64,000 nucleotides of DNA from contig CALBZC010000026.1 of assembly GCA_937889945.1 (NCBI GenBank), forward strand, positions 64,871 to 128,870, given 5' to 3'. The notes below the pieces were generated by a model. That model saw only the letters and a program-made list of their open reading frames with translations. It was not told the origin of the DNA and did not search any database. Within the stretch, counting starts at the first letter, position 1; each line of letters opens with the position of its first letter. The position numbers and the translations under genes were made by a program. This DNA is from an uncultured Bacteroidales bacterium. GTDB lineage: Bacteria; Bacteroidota; Bacteroidia; Bacteroidales; UBA4417. Positions 1 to 64,000 of this stretch are shown here, piece by piece.

Positions 1-87
1 CATTTGATATAAAAATAGCCTATGGAGAAATTGTTAAAATACCCTACCCTGTATGCTGAAAAACTTTAGGGATAAAAACAACTAAAA

Positions 88-1554
88 ATGAAAAAGCTTC
101 GCCCTGTCATGTTTGTAGGAACCGGTTCGGATGTAGGAAAATCGGTGGTGAATACCGGATTTTGCCGTCTATTCTTACAGGACGGCTATACCCCTGCTCC
201 ATTTAAGGCGCAAAACATGTCGTTAAACAGCTACGTAACGCCTGACGGGCTGGAGATAGGAATTGCACAAGCCGCACAAGCGGAAGCTTGCGGCATTGCA
301 TGCACCGTAGAAATGAATCCTATTTTGCTGAAACCTACAAGTCATTCCAAATCGCAATTGGTACTAAACGGCAAGCCTCAAGGGAATGCAACCGCCGCAG
401 AATACTTTAACCATACCGATCGCGATATGCTTTTTGCAAACGCCATGAATGCCTTTGCCACGCTGCAAAGTAAATATAACCCTATTGTGATAGAAGGCGC
501 GGGAAGCATTTCGGAAATGAACCTGTGGAATAAAGATATTGTTAACATGCGCGTGGCTGCACACGTGCAAGCTGCCACATATTTGGTTGCCGATATAGAC
601 AAAGGAGGCGTGTTTGCCAGTGTTTACGGTTCTGTTAAACTGCTTCCCCCTCATCATCAGGATTTAATAAAGGGTATTATCATCAACAAATTCAGGGGCG
701 ATTTGTCTCTTTTTGAAGAAGGTAAAACCATTATAAAAAACATAACGGGGAAACCCGTGGTAGGCGTTATTCCTTACTATGACAATATCTACATAGAGCC
801 GGAAGATTCCGTATGCCTGAAAGAGAAAAATAAACGCATGGAAACAGGAAAAGTGAATATAGCGGTAGTGCGGCTGCCACACATGTCTAATTTTTCCGAT
901 TTCGATATGCTGGAACAAATGGCAGACATCAACCTTTTTTATACGGAAAATGCCGATGAGCTCAACGCTGCCGATATTGTTATTATTCCGGGCACCAAAA
1001 ACACACTGTCCGATTTGGCATTCATACAACAAAAAGGGATAGCCACTGCTTTGCAAGCACGACACAGGGAAAATAAACCCATATACGGCATTTGCGGAGG
1101 CTATCAGATGATGGGCGAACAAATATCCGACCCGCAAAGCGTGGAAGGCAACATTCAAAAACTTGACGGACTGGGCATATTGCCTGTAAAAACAACGATC
1201 TTAACCGACAAACAAACCCGCCAATGCGAATTTACTTTCCTTGACGAAAAAGACATCTGCAAAGGCTATGAAATACACATGGGGCAAACCACTTCACTTT
1301 ATGCACGCCCTGTATGCACACTTGCAAATGGGGAAAACGACGGCTATTTCGTCAATAGAAACACGTGGGGAAGCTATATACACGGCATTTTTAACAACCA
1401 CAGTGTTATTAAGTCCATTTTACAACAAATGCGCACGCAACCTCAACCCTATCTCAACCACCAAGCCCGCAAAGAAGAAAGTTATAACAAGTTGGCCGAC
1501 TTGATACGCTCAAGCGTGGACGTGGACTATATTTACAAAAGCATGCAATTATGA
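88..1554 (+). CDS. cobQ: cobyric acid synthase CobQ
   Basis: 488 aa. N-terminal CobQ/MinD-type P-loop region (VMFVGTGSDVGKS). C-terminal GATase-like domain with nucleophile Cys (GICGGYQMMG) and YIHG. Followed by cobD and cbiB with overlapping stop/start codons. Confidence 0.9.
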   Translation: MKKLRPVMFVGTGSDVGKSVVNTGFCRLFLQDGYTPAPFKAQNMSLNSYVTPDGLEIGIAQAAQAEACGIACTVEMNPILLKPTSHSKSQLVLNGKPQGNATAAEYFNHTDRDMLFANAMNAFATLQSKYNPIVIEGAGSISEMNLWNKDIVNMRVAAHVQAATYLVADIDKGGVFASVYGSVKLLPPHHQDLIKGIIINKFRGDLSLFEEGKTIIKNITGKPVVGVIPYYDNIYIEPEDSVCLKEKNKRMETGKVNIAVVRLPHMSNFSDFDMLEQMADINLFYTENADELNAADIVIIPGTKNTLSDLAFIQQKGIATALQARHRENKPIYGICGGYQMMGEQISDPQSVEGNIQKLDGLGILPVKTTILTDKQTRQCEFTFLDEKDICKGYEIHMGQTTSLYARPVCTLANGENDGYFVNRNTWGSYIHGIFNNHSVIKSILQQMRTQPQPYLNHQARKEESYNKLADLIRSSVDVDYIYKSMQL

Positions 1555-2585
1555 TAGAAGGACACGGAAACGACATATATAAATATCAAGGAAAAATAGC
1601 CGGCGATTTTAGCTCCAATATTGTGTATTGCGGAATGCACAAGGATTTGGAAGCTTTTTTGTCTAAACAAGTAAAACGTGCCGGCAATTACCCCGACCCT
1701 CATGCTTTGGAGCTGAAAGAAAAAATTGCAGCATTCCACCACATAAAAAGCACACAGGTTTTGGTTACAAATGGTTCGGCAGAAGCATTTTACCTGATAG
1801 CACACTCCATGCAAGGAAAAAAATCCGCCATTGCCATTCCCTCATTTGCCGAATATGAAGATGCATGCAAGTTATATAAACACGACATTACCTATCAATC
1901 CATACATACAATAGATACAAACATATCCGTTGACACAGATGCGTTTTGGTTGGGTATTCCAAATAATCCTGACGGGAAAATCACAGATACAAACACCTTA
2001 AACCATCTTCTCGCCACCTATGCACAAACACGCTTTGTTGTAGATACAGCATACGAAGCCCTCTGCCCAGCCTGCAAGCCGCTTACTTCATTGCATGAAA
2101 AATATTTTAATCTTATTTCCGTTCATTCCCTTACCAAAACCTTTGCTATTCCCGGTTTACGTATAGGCTATATAGTGGCGGCTCCCGATATTATTGAAAA
2201 CATACAACACTTATGCATTCCCTGGAGTGTGAACACCCTTGCCATTGCCGCCGGATGTTATATCCTCGATAATTATGCCCGCCTGCAACCCGATGTAGAA
2301 AAGATACATGCCGAAAGCAGCGCTTTCCAAAAACAAATAAGCGCTATAAAAGGATTGAAGGTTTATCCTTCCGATTGCAATTATTTTTTGGTACAAATTA
2401 TCAACGGGGCAACTGCTTCAGTCCTCAAACAATACCTTATAGAAAAACACGGTTTATTAATACGCGATGCTTCTAATTTCAGGGGATTAGACAATACCTA
2501 TTTCAGGCTTGCGCTGCAAAACAAAGAACTCAACCATCAACTTATCACCGCCCTTAATAAATGGGCAACTACCATACATGGATAG
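1551..2585 (+). CDS. cobD: threonine-phosphate decarboxylase (CobD/CobC-type PLP aminotransferase fold)
   Basis: 344 aa. N-terminal GHGND, NNPDG, and PLP-lysine context SLTKTF. ATGA start/stop overlap with cobQ. Lies between cobQ and cbiB. Confidence 0.8.
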   Translation: MIEGHGNDIYKYQGKIAGDFSSNIVYCGMHKDLEAFLSKQVKRAGNYPDPHALELKEKIAAFHHIKSTQVLVTNGSAEAFYLIAHSMQGKKSAIAIPSFAEYEDACKLYKHDITYQSIHTIDTNISVDTDAFWLGIPNNPDGKITDTNTLNHLLATYAQTRFVVDTAYEALCPACKPLTSLHEKYFNLISVHSLTKTFAIPGLRIGYIVAAPDIIENIQHLCIPWSVNTLAIAAGCYILDNYARLQPDVEKIHAESSAFQKQISAIKGLKVYPSDCNYFLVQIINGATASVLKQYLIEKHGLLIRDASNFRGLDNTYFRLALQNKELNHQLITALNKWATTIHG

Positions 2586-3513
2586 ATTTTATATTTATAT
2601 TATTCCTTTGCTTATAGGTTTCGTGCTTGATAGCTTACTGGGCGACCCACACCGCTTGCCGCATCCTATCCGTTTTTTTGGCAACTGTATATCTTTTGCC
2701 GATAGGCGCTTTAATAAGGGTGAGCATAAAAAGCTAAAAGGCTTGCTCAGCGCGGCAATACTCATCGTGCTCACATGGCTGACGTTGTGGGGCGCCACCT
2801 ACGCTCTGCTTCAAAAAAGCATGACGCTCTACTACGTTTTTGCTTCCGTTATGTTTTTTTATGGCATAAGCAATCGCAGCCTTATTTCCGAAGCCTTGAA
2901 AGTTGAAAAGTCGCTACTGGCTGATGATATAGAAAAAGCACGTCTAAATCTCAGCTATATTGTGGGGCGCGACACAGCACAACTCTCAGCACAAAAAATA
3001 CGGGTAGCTACTTTGGAAACACTTGCCGAAAATTTGAGCGACGGCATTATAGCGCCTGTATTTTATTATGCCATTGGGGGCATTCCGCTTATGTTTGCCT
3101 ACAAAATGGCGAACACGCTGGATTCCATGATAGGCTACAAAAACGAGAAATATAAAGATTTCGGCTGGTTTGCCGCCCGCTTTGATGATGTGGCAAATTT
3201 TATCCCTGCACGCATTACGGCAATGCTGATGGTGCTAGCAAGTTGCAGCGCGAGAGGATTGTTTTTTATATTCCGCTACGGGCACAAGCACGCCAGCCCC
3301 AACGCGGGCTACCCTGAGGCTGCACTCGCGGGCATTTTGGATTGCCGCTTTGGCGGACCCAATCTATACCATGGCATACTTGTAGAAAAACCTTACATCG
3401 GCAGCAATAACAGAGCCGTTACCCATACCGATTTTATAAAAAGTTGCCGGATAAATATCCTGAGCGTGCTGCTGATGCTTGCAGGAACAACACTTTTGTT
3501 GTGCTTAATATAA
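2578..3513 (+). CDS. cbiB: adenosylcobinamide-phosphate synthase CbiB
   Basis: Track ORF starts at 2509. The ATG at 2578 (MDRFYIYIIPLL...) overlaps the cobD stop and gives 311 aa, the usual CbiB size. Multi-TM protein with GDPHRLPHPIRFFG and NAGYPEAALAGIL motifs. Confidence 0.85.
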   Translation: MDRFYIYIIPLLIGFVLDSLLGDPHRLPHPIRFFGNCISFADRRFNKGEHKKLKGLLSAAILIVLTWLTLWGATYALLQKSMTLYYVFASVMFFYGISNRSLISEALKVEKSLLADDIEKARLNLSYIVGRDTAQLSAQKIRVATLETLAENLSDGIIAPVFYYAIGGIPLMFAYKMANTLDSMIGYKNEKYKDFGWFAARFDDVANFIPARITAMLMVLASCSARGLFFIFRYGHKHASPNAGYPEAALAGILDCRFGGPNLYHGILVEKPYIGSNNRAVTHTDFIKSCRINILSVLLMLAGTTLLLCLI

Positions 3514-3572
3514 GTGTGCGGACAATATAATAGCTTTCATTCCCTCCGTGCTACATATCCTCCATGTTAAAG

Positions 3573-3609
3573 ATTTCAATAATAAATTCTACGATAGTGC
3601 GATTAAAAG
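3573..3609 (-). repeat. solitary degenerate CRISPR repeat (array-2 type)
   Basis: ATTTCAAT[7-nt insertion]ATTCTACGATAGTGCGATTAAAAG. The 3' 24 nt match the 8797-8959 repeat with one mismatch. Same orientation as both arrays, with no leader-like sequence next to it. Confidence 0.7.
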
Positions 3610-3662
3610 GATGAAGCTGTTAAGTTGTATGAAAAAATGAATAAAGTGGAATAGCAGTATAA

Positions 3663-3896
3663 TTATAGCCCGTCATCTGATTGTATGAAGTCGAAAAATG
3701 CAGCGCGGATGATAAGGAATATTAAACCTAAAAGCGGAATAAAAGAGGCATATTTTATAATCCATAAAATGATATGAAAAAAAGTAATATTGTGTAAGAA
3801 ATAATCTAAAGTCCATGCAACTATACTGATTACGATAGCATAAAAGAGAGGATCTGTATATTTTTTAATATTTCTCATGTTACAAAGATAATACAA
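3663..3896 (-). CDS. small hydrophobic protein (2 predicted TM helices), function unknown
   Basis: 77-aa ORF; a more likely start is MRNIKKY at 3878. Two long hydrophobic stretches and very AT-rich. Lies inside the repeat-bracketed insert. Coding status not proven. Confidence 0.3.
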   Translation of the reverse strand: MYYLCNMRNIKKYTDPLFYAIVISIVAWTLDYFLHNITFFHIILWIIKYASFIPLLGLIFLIIRAAFFDFIQSDDGL

Positions 3897-3932
3897 AAAT
3901 TATGCAAATATATAATTTTATAAAAATAAACT

Positions 3933-4455
3933 ATGGCAAATGTGAGTAGTGCGCTGGCGTTAGCCTTGATAGTTTCGGCAAACACCAATAATGCGCGCGC
4001 GGAAATGGGTAGTTTCGGGCATTTTATTGTGGGTAAAATGAAGCAAATGCGTGATGCGGGAGCAAAGATGCAGGTTACAGGTAAAAATATGCGCCAAAGC
4101 GGGTTGGATGATGTGAAGCAGGGATTGGCTGCTATTGCGCCTGTGGCGTTTGCGGCAAAAAAAGCGATGAGTTTTGAAGATGCCAGAGCTGATTGGGCTA
4201 AAGTGGCTAATGTGGATAGAAGTAGTGTTGAATTTAAAAAAATGAATGGAGAGGCGTTAAAGCTTGGTCGTTATTTGGCTAAAGATGGGGAGGAAGCTTA
4301 TTCTTTGTTTAGTTCGCTAACAGCGAGTGGTATTAAAGATAGTGATTTAAAATATGTCTCTAAAATAGCCGGAGAGGCGTCTGTGGCGTTTGATATGATA
4401 GCAGATGAAGCCGGTACTGTCTATACTGGAATAAAAAAGGCAATAGGGCTTCAAA
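3933..4455 (+). pseudogene. 5' fragment of a phage tail tape-measure-like gene, truncated by the CRISPR array
   Basis: Residues ~70-175 show the tape-measure core pattern (KKAMSFEDARADWAKVANV..EALKLGRYL..LTASGIKDSDL..GEASVAFDMIADEAG..GIKKAIGL). Similarity ends at ~4450, and the ORF then reads through a degenerate repeat and a spacer to a stop at 4520. Locally higher GC than the flanks. Confidence 0.6.
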
Positions 4456-6926
4456 ATTTCAATTCTAAAATAGTACAATTAAAAGCTTTGAAAGAACTTT
4501 CGTATAAGTTATCATCTTAAAATTTCAATTCCAATATGGTGCAATTAAAAGTACAACTAAGTCTTTTGAGGGCGCCCATGTTTGGTTATTTCAATTCCAA
4601 TACGGTGCAATTAAAAGAAAAAAATAAAGACATGAACTTACAAGAATTAACGTTTCAATTCCAATATGGTGCAATTAAAAGATAAATACTATACGTCCTA
4701 CCGTATAGCAAAAAACCTTTCAATTCCAATATGGTACAATTAAAAGTCCCGGATACATCCTGCATGTTTTTAGCGAGATTTTCAGTTTCAATTCCAATAT
4801 GGTACAATTAAAAGTACTTGCTATATATGTGCAGGAGATGTTGTTTATACGTTTCAATTCCAATATGGTACAATTAAAAGTGAGCAAACAAACGCGGCAT
4901 TACAAGCCCTCGCGCAGTTTCAATTCCAATATGGTACAATTAAAAGTACAATTGCTTCGTATTTTTATTAATATCAAAAAGAGTTTCAATTCCAATATGG
5001 TACAATTAAAAGTCAGAGGGCGAAACGGGTTTTGTAGGACTACTGTTTGGTTTCAATTCCAATATGGTACAATTAAAAGACCCTTGTGTTCTTTGTCTGA
5101 TTCTATAAGTATAGTGTTTCAATTCCAATATGGTACAATTAAAAGGGAGTGCAGAATTTAATCCTTCTACAGAAATAAAGAGTTTCAATTCCAATATGGT
5201 ACAATTAAAAGTGTTGGTTATCATATTAATAGTTTGTATAGTCCTTAGTTTCAATTCCAATATGGTACAATTAAAAGATTCAAATGCAGAGGCTATGCAA
5301 ATATTTAAAAAAGCGTTTCAATTCCAATATGGTACAATTAAAAGGAAACTAATATTTCGTATGGGGATTTATTTAAAATGTTTCAATTCCAATATGGTAC
5401 AATTAAAAGCAGAAAAGTATTTTATATGAGATGTATGCCTACGGGGTTTCAATTCCAATATGGTACAATTAAAAGATATCTCCTTACACGTGAACTTGCC
5501 AAACTAACTGTGTTTCAATTCCAATATGGTACAATTAAAAGTACGATTACATGTCTCCCGCTGCGCACCAAGTGCGTGTTTCAATTCCAATATGGTACAA
5601 TTAAAAGGATGCTCGAGACCGTAAAAGCTCAAATGGCTGTTTTGTTTCAATTCCAATATGGTACAATTAAAAGAATTTATATTCTACCCGAGATAATTCC
5701 GTATCATGTTTCAATTCCAATATGGTACAATTAAAAGATAATAACACATGTCAAGTTCAATTGAGGCGTAATGGGTTTCAATTCCAATATGGTACAATTA
5801 AAAGCCAAACAATTCAACGATTGCTCCGGCATAATTACGTTTCAATTCCAATATGGTACAATTAAAAGTCAGTGTCGGCGGCGCATGGCAGTATTCCTAC
5901 TAACGTTTCAATTCCAATATGGTACAATTAAAAGTACAATCTGTATATCACGAAAATCGCCGAAATCCAGCAGTTTCAATTCCAATATGGTACAATTAAA
6001 AGTAAGGAGTTTGAAAATTTACACTTGTCGTTAAATCTGTTTCAATTCCAATATGGTACAATTAAAAGACAATTCGTTTTTACCCCCTTAAACCATAAAA
6101 AAAAGTTTCAATTCCAATATGGTACAATTAAAAGTAGTAACCGAAGACGGCAAGGTATATGCCATAGATGGTTTCAATTCCAATATGGTACAATTAAAAG
6201 GGTGTAATGATAGAATAAAAGAGTTATTAACACAGTTTCAATTCCAATATGGTACAATTAAAAGTTAAAACCGCCCTTGCAAACGACACGACAGTGCAAG
6301 GGTTTCAATTCCAATATGGTACAATTAAAAGAATTAACACATACCCTTTAACAGAAGCTATATTACAGTTTCAATTCCAATATGGTACAATTAAAAGTTT
6401 GTTTTTTTCTATGACCTTCATAAAAGCATTATGTTTCAATTCCAATATGGTACAATTAAAAGCAAGAGTAGGTAGCATGGGAACATCAGCCATGCGTAAG
6501 TTTCAATTCCAATATGGTACAATTAAAAGAATACTTGGCCGTCTTCGCCAAATGGGTCTGTATTTGTTTCAATTCCAATATGGTACAATTAAAAGACGGA
6601 CAAGAAGGTTGGGAGTCTACTAAAAAAGCGCGTTTCAATTCCAATATGGTACAATTAAAAGGGAACAGGTCAAGCCGCTGCAGCAACGGCTTCACCAGGG
6701 TTTCAATTCCAATATGGTACAATTAAAAGGCTAAAGGCTTTGAGGCTCAAAAGGGCTGTAAACAAAGTTTCAATTCCAATATGGTACAATTAAAAGCGCT
6801 TTCACTTTATCTAAATCAGTTGAAACATTTTGTTTCAATTCCAATATGGTACAATTAAAAGTTCGATGACAACGATAAGCTTATTGCTTTTTCACGGTTT
6901 CAATTCCAATATGGTACAATTAAAAG
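4456..6926 (-). CRISPR. CRISPR array 1: 38 x 30-bp repeats, 37 unique spacers (34-38 bp)
   Basis: Plus-strand repeat GTTTCAATTCCAATATGGTACAATTAAAAG. Repeat starts: 4456, 4522, 4588, 4652, 4717, 4785, 4851, 4917, 4983, 5050, 5116, 5182, 5248, 5315, 5380, 5446, 5512, 5578, 5644, 5708, 5775, 5839, 5905, 5973, 6039, 6105, 6171, 6235, 6302, 6368, 6433, 6500, 6566, 6632, 6700, 6767, 6832, 6897. The 33 copies from 4785 onward are identical; variants occur only at the low-coordinate end. On the minus strand the repeat reads CTTTTAATTGTACCATATTGGAATTGAAAC. It ends in ATTGAAAC, the classic 8-nt crRNA 5' handle of Cas6-processed type I-B/III repeats. Confidence 0.97.
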
Positions 6927-7083
6927 TCGTTATTTTTAAAAATACAACAGCCTAGTTTTATTGGGATTCAGCCCGTTTTTTCTTCCGCAAAAATAACAAA
7001 AAGTTGTCGATGTGCCATGCTATAAAAATACCCGCTCAGCGACAACTTTATATATCTATCTTATTTTCAGCATATCAAAGAGC
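6927..7083 (-). promoter_or_regulatory. CRISPR leader 1 with candidate promoter and inverted repeat
   Basis: About 125 bp are ~95% identical to 8960-9084, and weaker similarity continues further. The minus strand carries TATTTTTG (plus coordinates 6988-6995), matching the Bacteroidota -7 consensus TAnnTTTG about 60 nt upstream of the first repeat. Inverted repeat AAGTTGTCG (7001-7009) / CGACAACTT (7040-7048), with a third CGACAACTT at 7141-7149. Confidence 0.7.
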
Positions 7084-7390
7084 TTTTTTGTATATTTTTT
7101 ACTTTATCCTAACACAATTTACATCATTTTTCAAATTGATCGACAACTTAAAGACTTAGATAATTGTATAAAGCAAAGTATATCAATAATTTATACAATC
7201 ATTCTTTTTAGGGATAAAAATAACGAAAATATTATTCTTTTGCCTGCAAACTTCTAATAAAATATTCTCTTTTCAAAAAATTTAAATAAAAATGCGATGC
7301 ATCATATACATTGAGCTATATAGTACTGATACGCTATACGTGCCAATGTAGGTAGTACGGATTATATATCAAGCACTCCTGTTAACTATA

Positions 7391-8512
7391 TTATTTGTTG
7401 TCGAAAGAAATTTCTTTTAATGTATAATTTGTGCTTCTTCCGCCACTTAGCTGTTTTTCCAGCATATTTTTTCGTATTAAATCCTGAATATCGCGAAGAG
7501 CGGTATCTTGTGAACATTTATTAATTTTCCCCCACTTGGTAGTGGTTAACGTTCCTTCAAATCCATCAAGCAATTTATTAATTGTTTTGCGTTGTCTGTT
7601 ATTGAGCATGGTGCTAGCGTGGTGTTTCCAAAATTCAGCCTTATACAAAACGTTGGACAGCGTTTTGGCTGTAGAATCAATGGCATTTATCAGGCATTGC
7701 AAAAACCATATAATCCATTCCGTTATATCTGTATCCCCTTTCTGCGCTTGCTCCAATTGCTCATAATATCGTTTTCTTTCAAGTCTAATTTGTGCAGACA
7801 TACTATAGAAGCGCCGGGGGCTTTTGTCCGACCGTGCCAGCATCATATCGGTGATAGCTCTCGTTATCCGCCCGTTTCCGTCATCAAAAGGATGAATGGT
7901 AACAAACCATAAATGCGCAATAGCAGCTTTAAGAACAAAGTCTGTTTCACGCTCGTTTTCAAACCAATCAAGAAATTTTTTCATTTCGCCCTCTATTCTT
8001 TGGGAGTTTGGCGCTTGAAAATGAACTTTTTCCTTTCCCATTGCGCCGGACACCACCTGCATAGGTCCGCTTGTGTCTTTTCGCCATTCCCCAACGGTTA
8101 TTTTATAAAGATTGCTCCACCCTGTGGGAAATAATGCAGCATGCCAACCAAATAGTCTCTCTTTTGTTAAAGGCAAATCGAAGTGTTGTGTGGCATCAAG
8201 CATCATTTCAACAATGCCGTCAACATGGCGTTCTGCCTCCACCGCGCCCGCAATGTCTAGTCCGAGTCGGCGTGCAATCGAAGAGCGTACTTGTGCTATT
8301 TCTAAATATTCCCCTTCGATTTCAGCGGATTTCGTAATATCTAAAGTCAGCGTATTTAACAAGGCTTCGTTTTGTAAATCAAAGCCTAAAGACTCCATTC
8401 TACCCAAAAGCCTTCCTTGCACATTTCTTGCTTCCGCAAGTTTTATAAGAACTTTTTTATCATCCCAGGTAAAATTTGTCCAATTTTCTTTTTCGTGTAT
8501 ATAAATTTTCAT
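7391..8512 (-). CDS. Fic family protein (class II, AMPylase-type active site, C-terminal wHTH-like tail)
   Basis: Canonical Fic motif HPFDDGNGRITR (plus coordinates 7859-7894). N-terminal inhibitory-helix motif SAEIEG, i.e. (S/T)xxxE(G/N). The probable true start is MKIYIHEKENWTNFTWD at 8512, typical of the Fic N-terminal domain. The track ORF extends to 8533. Confidence 0.85.
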   Translation of the reverse strand: MKIYIHEKENWTNFTWDDKKVLIKLAEARNVQGRLLGRMESLGFDLQNEALLNTLTLDITKSAEIEGEYLEIAQVRSSIARRLGLDIAGAVEAERHVDGIVEMMLDATQHFDLPLTKERLFGWHAALFPTGWSNLYKITVGEWRKDTSGPMQVVSGAMGKEKVHFQAPNSQRIEGEMKKFLDWFENERETDFVLKAAIAHLWFVTIHPFDDGNGRITRAITDMMLARSDKSPRRFYSMSAQIRLERKRYYEQLEQAQKGDTDITEWIIWFLQCLINAIDSTAKTLSNVLYKAEFWKHHASTMLNNRQRKTINKLLDGFEGTLTTTKWGKINKCSQDTALRDIQDLIRKNMLEKQLSGGRSTNYTLKEISFDNK

Positions 8513-8608
8513 TCTCCGCAAATTAAGCAACAAATATACAACTTATTCTCCGCAAATACTATTTTCTCCGCAAAAAATGCATGGATTACATAAACTAATC
8601 TCCGCATA
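8512..8608 (-). promoter_or_regulatory. cluster of 11-mer direct repeats at and upstream of the fic start
   Basis: TTCTCCGCAAA occurs perfectly at 8512-8522, 8546-8556 and 8564-8574, with the variant ATCTCCGCATA at 8598-8608. Spacing is 34/18/34 bp. The first copy abuts the fic ATG. Confidence 0.5.
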
Positions 8609-8796
8609 GTCCATTCTCCTTTCTTAAATATAATAAACGCAATAAATAAATGCGCATTTTTGTTTTTATTTAACCGATTTTCAACGACTTATAGTTCATT
8701 TTTGAAATTTTACCGCTAAATATATAATGCGTTTATTATATAAAGAGAACAGGATTGCTTGTGGGGCTGGGAGTGGGGAGCAGAGAAGTATTATAT

Positions 8797-8959
8797 GTTT
8801 CAATTCTACGATAGTGCAATTAAAAGCCTGATATGTTTTATCTCTTGAAGAATTTTTGTTGGAGTTTCAATTCTACGATAGTGCAATTAAAAGTTTGCCA
8901 TTTGCTCCTCGCGAGTAAGCAGAAAATTAGTTTCAATTCTACGATAGTGCAATTAAAAG
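8797..8959 (-). CRISPR. CRISPR array 2: 3 x 30-bp repeats, 2 spacers
   Basis: Identical repeats GTTTCAATTCTACGATAGTGCAATTAAAAG at 8797, 8864 and 8930, with spacers of 37 and 36 bp. It differs from the array-1 repeat at 5 internal positions (11, 13, 14, 17, 20). Same ATTGAAAC tag on the minus strand, and a leader copy follows immediately. Confidence 0.85.
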
Positions 8960-9116
8960 CCGTTATTTTTAAAAATACAACAGCCTAGTTTTATTGGGAT
9001 TCAGCGCGTTTTTTCTTCCACAAAAAGAACAAAAAGTTGTCGATGTGCCATGCTATAAAAATACCCGCTTATCGACAACTTTAATACATTTCTTTTATTT
9101 TCAGTATACCAATGAA
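8960..9116 (-). promoter_or_regulatory. CRISPR leader 2 (duplicate of leader 1)
   Basis: Near-identical to 6927-7050. Inverted repeat AAGTTGTCGAT (9034-9044) / ATCGACAACTT (9071-9081). The position equivalent to the leader-1 -7 box reads TCTTTTTG instead of TATTTTTG. Confidence 0.7.
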
Positions 9117-9408
9117 CTTTGCTTTTTATATTGTATGTAGGCAAAAAAACAAAATAGTTTTTACTTCTGCGACAAGTTTAAAAATAAATAGAACCATAAA
9201 AAAATGCAGCTTGTAAATACCCTTACAAAAATATAAGTCTTGACTGTACAAATTTACAAAAATAAAAAGCTACTCTGCCACTTTGACTTTATTTTATACG
9301 TGGCAGGCTATTTGTTATGTATAAACCGTAATTTTGAATTTTCCTGCTGATAAGATAATTTATTATCAGCGTATTCATAATTCATTAATTTAAAACTAGT
9401 TAACACTT

Positions 9409-10056
9409 ATGTTTAAAAACATGAAACATAAAAAAGAAAACGAAAACTTCTCGGGTGCATCTCAGGAGAATGAAAAAACTGACAATATAGCAGAAAATGA
9501 ATGCGGTGGCGAGGAAAATTGCGACAGCGAAACATATACGGGAGAAACCGAAAATCAAAATATAGAGGAAACGCAACACAATTCCATAACCGAAGAAACG
9601 ACTTTTAAAGAAAAAGAAGCGGATTATCAAAAAAAGATAGCCGAGAGTAATGATAAATACCTCCGTTTATATTCCGAGTTCGATAATTTTCGCAAACGAA
9701 GCTTGCGCGAACGTATAGAGCTAAGCAAAACCGCGTCGGAAGATATTATCAAGGATCTTTTGCCCATATTGGACGATTTTGACAGAGCGGCGGCTACCAA
9801 AAACGAAAATGGTGAAAATATAGTAGATGAGGGTATCTTACTGATTATATCAAAGTTAAAGAAAACCCTTGCCAATAAAGGCTTAAAGGAAATGACTTCG
9901 ATAGGTGAGGATTTTAATACCGATTTCCACGAAGCTATTACTACCATTCCGGCTCCTACGGAAGAACAAAAAAATAAGATTATCGACGAAATAGAAAAAG
10001 GTTATTCGCTCAACGATAAGGTTATTCGCTTTGCAAAAGTTGTGATTGGCGCATAA
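9409..10056 (+). CDS. grpE: nucleotide exchange factor GrpE
   Basis: 215 aa. Acidic low-complexity N-terminus, then the GrpE core (YLRLYSEFDNFRKR ... DFNTDFHEAI ... GYSLNDKVIRFAKV). Followed by dnaJ. Confidence 0.9.
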   Translation: MFKNMKHKKENENFSGASQENEKTDNIAENECGGEENCDSETYTGETENQNIEETQHNSITEETTFKEKEADYQKKIAESNDKYLRLYSEFDNFRKRSLRERIELSKTASEDIIKDLLPILDDFDRAAATKNENGENIVDEGILLIISKLKKTLANKGLKEMTSIGEDFNTDFHEAITTIPAPTEEQKNKIIDEIEKGYSLNDKVIRFAKVVIGA

Positions 10057-10173
10057 AAAACAGAAATTGAAAAATCAAAAGCGAATATGATGAAAAGGAT
10101 GAAAAATAAATATTATATATTAAATATTTTATAGTTTCATTCACTATATTTACTCTACTACTAACAAAAAAAG

Positions 10174-11358
10174 TTGACAGTGGCAACAAAACGCGATTAT
10201 TACGAAATATTAGAAGTTTCAAAAGATGTAAACGATGCGGACTTGAAAAAAGCGTATCGCAAAATGGCTTTAAAGTATCATCCCGACAGAAATCCCGACA
10301 ACAAAGAGGCTGAAGCAAAATTTAAGGAGGCTGCCGAGGCTTATGAAGTCCTCAGCGACCCCGAAAAACGTAAACGATACGACTCTTTCGGTCATGACGG
10401 ACTCAAAGGAGGCGCCGGCGGTTTTAGCGGTGGTGGCATGAATATGGAAGATATATTCAGCCATTTTGGCGACATCTTCGGCGGTGCTTTTGGCGGTGCC
10501 TTTAGTGGTTTTGGCGGCAGCGGAAGAGCCCAATCGCGTGGTGGTAGGCGCGTAGCGCGCGGAAGCAACCTGCGCATTAAAGTGAGGCTGACGCTGGAGG
10601 AAATAAACGCCGGTGTAGAGAAAAAATTAAAAGTAAATAAATATGTAAGTTGTTCACACTGCAAGGGAAGTGGCGCGGAAAGCGGTTCAGGAGTAGCAAC
10701 CTGTCCCACCTGTAACGGAACAGGGCATGTAACAAGAGTTACCAACACCTTTTTGGGACAAATGCAAACATCATCCGTATGCCCTGAATGTGGAGGCGAA
10801 GGACAAATTATAAAAAATAAATGCAAGCAATGTGGTGGTAACGGCATTGTAAAAGGTGAAGAGGTAATAAGCGTGAACATTCCCGCGGGCGTATCGGAAG
10901 GCATGCAGCTTTCCGTGAGCGGCAAAGGAAATGCTGCGCCACGAGGAGGTATTCCGGGCGATTTAATCGTGCAAATTGAAGAAATACCACATGAAACCTT
11001 GCACAGGGAAGGGAATAATCTTTTCTACGATTTGTATGTGAGCATGCCCGATGCTGCATTAGGCGCATCAGTAGATATTCCTACCCTTGACGGGAAAGCA
11101 CGTATTAAAGTAGAAGCCGGAACCCAAGCAGGACGCGTATTGCGATTAAAAGGGAAAGGCTTACCTCCAATCAATTCATACGGAAGTGGATACGGCAAAG
11201 GCGATTTATTGGTAACCGTGAACGTATGGACACCCAGAAATCTTTCAAAACAAGAAAAAGAAATGCTTGAAAACTTACGCAATTCCGAAAGCTTTAAACC
11301 TAAGCCGGACAGCAAGGACAAAAGTTTTTTCGACCGCGTGAAAGAGTATTTCGAATAA
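10174..11358 (+). CDS. dnaJ: molecular chaperone DnaJ
   Basis: J domain with HPD (KYHPDRNPD), a G/F-rich linker, and four CxxCxGxG zinc-finger motifs ([32 protein letters not shown]). Start is TTG at 10174 or GTG at 10180 (MATKRDYYE). Confidence 0.95.
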
Positions 11359-11365
11359 ATTAACG

Positions 11366-11393
11366 AAAAGCAACTATAAAGGTTGCTTTTTTT
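11366..11393 (+). terminator. rho-independent terminator after dnaJ
   Basis: Stem GCAAC (11370-11374) / GTTGC (11382-11386), extended by A/T pairs. 7-nt loop, followed by a T7 run. Confidence 0.55.
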
Positions 11394-11467
11394 ATTTTTG
11401 CCACATTCCATGTTTATAAGATTTGTATTTTTACACACATATATACACATAATACGCTTATTACTTT

Positions 11468-12403
11468 ATGATATTACAAGCAGAGTCGGTTACTAAACAA
11501 TATGGAGACTACACCGCCCTTGACCACCTGGATTTAAACATCCCGGAAAACAGCATCTTCGGCTTATTAGGACCCAACGGAGCAGGAAAAACTACCTTTA
11601 TCCGCATTGTCAACCAAATTACGGCGCCCGACCAGGGGCGGGTTATATTCAAAGGAGAACAACTCAATCCCAACCACATATCCCAAATAGGCTATTTGCC
11701 CGAAGAGCGCGGATTATACAAGAAAATGAAAGTGGGCGAGCAGGCTTTGTATTTGGCGCAGCTTAAAGGGCTTAGCATGCACGAAGCCAAAATACGCCTA
11801 AAAAAATGGTTCGAGAAATTTGAAATTCAATCGTGGTGGGACAAAAAGGTAGAAGAATTATCTAAAGGCATGCAGCAAAAAATACAATTTGTGGTTACGG
11901 TTGTGCATGAGCCCAAGCTACTTATCTTTGACGAGCCTTTCAGTGGTTTTGACCCTATTAACGTGAATTTGCTGCGGGACGAAATCCTGGAACTGCGCAA
12001 AAACGGAGCTACCATCATTTTTTCTACACATAATATGGCATCGGTAGAAGAACTCTGCGACAGCATAGCCCTTATCAATAAGTCGAAAAAAATACTGGAC
12101 GGACAAGTAAAAGAAATACGCCGCAAATATTTTACCCATAGCTACAATATTGAATATACCGAAAAAGAAGGCAATGCATTCTCTTTAGAATCGTTAGGTT
12201 ATGAAGTATTAACTTCAAAGTCGCAAGCCGAGAGCAAAACAGCTACCATCAGGATTCCTGAAAACATGCCTGCAAACAATTTGTTGGGCGAACTTTTACC
12301 ACACGTGAATGTTACTGCCTTCAGCGAGCTTATTCCCTCAATGAATGATGTGTTTATATCTGCCGTAAAGTCCGTAAATGCCAATCATATTTTAGAATCC
12401 TAA
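11468..12403 (+). CDS. ABC transporter ATP-binding protein (ABC-2 exporter type)
   Basis: Walker A GPNGAGKTT, signature LSKGMQQKI, Walker B LLIFDEPF. Followed by an ABC-2 permease. Confidence 0.85.
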   Translation: MILQAESVTKQYGDYTALDHLDLNIPENSIFGLLGPNGAGKTTFIRIVNQITAPDQGRVIFKGEQLNPNHISQIGYLPEERGLYKKMKVGEQALYLAQLKGLSMHEAKIRLKKWFEKFEIQSWWDKKVEELSKGMQQKIQFVVTVVHEPKLLIFDEPFSGFDPINVNLLRDEILELRKNGATIIFSTHNMASVEELCDSIALINKSKKILDGQVKEIRRKYFTHSYNIEYTEKEGNAFSLESLGYEVLTSKSQAESKTATIRIPENMPANNLLGELLPHVNVTAFSELIPSMNDVFISAVKSVNANHILES

Positions 12404-12419
12404 AAGCCTGAAAAATACT

Positions 12420-13817
12420 ATGGATAAAATACTTTTAATCATAAAACGCGAATATTTAACAAGAGTAAAAAAACGCTCATTTGTGGTAATGACATTTTTG
12501 GGTCCCATCCTCATGGCGGCATTGTTTATTGTGCCTGCATACATTGCCATGCGCGATAAGGAAAAAGAAAATGTTACCATCGTGGACGAAACGGGGATAT
12601 TTGCTTCTAAATTTAAAAACACGGAGAATTACACCTTTTTTGTATCGAACGAAAAATTTGCCGACGCCAAAGCCAAATTAAGCAAAACAAAGGATTATGT
12701 GCTGTTGTACATACCTTCTACTAAACTGAATGTGCCTAATGATGCTTTGCTATATTCTGATAAGCAGCCCTCTCTATCGCTCAAAGAGCATGTAGAACGC
12801 ATTATGAATAAAGAGGTTGAGCAATTGAAACTGGCTGCCGAGATACGCAAAGAGCTTATACGTTTTTCGCCCAACTATGCCAAAACCGGAGATACCACCG
12901 CACAGGATTATGCCAGCGAGCGTATTCTTAAAAATATAAATTCCGACATAAAAATTACTTCTTTTAAGATAGATGAAGACGGTAACGAAAAAAAAAGCAT
13001 GACAGAGCTAAATATGATTATCGGCTATATTGCAAGCTTAACGATATATATGTTTATTTTTATGTTTGGCGCGCAAGTAATGCGAGGAGTAATTGAAGAA
13101 AAAACAAACCGTATTGTGGAAGTTATTATTTCCTCGGTAAAACCTTTTCAGCTTATGGCGGGAAAAATAATAGGCATCGCGTTGGTAGGACTTACACAAT
13201 TTGTGCTTTGGATTGTTTTTACGTTTGTTATCGTAACGGCAGTAACATCAGCCTTTCCGGAAACCTTTGGCAAACCTGCAACTACACAACAAATGGTAAT
13301 GCAAAACAATACCAACAACCCTATCAGCACTGCCAATACACAAACTGCGGAAAACAACGTGTTGCACGAAGCTTTATCAAGCCTAAGTTCAATTAATTTA
13401 CCCGTTATGCTTATCAGCTTTCTTATCTATTTTCTGTTCGGTTATCTACTATATGGAGCATTGTTTGCTGCCATCGGGGGGGCGGTGGACAACGAAACAG
13501 ACTCGCAACAGTTTATGATGCCTATCACCATTCCACTTATTTTAGCTATTGTAATGGCACAAACCGTTATTCAAAACCCCAACAGCAGCTTATCATGGTG
13601 GCTGTCCATGATTCCTTTTACCTCTCCTGTTATTATGATGGTGCGCATCCCTTTTGGCGTGCCCGTTTCACAAATTATACTTTCGGTAATTTTACTTATC
13701 GGCGGCTTTATATTCACAACATGGATTGCAGCTAAAATATTCAGGGTAGGAATTTTGATGTACGGTAAAAAAGTAAATTATCGCGAATTGTGGAAATGGA
13801 TACGATATAAAGGATAG
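12420..13817 (+). CDS. ABC-2 family transporter permease
   Basis: 465 aa. One N-terminal TM helix, a large extracytoplasmic loop, then about 5 C-terminal TM helices. 16 bp downstream of the ATPase gene. Confidence 0.75.
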   Translation: MDKILLIIKREYLTRVKKRSFVVMTFLGPILMAALFIVPAYIAMRDKEKENVTIVDETGIFASKFKNTENYTFFVSNEKFADAKAKLSKTKDYVLLYIPSTKLNVPNDALLYSDKQPSLSLKEHVERIMNKEVEQLKLAAEIRKELIRFSPNYAKTGDTTAQDYASERILKNINSDIKITSFKIDEDGNEKKSMTELNMIIGYIASLTIYMFIFMFGAQVMRGVIEEKTNRIVEVIISSVKPFQLMAGKIIGIALVGLTQFVLWIVFTFVIVTAVTSAFPETFGKPATTQQMVMQNNTNNPISTANTQTAENNVLHEALSSLSSINLPVMLISFLIYFLFGYLLYGALFAAIGGAVDNETDSQQFMMPITIPLILAIVMAQTVIQNPNSSLSWWLSMIPFTSPVIMMVRIPFGVPVSQIILSVILLIGGFIFTTWIAAKIFRVGILMYGKKVNYRELWKWIRYKG

Positions 13818-13822
13818 TGCCG

Positions 13823-13830
13823 TACCTTTG
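13823..13830 (+). promoter_or_regulatory. candidate Bacteroidota -7 promoter box (TACCTTTG)
   Basis: Matches TAnnTTTG, 32 nt upstream of the ATG at 13862. Confidence 0.45.
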
Positions 13831-13861
13831 CATTCTTATTTTTGATTTAATTTAGTAAAAC

Positions 13862-15028
13862 ATGACAAAAATATTAATTATAGATGATGAAAAAACCATA
13901 AGGGATGCCCTGCGCGAAATACTGGAGTATGAGAAATACCAAGTAGAAGAAGCTCCTGATGGCATAAAAGGTTTGGAAATTATAGAAAAAGAAATTTTTG
14001 ACGTTATTCTTTGCGATATAAAAATGCCGCAAATGGATGGTATTGAAGTATTGGAAAAAGCGCAGAAAATAACTGATACGCCCGTTGTAATGATATCTGG
14101 ACACGGGACCATAGAAACAGCCGTGGAAGCCATCCGCAAAGGCGCCTATGATTATATTGCCAAACCACTTGATTTAAACCGCTTGCTGATTACCTTACGC
14201 AATGCCATTGAAAAAGCCAATCTGGTTACCGAAACCAAAGTGCTGAAACGTAAGGTAAGCAAACAATACGAAATGATTGGCGATGCACCTGCCATTATGC
14301 ATATTAAAGAAATGATAGACAAAGTGGCGGCTACCGATGCCCGTGTGCTTATCACGGGCGAAAACGGAACAGGTAAAGAACTGGTTGCACGCTGGCTACA
14401 CGAAAAAAGCAATCGAGCCAATGGTCCTTTTGTAGAAGTAAACTGTGCCGCCATACCATCGGAATTGATAGAAAGCGTATTGTTCGGGCACGAAAAAGGT
14501 TCGTTTACCTCCGCCATAAAACAGCGCAAGGGCGATTTTGAACAAGCCATGAACGGCACTATCTTTTTGGACGAGATTGGCGACATGAGTCTTTCCGCGC
14601 AAGCTAAAGTGCTGAGGGCTTTACAGGAAAACAAAATTATGCGCGTGGGCGGCGAAAAGGAAATTCCTATCGACGTACGCATAGTAGCAGCCACAAACAA
14701 AAACTTACAAGAAGAAATTAAAAATAAAAATTTCAGGGAAGATTTATACCACAGGCTAAGCGTTATATTAATTGAAGTGCCCACCTTGGTAGAACGTAAG
14801 GAAGATATACCGCAACTTGCCGATCATTTTATGCAGCAAGTATCCGAAAATAACGGAAAGGCGCCTATAACTTTTACAAAAGAAGCCTACGAAGAGTTAA
14901 AGAAATTGCCTTGGACAGGAAATATACGTGAATTACGCAACGTGGTGGAACGTTTAGTGATTTTATGCGATAAACAAATAACACAGGATGATGTAAAGCG
15001 CTATGCGCATCATTCCTATAAAAATTAA
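13862..15028 (+). CDS. sigma-54-dependent response regulator (REC + AAA+), no recognisable C-terminal HTH
   Basis: Receiver domain (DVILCDIKMPQMDG). AAA+ domain with Walker A GENGTGKE, Walker B FLDEIG, sigma-54 contact loop GSFTSA (variant of GAFTGA) and R-finger region IRELRNVVERL. The protein ends about 20 aa after the AAA+ lid. Confidence 0.85.
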   Translation: MTKILIIDDEKTIRDALREILEYEKYQVEEAPDGIKGLEIIEKEIFDVILCDIKMPQMDGIEVLEKAQKITDTPVVMISGHGTIETAVEAIRKGAYDYIAKPLDLNRLLITLRNAIEKANLVTETKVLKRKVSKQYEMIGDAPAIMHIKEMIDKVAATDARVLITGENGTGKELVARWLHEKSNRANGPFVEVNCAAIPSELIESVLFGHEKGSFTSAIKQRKGDFEQAMNGTIFLDEIGDMSLSAQAKVLRALQENKIMRVGGEKEIPIDVRIVAATNKNLQEEIKNKNFREDLYHRLSVILIEVPTLVERKEDIPQLADHFMQQVSENNGKAPITFTKEAYEELKKLPWTGNIRELRNVVERLVILCDKQITQDDVKRYAHHSYKN

Positions 15029-15029
15029 C

Positions 15030-16157
15030 ATGATGAAATTTAAACCGGGAGATAAAGTTCGCTTTTTGAATGCGACAGGAGGAGGTATTGTAGTTTCCGA
15101 AATTAACAGTTTAATGGTTTCTGTAGCCATTGAAGATGGATTCGAAATTCCTACTTTGATAAGCGATTTGGTGCTTATTGAAGAAAAAGGAGCTTCGGGA
15201 AATCTGTTTATGGACAAAAAAGACACCAACCCATATCCGCAACCCACTAAAAATAAAAACGAGGAAACACCTCTAAAAAAAGAAGCGGAGAAAAAAGAAT
15301 ATGCTTGGGAACCTGAAAGTCAGGTGAAAATAAAGGCAGATGCGGAAAATAAAAATATTTCGGGAAAGGGAATTTATCTTGCATGGGCTCCCGTTGACCA
15401 ATCGCAGGTTTTAACATCCTTACTTAATATTTATCTTGTCAACTATACTTCCTATGACATCCTTTTCAATTTGTTTCTCCGCAACGATAGCGGGTCGTAT
15501 GAAGGACAAGATTTCGGGTCTATTGCGCCCCACACCAAAATTATTATCGACACCATACATCGCGAAGATATTTTGCGGTGGACTGAGGGAAACATGCAGC
15601 TGATGTTTCACGAAAACACCATGCAATCCGTTATTCCTCCGGCAGATGTGCACTTCAAAGTTAAAGGCTCTCTTTTCTACTCCGAGAATGCTTTTAAAGA
15701 AACTGACATTTTAACGGGTAATAAGTCCATTGTTTATACCATTTGGCAAAAAGACCAACTCACAAAAATAGCGGCAAAAGACTACGACGAAAAACACGAC
15801 AATGAACCTTTAACACTCACCGCTAAACGCTTTGCTCCTGAAGAAGGTATTAAAAAACACCAGACCAAACCTTATGAAGCCGAGGTAGATTTGCATATTT
15901 CAGCCTTGCGCGAAGTTTATCAATACCTTAAACCTCACGAAATATTTACTATACAAATACGCTATTTTGAGCGCATGCTGGAAAGCGCTATCGCGTTTAA
16001 ATTTCAGCGTGTTGTTTTTATTCATGGCATTGGCAACGGCATTTTACGCGAAGCCATTATCCAAAAAGTAAAGGAATACGAATCCATAGAACTGCGCAAT
16101 GCTTCTTTTGCCCAATACGGAAACGGAGCGTTAGAATTGATATTAAATGAAAAGTAG
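15030..16157 (+). CDS. Smr (MutS2 C-terminal-like) domain protein
   Basis: The ATG at 15030 (MMKFKPGDKVRF) lies 1 nt after the regulator stop; the track ORF starts at 15003. C-terminal Smr domain: EVDLHISAL ... VVFIHGIGNGILREAI. Confidence 0.75.
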   Translation: MMKFKPGDKVRFLNATGGGIVVSEINSLMVSVAIEDGFEIPTLISDLVLIEEKGASGNLFMDKKDTNPYPQPTKNKNEETPLKKEAEKKEYAWEPESQVKIKADAENKNISGKGIYLAWAPVDQSQVLTSLLNIYLVNYTSYDILFNLFLRNDSGSYEGQDFGSIAPHTKIIIDTIHREDILRWTEGNMQLMFHENTMQSVIPPADVHFKVKGSLFYSENAFKETDILTGNKSIVYTIWQKDQLTKIAAKDYDEKHDNEPLTLTAKRFAPEEGIKKHQTKPYEAEVDLHISALREVYQYLKPHEIFTIQIRYFERMLESAIAFKFQRVVFIHGIGNGILREAIIQKVKEYESIELRNASFAQYGNGALELILNEK

Positions 16158-16288
16158 TGTTTAGTGAAGAGTTATGAGTTAAAAGTTTATAGCTGTATTA
16201 TTTTGATTAATAAATGTTTACAAAAAATTTAAACACGCCATTTTAGCGTTAACTTAACACTATATTATGCTCTATAAATTATATAATT

Positions 16289-16777
16289 ATGGAATTTTCA
16301 GAAAAAGACAATCCAACTTTTGATCCGGATGCTCCTAAAATAAAGAACTTTCATCTTTTTGATTTCAATTTTAAATATAATATTGTTCAGTCTGAGGATG
16401 CAGTTAAACTATATTCAAGACAAGCCATATTAGCTTTTTCTATTCTTTTCTCTGTTTTGGCAGGTGGAATACTCACAGCTATCAATGCAAAAAAAATGGG
16501 AAGTAAAAAAGGCGCGTGGATTTCTGTTCTATATTCCATCTTATATATCTTTGTTTTTTTACTTATACTTTCACCGTTTAAGACAAACACAGGCATTACG
16601 TTTTTTGTTAATGGAATAGGAGGTTTATGCTTATCTAATATTATATGGGGAAAATACATTGGGAAGGAAACCCAATATAAGCCAAAAGCAATATGGATAC
16701 CTTTAATCGTGTGCCTTTTTATGGTTATAATTATGGTATGGGCAATTTTGGCTTCAGGCGAAATGGCTAATATGTAA
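16289..16777 (+). CDS. integral membrane protein, unknown function
   Basis: 162 aa with 4 predicted TM helices. Confidence 0.5.
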   Translation: MEFSEKDNPTFDPDAPKIKNFHLFDFNFKYNIVQSEDAVKLYSRQAILAFSILFSVLAGGILTAINAKKMGSKKGAWISVLYSILYIFVFLLILSPFKTNTGITFFVNGIGGLCLSNIIWGKYIGKETQYKPKAIWIPLIVCLFMVIIMVWAILASGEMANM

Positions 16778-16841
16778 GTTATTCCTGATAATTTAAAGTT
16801 TTAATAAACAAAAACAGCTTTTTTAATCATCCTTTTTTTCG

Positions 16842-16849
16842 TATCTTTG
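16842..16849 (+). promoter_or_regulatory. -7 promoter box (TATCTTTG) of rnpB
   Basis: Perfect TAnnTTTG a few nt upstream of the predicted RNase P RNA 5' end. Confidence 0.6.
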
Positions 16850-16852
16850 CAG

Positions 16853-17253
16853 CGGTAACAGCCTGTTCTATCGCGTTTTAATAAAACGAGGAAAGTCGGG
16901 ACAACATAGGGCGCCATACTTCCTAACGGGAAGGGTTTGCGGCTGAACACCGTGAATACAGCCAGTGCCACAGAAAATATACCGCCTTGCCCCAAAGCAA
17001 GGTAAGGGTGAAAACGTGAGGTAAGAGCTTACGCCACAGGATAGCAATATGCTGCGAGGGTAAACCTTATGGGTTGAAAGTCCAAATATACCGGGAGTGC
17101 CGTGCTTATGCACGGCGAAAGGGCTGCCCGCCCGATGCCCGGGGGGTAGGACGATAGAGGTTGCCGGCGACGGCAATCCTAGATAAATGATAGAAAGCAA
17201 AGAGCCGGCAACAGGCTCCGAAGCACAGAATCCCGCTTACAGGGCTGTTACCT
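16853..17253 (+). ncRNA. rnpB: RNase P RNA, bacterial type A
   Basis: Conserved blocks: GAGGAAAGTCGGGAC, GCCACAGAAAATATACCGCC, GGTAAGGGTGAAAACGTGAGGTAAGAGC, and ACAGAATCCCGCTTAC. The P1 helix forms from GGTAACAGCCTGT (16854-16866) pairing with ACAGGGCTGTTACC (17239-17252). A GC-rich island with no credible ORF. Confidence 0.93.
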
Positions 17254-17336
17254 AAAGTGTTGCATTATACAAGCACCCTCAGATGAACAAACATCTAAAC
17301 TCAAACGTTCACTTCTTATCATAACTTTTTATTGCT

Positions 17337-17681
17337 ATGGAACGTGTCATACAATTACAAACAGGTGCAAATAACAACGGAAGATTTTTTATTGAAGAAA
17401 ATAACAAACGTATTGCCGAACTCGACTTTGAGATGGACGGTGATATAATTAATGCTTACCATACCGGTGTGAGACACGAATTTGAAGGGCAAGGCATCGC
17501 CGCACAACTGGTGGATAAGTTGGTTGACTTTGCAAGAGAAAAACATTTGCAGGTTATACCCACTTGCTCCTATATTTTTGCAAAGTTCTCTCACAGTCCC
17601 TCAAAATATAAAGATGTGTGGCATAGGCATGCGGATGAACCCACGGGAAACAGTTGCGGCTTAAAAAGAAAATCCGACTGA
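17337..17681 (+). CDS. small GNAT-like N-acetyltransferase (YjdJ-type)
   Basis: 114 aa. Pattern FFIEENNKRIAELDF..INAYHTGV..EGQGIAAQLV..A....L.VIPTCSY is typical of the short GNAT-like family. Confidence 0.6.
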   Translation: MERVIQLQTGANNNGRFFIEENNKRIAELDFEMDGDIINAYHTGVRHEFEGQGIAAQLVDKLVDFAREKHLQVIPTCSYIFAKFSHSPSKYKDVWHRHADEPTGNSCGLKRKSD

Positions 17682-18236
17682 GATGCCAATACAATGAAAT
17701 GATAAATCTAAGTCTTTTAAAAAATTATCTTCTTTCGGATTAGTATATTCCCCTTTTTCCTTATGATAGAAGTAAAATAACGGAGCAATGGGTGTAAAAC
17801 CCGCTCTGAAGTAAAAATTGTTTCCCGGCTTTTGAAATTTGTATCCTATCCTTATATTGGAAAGCATTCTCATCTCTTCGAAGTCAGCCACCTCATTATT
17901 ATATGTTTTTTTAGATATTTGATGATTTAATCCAAATCCCACACCAAATTCCATGTGATGACTCTTCATTTTATCCGTTGTATAATTTATCCCAAATGGA
18001 ATATTAAACCCATTTATATCATATCCTAAATATCTTCCATAACCTATGGATACATCCAAATATGAATCTTTAAATTCCTTTACTATGTAATTAGCATTAA
18101 TAGAAAATACTGTTGCCGAATTTCCAAGTATTTCAAAATAAACCGCAGCTCCTCTTCCTAAAATCTTTGTAGTGTCCTGTGCATAGGATACGTTTAAAAT
18201 AAATAAAAAAATTAAACATATTGCAATTTTTCTCAT
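17661..18236 (-). CDS. secreted protein, probable small outer-membrane beta-barrel
   Basis: Signal peptide MRKIAICLIFLFILNVSYAQ. Alternating aromatic/Gly-rich beta-strand pattern, ending in F. Confidence 0.5.
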   Translation of the reverse strand: MRKIAICLIFLFILNVSYAQDTTKILGRGAAVYFEILGNSATVFSINANYIVKEFKDSYLDVSIGYGRYLGYDINGFNIPFGINYTTDKMKSHHMEFGVGFGLNHQISKKTYNNEVADFEEMRMLSNIRIGYKFQKPGNNFYFRAGFTPIAPLFYFYHKEKGEYTNPKEDNFLKDLDLSFHCIGISVGFSF

Positions 18237-18642
18237 CTAAAAATTTATTAATTACCTCTGTTTAAGCACTAAACTAAACAATAACACAAATATAATAAAT
18301 AGTTAGATTTTAAAAAATAATTTCTCACATTTTGATTATTTTTAAGATTCTTTTCATTACTCATCTACTTTTGTCTTGATTTATTCACGCATGGTTTGTT
18401 TAAAATGTGTTCATGAAAACGCTACGCTATGTTTCTTTGTTCCCTTTCTTGCATCAACCAAACTACACGAAGTGTAATGAGCTTGCTGACCACCTTTAAA
18501 ATAATGAAGCAACCAAGAAAAGATGTGGGGTTTGGGGCAAAGCCCCATTAGGTAAATAGAATGAATAAAGAAAAAGAACATTTTTATGCCATACATGACA
18601 TGAAACTTGGTACTTATTTTTTAAACTTTACTAAGCTTAATA

Positions 18643-18678
18643 TAAAAACCCATGCTAAAAATTTAACATGGGTTTAAA
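18643..18678 (-). terminator. rho-independent terminator downstream of TonB-dependent receptor 1
   Basis: AACCCATG (18647-18654) / CATGGGTT (18667-18674) with a 12-nt loop. On the minus strand the hairpin is followed by TTTTTAT. Confidence 0.55.
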
Positions 18679-18701
18679 AAACTAACTAACCAATCACTAA
18701 T

Positions 18702-21002
18702 CTATAATGATATCTTTAATCCTACAAACAAGGTGCGTGGCAATGAAGGTCCATACACGTACTTAGAATCACGTTTTTCGCCTTTGTCAAAATCTTTCTG
18801 ATAGCTGTTGAACATGTTTTTAATACCTCCGTTCAATTCAAGTTTCATTTGGTTGAGGATATTAAACTCATATCCTATTTTAGCATTTAAATCGAAGAAT
18901 GGATCGGTTTCTTTCTCAACACTCTTTGGAATGTATGCTTCAGGTCCGCCTGTATGTTGCACAAGCATACTTCCCGTGTAAGTTCCCGAAAGTGAAATAT
19001 CAAATGTTTTAAACGGATTATAGTCGATGGTAATAAAACCATAATTATTAGGAGAACGGAACATGGTGCGCTGAGGTTGTAAATCCGCATCTTCACTCCA
19101 TTTTTCAGGCTTAGCATATTTACTTGTTTGGAAAGTCATTCCCATTTGCACCTGAAAATCTCTTCCATGTGCTACTTTTGCTTCTATGTTGATACCTTTT
19201 ACTACAGCACCTGATGCATTCCTACGTTCAAGCTTTAGATTACCGTCAGCATCTTTACCTATTTCTTCAAGTTTAAATACTTTATCCAAATCGGTGTAAA
19301 ACCCTTCAATCAAAAGATTGGTAGAGATATGACCGAAGTTTTTATTAAAATCAACCGAACCGCTGACACTTTGCGATTTTTCGGGCTCTAAATCCGAGGC
19401 GTTAGAGATAAGAGACACCTCTCCTCCTACGGCTGCCACGTGTAAATCTTCATCAAATGTTTGGGGAGCCCTGAAACCCGTAGAATAGCTAGCCCTGAAA
19501 GCTACAAGCTCGTTGAGAGAATAACGTAAATTAACACGCGGACTAAAAATCATATCTTTAATCATATCATGCTTATCTAAACGAAAGCCCAATAAAACAC
19601 TAATGTCTTTTCTTTTCCATTCATTCTGCAAAAAGAAACTGCCTATATTTATTTCTTGGTCTATACTTCTGTGGTAACCCGGCATTTCATCCTTAAGGTG
19701 ATTGTAGCTGTATTCTATGCCGGCAGTAAGATCGGCAGGTAAAAACAAAAGTTTGTCCATGCTGTAGTTATATTGTGTTCCTGCAACAAAGGTTTTATCT
19801 TTTGTAGTTCCATAGGCAGCGGTGTCTCTGCCTGCCCCGTAATAACTTTTGCGGTCAATAAACTGGGTAGAGCCAAAAATGCTAAGTCTGTGTTTATTGT
19901 CTTTGCTGAAGAAATCATACTTTAAACCACCCGTGTTCACGTCATGCTCCGTTTGCTCTGCAATATCGGCTTGGTGCGGAGGCAAGTCCAACTTGTTGCC
20001 ACCCCGACGAAACTCGTACAAATTGTGATATTCTACTGAAATTTTACTGTAATCGTTTAACCTGTAATATCCTCTGAAACCTACATTTTTAAGGTTCACT
20101 TTTCCTATTTCCGAAAATCCGTCATCATCATAATCAAAAGCCGCACGCTGACGCGTAGAACCAAAAAGGACAACGCCAACCCTGTAATCCTGGCTCACGA
20201 TGGAAGCATTTATATTTGTATTTACATCAGGGGTTTTGCCGTTGATAAAATTTGTTGAGTTTGCAATGCTCACTGCATTAGCGTTAGGTTCTTTGGTAAT
20301 AATGTTAATGGTTCCGCCAATGGCGTTTGAACCGAAAATTGCGGAGCCTCCTCCTCTTACAACTTCAACACGTTCAATCATGTTCACCGGAATTTGCTCT
20401 ATTCCATACACACCTGCCAACGCGCTGAAAATAGGACGGCTGTCAATCAATATTTGTGAATAAGTACCTTCCAAACCGTTCATGCGCACTTGCTGAAAGC
20501 CGCAGTTCTGGCAGTTGGTTTCTATTCTTAATCCCGGCTGATAACTTAATCCTTGAGCCAGACAAACCGAACTTGTGCGGTCAAACAGTTTGGGAGTAAG
20601 AACATTCACAATAGTGGGAGCTTCCTTACGTTTGGTTTCATTCCGGTTTGCCGAAACCACAACGCCTTCCAAGTCTAAAGAAGCTTCTTCAATTAAAAAG
20701 TTAAGCTCTATGGTTTTCCCCGGTTCAAGCACAACTTCTTTTTCATCGCTTTTGTATCCTACTCCCGAAACCATAAGAGTGAGCTTACCTTTGGGAAGAT
20801 TTTTAATGAAGTAGTGCCCTGAAGCATCAGTATAAACGGCGTTGGTAGTGCCTTTTACCGAAACTGTGATAAAAGGCAAATGCTCCTGAGTTTTTGCATT
20901 AATAACGTGCCCGTTTACATTCGCATCCGTTTTTGTTTTCTGCGAAAATGCCATTACTGAGCACAACAGCATCAGCATTAAAAAAACATTTAATTTTTTC
21001 AT
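18702..21002 (-). CDS. TonB-dependent receptor with N-terminal carboxypeptidase-regulatory-like domain (copy 1)
   Basis: 766 aa. Signal peptide, CarboxypepD_reg-like domain (VNGHVINAKTQEHLPFITVSVKGT), plug (ERVEVVRGGGSAIFGSNAIGGTINIITKEP) and a 22-strand-type barrel. Paralog of 21587-23881. Confidence 0.9.
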   Translation of the reverse strand: MKKLNVFLMLMLLCSVMAFSQKTKTDANVNGHVINAKTQEHLPFITVSVKGTTNAVYTDASGHYFIKNLPKGKLTLMVSGVGYKSDEKEVVLEPGKTIELNFLIEEASLDLEGVVVSANRNETKRKEAPTIVNVLTPKLFDRTSSVCLAQGLSYQPGLRIETNCQNCGFQQVRMNGLEGTYSQILIDSRPIFSALAGVYGIEQIPVNMIERVEVVRGGGSAIFGSNAIGGTINIITKEPNANAVSIANSTNFINGKTPDVNTNINASIVSQDYRVGVVLFGSTRQRAAFDYDDDGFSEIGKVNLKNVGFRGYYRLNDYSKISVEYHNLYEFRRGGNKLDLPPHQADIAEQTEHDVNTGGLKYDFFSKDNKHRLSIFGSTQFIDRKSYYGAGRDTAAYGTTKDKTFVAGTQYNYSMDKLLFLPADLTAGIEYSYNHLKDEMPGYHRSIDQEINIGSFFLQNEWKRKDISVLLGFRLDKHDMIKDMIFSPRVNLRYSLNELVAFRASYSTGFRAPQTFDEDLHVAAVGGEVSLISNASDLEPEKSQSVSGSVDFNKNFGHISTNLLIEGFYTDLDKVFKLEEIGKDADGNLKLERRNASGAVVKGINIEAKVAHGRDFQVQMGMTFQTSKYAKPEKWSEDADLQPQRTMFRSPNNYGFITIDYNPFKTFDISLSGTYTGSMLVQHTGGPEAYIPKSVEKETDPFFDLNAKIGYEFNILNQMKLELNGGIKNMFNSYQKDFDKGEKRDSKYVYGPSLPRTLFVGLKISL

Positions 21003-21089
21003 ACGTAATTATTTAATAATATTAATAAAATTTGCATTAGAAGTAATACCGCGTATTTCCACATGAAGGCTTTTGCCTTATCTTTGATA

Positions 21090-21434
21090 CTAAGCCTTGT
21101 AAGGTGGCGGACGTTGCAAACTGATAAGGATAGACCCATCAGATAGTTGTTTGGTTTGTACGCGGCAAAATAGGGAGTGTATAAATTCCGGTAGGTTTTT
21201 AAATGCAAATAAAAATGATATGCTCAAAGAAAAAATCAAATGCGCCAGCACCTGTATGGCAACATATGCGCCATCGCTATGGTGGTGGGCTGATTGCTTG
21301 TTGAAAGGATGTGAATGTGTGATGGTTACCCCATCAATGGTGTGTGTATGATTAAAAAATAACGTGCTGCCGCAATAGCCTGCAAAAAGCAGCAACAACG
21401 ACAATGATAATATGACATGTAATTTTTTTTTCAC
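21090..21434 (-). CDS. small His-cluster membrane protein (copy 1), unknown family
   Basis: 114 aa with a GTG start and no internal Met. N-terminal TM helix, conserved HTHTIDGVTITHSHPF..HHHSDGAYVAIQ, a second TM helix, and a C-terminal RPPP. Paralog at 24081-24434 in the same position relative to a TBDR. Confidence 0.6.
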   Translation of the reverse strand: MKKKLHVILSLSLLLLFAGYCGSTLFFNHTHTIDGVTITHSHPFNKQSAHHHSDGAYVAIQVLAHLIFSLSISFLFAFKNLPEFIHSLFCRVQTKQLSDGSILISLQRPPPYKA

Positions 21435-21477
21435 GTTATTTTTATGTGTTAAATGGCGCTATAATAAAAATGAAAAG

Positions 21478-21548
21478 AAAAAAAGCCGGAAATCTGAATT
21501 CCATCTCTTTTATGTAAAAATAAATTTGACTTCTATTCATTTTCCGGC
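21478..21548 (-). terminator. possible terminator between the two TBDR modules
   Basis: GCCGGAAA (21485-21492) / TTTCCGGC (21541-21548). On the minus strand it is followed by TTTTTTTCTTTTC. The 48-nt loop is unusually large. Confidence 0.3.
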
Positions 21549-21586
21549 AATCTTTACAAAACCAATTAACTATTAACCAATTATTT

Positions 21587-23881
21587 TTATATACTCAATT
21601 TAATTCCTGCAAAATAGGTGCGAGGCAAAGCGGGACCATAGATATAGGTCGCGTCACGTTTCACACCTTTGTCGAAATCATTTTGGTAACTGTTGAATAT
21701 GTTTTTAATACCCGCATCAAACTTTAATCTTATCTGGTCGAACACGTTTATTTCATAACCCAGTTTAAAACCTAAATCAAAGAAGGGATCCGTTTCTTTT
21801 TCCTCACTCTTGGCTATATACGAATCTTTTCCTCCCTTGTGAGGCACTATCATGCTGCCCGTATAAGTTCCCGACAAAGAAATATCAAATTTCTTGATGG
21901 GAGAATAATCTACGGTTAGATACCCATATTGGTTAGGTGTTCTCAAAAAGCGCAAACGAGGCGCTATATCATCATCCCATTTTTCGGGAAGTTCTTTATA
22001 TTCGCTTTTTTGAAGTGTTAATCCCATTTGCACTTGCAAATTATTACCATGCGCCAATTTAGCTTCAAGGTTCACACCTTTTACCTCAGCACCCGAACCG
22101 TTTGTTCTTTCAAGTATGTAATTACCATGTGCGTCCTCGCCTTTGGGATTATTTACGAACACATCGCGCAAATCAGTATAAAAACCTTCAATAAGTAAGT
22201 TGGTTGAGATGTGATCGAATGTTTTGTATAAATCTACTGAAGCGCTATAACTGTATGACTTTTCGGGTTTAAGATTAGGATCTTGTATAATATATCTCAC
22301 TTTACCGTCTAATTGCTCAATATGTAAATCCTCGTCAAATACCTGTGGCGCCCTGAAACCGCTTGAAAAGCTTCCGCGAAGGGTCATAAATTCAAGTGGC
22401 GCATAGCGTAAGTTAACACGCGGACTGAACACCACTTTGTCCATTAAATTATGCTTATCCAACCTGAAGCCCAACAACAAACTCAATTCTTTATTTTTCC
22501 ATTCGTTTTGTAAAAATCCGGAGAAAATATGCACATCCTGATTTACGTGCTTGCCATAACCCTCCATGTGATCTTCAAGTTCATCATAGTTATATTCCAA
22601 TCCGGTAGTTAACTCGGCAGGCATAAACAAGAGCTTGTTCATGTTATATGAATACTGCCCGCCACCATCAAATGTTTTACCTATGGAATTGCCGTAAGCA
22701 TTAGGGTCTTTTTCAGCGCCGTAATAGCTTTTGCGGTTTATTTTTTGCGCCGATGTAAATAATGAAAATCTATGCACGTTATCTTTGGAGAAAAAGTCAT
22801 ATTTTAATCCTCCCGAATTGATATCATGTTCGATTTGTTCTGCAATATTGGCTTGATGCGCAGGAAGGTCGAGGCTGTCACCCCCGCGACGAAACTCATG
22901 AATGGTATGATACTCAATTGAGAGTTTACTATAGTCGCTGGTTCTGTAATATGCCCTGAAACCCACGTTTTTCATGTTTATCTTGCTAATTTCGCTATAG
23001 CCGTCGCCATCGTGGTCATAAGCATCGCGCTGGCGTGCCGCACCAAACAGTACCAAGCCTGCTTTATAGTCGGATGACACGATTGAGGTATTGAAAGATG
23101 TATTAAAATCAGTAGTTTCGCCACCCATTAAACTTGTGGTATGCGATACTTCGCCTGAATTTGAATTAGGTTCTTTGGTGATAATATTAACCGTTCCGGC
23201 AATAGCATTTGAGCCGAATATGGCAGAACCGCCTCCGCGCAACACTTCTACACGTTCAATCATGTTCACGGGAATTTGCTCCAAGCCATACACTCCTGCC
23301 AAAGCGCTGAAAATAGGACGACTGTCAATTAATATTTGTGAATATGTTCCGGCTAAACCGTTCATACGCAACTGTTGTGTGCCGCAGTTTTGGCAGTTGG
23401 TTTCAACCCGTAAACCCGGCTGAAAATTTAAACCCTGTCCTAAGCACACACTGCTGGTTTTTTCAAGCACTTTGGGCGTTAACACGTTAATAATTGCCGG
23501 CGCTTCTTTGCGTTTAGTCTCGTTCCTGTTTGCCGAAATTACCACACCTTCCAAATCCAGCATCGTTTGCTCGGTTTCAAAATTCACCTCTATGGTTTTA
23601 TCTTTTTCCATCACCACTTCTTTTTCCACTGATTTATATCCCACGCCGGATACCATAAGGGTAACTTTCCCTAACGGAAGATTTTTCATAAAATAGTGCC
23701 CTGACGCATCAGTTGCAACCGCATTGGTGGTACCTTTTATTGAAATAGTCATAAAAGGTAAATGTTCTTTTGTTTTTGTATCAACAACGTGCCCCTGCAC
23801 ATTGGCATCTGTTTTTACTCTTTGCGAAAATCCTTGTAAAGAGCAAAACAATACCGCTATAAGTATATATATTTTCTTCAT
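21587..23881 (-). CDS. TonB-dependent receptor with N-terminal carboxypeptidase-regulatory-like domain (copy 2)
   Basis: 764 aa, collinear with 18702-21002 over the full length with long identical blocks (for example SSVCL.QGL..QPGLR.ETNCQNCG and IDSRPIFSALAGVYG.EQIPVNMIERVEV). Confidence 0.9.
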   Translation of the reverse strand: MKKIYILIAVLFCSLQGFSQRVKTDANVQGHVVDTKTKEHLPFMTISIKGTTNAVATDASGHYFMKNLPLGKVTLMVSGVGYKSVEKEVVMEKDKTIEVNFETEQTMLDLEGVVISANRNETKRKEAPAIINVLTPKVLEKTSSVCLGQGLNFQPGLRVETNCQNCGTQQLRMNGLAGTYSQILIDSRPIFSALAGVYGLEQIPVNMIERVEVLRGGGSAIFGSNAIAGTVNIITKEPNSNSGEVSHTTSLMGGETTDFNTSFNTSIVSSDYKAGLVLFGAARQRDAYDHDGDGYSEISKINMKNVGFRAYYRTSDYSKLSIEYHTIHEFRRGGDSLDLPAHQANIAEQIEHDINSGGLKYDFFSKDNVHRFSLFTSAQKINRKSYYGAEKDPNAYGNSIGKTFDGGGQYSYNMNKLLFMPAELTTGLEYNYDELEDHMEGYGKHVNQDVHIFSGFLQNEWKNKELSLLLGFRLDKHNLMDKVVFSPRVNLRYAPLEFMTLRGSFSSGFRAPQVFDEDLHIEQLDGKVRYIIQDPNLKPEKSYSYSASVDLYKTFDHISTNLLIEGFYTDLRDVFVNNPKGEDAHGNYILERTNGSGAEVKGVNLEAKLAHGNNLQVQMGLTLQKSEYKELPEKWDDDIAPRLRFLRTPNQYGYLTVDYSPIKKFDISLSGTYTGSMIVPHKGGKDSYIAKSEEKETDPFFDLGFKLGYEINVFDQIRLKFDAGIKNIFNSYQNDFDKGVKRDATYIYGPALPRTYFAGIKLSI

Positions 23882-24080
23882 GTATTTTTAATTTTGTAAA
23901 TATTTGAGGTATAAATTGTTACATGCGTATTGAAGTATATTTGATTATTTTTATCATAACCTATGAATTACGATAAAAGCCAAACTACAACAGCAACGTA
24001 TAAATCAGTAACGCTTACCTTGATTTAATAAATATGAAATTGGGGAATTTCCCTCACATTATAAGGGCTTTCATAAAAAT

Positions 24081-24434
24081 TTAGATGCTGCGCCATGCTA
24101 CAGGGGGAGCACGCAACAAATAAATAAACCTCCTGTATGACGTCAAACGGGTAGTTTCCCATTTGATGCTGAGAAAATTTACAAACGGATGTAAGAAAAG
24201 AAAAGTTGCAAATAATGCGGTAAACGTTAGCGCCAAGGTGTTGAAAAACTGTATCGCTACGTAAGCATCTTCGCTATGGTTGTGGTTTGAGGTCTTAAAA
24301 GGATGCGAATGCACAACCGTGGTGCCGTTAACCACATGGGTATGATAAAAAAAGCTAACACTACCGTAGTACCCGATAAACAGGAACAACAAATAAAAAC
24401 GTAATGTTTTTTGTAGTTTAGCGTTTAATTTCAA
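24081..24434 (-). CDS. small His-cluster membrane protein (copy 2), unknown family
   Basis: 117 aa with a TTG start and no internal Met. YHTHVVNGTTVVHSHPF..HNHSEDAYVAIQ, two TM helices, and C-terminal RAPP. Confidence 0.6.
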   Translation of the reverse strand: MKLNAKLQKTLRFYLLFLFIGYYGSVSFFYHTHVVNGTTVVHSHPFKTSNHNHSEDAYVAIQFFNTLALTFTALFATFLFLHPFVNFLSIKWETTRLTSYRRFIYLLRAPPVAWRSI

Positions 24435-24728
24435 GATGTTTAGTTTTAAATTTTTTGCAAAGGTATTTCTATTTATAATAATTCCAAATAAATAAGTAAA
24501 AAAAGTACAGTTTTTCTTAATCTAATTTTTTGATATCATATCATCTTTACAAAAAGTCATTTGATATTAATGAATAGGAAAATAGTATTCGCCGGTTTCT
24601 TAAAATATACTAAAAGCCGACTTTTGTAAAGTTTTCAAATAATAAGTGTTAATAAATAAACGTTAATTTGTATAATAAAAGCACTTTATAAGTATATTTT
24701 TACAGGTTTATTATAATTCATCATAAAA

Positions 24729-27700
24729 ATGAGTAAATTTTTTCGTTTCATTTTATTTTCTTTCACGCTGCTTTGCCTAAACACTTATGGTTTAAGGGCA
24801 CAGCAAACCGTGAACCCTTACCAGGAACGCCAACTTTATGAAAAGGCTTACGATTTATATACAAAAGCAAAGTATGCTTCTGCCATTCCTATATTTGAAC
24901 AAGCTGCCAAGTCCACAGATATACAACTGAAAGCAGATGCGGAGTACTACGCAGCGCTTTGTGCCTTACAGCTCAATCATCCCTCAGCTGAGCAAAAGTT
25001 TGTGCGGTTTTTAGCCAAATATCCTCAGCATATCCAAAAAAATAATGTGCATATAGAGCTTGTTAAATACCAGATAGCACATAATAACCACAAAGAAGCA
25101 CTTAAAAATCTTGAAAAAATAGACAAAAGCAGCCTCAACGAAGCCCAGCTAAACGAATACTATTTCAATCTGGGTTATGCAAATTTTTTGGATAATTATT
25201 ACGAAACTGCAAAAGACAGTTTTGAACACCTTATTAATAAACCGAACAAATATAAAATTCCGGCAACTTACTATTATGCATATATTGCTTATCGCGAAGG
25301 CAGATACAACGAGGCTGTTACCTACTTCAAACAGGTTGAAAAAGACGATGCCTACGGCAAATACGTGAAATATTACCTGGCTCAGGTATATTCGCAACAA
25401 CATCGGTATGATGAAGTGTTGGAAATTACCCTTCCCCTTTTGGAAAAAGAACAATCAGAACAACGTACAGAATTATTGCGCCTTACTGCCGATGCTTATT
25501 TTCAGAAAGGGCAATATCAGGAAGCGCTGAGCTACCACGAGAAATATCTGGCAGCACTTCCGCAAAACATATCCCCTGTTGACCATTACGAAATTGGTTT
25601 TGAAAATTATTACCTCAAAAATTATGACGAAGCCGTAAAACATCTGCAAATGGCAACCGAAGCTACCGATACGGTGGCACAATATGCCTACTTTCACTTA
25701 GGCGACACCTATTTGAAAACCAAGCAAAACCGTTTCGCTCTCAACGCATTCAACTCCGCGTATAAACTTAAAAGCAACCCGCAGGTTACGGAAGAAGCCT
25801 TGTTTAACGTAGCAAAGCTATCTGCCGAATTTCCCGACAACGCTTATAACAATGCCACCAAAGCCTTGGTGCAGTATATTGAAGAGTATCCCGAATCACC
25901 TCGTATAGACGAAGCCTATGGCTACCTTGCCGATATTTATGCACTTACCAAAAACTACAAAAGCGCGCTGGCAAGTTTTGAAAAGATAAAGAAACGTAAC
26001 AGCGCATTGGATGCTTCTTATCAGCGCATTGCATTTTTCAGGGCGTTGGAGTTGTTTAATGAAAAAAACTACGACGAATCACTGCGATTGTTGCAGGAAG
26101 CTCAAGGCATTTCAAGCAATCCTTCACTTAAAGCCCTTTCATCTTATTGGATTGGCGAAATATACTACCGCAAAGGCGAATGGAATAAAGCGTTAGAAGC
26201 ATATAAAAAATTCAGCACAAGTGCAGCAGCGCGAAGCACGGATGTTTTTTACGAAACATATTATAACATGGGTTATGCATATTTTAAACTTAAAGATTAC
26301 ACCAGCGCTACCAGCACATTCCTCAAGTTTGTGGCATCACCCGGCACCGACCAGAAACAACTTTCAGATGCTTTCCTCCGCCTAGGCGATTGCAGCTTTA
26401 TGAATAAGAAGTATGATAACGCAATTGCATACTATCAAAAAGGCGTTGATCTCGAAAGCAAAGATAATTCATACGGACTGTACCAGATTGCCATGTGCCA
26501 TGGGGCGTTGGGCAATTTGGAAAAGAAAATAGTATTCCTGCAAAAAATTATTCAAGGTAAGGAAAAAGTAAGCTATGGCGATGACGCATTGTACGAAATG
26601 GCGCTTACATACAGCCTGCTAAACAGGGATAACATGGCTTTAACCTACTATCAAAAATTGCAAAAGGAATATCCTACCAGCATACACCTCAAAAAAGCAT
26701 TGTTGAAATCAGGATTGATTTACTACAATCAGAATAAAGATGACGAAGCGTTGGAGGCGTTGAAAAAAGCAGCCGAACAATACCCCGGCACAAGCGAATC
26801 TAATGATGCCTTGGCAAGCATAAAAAATATTTATGTGGAAAAAAACAAAGTGGACGACTATGTTGACTTTGCAAAGAAAATAGGAAAAAACAACATGGCG
26901 GATGTTGAGGCTGACTCGCTCACTTATATTGCTGCTGAAAATATTTATATGAATAACGATTGTGAAAAAGCAATTGCTTCATTTAATAAGTACCTTACTA
27001 AATATCCGGGTGGGGCTTTTGCTTTGCAGGCTGCATACTACAAAGCCGATTGCGAATATCGTGCAGGCAATGTGGATGATGCTTTAAAAAGTTATGAAAT
27101 AATACTGTCTCAGCCCAATTCGCGCTATACCGCTACTTCAGCTCAGCGCGCGGCAGCCATATATCAAAACAAAAACAATTGCGAAAAAGCGCTTACTTAT
27201 TATACCTTAATGAGCGATTTGGCAGAAGAAAATGTATTTAAAGTAGAAGCGCTGACAGGCAGCATGCGATGCAACTACAACATGCAGCGTTATGGCATAG
27301 CGGTTCAAAAAGCCCAACAACTTCTTGCTCTTGGCGATATTCCCAGCACCCTCACACAAGAAACCCATCTGATTATGGGAAAATCGGCATACGAGCTAAA
27401 AAATAAAGAGCTAGCGCAAAAAGAGTTTAACCAAACCATTAAAATAGCCCAAAACGAAAAAGCTGCCGAAGCAAAATATATGCTTTCGCAAATTTTATAT
27501 GATAACAATAAATTCGATGAAACAGAAAAGTCGCTACTGGCGCTTTCGGATAAATATTCATCATACGACTATTGGGTAGCTAAAGGATTTATATTGCTTA
27601 GCGATGTGTACGTGAAAAAGGGAAATGTTTTTCAGGCAAAAGAAACCCTTAAAAGTATTATAGATAACTATGAAGGCAATGATGAACTTGTGGTTACAGC

Positions 27701-27734
27701 TCGCGAAAAGCTTTCAAGGTTATCATCTAAATAA
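24729..27734 (+). CDS. large secreted tetratricopeptide-repeat protein
   Basis: 1001 aa. Signal peptide (LLCLNTYGLRAQQ), then TPR-like A/Y/L periodicity throughout (..YYxxGxxYYxxxxYxxAxxxF..). Confidence 0.75.
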   Translation: MSKFFRFILFSFTLLCLNTYGLRAQQTVNPYQERQLYEKAYDLYTKAKYASAIPIFEQAAKSTDIQLKADAEYYAALCALQLNHPSAEQKFVRFLAKYPQHIQKNNVHIELVKYQIAHNNHKEALKNLEKIDKSSLNEAQLNEYYFNLGYANFLDNYYETAKDSFEHLINKPNKYKIPATYYYAYIAYREGRYNEAVTYFKQVEKDDAYGKYVKYYLAQVYSQQHRYDEVLEITLPLLEKEQSEQRTELLRLTADAYFQKGQYQEALSYHEKYLAALPQNISPVDHYEIGFENYYLKNYDEAVKHLQMATEATDTVAQYAYFHLGDTYLKTKQNRFALNAFNSAYKLKSNPQVTEEALFNVAKLSAEFPDNAYNNATKALVQYIEEYPESPRIDEAYGYLADIYALTKNYKSALASFEKIKKRNSALDASYQRIAFFRALELFNEKNYDESLRLLQEAQGISSNPSLKALSSYWIGEIYYRKGEWNKALEAYKKFSTSAAARSTDVFYETYYNMGYAYFKLKDYTSATSTFLKFVASPGTDQKQLSDAFLRLGDCSFMNKKYDNAIAYYQKGVDLESKDNSYGLYQIAMCHGALGNLEKKIVFLQKIIQGKEKVSYGDDALYEMALTYSLLNRDNMALTYYQKLQKEYPTSIHLKKALLKSGLIYYNQNKDDEALEALKKAAEQYPGTSESNDALASIKNIYVEKNKVDDYVDFAKKIGKNNMADVEADSLTYIAAENIYMNNDCEKAIASFNKYLTKYPGGAFALQAAYYKADCEYRAGNVDDALKSYEIILSQPNSRYTATSAQRAAAIYQNKNNCEKALTYYTLMSDLAEENVFKVEALTGSMRCNYNMQRYGIAVQKAQQLLALGDIPSTLTQETHLIMGKSAYELKNKELAQKEFNQTIKIAQNEKAAEAKYMLSQILYDNNKFDETEKSLLALSDKYSSYDYWVAKGFILLSDVYVKKGNVFQAKETLKSIIDNYEGNDELVVTAREKLSRLSSK

Positions 27735-27754
27735 TTTTTAACACGATTGAAGTT

Positions 27755-29455
27755 ATGAAATTTAAAAAATATATTACCGTAAAAGTTGCTTTATTTGCCG
27801 CGTTCACACTGTACTTATCCTATCATGCAGGAGCACAAAACAAAAGGACATACAACGAGGAAGTAACCATTATTGCTCCTTACGAACCTACTATTTCCGA
27901 CGCGTTTAAAATAAACCATGCGCCCAATGTAAGAGATACCATGAAAGTGCTGCCTAAAATGCGCTATGACATTACGCCTAAACTCACGCCCATGTTCCCC
28001 CCTTCGGTACCTTTCGCGGCGCTTAACTTTGTGCCTGACGGAATACAGAACTCCAAAAGGTTCTATGTACGCGGAGGAGCCGGAAACTACGGTACCTTAT
28101 ATGGAGAACTTTTCGCGGGCTCATTACCATCTACCCGTTATGCCGCCTCATTAAGGGTTAAACACCTTTCTTCATCAGGAAAAATAAAAGACTTTGCCAA
28201 TCCACAAAATAGCCTTAACGAAATTGAAGGTTACGCTTCACGCTTTTTTGAAGAACATGTTTTAAAAGGAAATGCGCACTACCGACGGTCTGCCTTGCAT
28301 TGGTACGGCATTCCAAGCACAATAGAAATCAATGAAAGTCGCATAAAACAACTATTTAACGACTACGGAGGCGAAATTTGCCTTGCCACCCAAAACAAAG
28401 ATAAAGATATGCTTAACTATTCACTGGGCATAGCCGCCAATGGATTAAACGACAATTATAAAACCAGTGAATTAAATATAAATGTAAAAGCAGGTGCAGA
28501 TAAAAATCTTTATTTGTTTGGCGAAGGGCAAGCGCAAAATGTAGGACTGTGCATGAATATTGGACATTGGACACAAAAAGACTCAATAAAAACTCATAAC
28601 AGTACCATTGTAAATCTACAGCCTTTCCTTAAAATGAAACTACATCATATAGAGTTATTGTTAGGGCTAAACGCTACATATGCCAAAGATACTTCATCTA
28701 CTATGTATTTCTATCCAAAAGCAGAAGCGCGTATAGAGCTTATTCCCGAAAATCTCGTGGTATTCGGTGGTTTTGAAGCCGGCAATATCCGCCAAGTTTC
28801 ATTGCTCAACCTTTACAAAGAAAACCCTTTTATTTCTCCTGTTCTATCCACCGGATTTGTAAAAGAAAAATATAATTTGCAAGGTGGCATATTGACTAAA
28901 ATAACCAAAAGCGTAAATGTAAATGTGTATGCAAACAACATACAAGTTGAAAATTATCCCTTTTTTATGGATAACCTCAACGATTATCGCCACACATTTG
29001 ATTTAACTTATGATAAAGTGAATGTTTCAAAAATAAAAGCACAAATTGAAATTGTTCCTGTAGATAATTTTCAATTAGCTATGAGCGGAATCTATAATTA
29101 TTATAAGCTGGATAAACAACCTTACGCGTGGTACAAACCTTCGGTGCAAGCAGAATTTAACGCTCGCTACGCATTCAGGAAATCGCTTATTGTAAACCTG
29201 CAAGCTATATATAACGACAAGGTATGGGCGCCTGCATTGATAAAAGACCCTGTGAACATCGCCAACCCTCCGCAACTGAAGCCTACACAACTCGATGCTT
29301 GGCTAGATTTAAGCATAGGTGGAGAGTTCCGTTATTCAAAAAATCTCTCTTTCTGGCTTAACCTCAATAATTTAACATCCACCCAATATTTCCATTGGTA
29401 TAATTATCCAAGCTATAAGTTAAACCTGTTAGGTGGAGTAAGTTATTCCTTTTAG
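27755..29455 (+). CDS. predicted outer-membrane beta-barrel protein, unknown function
   Basis: 566 aa. Signal peptide ending HAGAQ, amphipathic beta-strand pattern, and a C-terminal ..GGVSYSF beta-signal-like end. 20 bp downstream of the TPR gene. Confidence 0.55.
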   Translation: MKFKKYITVKVALFAAFTLYLSYHAGAQNKRTYNEEVTIIAPYEPTISDAFKINHAPNVRDTMKVLPKMRYDITPKLTPMFPPSVPFAALNFVPDGIQNSKRFYVRGGAGNYGTLYGELFAGSLPSTRYAASLRVKHLSSSGKIKDFANPQNSLNEIEGYASRFFEEHVLKGNAHYRRSALHWYGIPSTIEINESRIKQLFNDYGGEICLATQNKDKDMLNYSLGIAANGLNDNYKTSELNINVKAGADKNLYLFGEGQAQNVGLCMNIGHWTQKDSIKTHNSTIVNLQPFLKMKLHHIELLLGLNATYAKDTSSTMYFYPKAEARIELIPENLVVFGGFEAGNIRQVSLLNLYKENPFISPVLSTGFVKEKYNLQGGILTKITKSVNVNVYANNIQVENYPFFMDNLNDYRHTFDLTYDKVNVSKIKAQIEIVPVDNFQLAMSGIYNYYKLDKQPYAWYKPSVQAEFNARYAFRKSLIVNLQAIYNDKVWAPALIKDPVNIANPPQLKPTQLDAWLDLSIGGEFRYSKNLSFWLNLNNLTSTQYFHWYNYPSYKLNLLGGVSYSF

Positions 29456-29480
29456 ATATACGATTAGCTGTTATATTCAT

Positions 29481-29511
29481 AAAAACCCACCGGCTACACC
29501 GGTGGGTTTTT
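29481..29511 (+). terminator. strong rho-independent terminator (bidirectional shape)
   Basis: AAAAACCCACCGG / CCGGTGGGTTTTT with a 13-bp perfect stem, a 5-nt loop, and A/T runs on both sides. Confidence 0.8.
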
Positions 29512-29633
29512 ACTATGTATGGATAAATTTTTAATGTTTACAGCCATTTATTTTTTTAACAGCCTTTTCGTATTTATGCTTATAATTTATATCTTTGAAT
29601 AAAATTAACGCATCCACATAAAACATATCGTAT

Positions 29634-30080
29634 ATGGAAAACATCAACAATAACAACGAAAACACGCCCACCGTTCTTGACCCTAAAAAAAAGAAAGGCT
29701 CGATGGCAAAAAGCTTTCGTAGGTTTATGCGCCTTCTTTCTTTTTTAGTGCTGCTTATATTGGCGGGTTTTATTTACTGGCGTTTCTTTTTTGATTACAG
29801 TTATGGCAACCGTGCCGGTTTATTGCAAAAATTTTCAAAAAAAGGCACTATTTTTAAAACATACGAGGGTGAAATGATTTTAAGCAGTGTGCAAAGCAAT
29901 ACCAATGTAGCCATAGCATCCGAAAAGTTTATTTTTTCGGTTACATCTGAAGATGTTGCCAAACAACTTAATGCCCTGCAAGGCAAAAATGTAATCGTGG
30001 AATATAAAGAAAAAAACGGCACCCTGCCTTGGCGTGGCGACTCACGCTATATTGTCACGTCAGCTAAAGCTGAGCAGTAA
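29634..30080 (+). CDS. membrane-anchored hypothetical protein
   Basis: 148 aa. Basic N-terminus, one TM helix (LLSFLVLLILAGFIYW), then a soluble domain. Confidence 0.45.
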   Translation: MENINNNNENTPTVLDPKKKKGSMAKSFRRFMRLLSFLVLLILAGFIYWRFFFDYSYGNRAGLLQKFSKKGTIFKTYEGEMILSSVQSNTNVAIASEKFIFSVTSEDVAKQLNALQGKNVIVEYKEKNGTLPWRGDSRYIVTSAKAEQ

Positions 30081-31242
30081 TACGTGTTGCACGACTCTGC
30101 TTTGTTATTGTCTTGTTATCGGCATGAGAGATATGAACAATTGCCGGTTTTTTGCCTTTTTCAAAAGAACCGAATCTTTGGTTTATCCCCAAAAATTCTG
30201 CGCCATTTAATGTTGCCCATCTGATAACTTCTTGCAACGGAATAGCCGGAAAATGCGAGTGTATAGCTTTTATTTCCTCTAAAATACTTATTTGATGATT
30301 GGATGCTAAACTATCCGTTCCCAGAGTCAACGGTATTCCGCTTTTCCAAAGCATATCAACTTGTGGTAACCTGTTTTCTATATAAAGGTTGGCATGAGGG
30401 CATAAACAAAAAACGGCTTGTGGTAAATGTGTTTTTATAAAATCTACATCTTGCAAAGAAGTAAACGTATTATGCACCAATAAAATTTTTGATGCAAACC
30501 TCAAATATCTCCACACATGCTCTATGGGTCGCTTCCCATTGCCTTTAAAATCGGGCAAATCGGGTGTAAATATTTTTCGCCTTTGTGCAATGGAGCCGCT
30601 TCCATCCATAAAAAAAAGATTCTCGTCTTGCGTTTCTTGGTGATGAATACTTAATATACTCTTATTTTCTTGATTGTATGCAGAAATTTTCTCAAAAAGC
30701 CTATCTGATAGCGAATACGTTGCATGTGGCGTAATCGATGAAGGTGAAAACGCCTCTTTCATTTCTAACGCACGACGAAATATTTCATCGGCTCTATCGG
30801 GATGGGAACCGAAAATTTCAATAAACGTGTGAAAATAATGTGAACTGTTGCTTTTTAAGTCGCGTGTTTTTAAACCGTTTGAAATATCGGCAGTAGCCAC
30901 AATACCATTATGTTCCATTGCTGCAAAAGTACTATTTACGGCTTCTTGCAAAATTTCAGGATTAATACTGTTTCGCACCTCTTCCAATCGCGAAATAAAA
31001 TAATGCAACCCTCTGTTTTCCTCTATCAATCCTTCAGCCCACGAGAGTTCCAAATGATTATGCGTATTCACAAACCCCGGACATAATATGCCATTATAAA
31101 AGCGAATATTACTTTTTTCTATACCGCTATTTTCAATTGGCATTAAACTTTCTACCGTTCCCTGGTTATCCATAACAAGTACGGCATTTTGTAGCGGCTC
31201 CGCATGCACGGGAAAAATCCAATCGGCAGAGAAATACTGCAT
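30064..31242 (-). CDS. amidohydrolase-superfamily protein (chlorohydrolase/deaminase-like)
   Basis: 392 aa. Metal-binding HxH (VNTHNHLE), later HHQE, and a GTDS-type Asp region (LGTDSLASN). Confidence 0.7.
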   Translation of the reverse strand: MQYFSADWIFPVHAEPLQNAVLVMDNQGTVESLMPIENSGIEKSNIRFYNGILCPGFVNTHNHLELSWAEGLIEENRGLHYFISRLEEVRNSINPEILQEAVNSTFAAMEHNGIVATADISNGLKTRDLKSNSSHYFHTFIEIFGSHPDRADEIFRRALEMKEAFSPSSITPHATYSLSDRLFEKISAYNQENKSILSIHHQETQDENLFFMDGSGSIAQRRKIFTPDLPDFKGNGKRPIEHVWRYLRFASKILLVHNTFTSLQDVDFIKTHLPQAVFCLCPHANLYIENRLPQVDMLWKSGIPLTLGTDSLASNHQISILEEIKAIHSHFPAIPLQEVIRWATLNGAEFLGINQRFGSFEKGKKPAIVHISHADNKTITKQSRATRITAQL

Positions 31243-31369
31243 ATAAACTTATTTTTTTACAAATCTACTAAAAACATTGAGGGGGCAAAAGTTAAGATTA
31301 TCAAATTTTACACGTATAATTATTTTTTTATTTAAATACTTCTTAATTTTACATATTATTTAAAATAAC

Positions 31370-32152
31370 ATGAGGATGAAATCGGGAAAAGTAATATCCA
31401 CTGTAATAGGAGCCGCACTGCTCTCCATTGTAGCATATAATAAGCGCAACGCGCATAAGAAAACGGCAGCAAAGGAAATAAAAGATGAAACTACAGATTT
31501 ATTGCTGTTTGGAAGAGAAGCCATAACGCCTTTCTATGTTAAAAAACAGGGCAATTATAAAACGCTGGCAAAAGCTACCGAAGAATTTTGCGAAAAATTT
31601 ATAAAACCTGTACATCCTCAAAATTGGAACTGGAGCAAACGCGATTTTAACAAACAGGAAAATTATCCTACTGTTGAAGAGGCTAGTGTAATAAGAGATA
31701 TAATACTTCTCAACATGGAAAAAGGTAAAATCGGTCAGATTGATTTGTCCAAAATCATAAATAAATCTTCCATTCGGTCTTTCCTGCAACCATCCGCTAA
31801 GTATGAAAAATTTAACATGGAAGAATTTGCAGATGCACTAAAAATGGAACTACAGGCAAACTACCTTAAAGATGCCAATGCAACCAGCAACCACCCCCTA
31901 CTTATAGGAATTGCCGTACTCGGGCATATGCGTGAAAGCACATCCTTTTACAGCCGTTTAAGAATACTCAATTGGGAAGCTCAATTGTATGAATTGGAAA
32001 AAAAATACACGCATGATACGGAAAATGTTGAATATAAAGAATCTATGAAAACGCTGAAAAAAAGAATTACAAAAGCTAAATCCGATTTTAAAAAATTTCT
32101 TGAAGTTAATAGTGAACCTCCTGTTAATAAATCAATTGCAAAAGATAAATAA
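31370..32152 (+). CDS. hypothetical protein with N-terminal TM anchor
   Basis: 260 aa with no recognisable motif. Lys/Glu-rich C-terminus. Confidence 0.4.
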   Translation: MRMKSGKVISTVIGAALLSIVAYNKRNAHKKTAAKEIKDETTDLLLFGREAITPFYVKKQGNYKTLAKATEEFCEKFIKPVHPQNWNWSKRDFNKQENYPTVEEASVIRDIILLNMEKGKIGQIDLSKIINKSSIRSFLQPSAKYEKFNMEEFADALKMELQANYLKDANATSNHPLLIGIAVLGHMRESTSFYSRLRILNWEAQLYELEKKYTHDTENVEYKESMKTLKKRITKAKSDFKKFLEVNSEPPVNKSIAKDK

Positions 32153-32260
32153 TATCTTTTCTATTATTATTTATTCTTAAATATTTATAATATTTTTTTA
32201 TAAAACACAAAATTAGAGTATTTTCGCACCAAAATTCTATTACAAATACATTTATCTATT

Positions 32261-33889
32261 ATGAATCAATTTATTGAGGGAAATATAGTTGATATAATTG
32301 CAGAAGAAATTTACCCTGCCCAAATAGAGATTTGTGAAGGACATATCAAATCTATAAAAAAAAGTGCCGAAAAGTTTGATACATATATTTTACCTGGGTT
32401 AATTGATTCACACGTACACATAGAGAGCTCAATGCTCACCCCTGTGGAATTTGCACGCTTAGCCGTGGTGCATGGAAGCGTAGGCGCTGTTTGCGACCCA
32501 CACGAAATTGCCAATGTGCTGGGAGAAAAAGGAATTGATTTTATGTTGGATAATGCATCCCTCAGCCCGTTTCATTTTTATTTCGGCGCCCCTTCATGTG
32601 TGCCTGCTACAAGTTTCGAAACCTCGGGAGCAACATTGAATGCTGATGATGTAGGAAATTTGCTCAAGCGTGATGATATATATTTTCTTTCGGAAATGAT
32701 GAACTTTCCGGGTGTACTGAATAACGATAAAGAAGTAATTAAAAAACTTGCTTTTGCCCATAAATACAACAAGCCGGTTGATGGACATGCGCCCGGGCTT
32801 ACGGCAGAAAATATAAAAAAATATGCCCAAGCAGGTATTTCTACAGACCATGAATGTATTGACATTCCTGAGGCTGAAGCTAAAATAAATGCAGGAATGC
32901 ATATTTTGATAAGAGAAGGAAGCGCGGCACGCAATTTTGATGCATTAATCCCGTTAATTGAAAAATATCCGGAAAAAATAATGTTTTGCAGCGATGATAA
33001 ACATCCGGATGAACTTGCCGAAGGGCACATTAATCGGTTAGTGAAAAGAGCGATAAGCAAAGGGTATAATGTGATGGATGTTATAAAAGCTGCTACATTA
33101 AATCCCGTGAGGCATTATAAGCTTAACTGCGGACTATTGCAGCAAGCTGATCCGGCAGATTTTATTGTGGTTGACAACCTGAAAGACTTTAATGTTTTAA
33201 AAACTTTTATCCACGGGAAATGTGTAGCTGAAAAAGGAGCAACTCTATTGCCCTCCGAAAGCAGCAGCCCTCTAAATAATTTTTGCGCACAGCCTATCAG
33301 CCTGACAGACATACAAGTGCCTGCAAAGAAAAAAACAGTGAATGTTATACAGGCGCTGGAACATAGCTTATATACACCTCTCTTAAAAGATACCCCCGCC
33401 GTTGAAAACGGAAATTATATAGCAGATTTGAACAAAGATTTGTTAAAAATTGTTATACTAAATAGGTATATTCAAAAACCTGCCGTGGTAGGATTTATAC
33501 AGGGTTTTGGGCTGAAAAATGCAGCACTTGCATCAACCGTTGCACATGACAGCCATAACATTATTTGTGTAGGAAGCAGTGATGACACAATAGTTAATGC
33601 AATAAATGCGTTAATAGAAAAGAAAGGTGGAATCGTTATCAGTGAAAATGATAGAATTGACTCTTTGGAATTACCTATAGCTGGTTTGTTATCAAACAAA
33701 GAGGGTTATGAAGTTGCCGAAGAATATAAACGGTTAAATGAAAAAGCTAAAATGTTATGCAACAATAAATTAAGTGCGCCTTTTATGACCTTGTCTTTTA
33801 TGGCTTTATTAGTAATACCTGAAATTAAAATCGGAGATAAGGGACTATTTGATGTAAATTTATTTAATTTTATTGATGTGTATGCATAA
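32261..33889 (+). CDS. ade: adenine deaminase
   Basis: 542 aa. PGLIDSHVHIESSML metal site, DGHAPG, CSDDKHP. Length and C-terminal domain are typical of Ade. Confidence 0.85.
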   Translation: MNQFIEGNIVDIIAEEIYPAQIEICEGHIKSIKKSAEKFDTYILPGLIDSHVHIESSMLTPVEFARLAVVHGSVGAVCDPHEIANVLGEKGIDFMLDNASLSPFHFYFGAPSCVPATSFETSGATLNADDVGNLLKRDDIYFLSEMMNFPGVLNNDKEVIKKLAFAHKYNKPVDGHAPGLTAENIKKYAQAGISTDHECIDIPEAEAKINAGMHILIREGSAARNFDALIPLIEKYPEKIMFCSDDKHPDELAEGHINRLVKRAISKGYNVMDVIKAATLNPVRHYKLNCGLLQQADPADFIVVDNLKDFNVLKTFIHGKCVAEKGATLLPSESSSPLNNFCAQPISLTDIQVPAKKKTVNVIQALEHSLYTPLLKDTPAVENGNYIADLNKDLLKIVILNRYIQKPAVVGFIQGFGLKNAALASTVAHDSHNIICVGSSDDTIVNAINALIEKKGGIVISENDRIDSLELPIAGLLSNKEGYEVAEEYKRLNEKAKMLCNNKLSAPFMTLSFMALLVIPEIKIGDKGLFDVNLFNFIDVYA

Positions 33890-33971
33890 AAAAAGCATTG
33901 ACACTCTTTAAAAAAACCATTAAATTGTATTTGTATTTGTTTTATTTATAAATTTGTAAAAAAAGAAAAAA

Positions 33972-34283
33972 ATGACAGAAAAATTAAAATTGGATATCGT
34001 TAAGTTAGAAGCTGCTGCAAGCAAGCTCAGAGCAATGGCTCATCCTATGCGTATTGCCATCATTAACTTATTAAACGATAAAAAGAAACTTAACGTTACT
34101 GACATCTACAAAGCGTTAAAAATTGAACAAGCTGCGGCTTCGCATCACTTGAACATCTTAAAAAGCAAAGGCATTCTGATTTCCAGAAGAGACGGAAAAC
34201 AAATTTATTATGCTTTGCCTAACGATGCTTTACAAAATCTTATTACTTGCATAGATAAATGTAACGAAAACGCTCCTTACTAG
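33972..34283 (+). CDS. ArsR/SmtB family transcriptional regulator
   Basis: 103 aa. HPMRIAIINLL ... AASHHLNILKSKGIL is a winged-HTH pattern. Confidence 0.8.
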   Translation: MTEKLKLDIVKLEAAASKLRAMAHPMRIAIINLLNDKKKLNVTDIYKALKIEQAAASHHLNILKSKGILISRRDGKQIYYALPNDALQNLITCIDKCNENAPY

Positions 34284-35944
34284 TCGTTTTCCAAATCCCA
34301 ATCTTCCACAAGTTCCCAATTTGCCCTTACATCAAATATTTTGGGCATTATAATAACTTTTTCGGGTTGGGTTTTATGCAACAGATTTCCTGTATCCCAT
34401 TTGTTGTTATGATTTCTATCAATAACAGCTTTCAGGCGATATTTATTGGGCGCCAATAAATCAAAAGTAACCGATTTGTTGGCGTCGATGCTTTCCTGCC
34501 TTAGCACAATACCTTTTTCATTAATAAGTTGTATAAGTATAGGATAATCAGAAGCTTTGGCTTTCACATTTGTTTTTAACGTTCCATATTGCTCCCGCGC
34601 AAGCATACTAAAACCAATGGTTACCGAATCGTTTTTAGCGCCATACATATCTGTAAAAGTAGAACGCGGTATCTTTATTTTATACTCTGCATCAGGTTGC
34701 CAGGCATACTTCACAAGCAAATTACGCTTAATACTATCTGTAAAGTTTATTTTAGCTTCCACATCGCGCTTTGCTTTCACATCGTTAATCTTAATGTTTT
34801 CTATGGTTTCAGCAGAAATAGGGTTACTAAAAGTAAATATTAAATCTTTCTCAAATCCTAATTTACCATTATAAAGCGTTGCATAAAAAGGTAGATTATA
34901 AAGGTCTTTTTCATTTGTTTTACGATTGCCTGACGGAAGCTTTTTTACGGAAATAAAGTTTAAGGTGTCTTTCTTTAAATCTACATCCTGCACTGTCAAA
35001 CTAAAATTATTCGATTTTTCCTTTAGCCATATATTTAACGAATCTCTGGTAGCATTCCATTCCTGCAAGCCCCACTTGTCGGCTAATTGGGTAACCAATG
35101 GTTTTATGGTTACGCTTTTTGTAGGATACTTAAATGCCAGAAAAAGTTTCTCGGGCGATGGCATTTCGTATTTAACAACCCGCTGAACGGAATCTTGCGA
35201 AGCAAATAATCTAAGCATATACGAGGCGCTGTCTTTGGCGCGCGATTTAATATGCACGTTATCTGATATGAACCCCACATACTCGTTAGGGTCATACATA
35301 AAATTACCATTTTTATCTATAACGGCAATCATTTTATATTCTCCTTGTGCAAGACTACGCAAGGTAAATAAACCTTTATCGTTGCTACGTGTAACATATA
35401 CGGGAATTTCTTTCATGGGGATGCTATCGGCAAACTTATTATAAAGCATCACGGTGGCATCTTTTACAGTATCAGTAGTAAAAGCGTCTATCACCCTGCC
35501 CGATACCGACAATGTATCAATAACATTGCCTGTAGAAAAGCTAAAAGCATAATTTTTAAAAGGATTATTCTCATTATTATCTACGATGGCATCTCCAAAA
35601 AACATGTTATAAGTGGTATTGGGGCGTAAGCCTTCATCAAATTTCACAACTACCGATTTCCCTTTCACTTTTATGTCAGGTCTGTTTTTCAACGGTGGAG
35701 AAATAATAAATGACTTTTCGATATCTTTCAACGTAATATATTCGTCAAAACTTAATACTATTTTATTGCCTTTAAAGTTAGTAGTGCCTGACTTAGGGTC
35801 TGATTTTAATAATTTAGGGGGCTTTTCATCTTTAGGACCTCCGGTAGGTGAAACAATAGTAGCACAAGCGGCAGCACAACAAATAAAAAGCACAACAGAA
35901 ACGGCAAATATAAAGAAACGGTATTTTTTACTTTTCAAAAACAT
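34280..35944 (-). CDS. Ig-like-domain lipoprotein, unknown function
   Basis: 554 aa. Lipoprotein-type signal (LFICCAAAC), beta-rich, with N-terminal SbsA-Ig-like pattern PPKLLKSDPKSGTTNF. Confidence 0.55.
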   Translation of the reverse strand: MFLKSKKYRFFIFAVSVVLFICCAAACATIVSPTGGPKDEKPPKLLKSDPKSGTTNFKGNKIVLSFDEYITLKDIEKSFIISPPLKNRPDIKVKGKSVVVKFDEGLRPNTTYNMFFGDAIVDNNENNPFKNYAFSFSTGNVIDTLSVSGRVIDAFTTDTVKDATVMLYNKFADSIPMKEIPVYVTRSNDKGLFTLRSLAQGEYKMIAVIDKNGNFMYDPNEYVGFISDNVHIKSRAKDSASYMLRLFASQDSVQRVVKYEMPSPEKLFLAFKYPTKSVTIKPLVTQLADKWGLQEWNATRDSLNIWLKEKSNNFSLTVQDVDLKKDTLNFISVKKLPSGNRKTNEKDLYNLPFYATLYNGKLGFEKDLIFTFSNPISAETIENIKINDVKAKRDVEAKINFTDSIKRNLLVKYAWQPDAEYKIKIPRSTFTDMYGAKNDSVTIGFSMLAREQYGTLKTNVKAKASDYPILIQLINEKGIVLRQESIDANKSVTFDLLAPNKYRLKAVIDRNHNNKWDTGNLLHKTQPEKVIIMPKIFDVRANWELVEDWDLEND

Positions 35945-36075
35945 ACACTTTAATTTTATTACAAAGATGAGAATTTTCCGTCACATATTTTTGGTAATAA
36001 TTTCAAAAATCATACAAGGGCAGCAAGCTTATTAAAGCAATAAATTTATACTTTTACGCTTTAAAATTAACTGAG

Positions 36076-36651
36076 ATGGAAAAACAATATTTCGCACACG
36101 AAACAGCTATTATCGACGAGGGTTGCTCAATAGGAAAAGGAACAAAAATCTGGCATTTTTCACATATTATGGCAAATTGTACCATAGGTGAGAATTGTAA
36201 TATCGGGCAAAACGTGGTTGTATCTCCTGACGTGATTTTAGGGAATAACGTGAAAGTGCAGAATAATGTATCTATTTACACAGGGGTGATTTGCGAGAAT
36301 GATGTTTTCCTGGGACCCTCGATGGTATTTACAAATGTTATAAACCCACGCAGTGCGGTGAACCGCAAAAACGAATATATGAAAACGGTAGTACACAAAG
36401 GCGCTTCTATTGGCGCTAATGCTACTATTGTTTGCGGTCACGATATAGGTAAATATGCTTTTATTGGCGCCGGTGCCGTCATCACCAAAACGGTACCCAA
36501 TTATGCGCTAATGGTGGGCAATCCTGCCCGCCAAACCGGATGGATGAGCGAATATGGGCACAAGCTTAATTTTGATCAGAGAGGAAAAGCCGTTTGTCCG
36601 GAAAGTAAAGAAATTTACGAATTAAAAAACGGAATCGTAATTAAATTATAA
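36076..36651 (+). CDS. left-handed beta-helix sugar N-acetyltransferase (WbpD/FdtC-like)
   Basis: 191 aa. Hexapeptide repeats ([26 protein letters not shown], ...) and C-terminal [18 protein letters not shown]. Confidence 0.75.
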
Positions 36652-36660
36652 CTCATTTTT

Positions 36661-37185
36661 ATGGAAATATTAGGAATAGGCTCAAGAATTAATCATGCTG
36701 ATTTAGGCAAAGGCGTAGTTACCAACGTGGATTCGAAAAAATACTGGGTAACTTTTATAGATAAGGGGTTGGAAACTATTGACATTTTAGATGAAAAAAT
36801 TGAAGTAATTGAAGCTGAGCAAACCGACCTGGATACTGTAAGCCTTTTTGAAGTAGAAAAAGTGCTCAGAAATGTGTTGCAAAGATACAGTGATATTTCC
36901 GAGAATGTAGCCATTGCCGACAAATGGAAAGGTGGCTCGTTGATATTGCAACCCGGCAACAATACGCAAGAAAAAGAAGTGCCTATCGATACGTTTTTTC
37001 ATAAAATCACTATGGTTCGCGACCGGTTACGCGTAATGGAACAAAAAATTAATGCCAGTAAACTGGAAGAAGATGAAAAAATTGAACTTCAACAATATAT
37101 CACAAAAATTTATGGTAGCTTAACTACTTTTAATGTGCTCTTTAAATATCAGGATGATTATTTTGTAGGAGAAAAAACAAAATAA
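36661..37185 (+). CDS. hypothetical protein
   Basis: 174-aa soluble protein with no recognisable motif. 9 bp downstream of the acetyltransferase gene. Confidence 0.4.
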   Translation: MEILGIGSRINHADLGKGVVTNVDSKKYWVTFIDKGLETIDILDEKIEVIEAEQTDLDTVSLFEVEKVLRNVLQRYSDISENVAIADKWKGGSLILQPGNNTQEKEVPIDTFFHKITMVRDRLRVMEQKINASKLEEDEKIELQQYITKIYGSLTTFNVLFKYQDDYFVGEKTK

Positions 37186-37188
37186 CTG

Positions 37189-38280
37189 TTAAAAATCTTC
37201 ACCAAAATCAATGGAAAGTTGAAGTGGAATGTTGGAATGTAGTAACGCATCACCATCATTTGTTTTAAGCGTTAACCCTATCAACCTTATTTTTCGCGTT
37301 TCTATATCGGGAATAAGAGATAGCAATTCTTTTCCTATCGTCAAAATTTGGTCATAGCCTTTGATGTTTTCACGCATAGTTTTGCTGCGCGAAACAATGG
37401 TGAAATCGGCATATTTAACTTTTAATACCAAGGTTTTGGCTGCAAATAAGCGTTTTTCGGCACGTGCTGCCACCTCATGCGCAATTTCTTCCAACTCATG
37501 CCATAAATCAGTATCTATATGCAAATCATTGCTAAAAGTTTGCTCTGCCCCAAGAGACTTGCGAATCCTATCATTCACAACCTCTCGGTTATCTATACCC
37601 CGTGCAAACAGATAATAATCGCTACCAGCTTTCCCAAAAGCACGCCTAAGGTCTTTTTCATCCCATTTAACAAGGTCGGCTCCTGTGTGAATACCTAACT
37701 CGTGCATTTTGCGTGCTGTTACTTTTCCTACGCCAAAAAATTTTTCAATATGAAGCTGGGCAATAAAATCTGCCGCCTTATCCGGCGTTATCACATATAA
37801 ACCATCCGGTTTATTATAATCGGAAGCTATTTTGGCAAGAAATTTACAATTAGACACACCGGCAGATGCCGTTAAACCTGTTTGCTCAAAAATCTTTTGT
37901 TTTATATCCTGTGCAATAAAGGTGGCTGAGGACATATTTTTATGATTTTCTGTTACATCCAAAAAAGCTTCATCTAACGAAAGAGGCTCCACTTTATCGG
38001 TATATTCCAAAAATATTTGTCTTATCTGGGCTGAAACTGACTTGTACACTTCAAAGCGAGGCATCACAAAAATAATATGCGGACATTTGCGCTTAGCCGT
38101 TACAGAAGGCATTGCCGAATGCACACCGTATTTACGTGCTTCGTAACTCGCGGTTGCCACCACACCTCTTTTACCGCCATACCCTACCGCTATAGCTTTC
38201 CCACGGTATGCAGGATTATCCCGCTGCTCTACAGAAGCATAAAAGGCATCCATGTCAATATGCAGTATTTTACGTAGCAT
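37189..38280 (-). CDS. dinB: DNA polymerase IV
   Basis: ILHIDMDAFYASVEQRDNP, SLDEAFLDV. 363 aa Y-family polymerase layout. Confidence 0.92.
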   Translation of the reverse strand: MLRKILHIDMDAFYASVEQRDNPAYRGKAIAVGYGGKRGVVATASYEARKYGVHSAMPSVTAKRKCPHIIFVMPRFEVYKSVSAQIRQIFLEYTDKVEPLSLDEAFLDVTENHKNMSSATFIAQDIKQKIFEQTGLTASAGVSNCKFLAKIASDYNKPDGLYVITPDKAADFIAQLHIEKFFGVGKVTARKMHELGIHTGADLVKWDEKDLRRAFGKAGSDYYLFARGIDNREVVNDRIRKSLGAEQTFSNDLHIDTDLWHELEEIAHEVAARAEKRLFAAKTLVLKVKYADFTIVSRSKTMRENIKGYDQILTIGKELLSLIPDIETRKIRLIGLTLKTNDGDALLHSNIPLQLSIDFGEDF

Positions 38281-38318
38281 ATTGTAAAAGTAAGAAATAG
38301 CCCTAAATAAACTGACAA

Positions 38319-39641
38319 CTAGTGTTTAAACAACTTCCAAATATCATTGCCATTAGCAAAAATAAGCAAGGCAAAGAGTATAATCATGCCCACTACCTGC
38401 GCTCGTTCCATAAATTTATCGCTAGGTTTGCGCCCCGATATTACTTCGTATAACAGAAACATGATATGCCCCCCGTCAAGTGCAGGAATAGGCAAAATAT
38501 TCATAATAGCCAACACAATGGATAAAAATGCGGTAAGCGACCAAAAAGCTTCCCAATTCCACATGGAAGGGAATATTTTACCTATGGCTATAAATCCGCC
38601 TACAGATTTATAAGCCTCCGTTTTAGGCGAAACCAAAAGTTTAAGTTGCTTCCAGTAGCTGCTGATACCCTTAAATGTTTTTTTAAAACCTGCCGGAATA
38701 GCTTCCAACACATTATAGTGATGTGTTTTAGTGGTGAGAGATAAATACGGATTTGAATAAATACCTAACTTAGCCGTGCTATCAAGTTGTACGGGAATAG
38801 ATACCGTATCTTTGCCCCTGAGCACACCCACTTCCACCTTCTCGTTCTTGTGCTTGCTTAGCTCGGCGCTAAACATATCAAAATAAGGCACCGGTATTTG
38901 ATTAATACTTACCAATACATCGCCTTGCCTTATACCGCCTTTTTCGCCAAGCGAACCTTTAGAAAACTGTGCTGCCACAAAAGGCGAACGCGGCATAATA
39001 AAATCAGCTTTTTCACTTTTTATAAGCTTGCCTACAAACCCATCAGGTATGTTTACTTGAGTAATCACGCCATTGCGTTCAACCTGTATGGTTTTAGGGT
39101 TGTCCAAAATAATTTTTGCGGGAATTTTATTGAAATCTTCTACCGGTTTATTATCCAGTGATATTATTTTATCCCCGTTTTGCAACCCTATGCTTTGCGC
39201 AAGCGAATCTACGGTAATTCCGTATTTTACTTCATTGTTGGGCAAATACTGTTCGCCCCAAACTGCCAACATCACAATATAAATAGCTATAGCCAGCACC
39301 ACATTCATAAACACGCCTCCTACCATAATAATAAGGCGTTGCCATGCCGGTTTTGAACGAAACTCCCACGGTTGTGGCGGTTGTTTCATTTGTTCTTTAT
39401 CCATAGACTCGTCTATCATGCCCGATATTTTCACATATCCGCCAAGAGGCAACCAACCGATACCATATTCGGTTTCTCCCTTTTTAAATTTGAAAAGCGA
39501 AAACCAAGGATCAAAAAACAAATAAAATTTTTCTACCCTTGTTTTAAATATTTTGGCTGCAATAAAATGACCGAATTCATGAATTAATACAAGTATGGAT
39601 AAGCTAAGCAGAAGTTGGGCAACTTTGATGAGAATTGTCAT
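38319..39641 (-). CDS. rseP: RIP zinc metalloprotease RseP
   Basis: HEFGH in the first TM region, PDZ region, and C-terminal NILPIPALDGG motif. 440 aa, adjacent to dxr as in many bacteria. Confidence 0.9.
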   Translation of the reverse strand: MTILIKVAQLLLSLSILVLIHEFGHFIAAKIFKTRVEKFYLFFDPWFSLFKFKKGETEYGIGWLPLGGYVKISGMIDESMDKEQMKQPPQPWEFRSKPAWQRLIIMVGGVFMNVVLAIAIYIVMLAVWGEQYLPNNEVKYGITVDSLAQSIGLQNGDKIISLDNKPVEDFNKIPAKIILDNPKTIQVERNGVITQVNIPDGFVGKLIKSEKADFIMPRSPFVAAQFSKGSLGEKGGIRQGDVLVSINQIPVPYFDMFSAELSKHKNEKVEVGVLRGKDTVSIPVQLDSTAKLGIYSNPYLSLTTKTHHYNVLEAIPAGFKKTFKGISSYWKQLKLLVSPKTEAYKSVGGFIAIGKIFPSMWNWEAFWSLTAFLSIVLAIMNILPIPALDGGHIMFLLYEVISGRKPSDKFMERAQVVGMIILFALLIFANGNDIWKLFKH

Positions 39642-39701
39642 ATAACAAACGTAATTTTTAGTGTATTACTATTTTAGGGTGCAAAAGTACATTTTTTTTA
39701 T

Positions 39702-40859
39702 TTACTTTTTTATATACTCTTCAGCTCTTATTCTTGTTTCGGTATTAAGATGTTCATAATCGGCAAGTGAAGGGGTTTGGATAAATTGCATTTTCTCCAT
39801 ACAATGTTCAACTACCTGCGGAATCTGCAAAAAGGATATGTTATGTTGCAAAAAAGCTTTCACGGCTACCTCATCTGCGGCATTCATTACACATGGCATG
39901 GAACCTCCCTTTTTCATGGCTTGATAAGCTAATGCCAAACAGCGAAACGTATCTATATCAGGTCGCTCAAAAGTGAGTTGGAAAGGATTGTCAAAATTAA
40001 ATTTCGGAAAATCGGACGACAGCCTAAAGGGATATGTTAATGCATATTGTATGGGCAACCGCATGTCTGGCAAACCTAATTGCGCTTTTATGGAACCATC
40101 GTTAAACTGAACCATAGAGTGAACTATGCTTTGCGGATGCACAGCCACTTCTATATTTTCAATAGCTATGCCAAAGAGCCATTTTGCTTCTATTATCTCC
40201 AAGCCCTTATTCATTAAAGTAGCTGAATCTACCGTAACTTTACTGCCCATTTGCCAGTTGGGATGTTTAAGCGTTTGTTCGGGTGTAACAGATGCGAGTT
40301 TTTCGGCAGAGTAGCCCCTGAAAGGTCCGCCCGAAGCAGTAAGTATAAGTTTATCAACCGATTTTTCCGATTCCCCTGCCAAACATTGAAATATAGCAGA
40401 GTGTTCAGAATCTACCGGATAAATAAGAATATTTTTCTCCTTAGCCAGCTTGTCAACCAGCTCCCCTGCTACCACCAGCGTTTCCTTGTTGGCAAGCGCT
40501 ATTTGTTTACCGGCTTTTATGGCATTCAGCGTTGGCTTTAAACCGCTCCACCCCACCAATGCTACCAATACCATATCTATTGTGTTCATTTCCACAATTT
40601 GTTCTAAGGCTTCGGATCCCGCATACACTTTAATATCATGAGGATCAAGGGCGTCAAAAACCTCTTTATACAAATTTTCATTGGCAATCACTACCGCATT
40701 GGGCAAAAACTCCTTTGCCTGTCGTATAAGTAAAGGTGCATTGGAATGAGCGGTAAGCACTTCCACATCCAACTGCTCTCTATGAGCGGCTATCACTTCC
40801 AGCGCTTGCACGCCGATAGATCCCGTAGAACCTAAAATAGCTATCTTGCGTTTTCCCAT
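39702..40859 (-). CDS. dxr: 1-deoxy-D-xylulose-5-phosphate reductoisomerase
   Basis: ILGSTGSIG NADPH-binding motif, LANKE, DSEHSA, NKGLE. 385 aa. Confidence 0.93.
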   Translation of the reverse strand: MGKRKIAILGSTGSIGVQALEVIAAHREQLDVEVLTAHSNAPLLIRQAKEFLPNAVVIANENLYKEVFDALDPHDIKVYAGSEALEQIVEMNTIDMVLVALVGWSGLKPTLNAIKAGKQIALANKETLVVAGELVDKLAKEKNILIYPVDSEHSAIFQCLAGESEKSVDKLILTASGGPFRGYSAEKLASVTPEQTLKHPNWQMGSKVTVDSATLMNKGLEIIEAKWLFGIAIENIEVAVHPQSIVHSMVQFNDGSIKAQLGLPDMRLPIQYALTYPFRLSSDFPKFNFDNPFQLTFERPDIDTFRCLALAYQAMKKGGSMPCVMNAADEVAVKAFLQHNISFLQIPQVVEHCMEKMQFIQTPSLADYEHLNTETRIRAEEYIKK

Positions 40860-40959
40860 ACATTTTTAAAAGAAAGTGTAAAATTAAAAAAATTAATTCT
40901 GTGCGCTGTGCTTTTTCTACATAGTATAAAATCCATATCTTTTTTTACCTGGTTGCATT

Positions 40960-41859
40960 TTAAAATGTAATATAATCCTTAGGATTAACAGGCGAACCAT
41001 TTATCCATAACTCCATGTGCATATGAGGTCCTGAGGTAAGCTCGCCACTGTTGCCTACAACAGCGATAGACTCTCCGGCTTTCACCACATTCCCTTCGCG
41101 CTTGAGCAACACCGAATTATGTTTATATACAGAGATGATATTACCCGCGTGTTGTATAGCTATCACATTCCCTGTTTTCACTGTCCAGTCGGCAAATATA
41201 ACCGTTCCGTTTTGTATGGATTTTATAACTTCGTTCTTATTCGCCACTACATCCACTCCATAGTGTTTTTTTTGCGCGTTAAACTCGTTTGTAACAATGC
41301 CTTTTAAAGGCGAAAAAAAAGTAAGCCTTTGTGCGGGAGAAGAAGCATTACCGGTGGTTTTATATGATGTAAAAAGATTATATTTGGTAGTGTTTTCATA
41401 ATCTAAACGCATCAATGAATCATCTTTGGAACGCACATCTTTGATATTCTGGTATTTTTTTATTTGCTTTTCATCCAAGGCTGCCGGACGTGGCTCATTT
41501 TTAGGAATATCGCCATTTAAAACCATTTTTAAATCTTTATAATATTTTTCATAAGCGTGTAAAGCTTTAGAAATAGAATCGGAACGCAACTGCAACTCGT
41601 AAACTTTTTTTTGGTATGCAGCATCGGTATATCCCGGAATATATTGTTTTAAAGGGGTGAAAGCAATAATATAGGATGTAAATAAAACGCTCAAAATGGA
41701 AAGCCCTCCTAAAATGAAAAAAATAGTAAGCAACGACAAACGAAAAGAAAATTCTTCATCCAACGTATCTTCGTTAAAAACAATGAATTTGAATTTGTTA
41801 CGGAGCTGCTTGGATACAAATTTCCATAATTTATTATTATCTTTAGCGTAAGGTTTCAT
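40960..41859 (-). CDS. M23 family metallopeptidase (membrane-anchored)
   Basis: N-terminal TM helix. HYGVD (HxxxD) and GPHMHMELW (HxH) LytM-type motifs. Confidence 0.85.
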   Translation of the reverse strand: MKPYAKDNNKLWKFVSKQLRNKFKFIVFNEDTLDEEFSFRLSLLTIFFILGGLSILSVLFTSYIIAFTPLKQYIPGYTDAAYQKKVYELQLRSDSISKALHAYEKYYKDLKMVLNGDIPKNEPRPAALDEKQIKKYQNIKDVRSKDDSLMRLDYENTTKYNLFTSYKTTGNASSPAQRLTFFSPLKGIVTNEFNAQKKHYGVDVVANKNEVIKSIQNGTVIFADWTVKTGNVIAIQHAGNIISVYKHNSVLLKREGNVVKAGESIAVVGNSGELTSGPHMHMELWINGSPVNPKDYITF

Positions 41860-42066
41860 GAGTATAAGGTGTTAAAGAGCATAGCATGTGAAAAATTCTA
41901 AGAAACAATTTGGTAAAAAGATTACAAACCTACACAAAACAAGCAAAGATAATAATATATATTTTGATAAAATTATTAAAAATACGTTTCGGCACAATTA
42001 ATTATTGATTATCAAAGCATAATAATTTTAGTTGGATGAAGATGAAAGTTATTCGTGAAAAAACTA

Positions 42067-42074
42067 TATTTTTG
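42067..42074 (+). promoter_or_regulatory. candidate -7 promoter box (TATTTTTG)
   Basis: TAnnTTTG, 21 nt upstream of the TTG start at 42095. Confidence 0.4.
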
Positions 42075-42094
42075 TAACCCTGAACATTTTAATA

Positions 42095-44854
42095 TTGCAC
42101 AAAATTTTGCCTAAAATATCTTTATATAAACACTTAAACATAGGCTTAGCCACAGCAATAGCCCTGTTTTTACTCTATTCTTGTTCCATCAATCAAAATA
42201 CCAATATTTTTAAGCGTGGCTATGAGAATTTAACCACACACTACAATATTTATTGGAACGGTAAAGAAAGCCTGAATGAAGCAGAAAGCATGTTGAAAAA
42301 AAATGCGTATGATAATTATGGGTTCATACTTCCTATATATAATTATGGAACTGCAGATAACGTTGCTCAAGTTCAATCGCAGCTCAACAGGGCTATTGAA
42401 AAAGCAACCCTTGCCATTCCGCGGCACACCTTGTATTTCGACGGACGAGAATATAACCGCTGGATAGATGATTGTTACCTGGTGTTGGGGAAAGCCTATT
42501 TTTTTAAACAGGACTACAGCAACGCGCAACTTACCATGCGCGACATTATTAACGAGTTTTCCGGTACTGCGTCGGCAGAAGAAGCTTATGTATGGCTTAT
42601 CCGCTCTCTTATCCAACAAAAAAAGTTTAAAGATGCCCTAAGCGAAATAAATAATTTTGAGAAAAGAATAGCCATAAAAAAACCGGCAAAACAAATACAA
42701 GCGCAATTACCGCTTTTTTATGCCGATTACTTTTTGGCTCAAAAAGAATATGCAAAAGCTTCGAAATATTTACAAGATGCGCTGCCATTGAGTATTTCTA
42801 ATAATACACGCCATAGGATTATATATATATTGGGGCAATTGGCTTATAATGAAAACCGGTATGCCGATGCGGCAAGCCATTTCAGAAAAGTAGCACACAG
42901 TAATGTTTCTTTCGAAATGGAGTTTAATGCCCACCTCAATATGATTATTTCCAATGGCTTGGCGGAGAAAAATATACCCCAAGCCAAGCGAAATATATTG
43001 CAAATGCTTGAAGATAAAAAATATGCAGAATATAAAGACCGCATATATTATGGCTTATATGCGCTTGCTTCGGCAGAAAACAAAACCGAAGAAGCCAACA
43101 GGTATTTATTGTATTCAGCCATATATGCCACCGGAAATGCTTCGCAAAAAGTAACCGCTTTCCGCAAATTAAGCGATTGGTATTTCGAAAAACAACAATA
43201 TGATTTATCGTATGCTTACGCTGACTCGGTATTGCAAATATTACCCGAATCATACCCTGAATATGATATGGTTAAAAACATGTTACAAGTAAAAAAAGAG
43301 TTGGCTCAAAATCACAATACCATTAAGGTTGAAGATAGTTTGCAATACATGGCAAAACTTACCGATGCAGAAGTTAACCAAAAGATAAAAATACATATTG
43401 AACAAATAAAAGCTAACGAACAAGAAATAGCGGCAGCCCTAAAAAAACCGGCTACCTCAGATACACATCGCACAAACCGCCCATATATCATGACTCCTCA
43501 ACAAATGGGTATGCAAAACACCGATTGGTATTTTGATAATCCTTATATCATAACCATAGGGGCTGAAGAATTCGCCAGGCGGTGGGGAAAACGCGAACTA
43601 CAAGACAATTGGAGGCTCTCGTCAAAGCTTAAGTCCTCATTAGCAGTAATAAAACCCGTTAATAAACCAGAGACAGACTCGCTGAATATGGAAGAAAATG
43701 ATTTGGCTTTAGCCATGAAAAACTTCGACCGCAAAAATCCCGAATCATATCTCAAAGCCATTCCCCGCACACAGCAAGAAATAGCCGCTTCTAATCATAA
43801 AATAGCCAAAGCCTTAATAAACCTGGGGTATATTTACAAGGATGATGTAAATGATAATGATAACGCCATTATCTATTTTGAGGAATATATAAAACGTTTT
43901 TCTACAACCGAAGAGGATTACCTGCCCGTTTATTTCCAATTATATGTGTTGGGATTGCAAACACAAAACACGCCTTTAGCGGAGAAATACAAACAGATTA
44001 TTTTAAATGATTATCCTGCATCCGATTTTGCCCAGGTTGTGTTAGACCCCTCATACATGAAAGTATTGTATGATAAAAAATTCAGAGCATCATCCTTGTA
44101 TGAAGAAACATATATGGCATACACACGCGGGCAATACCGCTTGGTGCTGCTATATGCCGAAAGTGCATTGTCGGAATACAAGCAAGATAAAGAACTAACG
44201 CCGCGCTTCGAATACCTCAAAGCTATAGCGCTGGGCAAATCTCAAGGAACAGAAGTAATGGTTACCAACCTGATAAATTTTATAAAAAAATATCCTAATC
44301 ACTTACTTGCCCCATTGGCACAAGAAGTTTTAGGACAATATAACAAAAAAGAAGCTTTTGATTTTAAAGGTTTAGATAAAAAGGAAGATACGAACAACCC
44401 TTTAAACAATACTGTGCTCACTAACCAACAGGAAAATACCGACACAGCAAAAGATACCAAAGAAATTGAAACACAAGCAAAAGAATCATATACATACGCG
44501 CCTTCAAAAACTTATTACTACTTGTTTGTATATGATATGACCGCTGTAAATCCGCAGGAAATAAGAAAAGTAATTGCCGAAAAAGTAGATGAAAGTTTTC
44601 ACGATTTAGGATTAACGATAAATATAATACAATGGAGCGAAAAATTACAAATTTTGGCTATCAGCAAATTTACCGATGAAAAAGCCGGAATGGATTTTTA
44701 TAGAAAAATACATGCTGAAATTTCAACTGCTGAGCAACTTAAAAATTTGGATTATAAGCACTTCATCATAAGCTCGGAAAACTATCCCATATTCTTCCGC
44801 GATAAAAACACCGGTTTATATCAGGAATTCTTTGAAAAAAATTACAATAAGTAA
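42095..44854 (+). CDS. TPR-repeat lipoprotein, possibly T9SS PorW/SprE-like
   Basis: 919 aa with a TTG start. Lipobox LLYSCS. N-terminal F.RGYENLTTHYNIYWNG resembles, from memory, the conserved start of SprE/PorW, and TPR periodicity follows. The family assignment is unverified. Confidence 0.5.
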   Translation: MHKILPKISLYKHLNIGLATAIALFLLYSCSINQNTNIFKRGYENLTTHYNIYWNGKESLNEAESMLKKNAYDNYGFILPIYNYGTADNVAQVQSQLNRAIEKATLAIPRHTLYFDGREYNRWIDDCYLVLGKAYFFKQDYSNAQLTMRDIINEFSGTASAEEAYVWLIRSLIQQKKFKDALSEINNFEKRIAIKKPAKQIQAQLPLFYADYFLAQKEYAKASKYLQDALPLSISNNTRHRIIYILGQLAYNENRYADAASHFRKVAHSNVSFEMEFNAHLNMIISNGLAEKNIPQAKRNILQMLEDKKYAEYKDRIYYGLYALASAENKTEEANRYLLYSAIYATGNASQKVTAFRKLSDWYFEKQQYDLSYAYADSVLQILPESYPEYDMVKNMLQVKKELAQNHNTIKVEDSLQYMAKLTDAEVNQKIKIHIEQIKANEQEIAAALKKPATSDTHRTNRPYIMTPQQMGMQNTDWYFDNPYIITIGAEEFARRWGKRELQDNWRLSSKLKSSLAVIKPVNKPETDSLNMEENDLALAMKNFDRKNPESYLKAIPRTQQEIAASNHKIAKALINLGYIYKDDVNDNDNAIIYFEEYIKRFSTTEEDYLPVYFQLYVLGLQTQNTPLAEKYKQIILNDYPASDFAQVVLDPSYMKVLYDKKFRASSLYEETYMAYTRGQYRLVLLYAESALSEYKQDKELTPRFEYLKAIALGKSQGTEVMVTNLINFIKKYPNHLLAPLAQEVLGQYNKKEAFDFKGLDKKEDTNNPLNNTVLTNQQENTDTAKDTKEIETQAKESYTYAPSKTYYYLFVYDMTAVNPQEIRKVIAEKVDESFHDLGLTINIIQWSEKLQILAISKFTDEKAGMDFYRKIHAEISTAEQLKNLDYKHFIISSENYPIFFRDKNTGLYQEFFEKNYNK

Positions 44855-44915
44855 CTACAACAAAACGTTTTTATTAAAATATTGTAAATCGCATTGCTTT
44901 TCGGACTTAAAAAGT

Positions 44916-44923
44916 TACTTTTG
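44916..44923 (+). promoter_or_regulatory. candidate -7 promoter box (TACTTTTG)
   Basis: Part of the 13-mer AGTTACTTTTGTG, which recurs at 45604-45616. 61 nt upstream of the ATG at 44984. Confidence 0.45.
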
Positions 44924-44983
44924 TGCTATGCGTTTGATTATGGTGAATGACATAAAAATCAACATATAAAAAATATTGTGGTA

Positions 44984-45370
44984 ATGAAACAGGACAAATC
45001 AAACTACGCTGACCCTCGCCCTATGAACCTTATAGGCCTTAACACTGAACTTATCGGAGATTTAAAAACCACAGGAGATATACGTCTTGAAGGCTATATC
45101 AAAGGAACCGTTACTATTGGCGGACGTTTGGTAATAGGGGAATCAGGAAAAATAGAAGGCGATGTATTCAGCCAGGATGCGGAAATATTCGGGCAGGTAT
45201 TGGGAAGCATCAAAATTACGGAACTGCTCACTCTACGTGCAAATGCAGTGGTAAAAGGCGAAATATCAACCAATAAACTTGCTATTGAGCCGGGGGCTGT
45301 ATTTACAGGCGACTGTAAAATGGGCAATGTAGAAACACCTTATGGACAAACAAAAACAACAGACGAATAA
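44984..45370 (+). CDS. bactofilin-like polymer-forming cytoskeletal protein
   Basis: About 128 aa of beta-helix repeats (IGDLKTTGDIRLEGYIKGTVTIGGRLVIGESGKIEGDV...). The track ORF begins at GTG 44978. Confidence 0.75.
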   Translation: MKQDKSNYADPRPMNLIGLNTELIGDLKTTGDIRLEGYIKGTVTIGGRLVIGESGKIEGDVFSQDAEIFGQVLGSIKITELLTLRANAVVKGEISTNKLAIEPGAVFTGDCKMGNVETPYGQTKTTDE

Positions 45371-45605
45371 AAACGAGATAAATTCTTCATCTCCCAAAAA
45401 CAAACCTTCAGGCTTAGAAAACTATGCCCGTTATACTTCTGTTGCCATACAAATGGGCGTAATTATTGCTGCCGGTGTTTATGGCGGCACCAAACTTGAT
45501 GAGTGGATAAAATGGGAAGTACCTGTTTTTACGGTTGTGCTTTCGTTGCTATCCGTGGCAGTTGCAATTTATCTTGTTATAAAAGACTTAATTAAGAAAA
45601 AGTAG
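45342..45605 (+). CDS. AtpZ/AtpI-family small membrane protein
   Basis: 87 aa. YARYTSVAIQMGVIIAAGVYGGTKLDEW plus a second TM helix. Confidence 0.65.
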   Translation: MDKQKQQTNKNEINSSSPKNKPSGLENYARYTSVAIQMGVIIAAGVYGGTKLDEWIKWEVPVFTVVLSLLSVAVAIYLVIKDLIKKK

Positions 45606-45613
45606 TTACTTTT
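45606..45613 (+). promoter_or_regulatory. candidate -7 promoter box (TACTTTTG)
   Basis: Second copy of AGTTACTTTTGTG, 23 nt upstream of the ATG at 45636. Confidence 0.45.
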
Positions 45614-45635
45614 GTGTCGTAAATTATGTGTGTGC

Positions 45636-46022
45636 ATGAAAAAAAACTTGCAAAAAGACTTACTTTTTAACTTTATATTCTCTTTGGTAATACTGGGTGC
45701 GGCAGGTATGGTTAATTACTTGTTTCCTATGTTTATGACTCCTTATTGGTATTGGCAGGTAGTATTCTTCTTTATAATCACAGGATTAATGGTTTGGACT
45801 TCGCACAAGATTAAAACAAAAGAAACCGTAGGGTTTGCGAATGTATTTATCATAATGACAGCTGCAAAACTCATCTTAGCCATCACGCTTATCAGCATAT
45901 TCACATATATAAACCCTACAAAAGCAGCGCGTTTTGCACTCACTTTCGTCGCATTCTATTTGGCATATCTTTGTTTTGAAGTTTATATGCTCCTTAAAAT
46001 AAACAAAACAATCAACTCATAA
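45636..46022 (+). CDS. 4-TM membrane protein (ATP-synthase-protein-I-like topology)
   Basis: About 128 aa from MKKNLQKD. Four hydrophobic helices. The track ORF starts at 45612. Confidence 0.45.
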   Translation: MKKNLQKDLLFNFIFSLVILGAAGMVNYLFPMFMTPYWYWQVVFFFIITGLMVWTSHKIKTKETVGFANVFIIMTAAKLILAITLISIFTYINPTKAARFALTFVAFYLAYLCFEVYMLLKINKTINS

Positions 46023-46110
46023 AAACAAAAAACGAGTATGTTCGTTAATAAAAGCAAAGGTATAATTTACATGCAGATTACACCTCTATATAATAGATTA
46101 ACTTTTTTTC

Positions 46111-46773
46111 ATGAAAAGTGATGATTTGAAGCCCATGATGGCACAAAATAACATGGATGATTCCGAATTTGTTGCAGGCTATCGCTTGCGCAACGTATAT
46201 AACGAAAAAACTATAAAAAAGCTATCGGTTCATTATAACGAAATTCTTAAACTTATAGGTGAAGATCCGCAAAGGGAAGGCTTGCTGCGCACACCTGAAC
46301 GCGTTGCCAAAGCCATGCAGTTTCTCACACACGGCTACGACCTCGACCCTGAAGAAATTTTACGCTCTGCCATGTTCAAGGAAGATTATAAGCAAATGGT
46401 AATAGTGAAAGATATTGAAATATACTCTCTTTGCGAACATCATATGCTTCCCTTCTTCGGTAAAGCACACGTAGCTTATATTCCGGCAGGTTATATTGTA
46501 GGATTAAGTAAAATTCCACGTGTGGTAGATGCTTTTGCCCGTCGTTTGCAAGTACAGGAACGCCTTACTACGCAAATAAAAGAAGCTATACAACATACGT
46601 TAAAACCTTTGGGTGTTGCCGTGGTTGTTGAGGCGCAACACATGTGCATGAGTATGAGAGGCATACAAAAACAAAATTCTGTTACTACCACTTCCGATTT
46701 TAACGGAGTTTTCCTCTCAAGCGATAAAACGCGTGCCGAATTTATTAACCTGATCGGACAAAAACTTCATTAA
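46111..46773 (+). CDS. folE: GTP cyclohydrolase I FolE
   Basis: [34 protein letters not shown], and [12 protein letters not shown] motifs. Confidence 0.93.
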
Positions 46774-46775
46774 CA

Positions 46776-47822
46776 GTGACTGGGGAAAGTTTACAAAAAC
46801 GTGAACTGTTAGGCTCAACGCAATCCGAGATAGAGCAATGGGTCTCAAATCAAGGACTTCCACGCTATATTGCACCGCAAATTATACATTGGCTCTATAA
46901 AACACCTATACGTTCATTTGATGAAATGACTAACATTTCGAAAAAAGTACGTGGTTTATTGGAACAAGATTTTATATATGGCGCTGTAGAACCTTTAAAA
47001 GTAAGTGTTTCCACCGATGGTACAAAAAAGTACTTATACAAAGCCGGCGAAAACCGGTTTATAGAAACAGCTTTTATTCCCGAAAAAACACGTAATACCT
47101 TGTGCGTTTCATCGCAAGTAGGCTGCAAAATGGGGTGTTTGTTTTGCGCTACAGGCAAACAGGGGTTCCAATCGCAGCTCTCTGCCGGACAAATAATCAA
47201 CCAACTGCGCAGCCTGCCTGAACGTGATAGCATTACCAATATTGTTTTTATGGGTATGGGTGAGCCTTTTGATAACCTTGAAGAAGTGATGAAAGCACAA
47301 GAGATACTCACTGCCGAATATGGTTTTAATTTAAGCATACGCAAAGTTACCGTTTCCACCGTGGGCATTGTTCCTGCAATGGAAAGATTTTTAAAAGAGA
47401 GCAAATGCAACCTCGCCGTCAGCATGCACTCCCCTTTTGATGAGGAACGGCGCAAGCTAATGCCTGTTCAGCATGTGTATCCGATAAAAGAGGTAATAGA
47501 TGTAATAAACAAGCACGATATAGGAAAATATAGAAGGGTATCATTCGAATATATTGTTTTTGGCGGTCTTAATGATACGCCGGCACACGTAAAAGAACTG
47601 GCAAGACTTTTAAACAAAACACGATGCAGGATAAATCTTATACGGTTTCATCCGGTGCCTAATGTTCCTTTGCCTGCCACAGACGATAATCGTATATTAG
47701 CTTTCCAGAAAGGACTAACCGACAAAGGCATACAAACAACCATACGCACTTCGCGCGGGTTGGATATTGAAGCCGCCTGCGGATTGCTCTCTACAAAAGA
47801 GCTTAATAAAAGAAATACCTGA
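46776..47822 (+). CDS. rlmN: 23S rRNA/tRNA (adenine-C2)-methyltransferase RlmN (radical SAM)
   Basis: GTG start. Radical-SAM CKMGCLFC (CxxxCxxC), MGMGEP, and C-terminal AACGLL with the catalytic Cys. Confidence 0.9.
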   Translation: MTGESLQKRELLGSTQSEIEQWVSNQGLPRYIAPQIIHWLYKTPIRSFDEMTNISKKVRGLLEQDFIYGAVEPLKVSVSTDGTKKYLYKAGENRFIETAFIPEKTRNTLCVSSQVGCKMGCLFCATGKQGFQSQLSAGQIINQLRSLPERDSITNIVFMGMGEPFDNLEEVMKAQEILTAEYGFNLSIRKVTVSTVGIVPAMERFLKESKCNLAVSMHSPFDEERRKLMPVQHVYPIKEVIDVINKHDIGKYRRVSFEYIVFGGLNDTPAHVKELARLLNKTRCRINLIRFHPVPNVPLPATDDNRILAFQKGLTDKGIQTTIRTSRGLDIEAACGLLSTKELNKRNT

Positions 47823-47888
47823 AATACTTTTCTTTGTTGTGCTAACATTTTAGGATTTCTATTGTTTTAGAATAATTATCCGGATTTT

Positions 47889-49232
47889 ATGAAAAATTTA
47901 ACTGAAGGCGACAGTGGTAAACTTATTTTCGCTTTTGCAATACCTATGCTGATAGGCAATGTATTTCAGCAATTATACAGTATAATAAACAGCATTATTG
48001 TAGGGCATTTTATAGGCAAAACGGCATTAGCCGCAGTAGGAGCCTCTTTCCCCATTATTTTCATGCTTATATCTTTTGTAGTGGGGGTTACCATGGGCAC
48101 CACCATCGTTATATCACAGTTTTTCGGAGCTAAGGATATGACTAAAGTAAAACGCGCCATCGACACCATGTATATCTTCCTGTTTTTTGCTTCCTTAGGA
48201 CTAATGGCGCTGGGCTTATTGCTAAGCCGCCCTCTACTGGTAATGATTAACCTTCCTGATGATGTAATGCCGCAAGCATTGGAATATTTTAACACCTATA
48301 TGCTGGGCATGGTATTTTTCTTCGGTTTTAACGGTATCAGCTCCGTTTTGCGAGGGCTCGGCGATTCAAAAACACCTCTGTATTTTCTTATTATCTCCAC
48401 GGTAGTAAATATCATTCTCGATTTAATTTTTATTTCGGTTTTTAAATGGGGCGTGCGTGGGGCTGCGTTGGCAACCATAATTGCACAGGGTGGCGCATTC
48501 TTGTCAAGTGTAATATACCTTAACCGCACACACGATCTTATAAAATTTGCATGGCGTAAATTTATTTTCGATAAACAAATATTCAAAAGCATTTTAAACA
48601 TCGGTTTACCCACCGGATTTCAACAAACCTTTGTTTCTGTAGGCATGTTGGCTATCATGTGGATCGTAAACGGATTTGGCACTGATGTAATTGCAGCCTA
48701 TTCGGTTGCCGGACGCATAGACAACCTTGCAAGCCTGCCTGCCATGAACTTTGGCGCTGCCCTTTCGGCTTTTGTAGGACAAAATATAGGCGCAGGCAAA
48801 ATGGAACGTGTAAAACTGGGGTTAAGAGCGACCTTGAAAATGTCAACTATCTTAGCTGTTATAACAAGCATATTTATCATCATCTTCCGCGAACCGCTGA
48901 TGGCAATGTTTACGCCCGACAAAAATGTTATTGCCATTGGCGCCGAATATCTCACGGTAGTTGCATCCTTTTATGTGATATTCTCTACCATGTTTGTAAT
49001 TGGCGGAGTAATGCGTGGCGCCGGCGATACGCTTATTCCTATGTTTATTACACTGTTATCGTTATGGCTTATACGCATCCCTGCCGCTTTAATCATGTCA
49101 AAACATTTTGGTGTGGACGGTATCTGGTGGTCGGTGCCTATTGCATGGTTTATAGGCATGAGCCTCTCATACCTATACTATCTCACAGGAAGGTGGAAAA
49201 CAAAATCTATTGTAAAGAAAACACCTTTTTAA
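47889..49232 (+). CDS. MATE family efflux transporter
   Basis: 447 aa with 12 TM helices. N-terminal LIFAFAIPMLIGNVFQQLYSIINSIIVGHFIG is typical of NorM/DinF-type MATE proteins. Confidence 0.85.
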   Translation: MKNLTEGDSGKLIFAFAIPMLIGNVFQQLYSIINSIIVGHFIGKTALAAVGASFPIIFMLISFVVGVTMGTTIVISQFFGAKDMTKVKRAIDTMYIFLFFASLGLMALGLLLSRPLLVMINLPDDVMPQALEYFNTYMLGMVFFFGFNGISSVLRGLGDSKTPLYFLIISTVVNIILDLIFISVFKWGVRGAALATIIAQGGAFLSSVIYLNRTHDLIKFAWRKFIFDKQIFKSILNIGLPTGFQQTFVSVGMLAIMWIVNGFGTDVIAAYSVAGRIDNLASLPAMNFGAALSAFVGQNIGAGKMERVKLGLRATLKMSTILAVITSIFIIIFREPLMAMFTPDKNVIAIGAEYLTVVASFYVIFSTMFVIGGVMRGAGDTLIPMFITLLSLWLIRIPAALIMSKHFGVDGIWWSVPIAWFIGMSLSYLYYLTGRWKTKSIVKKTPF

Positions 49233-49318
49233 TATCTCCTCAAAAGGATATAAATACGTAGAAAGCACGCTTTTTTCTTACATAATTATTACTTTTACCC
49301 CTGTTAAAATCAATCGCT

Positions 49319-50230
49319 ATGAAGAATTTATTATATCTGGCTTTAGCTATAATAGCCGTTTCGTGTGGCAGAGGCGGATCATCATCAAACCATACGCCTG
49401 ATTCTACTGCCAACCTTAAAAATAAAGAGACTTGCAGCTACATGGCTGTAAAATCAAATATAGAAAACATCAAAAATATAGGCATTGAAGGAATAGCAAT
49501 CAGTTCAAAACAAATATCCGCCTGTATAAATGTATTTACTGAAGCTGAACGCGATTCGGTATTCACACTTTTATATAAAAATGCACACATGGCGGCAGAA
49601 CGGTTTAACGATTCTTTATATGCCAAAAGCTATAAAAATATCAGCAGTAAATTGGCGCGTGATGTAAAAGATGCGGAAACAAATGCTTTTAAATTGCGGT
49701 TAGACAGTTGCGGAATAATGCTTCATCTTTCGGACGGCATGTACACTGCCGAGTTAAATCCTTCTTTTTTTCAACATCTTTTTGGAAATCATATTTCAGA
49801 ACCTTTTCAATTATATATAAATCAACAGACTATTGATAAAAAACAAGGCTATATTAATAACGGAGATTTGATTATTCGTTTCGAGCAGCTTTATGAGCGC
49901 ATTGTACAGTGGGAAAATTTTATGGATAAATATCCTGATTCCCCTTTTATAAACGACATCAAAAACGATTACTATGATTATCTTTCCGTATTAATGGTAG
50001 GAACAACCAATACACCTACTTTTGATTATGATTTAAACCGGCTGAAAGATGAATTGATAAAACTTTACGAAAAGATAAGCAAAAAAACTGACGGTAAAAA
50101 TTCAACGCGGGCAATTTCAAAATACTATAACCTTTTAAGAGCGCGAAATTTTAAAAAACCTGACGGAGATTTGTATAAATATCTTAAAGATAATGGATTT
50201 AATCCCATGTTGGGGATGAAAAACAAGTAG
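49319..50230 (+). CDS. lipoprotein, unknown function
   Basis: Lipobox LAIIAVSCG. 303-aa soluble domain without recognisable motifs. Confidence 0.5.
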   Translation: MKNLLYLALAIIAVSCGRGGSSSNHTPDSTANLKNKETCSYMAVKSNIENIKNIGIEGIAISSKQISACINVFTEAERDSVFTLLYKNAHMAAERFNDSLYAKSYKNISSKLARDVKDAETNAFKLRLDSCGIMLHLSDGMYTAELNPSFFQHLFGNHISEPFQLYINQQTIDKKQGYINNGDLIIRFEQLYERIVQWENFMDKYPDSPFINDIKNDYYDYLSVLMVGTTNTPTFDYDLNRLKDELIKLYEKISKKTDGKNSTRAISKYYNLLRARNFKKPDGDLYKYLKDNGFNPMLGMKNK

Positions 50231-50233
50231 GAG

Positions 50234-50701
50234 ATGAAGAAAGATATATTGAAAAAATTAAAACCTGCAGCGCCTAAACCTTTTCTTATTGCAGCGGGCG
50301 CTTTATTATGGGGATTTGCAGCCTATCGTATTTTAAGTATGGGGCTCAGGCTTATACAAGCAGACAGCATCGAGAATCAATGGAAAGAATATGGTATCGG
50401 CATTTTAGGATTTATCCCTTTTTTCCTGCTGGTATTTAGAAAAGTGAGTAGAAAATATATAACCCGCATTAAGAATTTGCCTAATGAACGACCTTGCATT
50501 TTTGCCTTTTTCGACCGCAAGGGCTATATTATCATGACATTTATGATTACGATGGGGATTTTAATGGCACATTGGGATATTATACCTCCTGCTTACAAGG
50601 GAACTTTCTTTATTTCGTTAGGTTTGTCACTGCTGGCTTCTGCTATATTTTACGTGATAGAAGGATACAATTTTACCAAAACACGGTATTGCCAAAAATA
50701 G
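50234..50701 (+). CDS. 4-TM membrane protein, unknown function
   Basis: 155 aa, 3 bp after the preceding gene. Confidence 0.45.
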   Translation: MKKDILKKLKPAAPKPFLIAAGALLWGFAAYRILSMGLRLIQADSIENQWKEYGIGILGFIPFFLLVFRKVSRKYITRIKNLPNERPCIFAFFDRKGYIIMTFMITMGILMAHWDIIPPAYKGTFFISLGLSLLASAIFYVIEGYNFTKTRYCQK

Positions 50702-50708
50702 AGGACCG

Positions 50709-51551
50709 CTATTTACACTTTATAGGAATTACTGCATGTAGCATATAGCCATCATGTAAATAGCTTAATGAAAAACGCGCCGAAGATTTGTTTTTTTTAC
50801 TTTGCCTCCACATGTATGCACCGGTGGCACAACCAATGGCAGAGCCTATAAACACATCGGAAGCCCAATGTTTATTATCATACATCCGCGAAACAGCAGT
50901 TCCGGCAGCTAAGGTATAGGCTAACATGGGCACCCATTCGGTTTTCCAATATTCCAATGCGTAAACTGTTGCCACGCTGAAAGCCACAGCCGAATGCCCC
51001 GATGAAAAACTTGTATATTCAGGATTCCCAAAAGGACCTTCCCATATATGAGGATCCGCCGGATTATCGTGAAGAGGTCTGTGCCTGTGCGCCAAATGCT
51101 TTATGCCAAAAGTGAGGGCGTATGATATAATAAAAGATTTTGCCGCCGTGAGTGATGTTCCCATAAGCCTGTCGTTGTTTGCCAAACTCCCTGCCAAATA
51201 AGAAGTTCCCACAAAAGCCATAGTTCCTATACCATTCCCGAAAGGTTCAAACACATACTTAGACATATTATCCATGCCTTTGGAACGATGCTCCATGAAA
51301 AAATCATGAATGGGCTTATCCTGCGTGTACAATAAAATACCACCTCCAACTACAGCCGACGCGGTTATCCATTGCCGCGTGTTCCATTGCATGGGCGACA
51401 GCAACACGCCTTTGCCATCTGTCCAATACGATTTAAAATATTCCTTGTTCAACGATGGATATTGCCGCACAAAAGTTGTTGTATCGTGCTGTGCAAACAG
51501 TTGAAACCAATTTAAAAATACAAATAATAAAAAAAATGTGGATTTACGCAT
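50709..51551 (-). CDS. PAP2-family phosphatase
   Basis: The three PAP2 motifs are present: KHLAHRHRP, SFSSGHS, and SRMYDNKHWASD. Confidence 0.85.
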   Translation of the reverse strand: MRKSTFFLLFVFLNWFQLFAQHDTTTFVRQYPSLNKEYFKSYWTDGKGVLLSPMQWNTRQWITASAVVGGGILLYTQDKPIHDFFMEHRSKGMDNMSKYVFEPFGNGIGTMAFVGTSYLAGSLANNDRLMGTSLTAAKSFIISYALTFGIKHLAHRHRPLHDNPADPHIWEGPFGNPEYTSFSSGHSAVAFSVATVYALEYWKTEWVPMLAYTLAAGTAVSRMYDNKHWASDVFIGSAIGCATGAYMWRQSKKNKSSARFSLSYLHDGYMLHAVIPIKCK

Positions 51552-52318
51552 TATTCCATTGATTTTGCTTTATTCCAATAGATATCCATTTCTTCCAACG
51601 TCATATCACGCATGGATTTCCCGTCTTCAGCCACTGCTTTTTCCAAATACTCAAATCGACTTTTAAATTTGCGATTGGTACGTTCCAAGGCAGTTTCAGG
51701 ATTCACATCTATAAAACGGGCATAGTTTATTAAGGCAAACAACACATCGCCAAACTCATTTTCTATTTTGTCGGCATTGTTATTTTTTATTTCGTGATGT
51801 AACTCATCTACCTCCTCTTTCACTTTATCCCAAACCTGTGTGGCATTATCCCAATCAAAGCCCACGCCACGCGCCTTATCCTGCATGCGATAGGCTTTAA
51901 TCATTGCAGGAAGCGAGTTTGGAACTCCCTCAAGTACGGATTTGCGACCTTCTGCAAGTTTTATTTTTTCCCAGTTATTTTTTACCTCTTCCGCATTGGT
52001 AACTTGTGTATCGCTAAAAATATGCGGATGACGACGGATAAGCTTTTCGTTTATGCCTTCTATTACTTTGGTAATATCAAAACGCGAAATTTCTTCGCCC
52101 AATTTTGCGTAAAAAACGATGTGGAGTAATAAATCGCCCAACTCTTTTGAAATTTCCATGTAGTCTTTATCCAATATGGCATCAGAGAGTTCATAAGTTT
52201 CTTCGATAGTGAGGTGGCGCAACGAGTCAAAAGTTTGCTCTTTATCCCAAGGACATTCGGCACGCAGCTTATCCATAATATCCAACAAGCGCTTAAATGC
52301 CTCTAATCTTTTATCCAT
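51551..52318 (-). CDS. mazG: nucleoside triphosphate pyrophosphohydrolase MazG
   Basis: Tandem MazG domains with EETYEL...ELGDLL and EEVDEL...EFGDVLF motifs. 255 aa. Confidence 0.9.
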   Translation of the reverse strand: MDKRLEAFKRLLDIMDKLRAECPWDKEQTFDSLRHLTIEETYELSDAILDKDYMEISKELGDLLLHIVFYAKLGEEISRFDITKVIEGINEKLIRRHPHIFSDTQVTNAEEVKNNWEKIKLAEGRKSVLEGVPNSLPAMIKAYRMQDKARGVGFDWDNATQVWDKVKEEVDELHHEIKNNNADKIENEFGDVLFALINYARFIDVNPETALERTNRKFKSRFEYLEKAVAEDGKSMRDMTLEEMDIYWNKAKSME

Positions 52319-52332
52319 ATATTTATTTTTTG

Positions 52333-52340
52333 CAAAGATA
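52333..52340 (-). promoter_or_regulatory. -7 promoter box (minus strand TATCTTTG) of mazG
   Basis: Perfect TAnnTTTG, 14 nt upstream of the mazG ATG. The same octamer precedes rnpB. Confidence 0.5.
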
Positions 52341-52381
52341 GAGAATTATGGGTTGGGATTAGAAAAAGAGATTATATACAT

Positions 52382-52426
52382 AATGAGTGATGAGTGATGG
52401 GCGATGAGTGATGGGCGATGGGTGAT
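52382..52426. repeat. heptanucleotide tandem repeat (GATGRGY) x 6.4
   Basis: AATGAGT GATGAGT GATGGGC GATGAGT GATGGGC GATGGGT GAT. Intergenic, between the stop of 52450-53118 and the mazG promoter. Confidence 0.9.
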
Positions 52427-52449
52427 ATAGTTTTTGTTATTTTTATTGG

Positions 52450-53118
52450 CTAAAAATAGATTTCAGAGATAATATTATCAAAAGGTATGTTTTTACCTAA
52501 TAGAATATCTCTGCATTCCACAACCATTTCGGCGCTACCGCATAGATAATATTTAGCCTGGAGGGGCAAATTTTCTCTTGTTTTCAAATATTGTGTAACC
52601 CTCCCGTTAAAAACATTATCACCTGTTTCTGCCGAGCAACAACGCACATAGCTATCGCCCAACAACGCCAACAACTCATCTTGGAAATAAAAAGCCGTAG
52701 CCATCCTGCCTCCATGAATCAATTTTTTGTGCATATGCAAGCCTGAGCGTGCCATACTTAAAAAAGGTGCTACTCCCGTTCCTGTAGCAATCCAATAGGC
52801 AGGTTCCTCCGTTCCGAAATACGTTCCGAAAGGTTCCGAAATCCAAATATAATCGCCACTTTTTAAAGCAGCCATGCTGGGCGTTAATCTTCCTTCGGGT
52901 TTTATATTATAAAGAATTTGAACATCCTTGTCCTTTTCTCCCGAAGCAATGCTATACAAGCGGGCATCATCAGTTGCAGATAGCCCTATTCCCAGCACCT
53001 GACCGGCTTTAAAATCAAAATCTCGCTTAAAAGAAAGTACAAATACGTTTTCAGCTATTTCTATGTTATTAATTACCTCAACAGGTTTAAGTTTTAATAA
53101 AACTTTGTTTTTTGCCAT
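52450..53118 (-). CDS. ferredoxin-NADP reductase-like FAD/NAD(P)-binding oxidoreductase
   Basis: RLYSIAS (RxYS FAD motif), GTGVAPF NAD(P)-binding motif, and C-terminal YLCGS. 222 aa. Confidence 0.75.
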   Translation of the reverse strand: MAKNKVLLKLKPVEVINNIEIAENVFVLSFKRDFDFKAGQVLGIGLSATDDARLYSIASGEKDKDVQILYNIKPEGRLTPSMAALKSGDYIWISEPFGTYFGTEEPAYWIATGTGVAPFLSMARSGLHMHKKLIHGGRMATAFYFQDELLALLGDSYVRCCSAETGDNVFNGRVTQYLKTRENLPLQAKYYLCGSAEMVVECRDILLGKNIPFDNIISEIYF

Positions 53119-53333
53119 AATAAATTCAAAAATATATAAAACGGCATAGCGCTTTTTTGGTTCAAAAATTATACGCCGCGTATGCTATTTTTTATTTCCT
53201 GCATCAGTATGTATGTATTAAAATGAGTCCATGCCATTTATCACTCAGTTCCATCCATATAAAACGGCATATTTTTTGATTATTATTTTTAATCATTTGA
53301 TTAAAACATTTTTTTAAATCAAGTGTTTTATTT

Positions 53334-53341
53334 TAAATTTG
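53334..53341 (+). promoter_or_regulatory. -7 promoter box (TAAATTTG) of the TetR-efflux operon
   Basis: TAnnTTTG, 15 nt upstream of the ATG at 53357. Confidence 0.5.
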
Positions 53342-53356
53342 CAAAAATTTTATACC

Positions 53357-53956
53357 ATGACGGATTCAACAGAAGATAAAATTAAAGAGGCTGCACGTAA
53401 AGTTTTCACGCAAAAAGGCTATGCAGCCACTCGCACACGCGATATTGCCCAAGAGGCAGGAATAAACCTTGCACTGTTAAATTATTATTTCAGAAGTAAG
53501 GAAAAACTTTTTGAGCTTGTAATGAAAGAAAGAATTGATGAGCTTTTTGGAGCCGTAATTCCTGTTTTAGTGAACAAAAACGACAATTTAAGTCAAAAAA
53601 TTGAGAAAATAACAGAAATATATTTCAATCTGTTATCGCAAAACCCTGATTTACCCATGTTTGTATTAAATGAAATAAAAAATAAGCCTGACAATTCTCA
53701 TATCTCCAAATATCTTAAAGAACTTTTCAATCGTGCCGAGCTGCAAGAAGTATTGGACAGTGTACCCACACAAATGCAACCATTCCATTTTTTGGTGAAT
53801 TTTATCGGCAGCATTGTTTTTCCTTTTGTTGCACGCCCCATACTTATTACATCCGGAAGGGTATCAAGTGAAGAATACCTGGAAATCATAAAACAACAAA
53901 AAGCTATTATTCCGCAATTGGTTCAAAATCTAATGAATATAAAAATAGAAAAGTAA
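53357..53956 (+). CDS. TetR/AcrR family transcriptional regulator
   Basis: N-terminal HTH: AARKVFTQKGYAATRTRDIAQEAGINLALLNYYFRSKEKLF. The track ORF begins at TTG 53339. Confidence 0.88.
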   Translation: MTDSTEDKIKEAARKVFTQKGYAATRTRDIAQEAGINLALLNYYFRSKEKLFELVMKERIDELFGAVIPVLVNKNDNLSQKIEKITEIYFNLLSQNPDLPMFVLNEIKNKPDNSHISKYLKELFNRAELQEVLDSVPTQMQPFHFLVNFIGSIVFPFVARPILITSGRVSSEEYLEIIKQQKAIIPQLVQNLMNIKIEK

Positions 53957-53962
53957 ACTTGT

Positions 53963-55234
53963 ATGAACACTTTAAAAAAATACATTATCCTCTTTTGTTC
54001 TTTGGCTATTACTTGGCAGATAAATGCACAAAGTATAGGCATTGAAGAGTGTTATAAACTGGCAAAAGAAAACTATCCTTTAGCTAAACAAAAGGATTTA
54101 ATTGTCAAAAGTAAAGATTATAATATGCAAAACGCACTGAAAGGCTATCTTCCACAAGTTAATCTTGTAGGACAGGCATCATACCAATCAGACGTAACCT
54201 CCGTTGACCTGCCCGCCTCCATTGCAAACATGGTGAATATTGAAAAACCTGCCAAAGACCAATATAAACTGTATGGCGAAGTTGCACAAACCTTATACGA
54301 CGGCGGCATTATAAAACAGCAGGGTAAAATCTATGAAGCTAACGCAACAGCCGATTTGCAGCGTATAGAAGTAGAGCTTTACAAGCTCAATGAACGGGTT
54401 ACGGATTTATACTTTGGCATATTGCTTATAAGTGAACAACTTCATCAAAACGAATTGTTTAAAAAAGATATAAAACTTGTGCTGAGCAAGGTTGAATCTT
54501 CAGTGGCTAACGGCGTTTCTCTAAAAAGCAATGCTACAGTATTACAGGCAGAAATGGTAAAAGCCGAACAACACAATATTGAACTCAGCGCCAATCGCAG
54601 AGCTTACATAAACATGCTGAGCGAATTGATCCATAAACCTTTAAATGAAGAAACAAATTTTATAAAACCTCCTGTTATCAATACCTCTGAAAATATCAAC
54701 CGTCCGGAATTAAAATTATTTGAAGCACAAAACAAAATTATTGAAGCACAAACGCAAATGATAAAAGCTAAAAATTTGCCTAAACTCGGGTTGTTTTTCC
54801 AAGGAGGCGCCGGAAGACCTGCATTAAACATGCTTAGCAATAAATTTGACCCCTATTTTGCAGGAGGTTTACGACTTACCATTCCTTTAACAGGCTACTA
54901 CACGCAGAAAAACGACTTGGCATTGTTATCCGTGAACCGTTTGAGTAACGAGGTGCAAAAAGAAACTTTTTTATTCAACACCCATTTTGAACTCAAAAAA
55001 CAAAATGAAGAAATTGACAAGCTCAACCAATTGATTAATACAGATACCGAGTTAATAAGTCTGCGCGAAAGCGTTAAAAAATCGTCGGTTGCACAATTGG
55101 AGAATGGGGTCATTAACTCTAACGATTATTTGCGCGAACTAAATGCCGAAGATATTGCCAAGCAAAATAAAATTATGCACGAGTTGCAACTGCTTATGGC
55201 TTTGTATAAACAAAAAATAACAAGCGGCAATTAG
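53963..55234 (+). CDS. TolC-family outer membrane efflux protein
   Basis: 423 aa. Signal peptide and two repeated coiled-coil/beta-barrel halves. Lies in an operon with HlyD and ABC genes. Confidence 0.8.
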   Translation: MNTLKKYIILFCSLAITWQINAQSIGIEECYKLAKENYPLAKQKDLIVKSKDYNMQNALKGYLPQVNLVGQASYQSDVTSVDLPASIANMVNIEKPAKDQYKLYGEVAQTLYDGGIIKQQGKIYEANATADLQRIEVELYKLNERVTDLYFGILLISEQLHQNELFKKDIKLVLSKVESSVANGVSLKSNATVLQAEMVKAEQHNIELSANRRAYINMLSELIHKPLNEETNFIKPPVINTSENINRPELKLFEAQNKIIEAQTQMIKAKNLPKLGLFFQGGAGRPALNMLSNKFDPYFAGGLRLTIPLTGYYTQKNDLALLSVNRLSNEVQKETFLFNTHFELKKQNEEIDKLNQLINTDTELISLRESVKKSSVAQLENGVINSNDYLRELNAEDIAKQNKIMHELQLLMALYKQKITSGN

Positions 55235-55297
55235 CATATTTAGGTATGATAATTACTATTTAAAAAACTAAAAATCAATAATTTAATAAAAAAATAT

Positions 55298-56185
55298 ATG
55301 AAGAAGTTTATATGGGTTACAATAACCGTTTTTTCGCTTTTTTCGTGCAGTAATAAAAAAAATTATGATGCCACAGGCTCTTTTGAAGCTGTAGAAACCA
55401 TTATCTCAGCACAAGGTATGGGTAATTTATTGCAGCTTGATATTGAAGAAGGAGAAAACCTGCAAGCCGGACAAACCATAGGGTTTATCGATAGCACGCA
55501 ACTTGTTTTAAGAAAAAAACAACTGGCAGCCCAAAGCAATGCCGTTGTAAGTCGCAAACCCGATATTAACGCACAAGTTGCAGCCTACAAAGAACAATTG
55601 AAGCAAGCAGAACATGAACAACAACGTCTTGTTAAACTTGTGCAAGCTGATGCTGCTACTAAAAAACAACTCGATGATGCCAATGCGCAAATTAATATTA
55701 TCAAAAAACAAATTGCCGCGCAAGAATCGGCATTGGCTACTACTTCACAAAGTTTAAGCCAAGAAACCGTGCCTATCAACATGCAGGTAGCGCAGCTTAA
55801 CGACCAATTGAGCAAATACCGCATCGTGAACCCCATAACCGGAACCGTGCTCACAAAATATGCCGAAGTAAACGAATTGGTTACCACAGGAAAGCCACTC
55901 TATAAAATTGCAGATCTATCATCCATGATCCTACGGGCTTATATTACGGGCAGCCAATTGTCGCAGATTAAAATAGGACAACCCGTTAAAGTGCGTATAG
56001 ATGCAGGCAAAAACAACTACAAGCAATACACGGGCACTATTGAATGGATTAGCAGCCAGGCGGAGTTTACGCCCAAAACCATTCAAACCAAAGACGAACG
56101 CCAAAATTTAGTGTATGCCATAAAAGTGCGTGTTAAAAACGATGGCTACCTGAAAATAGGTATGTACGGAGAAATTATTTTTTAA
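55298..56185 (+). CDS. HlyD-family membrane fusion (periplasmic adaptor) protein
   Basis: Lipobox LFSCS, lipoyl-like hairpin, long coiled coil (QLKQAEHEQQRL..QLDDANAQI), and a beta-barrel domain. Confidence 0.8.
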   Translation: MKKFIWVTITVFSLFSCSNKKNYDATGSFEAVETIISAQGMGNLLQLDIEEGENLQAGQTIGFIDSTQLVLRKKQLAAQSNAVVSRKPDINAQVAAYKEQLKQAEHEQQRLVKLVQADAATKKQLDDANAQINIIKKQIAAQESALATTSQSLSQETVPINMQVAQLNDQLSKYRIVNPITGTVLTKYAEVNELVTTGKPLYKIADLSSMILRAYITGSQLSQIKIGQPVKVRIDAGKNNYKQYTGTIEWISSQAEFTPKTIQTKDERQNLVYAIKVRVKNDGYLKIGMYGEIIF

Positions 56186-56195
56186 AACTCTTGTT

Positions 56196-57104
56196 GTGAA
56201 TACAATTGAAGTAAAAGATATAAACAAAAGCTACGAAAAAGGGAAAGTTACAGCGTTGAAAAATGTGAGTTTCAATGTGGGAAAAGGAGAGCTTTTCGGG
56301 CTGATAGGTCCTGACGGTGCAGGGAAAACTACCATTTTCAGGTTGCTGACCACGTTGTTGATTCCTGATAGTGGCGAAGCTAAAGTATTAGGCTATGATA
56401 TTGTGAAAGATTATAAGCAAATAAGAAATTTAGTAGGATACATGCCGGGGAAATTTTCGCTTTACGCCGATTTAACGATTGAAGAAAATCTTAATTTTTT
56501 CGCTACACTGTTCGGCACTACAATTGAAGAAAATTATCATCTTATAAAAGATATTTATGAGCAAATAGCGCCATTTAAAAAACGACGTGCAGGAAAATTA
56601 TCGGGCGGGATGAAACAAAAACTGGCTTTATGCTGCGCCCTTATCCACAAACCCGAAGTGTTGTTTTTGGATGAACCTACTACAGGCATCGACCCCGTTT
56701 CGCGGGTTGAGCTTTGGGATATGCTTCAAAAACTTAAAACAGAAGGCATTACTATTTTGGCATCCACACCTTACATGGACGAAGCTGTGCGCTGCGACAG
56801 GGTTGCGCTTATACAGGAAGGGGAAATTTTGAATATTGACACCCCCGACAATATTACGGGTCAATTCAATAAAAAATTATATGCCATTAAAGCCGGTAAT
56901 ATGTATGCGCTGCTGAAAGCCTTGAAACAATATCCCGAAACCGATAACAGTTATGCTTTTGGCGAATATGCTCATGTGATAGTAAACGGAGATGTGGAAA
57001 ATTTAAAATCTTTTTTGGAAAAACAAGGTATATCAGGTATAGAAGTAAGAAATACGCTTCCAACCATTGAGGATACATTTATTGCAGAAAGTTATAAACC
57101 ATAA
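56196..57104 (+). CDS. ABC transporter ATP-binding protein (YbhF-like, first ATPase)
   Basis: GTG start. Walker A GPDGAGKTT, signature LSGGMKQKL, Walker B VLFLDEPT. Confidence 0.88.
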   Translation: MNTIEVKDINKSYEKGKVTALKNVSFNVGKGELFGLIGPDGAGKTTIFRLLTTLLIPDSGEAKVLGYDIVKDYKQIRNLVGYMPGKFSLYADLTIEENLNFFATLFGTTIEENYHLIKDIYEQIAPFKKRRAGKLSGGMKQKLALCCALIHKPEVLFLDEPTTGIDPVSRVELWDMLQKLKTEGITILASTPYMDEAVRCDRVALIQEGEILNIDTPDNITGQFNKKLYAIKAGNMYALLKALKQYPETDNSYAFGEYAHVIVNGDVENLKSFLEKQGISGIEVRNTLPTIEDTFIAESYKP

Positions 57105-57141
57105 AGTTTTGGCGCTACGCAACAAAATAATATTAAAATAA

Positions 57142-57885
57142 ATGAATAATAACATCGTTATACACGCGCATGATTTAACAAAAAAATTCGGAAATTTTAC
57201 CGCCGTTGACCATATCTCTTTTGAAGTAGGAACAGGTGAAATATTCGGGTTTTTAGGTGCAAACGGGGCGGGCAAAACCACCGCCATGCGCATGCTTTGC
57301 GGATTATCGCATCCTACCTCCGGAGAAGCATCAGTAGCAGGCTACAATGTATATAAACAGCAGGAGCAAATTAAAAAAAACATAGGCTACATGAGTCAGA
57401 AGTTTTCGTTGTATGAAGACCTCACCATTGTAGAGAACATACAATTTTATGGCGGCATATATGGTGTGAAGCCTAAAGAAATAAAAGAGCGCACACAAAT
57501 ATTATTGAAAAAACTGAACATCGAAAACCAGGCAAAAAGCTTAGTAGGCTCCTTACCCTTGGGCTGGAAACAGAAACTTGCTTTTTCGGTAGCTATTTTT
57601 CATGAGCCTAAAATTGTTTTCCTGGATGAGCCTACCAGCGGCGTTGACCCCATTACAAGACGCCAGTTTTGGGAACTTATCTACGAAGCTGGCAACCAAG
57701 GTATAACGGTTTTTGTAACTACCCACTATATGGACGAAGCCGAATATTGCAACCGTATTTCGCTTATGGTTGACGGAAAAATAGCGGCAATGGATACACC
57801 TGCAAATCTTAAACAACAACATAGTGCCGACAATATGGGCGATGTATTTTATGCATTAGCCCGTGGCGCCAAACGTAGCGAATAA
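57142..57885 (+). CDS. ABC transporter ATP-binding protein (second ATPase, degenerate signature motif)
   Basis: Walker A GANGAGKTT and Walker B IVFLDEPT. The signature position reads LPLGWKQKL instead of LSGGxxQ. Confidence 0.85.
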   Translation: MNNNIVIHAHDLTKKFGNFTAVDHISFEVGTGEIFGFLGANGAGKTTAMRMLCGLSHPTSGEASVAGYNVYKQQEQIKKNIGYMSQKFSLYEDLTIVENIQFYGGIYGVKPKEIKERTQILLKKLNIENQAKSLVGSLPLGWKQKLAFSVAIFHEPKIVFLDEPTSGVDPITRRQFWELIYEAGNQGITVFVTTHYMDEAEYCNRISLMVDGKIAAMDTPANLKQQHSADNMGDVFYALARGAKRSE

Positions 57886-57895
57886 TTTAAAAACT

Positions 57896-59014
57896 ATGAT
57901 AAAACACAAAATATACAAACAATTCACCGCATTTATACGCAAGGAGTTTTACCATGTTTTCAGAGACAGGAAAACCTTGCTTATTATGTTTGTGTTGCCT
58001 GTAGTGCAAATTTTACTTTTTGGTTTTGCATTAACAAACGAGGTGAAAAACGCCAGACTGCTCATCGTAAATCCCACAGAAAACGCAGTTTCCGGACAAA
58101 TTATTTCCAAAATAAAAGCCAGCAAATACTTTACCGTTACAAATGTTGCGCATAACACCACAGACATGGAATCTTACTTTAAAAGCGGCAACATACAATG
58201 CGCGCTTATTTTCCCATCTGGGTTTAATACTACATCCTTAAAAAATAATACCATACAAATTATAACAGACGGCACAGACCCCAATTTCTCCAAAACAGTT
58301 ACCAACTATCTTAATGCCATTATTGGCGAATATCTGCAAGAGCGTAGTATGCTCCAACAAGTTCCCCTGCAAATAAACAGCGAAGTGCGCATGTTGTATA
58401 ATCCGGAGATGAACGGCTCCATGGTATTTATTCCGGGTGTTATAGCGCTTATTATGATGATTGTGTGTTGCACCCTCACGGCAGTAGCCATTGTAAGAGA
58501 AAAAGAATTCGGATCCATGGAAGTACTGTTGGTATCGCCATTGAAACCTATTTTGGTACTTGTTGCCAAAGCATTACCCTACTTGGTACTTTCCATCATA
58601 AATCTTATTGTCATTTTACTGATGAGCCGTTTTGCGCTTGGCGTGCCCATAAGGGGCAGCCTGTTACTCTTATTTGCCGAAAGCATATTATTCATCATCA
58701 CTTGTCTGGCTTTCGGACTGGTAATTTCTAACAGCACAAATTCACAATCTGCTGCCATGCTCATTTCCATGATGGGTATGTTGCTGCCAACCCTTTTGTT
58801 TACAGGATTTTTATTCCCTTTAGAAAATATGCCCATAGGCTTTCAATGGTTTGCCAATATCGTTCCTGCCCGATGGTATTTCCTTATCGTGAACGATGTA
58901 ATGATTAAAGGTCTTTCGTTCAGCGGGGTGTGGAAAGAAACGCTTGTCCTCATAGGCATGAGCGTAACCTTGTTAAGCATAAGCATGTTAAAATTTAAAA
59001 CACGTTTACAATGA
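57896..59014 (+). CDS. ABC-2 family permease (YbhS/YbhR-like)
   Basis: ATG at 57896 (MIKHKIYKQF). One TM helix, a large loop, then 5 TM helices. The track ORF starts at 57863, inside the upstream gene. Confidence 0.8.
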   Translation: MIKHKIYKQFTAFIRKEFYHVFRDRKTLLIMFVLPVVQILLFGFALTNEVKNARLLIVNPTENAVSGQIISKIKASKYFTVTNVAHNTTDMESYFKSGNIQCALIFPSGFNTTSLKNNTIQIITDGTDPNFSKTVTNYLNAIIGEYLQERSMLQQVPLQINSEVRMLYNPEMNGSMVFIPGVIALIMMIVCCTLTAVAIVREKEFGSMEVLLVSPLKPILVLVAKALPYLVLSIINLIVILLMSRFALGVPIRGSLLLLFAESILFIITCLAFGLVISNSTNSQSAAMLISMMGMLLPTLLFTGFLFPLENMPIGFQWFANIVPARWYFLIVNDVMIKGLSFSGVWKETLVLIGMSVTLLSISMLKFKTRLQ

Positions 59015-60129
59015 GAAAGTTATATTATATATTACAAAAGGAATTCAGGCAACTCAAGCGCGACAAAATGATTGTTGTAATTATGCTTGCGGTACCTATT
59101 TTGCAACTGCTCATATTGCCCTGGGCTGCCGATATGGATGTGAGACATGTGAAAATTGCGGTGGTTGATAACGACCAAAGCTCATACGCACGTCAATTAA
59201 TTTCAAAAATAACTTCATCAGGAAATTTCGAGCTCGCAAGCCATACTTTCTCGTACCAACAAGCTACACAAGATATTGAAGAAGACAACGCAGATATTAT
59301 ACTCACCATTCCTCCTCATTTTGAAAGAAACCTGATACGCGAAAACAAACAACAAGTTTCCATTACGGCTAATGCCATCAACGGTATTAAAGCGGGCTTA
59401 GGCACTGCATATTTAAATTCCATTATACGCGACTTCAATATGCAAATACGCGTGGAATGGTTGCCCGAAGCTGTGCTGGACAAAAACCTTCCCATCCAAA
59501 CTACTTCTTCCGCCCTTTTCAACCCACATGCCAATTACAGGTTTTATATGGTTCCCGCTATTTTAGTATTATTACTTACGGTAGTAGGGGCGTTTTTAAC
59601 TTCATTAAATATTGTAAAAGAAAAGGAAATAGGCACAATAGAACAAATAAACGTAACACCTATAAAAAAATGGGAATTTATTCTCGGCAAGCTAATCCCC
59701 TTTTGGATTATAAGTTTGTTCGTTTTCTCGCTTGGCTTACTTATCACACGATTTGTATATGGCATCCCTATTGTAGGCAACATAGGCACATTATACCTGT
59801 TCACAAACCTTTATATTATAGGCATCCTTGGTTTTGGACTGCTCATTTCCAACTTTAGCCAAACGCAGCAACAATCTATGTTTATCAGTTTCTTTTTCGT
59901 AATGATATTTATATTGATGAGCGGATTATTCACATCCACTGCCAGCATGCCGGCATGGGCAAAAGTTATATCCAACGGCGTACCCATCACACATTATATG
60001 AAAGCCGTGAGAGCGCTGGTGCTAAAAGGAAGCTCATTTATGGATTTGTGGCAATTAGCGGTTTACCTCGTTATTTTTGCCTTAGTGCTAAACATGTTGG
60101 CTATATTGAGTTATAAGAAAACGAGTTAA
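59011..60129 (+). CDS. ABC-2 family permease (YbhS/YbhR-like)
   Basis: ATGA overlap with the preceding permease and the same topology. 372 aa. Confidence 0.8.
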   Translation: MRKLYYILQKEFRQLKRDKMIVVIMLAVPILQLLILPWAADMDVRHVKIAVVDNDQSSYARQLISKITSSGNFELASHTFSYQQATQDIEEDNADIILTIPPHFERNLIRENKQQVSITANAINGIKAGLGTAYLNSIIRDFNMQIRVEWLPEAVLDKNLPIQTTSSALFNPHANYRFYMVPAILVLLLTVVGAFLTSLNIVKEKEIGTIEQINVTPIKKWEFILGKLIPFWIISLFVFSLGLLITRFVYGIPIVGNIGTLYLFTNLYIIGILGFGLLISNFSQTQQQSMFISFFFVMIFILMSGLFTSTASMPAWAKVISNGVPITHYMKAVRALVLKGSSFMDLWQLAVYLVIFALVLNMLAILSYKKTS

Positions 60130-60186
60130 TTATGTATTGGAATAACCACAGGTATCTGACGTGTGGCAGCCTTAAAAGTTAATATT

Positions 60187-60828
60187 TTATTTAGCTTCTA
60201 TAACTTGAATATATGTATTTTCTACTAAATTTTTTACTTCTTCGAAGTCATGTCCCAGATATATACAAGTCATAGGTTGAACACGTTGCGAATACCTTAT
60301 TTTCAACCGGTCTTCTTTGATATATGAATTTAACAGCTTAATTACTTTTTGTGTGTATTCCTCCATGTAATTATCCGAATTTTTACAATTATCATTTTGT
60401 TCTCTTTTATCATATTTAGAATTATAGAAAATATCTTCTTCCCATGGCTTAAGCTTTAGAAACTTCTTTTTTAAAATATTATATGTCTCTATATCAATAT
60501 TCATTACCCAATACAAAAAGTTTGGATTAGGGTTTTCATGCGAGCTGATAAGATATATTTGCTCCGGTGTAATTTTTATTTCATAACGTCCGTCTATGCA
60601 CCATGAATTCCAAAATATCCCAACAGGATAATTCTTCTTTTTATCTTTCGAAGGATAAAACTCAATGGGCATTACCAATCCTTTCACAGAATCTGTTAGA
60701 TAGTTTAACGGAATATAATTATAGGTATCTTTGCTTATAACCTCTTTTATTTTGCTTTTCCCCTGTTGCGCCCGTAACGCACAAGTTACAAAACATAACA
60801 ATAATACAAATCCAATTTTTTTAATCAT
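60187..60828 (-). CDS. secreted hypothetical protein
   Basis: Signal peptide (LLLCFVTCALRAQQ). 213 aa with no recognisable motifs. Confidence 0.45.
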   Translation of the reverse strand: MIKKIGFVLLLCFVTCALRAQQGKSKIKEVISKDTYNYIPLNYLTDSVKGLVMPIEFYPSKDKKKNYPVGIFWNSWCIDGRYEIKITPEQIYLISSHENPNPNFLYWVMNIDIETYNILKKKFLKLKPWEEDIFYNSKYDKREQNDNCKNSDNYMEEYTQKVIKLLNSYIKEDRLKIRYSQRVQPMTCIYLGHDFEEVKNLVENTYIQVIEAK

Positions 60829-61068
60829 TTTTTTCGTTTCTAAATCTACTTAGCCTGACGCAAGTATCCGACCTCTGCCCATCTTTAAAGAAATGAAAAT
60901 ATTATTTATACTTTATTTATATAAATGTTCAAATAATTTATCTTTATTATATGTTTTCATGTAGTTTTTCTCACATAGGCTGGCGCAGCTATCCGATCCA
61001 TGCCACTATTTTTGCCATTCAATTATAATAAATATTCAACAAAAGACCTGCGCCAACATTTTTGTACA

Positions 61069-62157
61069 TTAATTAAACCTATACCCCGCCTTGCGCATAT
61101 CGGCAGCAGATTTAAAAGGCATTGGAGGGGTCATGTATTTTTCTAAAAATTTATAAATCGTGTAGCGTATATCGGTAGCTTCTTTCATATCCAAGCGGTC
61201 GAAAGCATGCCCTCCTGATGATTTTTCAAAGATTTTGTATTCAAATTTCTTATTGTAAGCTTTCAATGAATCTATCATTTGTTTTGGTTCTTCCACATAC
61301 ACATCATTGTCATTGGTATTGGTATGAATAAGCAAAGGCTTGTTCAGGTTTTTGGCGTAGTGTGTAGGCGAACGGCGGATATATTCCTGCGGGTCTTCTT
61401 TCAAGGTTTTTCCAATGAAATAAGAAGCCGAAAAATTTTCCATATAATCCGCCTCGTGAGAGGTGAGCCTGTTATGCAAATCGCTCACCGGCACGCCAGC
61501 AAAGGCGCAGGTATAAGCCTCCGGATGTTGCAACAGTTGCATCAAGGCTATCATACCACCATGACTCCATCCCACAACAGCAATTCTGTTTTTATCGATA
61601 AAACTATAATTTTCAACCATGTAATTGCGGCTTTCCAACACATCATCATTCTCTCTTCCGCCATAGTCAATATTTTCATATACATCTTTCCCGTATCCCG
61701 TGCTTCCTCTATACTCAGGCGCAACCACCACGTAGCCTTGCGCAATCATTTCGCGCACAATATGCGTGTGGTATGTTGTAAAATCGGCATGCACACCCCC
61801 GTGAGGCAACACAATCAAAGGATATTTCTTAGTAATATTAATATTCTTAGGTATAAACACATAGGATTGAAACTGCAACTTATTATCGGCAAAACGATCG
61901 TTTTTTGATTTGGGTTTCCAGCGCGGGGTGCTCGTTATTTTTACTTTATCAATAAAAGCAACATCTCCAACCCTGTTAAACCATAGGTTATCGTCAATTT
62001 GCTTAAGAATCATATCATAGGTATGCGACTGATTTTCTACTTGTTTTTTCAAAGATTTAATTTCTTTAAGCAACAAAGAATCCGTTTGTTGGGCAAAAAC
62101 CGGAGCTGTGCATAAAAGCACAAAAAACACTAAAAGGAAAAGATAAATTTTACGCAT
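61069..62157 (-). CDS. S9-family serine peptidase / alpha-beta hydrolase
   Basis: Signal peptide, nucleophile elbow GWSHGG, later Asp (NDNDV) and GGHAF His region. 362 aa. Confidence 0.75.
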   Translation of the reverse strand: MRKIYLFLLVFFVLLCTAPVFAQQTDSLLLKEIKSLKKQVENQSHTYDMILKQIDDNLWFNRVGDVAFIDKVKITSTPRWKPKSKNDRFADNKLQFQSYVFIPKNINITKKYPLIVLPHGGVHADFTTYHTHIVREMIAQGYVVVAPEYRGSTGYGKDVYENIDYGGRENDDVLESRNYMVENYSFIDKNRIAVVGWSHGGMIALMQLLQHPEAYTCAFAGVPVSDLHNRLTSHEADYMENFSASYFIGKTLKEDPQEYIRRSPTHYAKNLNKPLLIHTNTNDNDVYVEEPKQMIDSLKAYNKKFEYKIFEKSSGGHAFDRLDMKEATDIRYTIYKFLEKYMTPPMPFKSAADMRKAGYRFN

Positions 62158-62244
62158 GGTTAATTATTTTTGGATTTTAAAAGTAGTAAAAAAATGAAAA
62201 CACTTACTTTTATATGCAAATTAAACACGGCTTATCTTATTTTT

Positions 62245-64000
62245 ATGAAACGCTTATTAATTCTTCTATACATTATGGCTAACGCTTGCATGGCTTTAGG
62301 ACAGAAACAACCGGCTTCTTATGTTGATCCTTTTATCGGCACCGATCACATGGGACACACCTATCCGGGCGCCACGGTACCGTTTGGCATGGTGCAACTA
62401 AGTCCCGAAACTGATACGGTGCCTTATTCCATAGGAAAAGGCTATAATCCAAAAGTGTATGAATACTGCGCGGGTTATCAATACAAAGACAAAACCATTG
62501 TAGGATTTAGCCACACACACTTCTCAGGCACGGGACATAGCGATTTAGGCGATTTTTTGCTTATGCCTGTCAACGGCGCGCTAAAACTGAACCCCGGCAC
62601 ATCAGACAAACCTTTGTCCGGTTACAGAAGCAGGTTTTCCCACAGCCACGAATCTGCAAAAGCAGGTTATTATTCTGTTTTATTAGATGATTATAATATT
62701 CTCGCGGAATTAACCGCTACCACGCGTGTAGGATTTCATCGCTACACGTTTAACAAAGCAGATAGCCCGAAGTTGATATTTGATATGACTTCCGGCATCT
62801 ATAATTATGATGGCAAAAATATTTGGTGCTTCGCACGTGTAGAAAATGATACACTTATTACAGGCTATCGCCAAACGCGAGGATGGGCACGCAACAAGTA
62901 TATATATTTCGCCATGGTTGTTTCCAAGCCCATTAAACGGTATGGTTATCAAGGCGACGAGAAGGTTACATACAATGGATTTTACAGAAAATTTAATGAG
63001 CGTGAAAATTTTCCCGAGATGGCAGGTAAAAGCGTGAAAGCTTGGTTTGAATTTGATATTAAGGAAGGAGAACAATTATTAGTGAAGGTAGCTTTATCAT
63101 CGGTAAGCACGGAAGGCGCTTTAAGGAATCTGCAAGTTGAAGTTCCGCATTTCAATTTTGAAAAGGTAAAAGATGATGCTTTTAATGTTTGGAATAATGA
63201 GCTCAGCAAAGTAAAAATCGACGCTTCGGAAGATAAAAAGAAGAATTTTTACACTTCCATGTATCATTTCATGATTTCGCCTACTATCTACATGGACGTC
63301 GACGGGCAATATCGCGGTTTAGACCAAAATATACATAAAGCCGAAGGCTTCACCAATTATACTACTTTTTCGTTATGGGATACTTACCGTGCTTCGCACC
63401 CGCTTTTCACGTTGTTACAACCAAAAAGAGCAAGCGATATGGTTAATTCCATGCTCGCCCATCAGCAACAAAGCGTGCATAAAATCCTACCTATCTGGTC
63501 GCATCATGCTAACGAGAACTGGTGCATGATTGGTTATCACGCGGTTTCCGTGATTGCCGACGCGTACATGAAAGGGCTTAAAGGATTTGACGAGAATAAA
63601 GCATTGGAAGCCATGCAGGCAAGCGCTAATTACGATATGTATGATGGCATTGGAGCCTACAAGCAATACGGATATGTTCCGGCTGATTTGAGCAGCAACT
63701 CAGCTTCAAAAACCTTAGAATATGCTTATGACGACTATTGTATAGCACAAATGGCAAATAAAATGGGGAAAAATGATATTGCCGAAAAATATTATACACG
63801 CGCAGCCTCTTTTGCATCCTTATTCGATAAAAATACAGGATTTATCCGTCCTAAAAATGCAGATGGTTCATGGGTTAAAAATTTTGACCCGCTTGCAACC
63901 GAAGGACAAGGATTTATTGAAGGTAATGCGTGGAATTATTCTTTGTACGTTCCTCATAATATCAGCAAATTGATTGATTGGGCGGGCGGGAATGATAAAT
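62245..64000 (+). CDS. GH92 family alpha-mannosidase (5' part; continues beyond the window)
   Basis: Not in the ORF track because no stop occurs in the window. My translation from the ATG at 62245 is MKRLLILLYIMANACMALGQKQPASYVDPFIGTDHMGHTYPGATVPFGMVQLSPETDT..., the conserved GH92 N-terminal signature. The frame stays open to 64000. Confidence 0.8.
   Translation, partial: MKRLLILLYIMANACMALGQKQPASYVDPFIGTDHMGHTYPGATVPFGMVQLSPETDTVPYSIGKGYNPKVYEYCAGYQYKDKTIVGFSHTHFSGTGHSDLGDFLLMPVNGALKLNPGTSDKPLSGYRSRFSHSHESAKAGYYSVLLDDYNILAELTATTRVGFHRYTFNKADSPKLIFDMTSGIYNYDGKNIWCFARVENDTLITGYRQTRGWARNKYIYFAMVVSKPIKRYGYQGDEKVTYNGFYRKFNERENFPEMAGKSVKAWFEFDIKEGEQLLVKVALSSVSTEGALRNLQVEVPHFNFEKVKDDAFNVWNNELSKVKIDASEDKKKNFYTSMYHFMISPTIYMDVDGQYRGLDQNIHKAEGFTNYTTFSLWDTYRASHPLFTLLQPKRASDMVNSMLAHQQQSVHKILPIWSHHANENWCMIGYHAVSVIADAYMKGLKGFDENKALEAMQASANYDMYDGIGAYKQYGYVPADLSSNSASKTLEYAYDDYCIAQMANKMGKNDIAEKYYTRAASFASLFDKNTGFIRPKNADGSWVKNFDPLATEGQGFIEGNAWNYSLYVPHNISKLIDWAGGNDK

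Follow-up and report, generated by a model that had tools for sequence, protein, structure and literature searches.

A tape-measure gene fragment fused to a CRISPR array

How did a piece of a phage structural gene come to lie where a CRISPR spacer should be? The question is raised by the interval between cbiB and CRISPR array 1 in the window, i.e., the whole 64,000-nt stretch of DNA analyzed here, in which the first-pass annotation had proposed a phage tape-measure gene with an intact N-terminus, of which only the 5′ end survives. Homology searches bear out each part of this proposal. The 195-aa product of the ORF at 3933–4520 (plus strand) matches the PHROG tape-measure families phrog_28 (E 9e-13) and phrog_14441 (E 1.5e-12), and an exhaustive HMMER search yielded 216 matches to it, nearly all of them 600–740 aa long and aligned over their own residues 1–172, the top ones being clear tape-measure proteins (TMPs; phrog_28 at E 1e-74 to 1e-94, PF10145 above cut-off). 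Pfam PhageMin_Tail (PF10145) aligns to the product itself over profile positions 3–72 of 201 (E 3e-4), below the gathering score because just 70 of the 201 positions are left. Alignments with full-length relatives begin at residue 1–5 and stop at L173 (nt 4451), i.e., 173 homologous residues survive, about the first quarter, and the C-terminal part is missing. This strong similarity to TMPs also removes the concern, voiced at the outset, that the ORF might have no phage relatives.

Read from left to right, the phage-derived DNA (3914–4451, plus strand) comprises 19 nt of upstream region, where ribosomes would bind, and TMP codons 1–173, cut inside the PhageMin_Tail domain. Four bases, CAAA (4452–4455), assignable to neither side, separate the last aligned TMP codon from the terminal repeat of array 1, and the chimeric ORF then continues across this repeat and spacer 1 until it meets a stop codon by chance; its last ~21 codons are thus repeat plus spacer 1, as had been recognized before. 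The stub (3933–4451) shares with TMPs (PF10145, phrog_28) the N-terminal 173 residues, with the start aligned and 46–50% identity to the best full-length relatives, but it has about a quarter of their length, a cut domain, no tail module and a C-terminus of translated CRISPR sequence. In L020, which holds the nearest full-length TMP gene (59% nucleotide identity to window positions 3914–4419), the order is sheath, TMP, tail protein, i.e., a sheath-containing contractile-tail module; the stub has no tail-module neighbors, with cbiB 420 bp upstream and the CRISPR array downstream. No closer source phage was found: a word-based search returned the stub alone, identity in IMG/VR was at most 50%, and in GenBank phages 32%. 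Judged by these homologies, the stub is a fragment of a phage TMP and not a functional member of the family.

We considered whether the 195-aa chimera, or a 71-aa membrane ORF upstream of it, might be expressed and useful, e.g., as a superinfection-exclusion or decoy protein. An intact upstream region and start codon, promoter-like hexamers upstream of the ORF, a frame that is open in the window lineage, and 19 of 24 positions retained among those invariant across nine full-length relatives would all suit such a domesticated gene. However, a 1-bp deletion cuts the ORF to 128 aa in a lineage of 12 contigs (L009–L013), the C-terminal residues come from translation of repeat and spacer, the TMP domain breaks off at profile position 72 of 201, and the word-based search found no homologue of such a short form outside the species; we regard domestication as extremely unlikely. 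Retention of just 19 of the 24 positions also weakens the argument that the stub is undecayed sequence, and because of it the age of the stub relative to the divergence of its flanking repeats cannot be judged. Since the L009–L013 lineage is frameshifted, the stub is a dispensable and non-essential pseudogene without function of its own, which rides along as array trailer.

Repeats on both sides of the insert

On the left, the host chromosome is anchored by cbiB (2578–3513, plus strand; CobD/CbiB family, PF03186 in identical contigs), the last gene of a cobalamin operon. It is followed by a relic repeat of the array-2 subtype (3573–3609, plus strand; ATTTCAAT, 7 extra nt, then TCTACGATAGTGCGATTAAAAG), the most distal repeat in the crRNA sense. 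Its earlier description as a solitary array-2-type repeat holds: positions 3585–3609 match the array-2 repeat at 24 of 25 positions, 0.00 chance occurrences of the 23-nt core with ≤3 mismatches are expected in the window, and ATTTCAAT at 3573–3580 is the displaced 5′ part of the relic, consistent with a 7-nt insertion. The relic has the same orientation as both arrays and drifts among strains (ATTTCAAT vs ATTTGAAT).

To the right of the insert, whose size of 846 bp (3610–4455) agrees with that first given, lies array 1 (4456–6926, minus strand), in which 38 repeats, each 30 nt long, alternate with 37 spacers; its crRNA is read from the minus strand, on which the repeat ends in ATTGAAAC. The array 1 leader (6927–7101, minus strand) is duplicated at 93% identity right of array 2 (families D5 and D7). 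Array 2 itself (8797–8959, minus strand; leader 8960–9135) has three repeats GTTTCAATTCTACGATAGTGCAATTAAAAG and two spacers, its repeat being the subtype of the relic. The first four or five left-hand repeats of array 1 are variant, and the trailer-most one (4456–4485, plus strand; ATTTCAATTCTAAAATAGTACAATTAAAAG) is degenerate, matching the array-1 consensus at 26 of 30 positions as originally counted. In sequence, this terminal repeat falls between the relic/array-2 type and the array-1 type, and no strain differs in it, not even those whose downstream spacers are all different. Repeat types form a graded series from the relic through the terminal repeat to the next repeats, which, together with the array material on both sides, we read as one old array that may have been interrupted by the insert.

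Two direct repeats in array orientation bracket the insert and at least its right boundary is flush, as would be the case had Cas1–Cas2 (with Cas4) integrated a phage fragment of ~846 bp at a repeat and duplicated that repeat. Yet the two flanking repeats are not identical, differing at 4 of their last 22 positions, with the 7-nt insertion in the relic; the insert is far beyond the 34–38 bp range of the window spacers (n = 39); and its left 320 bp have no phage homology. In type I adaptation, Cas4 and Cas1–Cas2 measure prespacers to a fixed length, which also counts against an oversize spacer. We regard such an event as very unlikely, and the idea remains very unlikely when widened to a milder version, in which the terminal repeat and the adjacent TMP antisense would still be processed into a working guide.

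The first-pass annotation had placed the stub at the old, distal end of array 1. This polarity is confirmed by sequence comparison, because sister strain L010 has in common with array 1 of the window just the left-most spacers 1–2, and because related type I-B loci carry their cas genes on the right: in L067 and L105, Cas1b, Cas4 and Cas3′ lie right of (on the leader side of) arrays with the same generic repeat (TIGR03641, 431 and 442 bits, cut-off 304). The leader is accordingly on the right and the stub at the trailer end. No homologues of cas1, cas3 or cas4 were found within the window, and its repeats probably belong to the type I-B family, the subtype of the organism's own cas locus being deduced from the repeat. 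Array 1 is active, with spacers turning over to the right of the stub.

The arrangement is inherited among strains

The same arrangement of cbiB, relic, insert and terminal repeat was recovered in at least 28 contigs (16 + 12) of ENA, NCBI and Logan assemblies from different samples, where it is accompanied by strain-specific SNPs and different spacer content; the spacers of array 2 also differ in strain L009. Both junctions, for which the possibility of an assembly artefact had been raised, recur across many assemblies made independently of one another; cbiB, no more than 420 bp away, anchors the stub, and the strain variants co-segregate. We therefore rejected an artefact or chimera. Between strains, the insert is 99.4–99.7% identical vs 99.15–99.6% for the cob genes. 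Overall, these strain comparisons show an insert that is real, inherited with the chromosome and old relative to spacer turnover. A CbiB scan of genome contigs led only to Draconibacterium/Breznakibacter at ~60% identity, which are not close enough to reveal what the cbiB–grpE interval was like ancestrally; no relative with an intact host gene in this place came up.

The left part of the insert

The left part of the insert (3610–3913) is AT-rich (26% GC), with no detectable phage, leader or repeat homology, i.e., about 320 bp of AT-rich DNA left of the TMP start cannot be assigned to a source. Neither blastn nor tblastn detected similarity to the region upstream of the L020 TMP gene. The insert as decayed array sequence was rejected, there being no repeat trace above null in 3610–4455, and so was its left segment as a third, decayed leader, with alignment scores to both leaders within the shuffle null. 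Of the tiny minus-strand ORF with two transmembrane segments reported at first, the presence (3663–3896, 77 aa, or 71 aa from the ATG at 3878) and the hydrophobic character (2–3 segments) stand. Its status as a gene is less secure: the length is borderline beyond chance (p about 0.05 by shuffling), the ORF has no homologues, including in Pfam, PHROG and 5.8 billion clusters, and a similarly placed reverse ORF upstream of the L020 TMP gene shows no similarity to it. This ORFan may not be a real gene.

A terminator scan of 3300–4700 and Rfam and tRNA scans of 1–12000 returned nothing, and no integrase, att site or tRNA was found near the stub. Like insertion sequences in arrays, of which the same repeat family has examples in L047 (with a DDE_3 transposase) and L080, the insert is non-spacer DNA between repeats; unlike them, it has no transposase, inverted repeats or target duplication and consists of a fragment of a structural phage gene.

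Spacer searches

The first-pass annotation had suggested comparing the spacers of both arrays with phages that carry this tape-measure gene; the spacers examined match none of the known ones. Specifically, 81 unique spacers from the window and its sister strains gave chance-level matches only against L020–L031, L097, L134–L136 and the masked window. None of the 81 matches the stub, and no spacer in the strains examined equals the 36 nt before the junction. Against GenBank phages, the whole of array 1 had no match and the relic chance-level matches only.

A phage-borne mini-array with a relic-type repeat

Searching IMG/VR with the array-2 core returned a sole match, a phage contig (L032/L134) in which a degenerate repeat, a 35-nt spacer, a terminal repeat and an intrinsic terminator lie beside an integrase; its relative L135 has a single repeat only. 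The L134 terminal repeat and the window relic have 26 nt in exact identity and extra bases at the same place, an architecture seen in just these two elements among 3485 repeat cores examined. In L134, however, the extra bases are less certain, since the same stretch also makes up a 30-nt repeat if two mismatches are allowed; the G variant is common in the repeat family. In IMG/VR, the mini-array spacer had no match other than itself. Phages that carry solitary repeat units or mini-arrays are known (Faure et al. 2019b; Medvedeva et al. 2019; RNA anti-CRISPRs, PMC10651486; review, PMC11656645), and L134 and L135 resemble them in carrying one or two repeats of the relic/array-2 subtype followed by a terminator. 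The window feature differs in its location in a bacterial chromosome. L134 is not the donor, because it has no gene in common with the window or the TMP relatives and because its GC content is 47% vs 38% for the window.

Such elements nevertheless suggest a route by which phage DNA could enter an array, i.e., homologous recombination, repeat to repeat, between a host array and the solitary repeat or mini-array of a donor phage. This could proceed by a single crossover followed by deletion, or by double crossover of a linear fragment with the phage repeat at one edge and a protospacer matching a host spacer at the other, and the relic at 3573–3609 would then be, at least partly, the phage's repeat. 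Besides the identity between the L134 repeat and the relic, this route is in line with a published proposal of virus integration via solitary-repeat homology (Faure et al. 2019b, via PMC8616872), and its double-crossover version accounts for both flush boundaries without an extra deletion. A repeat-to-repeat crossover alone, however, leaves the TMP cut mid-domain at the other repeat unaccounted for, and the graded series of repeat types suits a relic that came from the host. The L134 parallel is further weakened by its different GC content, its lack of common genes and its less certain extra-base reading. We consider a phage-borne repeat possible but rather doubtful as the origin of the insert.

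A second phage–array junction

In four assemblies (L097, L037, L031 and L138), the trailer repeat of another array, which belongs to the same repeat family and has at least 137 repeats, is joined to a phage baseplate-hub gene that is truncated. At the nucleotide level, homology to the intact phages L139 and L140 stops at the last base before the repeat, with 36 hub codons missing, and the L097 junction lies within 0–1 nt of the repeat boundary. Since five spacers of this array match L139/L140, the host holds spacers against that phage family. The bases that follow the junction in related phages are TCA/GCA vs a commonest motif of CCW among the five protospacers, and the other junction expected (repeat, spacer, 3′ part of the hub gene) was not found in IMG/VR. 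Elsewhere in the repeat family, trailer ends adjoin seemingly truncated host genes, i.e., a prolyl-oligopeptidase N-terminal fragment (L060) and an AraC-type HTH domain (L077), so that truncations at trailer ends need not involve phage integration.

These observations bear on ordinary prophage decay, in which a prophage would once have had array 1 on one side and an old repeat or remnant of an array on the other, and illegitimate deletions unrelated to CRISPR homology would have left 846 bp. In the window, TMP homology ends 0–4 nt from the repeat boundary; for a random breakpoint, ~5 of 66 possible positions would lie as near to a repeat on its spacer side, an estimate of about 8% for the window alone, which is not negligible. 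Under decay, this closeness would be a coincidence, or any trailer flank would simply begin where the last repeat ends. That the window coincidence has a probability of just about 0.08, that L060 and L077 adjoin truncated genes of apparently non-phage origin, and that no spacer or duplicate copy backs homology-driven recombination all favor decay. It is harder to reconcile with the second junction, which is base-exact at the repeat of an array holding spacers against the very phage family concerned, with repeat material on both sides of the stub, and with the lack of an integrase, att site or tRNA nearby. On balance, we find prophage decay possible but rather doubtful as well.

Recombination between array and phage as the proposed origin of the stub

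We give roughly an even chance to the explanation that the stub is the scar of homologous recombination between phage and array, most likely of a spacer with its protospacer, followed by prophage deletion. Specifically, homologous recombination would first have brought a phage genome into the older portion of the array, the likeliest partners being a spacer and the matching protospacer in the TMP gene, which would place phage DNA flush against a repeat, where the spacer ends. An imprecise deletion would then have removed nearly all of the integrated phage together with the older spacers beyond, perhaps selected or caused by host Cas3 attacking a second, PAM-flanked copy of the target. What survived would be the 846-bp piece beside the PAM-less spacer copy, and the original terminal repeat. 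The left junction lacks the second copy of the spacer that would be expected there, as 3610–3645 does not resemble 4420–4455, and the recombination model leaves CAAA and the ~320-bp left part unaccounted for. A PAM beside the presumed protospacer is unreadable because the best TMP relatives are just 46–50% identical. Both routes offered by the first-pass annotation, a repeat-bearing phage and a deletion scar inside an older array, are compatible with the data, the former because L134 and L135 carry exactly this repeat subtype, the latter in view of the second array, which meets a truncated phage gene at a repeat boundary; the choice between them is one that we infer.

Experiments have demonstrated that CRISPR spacers recombine with their phage targets (Varble et al. 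2019, Nat Microbiol 4:956; via PMC8616872); the product, as cited there, is a phage–CRISPR hybrid molecule of transient nature, which transduction brought to light in staphylococcal type II/III systems. As in those recombinants, the phage DNA of the window is joined to the array in register with the spacer/repeat boundary, and the host of the second junction (L037) holds spacers against the L139/L140 phage family. Unlike them, the window product is a chromosomal, vertically inherited 846-bp scar at a type I-B-family array in a Bacteroidota-like genome, and its matching spacer is presumed. CRISPR self-targeting of prophages and Cas3-driven genomic deletions have also been described (PMC7708048; Vercoe et al. 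2013, via PMC8616872), and would account for the loss of most of the phage while the PAM-less copy beside the repeat was spared. In contrast to self-targeting systems, the window has no present self-targeting spacer or cas genes, and the part given here to Cas3 is purely conjectural.

Implications for CRISPR arrays

The literature searched did not turn up any account of a natural, fixed product of phage–array recombination. The window locus and the base-exact second case represent what may be a natural scar of such recombination, inherited beside arrays that are still turning over. A prediction for large surveys is that breakpoints in phage genes pile up at offset 0 from repeat boundaries. If the milder guide reading were true, the phage stubs found at trailer ends would amount to fossil spacers that still function, made by recombination, not by Cas1–Cas2. 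If, instead, the spacer-guided route is true, array trailer ends would be a place to seek remnants of infection much longer than a spacer, and CRISPR memory would be a landing pad through which entire phage genomes can be drawn into the chromosome, where the same memory can then help delete the integrated phage.

A tape-measure gene fragment at the old end of a CRISPR array

On the plus strand, the end of a cobalamin operon (a cobQ-like gene, 88–1554; an aminotransferase gene, 1551–2585; and cbiB, 2578–3513) is followed by 59 nt, a 37-nt relic CRISPR repeat (3573–3609), an 846-bp insert (3610–4455) and CRISPR array 1 (4456–6926; 38 repeats of 30 nt and 37 spacers of 34–38 nt), with a leader of ~175 nt on its right. 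Next come a minus-strand Fic-family (Fic/DUF4172) gene (7391–8533), CRISPR array 2 (8797–8959; three repeats, of another subtype), a second leader 93% identical to the first, and grpE and dnaJ. The two leaders (6897–7101 and 8930–9135) are 93% identical over ~154 nt and then 73% identical over ~55 nt, and the arrays look like a duplicated leader-array unit whose repeat subtypes have since diverged.

In the insert, the 5′ fragment of a phage tape-measure protein (TMP) gene lies at the trailer end of array 1, with an old repeat on either side. The first-pass annotation had described the open reading frame at 3933–4520 (195 aa) as tape-measure-like, with an intact-looking N-terminus and a core reaching ~4450, and database comparisons bore this out. 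The product matched the PHROG families phrog_28 (E = 9e-13) and phrog_14441 (E = 1.5e-12), as well as Pfam PhageMin_Tail over the first 70 of 201 positions alone. Searched exhaustively with HMMER, 1.84 billion representatives yielded 216 matches, nearly all of them 600–740 aa long and aligned over their own first ~172 residues; the best matches tested were unambiguous TMPs (phrog_28 E = 1e-74 to 1e-94, PF10145 above the gathering score). Aligned with these relatives, the window protein begins at the family start codon and keeps the family alignment up to ...KKAIGL (L173, nt 4451); beyond this residue it diverges, and the relatives go on ...GLSVxETKKAFDATNAI.... Since homology stops at L173 against relatives of 600–740 aa, the 5′ end alone survives, as had been proposed. 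Taken as a functional TMP, the stub is homologous, yet fails on length, domain integrity and genomic context. It retains 19 of the 24 positions invariant in nine relatives, which neither proves nor excludes decay and so gives no date for the insertion against the divergence between the two flanking repeats.

The closest full-length gene, on IMG/VR contig L020, encodes a protein with 50% amino acid identity, with DNA-level similarity beginning 19 nt before the ATG and ending at nt 4419. Because this gene follows a tail-sheath gene (in the order tail-sheath gene, TMP, tail protein), the donor phage was probably contractile-tailed. No resemblance to anything was seen in the insert's left 320 bp, whether to the L020 region upstream of the TMP, to leaders or to repeats. 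The small opposite-strand reading frame previously noted here (3663–3896, minus strand) is present and hydrophobic; its length is just marginally beyond chance in this 26%-GC segment, and no homologue was found. A small hydrophobic reading frame also lies on the opposite strand directly upstream of the TMP start in L020 (9748–10053, minus strand), with no detectable sequence similarity to that of the window.

Flanking repeats and array polarity

Both repeats reported to bracket the insert were recovered. From 4456 runs a 26/30 copy of the array-1 repeat, and 3585–3609 of the relic agrees with the array-2 repeat at 24 of 25 positions (0.00 chance matches expected), its 5′ eight bases being displaced by a 7-nt insertion; no further repeat traces occur within 3610–4455. 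The left-most repeats constitute a graded series of types, from the relic (core TCTACGATAGTGCG) through the terminal repeat, i.e., the trailer-most repeat of array 1 at 4456–4485 (core TCTAAAATAGTACA), to repeats 2–4 (core TCCAATA(T/C)GGTGCA), the array-1 consensus core being TCCAATATGGTACA. This looks like one old array, its oldest part interrupted by the insert. At 846 bp versus 34–38 bp, the insert is not a spacer though it sits in a spacer slot, and capture by the adaptation machinery as an oversize spacer is a much less likely origin than recombination or deletion. TMP homology stops ≤4 nt short of the repeat boundary, and we estimate that a random breakpoint would fall that close in ~8% of cases. 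In the crRNA sense, a 3-bp stem is possible at the repeat centre: array 1 has CCA-TAT-TGG, and both array 2 and the relic have CTA-TCG-TAG. The terminal-repeat centre reads CTA-TTT-TAG, and the wobble form CTA-TAT-TGG occurs in the sister strain L009; the middle pair of the stem differs on both sides between repeat subtypes.

A generic-repeat scan of metagenome contigs found ~100 arrays. For those with flanks available, Cas1b (TIGR03641 at 431 and 442 bits, cut-off 304), Cas4 and Cas3′ are encoded on the right-hand side when the array is oriented as GTTTCAAT...AAAAG. The cas side, the variant left repeats of array 1, the duplicated right-hand leaders and the strain comparison all point to a right-hand leader and a minus-strand crRNA, in whose sense ATTGAAAC ends the repeat. 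No cas1, cas3 or cas4 homologues were found within the 64-kb window, although both arrays turn over between strains, which means that the cas locus must be at a distance from them. Going by the repeat, its subtype would be I-B. Among other contigs with this repeat family, DDE transposase genes or fragments between repeats (L047:117–1300 and L080:1305–1725) represent IS insertions in arrays, and solitary repeats on both sides of a MobA/VirD2 relaxase gene (L127:3387–6320) suggest a mobilisable element.

Inheritance of the stub and turnover of the spacers

Sixteen contigs, drawn from ENA, NCBI (GCA_036821885.1) and Logan assemblies, encode exactly this 195-aa product and share one cbiB/relic/insert/array arrangement. 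A second allele, on 12 more contigs, likewise has the relic, insert and terminal repeat, and a 1-bp deletion cuts the reading frame to 128 aa. This recurrence excludes a metagenomic chimera as the source of the window junction. Between the two allele lineages the cob genes are 99.15–99.6% identical and the insert 99.4–99.7%, hence the insert was inherited with the chromosome. L009 has one internal spacer in common with the window and a second sister strain, L010, just spacers 1 and 2 at the left end; array 2 content also varies between strains. Given this turnover, both arrays are active, and the old, conserved end of array 1 is its left one. The stub is old relative to the spacers, dispensable and vertically inherited. 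The common internal spacer (window 5080–5115, L009:11613–11647) has neighbours that all differ, which suggests recombination or independent loss within the arrays, not simple leader-end growth.

A second array fused to a phage tail gene

A repeat scan of IMG/VR returned contig L031, and L037, L097 and L138 hold the same locus. Its array has at least 137 repeats of the window's repeat family, and the trailer-most one, a perfect copy, is fused to a phage baseplate-hub gene (L097:4654–5609, also in the other three), with a TMP gene and other tail genes upstream. Intact hub relatives on phage contigs L139 (6001–7005) and L140 (6001–7008) share 83–86% amino acid identity; nucleotide homology extends to ...CATTACTACGA, the last base before the repeat, leaving 36 hub codons missing. 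The breakpoint is exact and seen in four assemblies, in a host whose spacers match this phage family: five spacers of the array match L139/L140, with protospacer 5′ motifs (crRNA sense) of CCA, CCT, CCT, GCG and CAT; three of the five thus fit a CCW-like PAM. A metagenomic chimera formed via a shared 36-mer is a residual possibility for this junction.

Routes by which phage DNA may have entered the array

In the reading we favour, homologous recombination brought a phage genome into the array, the crossover pairing a spacer with a putative protospacer in the TMP gene, which would set phage DNA flush with a repeat. The offset at the phage/repeat boundary is 0–4 nt in the window and 0–1 nt in the second case, and recombination of this spacer-protospacer kind has been shown experimentally (Varble et al. 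2019, as summarised in PMC8616872). A single crossover would place the whole phage in the array between two spacer copies. The old-side copy would keep its PAM, making it a target for the I-B effector and Cas3 of the host itself, and an imprecise deletion from this copy through the prophage would leave a segment beside the PAM-less copy and the remainder of the oldest repeat. Such a crossover followed by deletion would leave exactly the observed structure. Counting against it, no spacer matching the stub survives in any strain examined, the duplicate spacer copy expected at the left junction is absent, the donor is not among the sampled phages, and at the second locus related phages have TCA/GCA, not CCW, just beyond the junction.

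The left-side homology may instead have come from the phage's own repeat. In IMG/VR a single contig contains the array-2/relic core: L032, part of the larger phage contig L134. There, after a tyrosine integrase gene and with Mu-type head genes on the other side, a degenerate repeat is separated by a 35-nt spacer from a terminal repeat, behind which lies an intrinsic terminator (L134:15232–15400, equal to L032:3380–3530). The sister phage L135 (86–97% nucleotide identity) has a single repeat only before the same terminator (L135:14300–14400), so the phage-borne array gained or lost one unit; the mini-array spacer had no other match in IMG/VR. The L134 phage itself was rejected as stub donor, as its GC content is 47% versus 38% for the window and it has no genes in common with the window or the TMP relatives. 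Its terminal repeat is identical to the window relic over 26 nt and appears to have extra bases at the matching place, an architecture found in just these two elements among 3485 repeat cores. Phages thus carry the relic/array-2 repeat subtype. The L134/L135 elements support integration through phage-borne repeats, a route proposed by Faure et al. 2019b, and a double crossover, with the phage repeat on one side and a protospacer on the other, would need no later deletion.

A plain illegitimate deletion could also have left the stub at the array, and two other trailer ends of this repeat family adjoin apparent truncated host genes: a prolyl-oligopeptidase N-terminal fragment in L060 (2041–2400; Pfam positions 2–66 of 414, a weak match) and an AraC-type HTH domain in L077.

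The nearest known processes to the window stub are spacer-mediated phage-CRISPR recombination, phage-borne solitary repeats and mini-arrays, and self-targeting with Cas3-driven deletion; a literature search outside the primary papers returned no description of a fixed natural scar of this kind. Rather than a new system, the stub looks like a tangible natural trace of a phage-array interaction so far described in experiments and proposals, and it yields a clear prediction for a survey of array ends.
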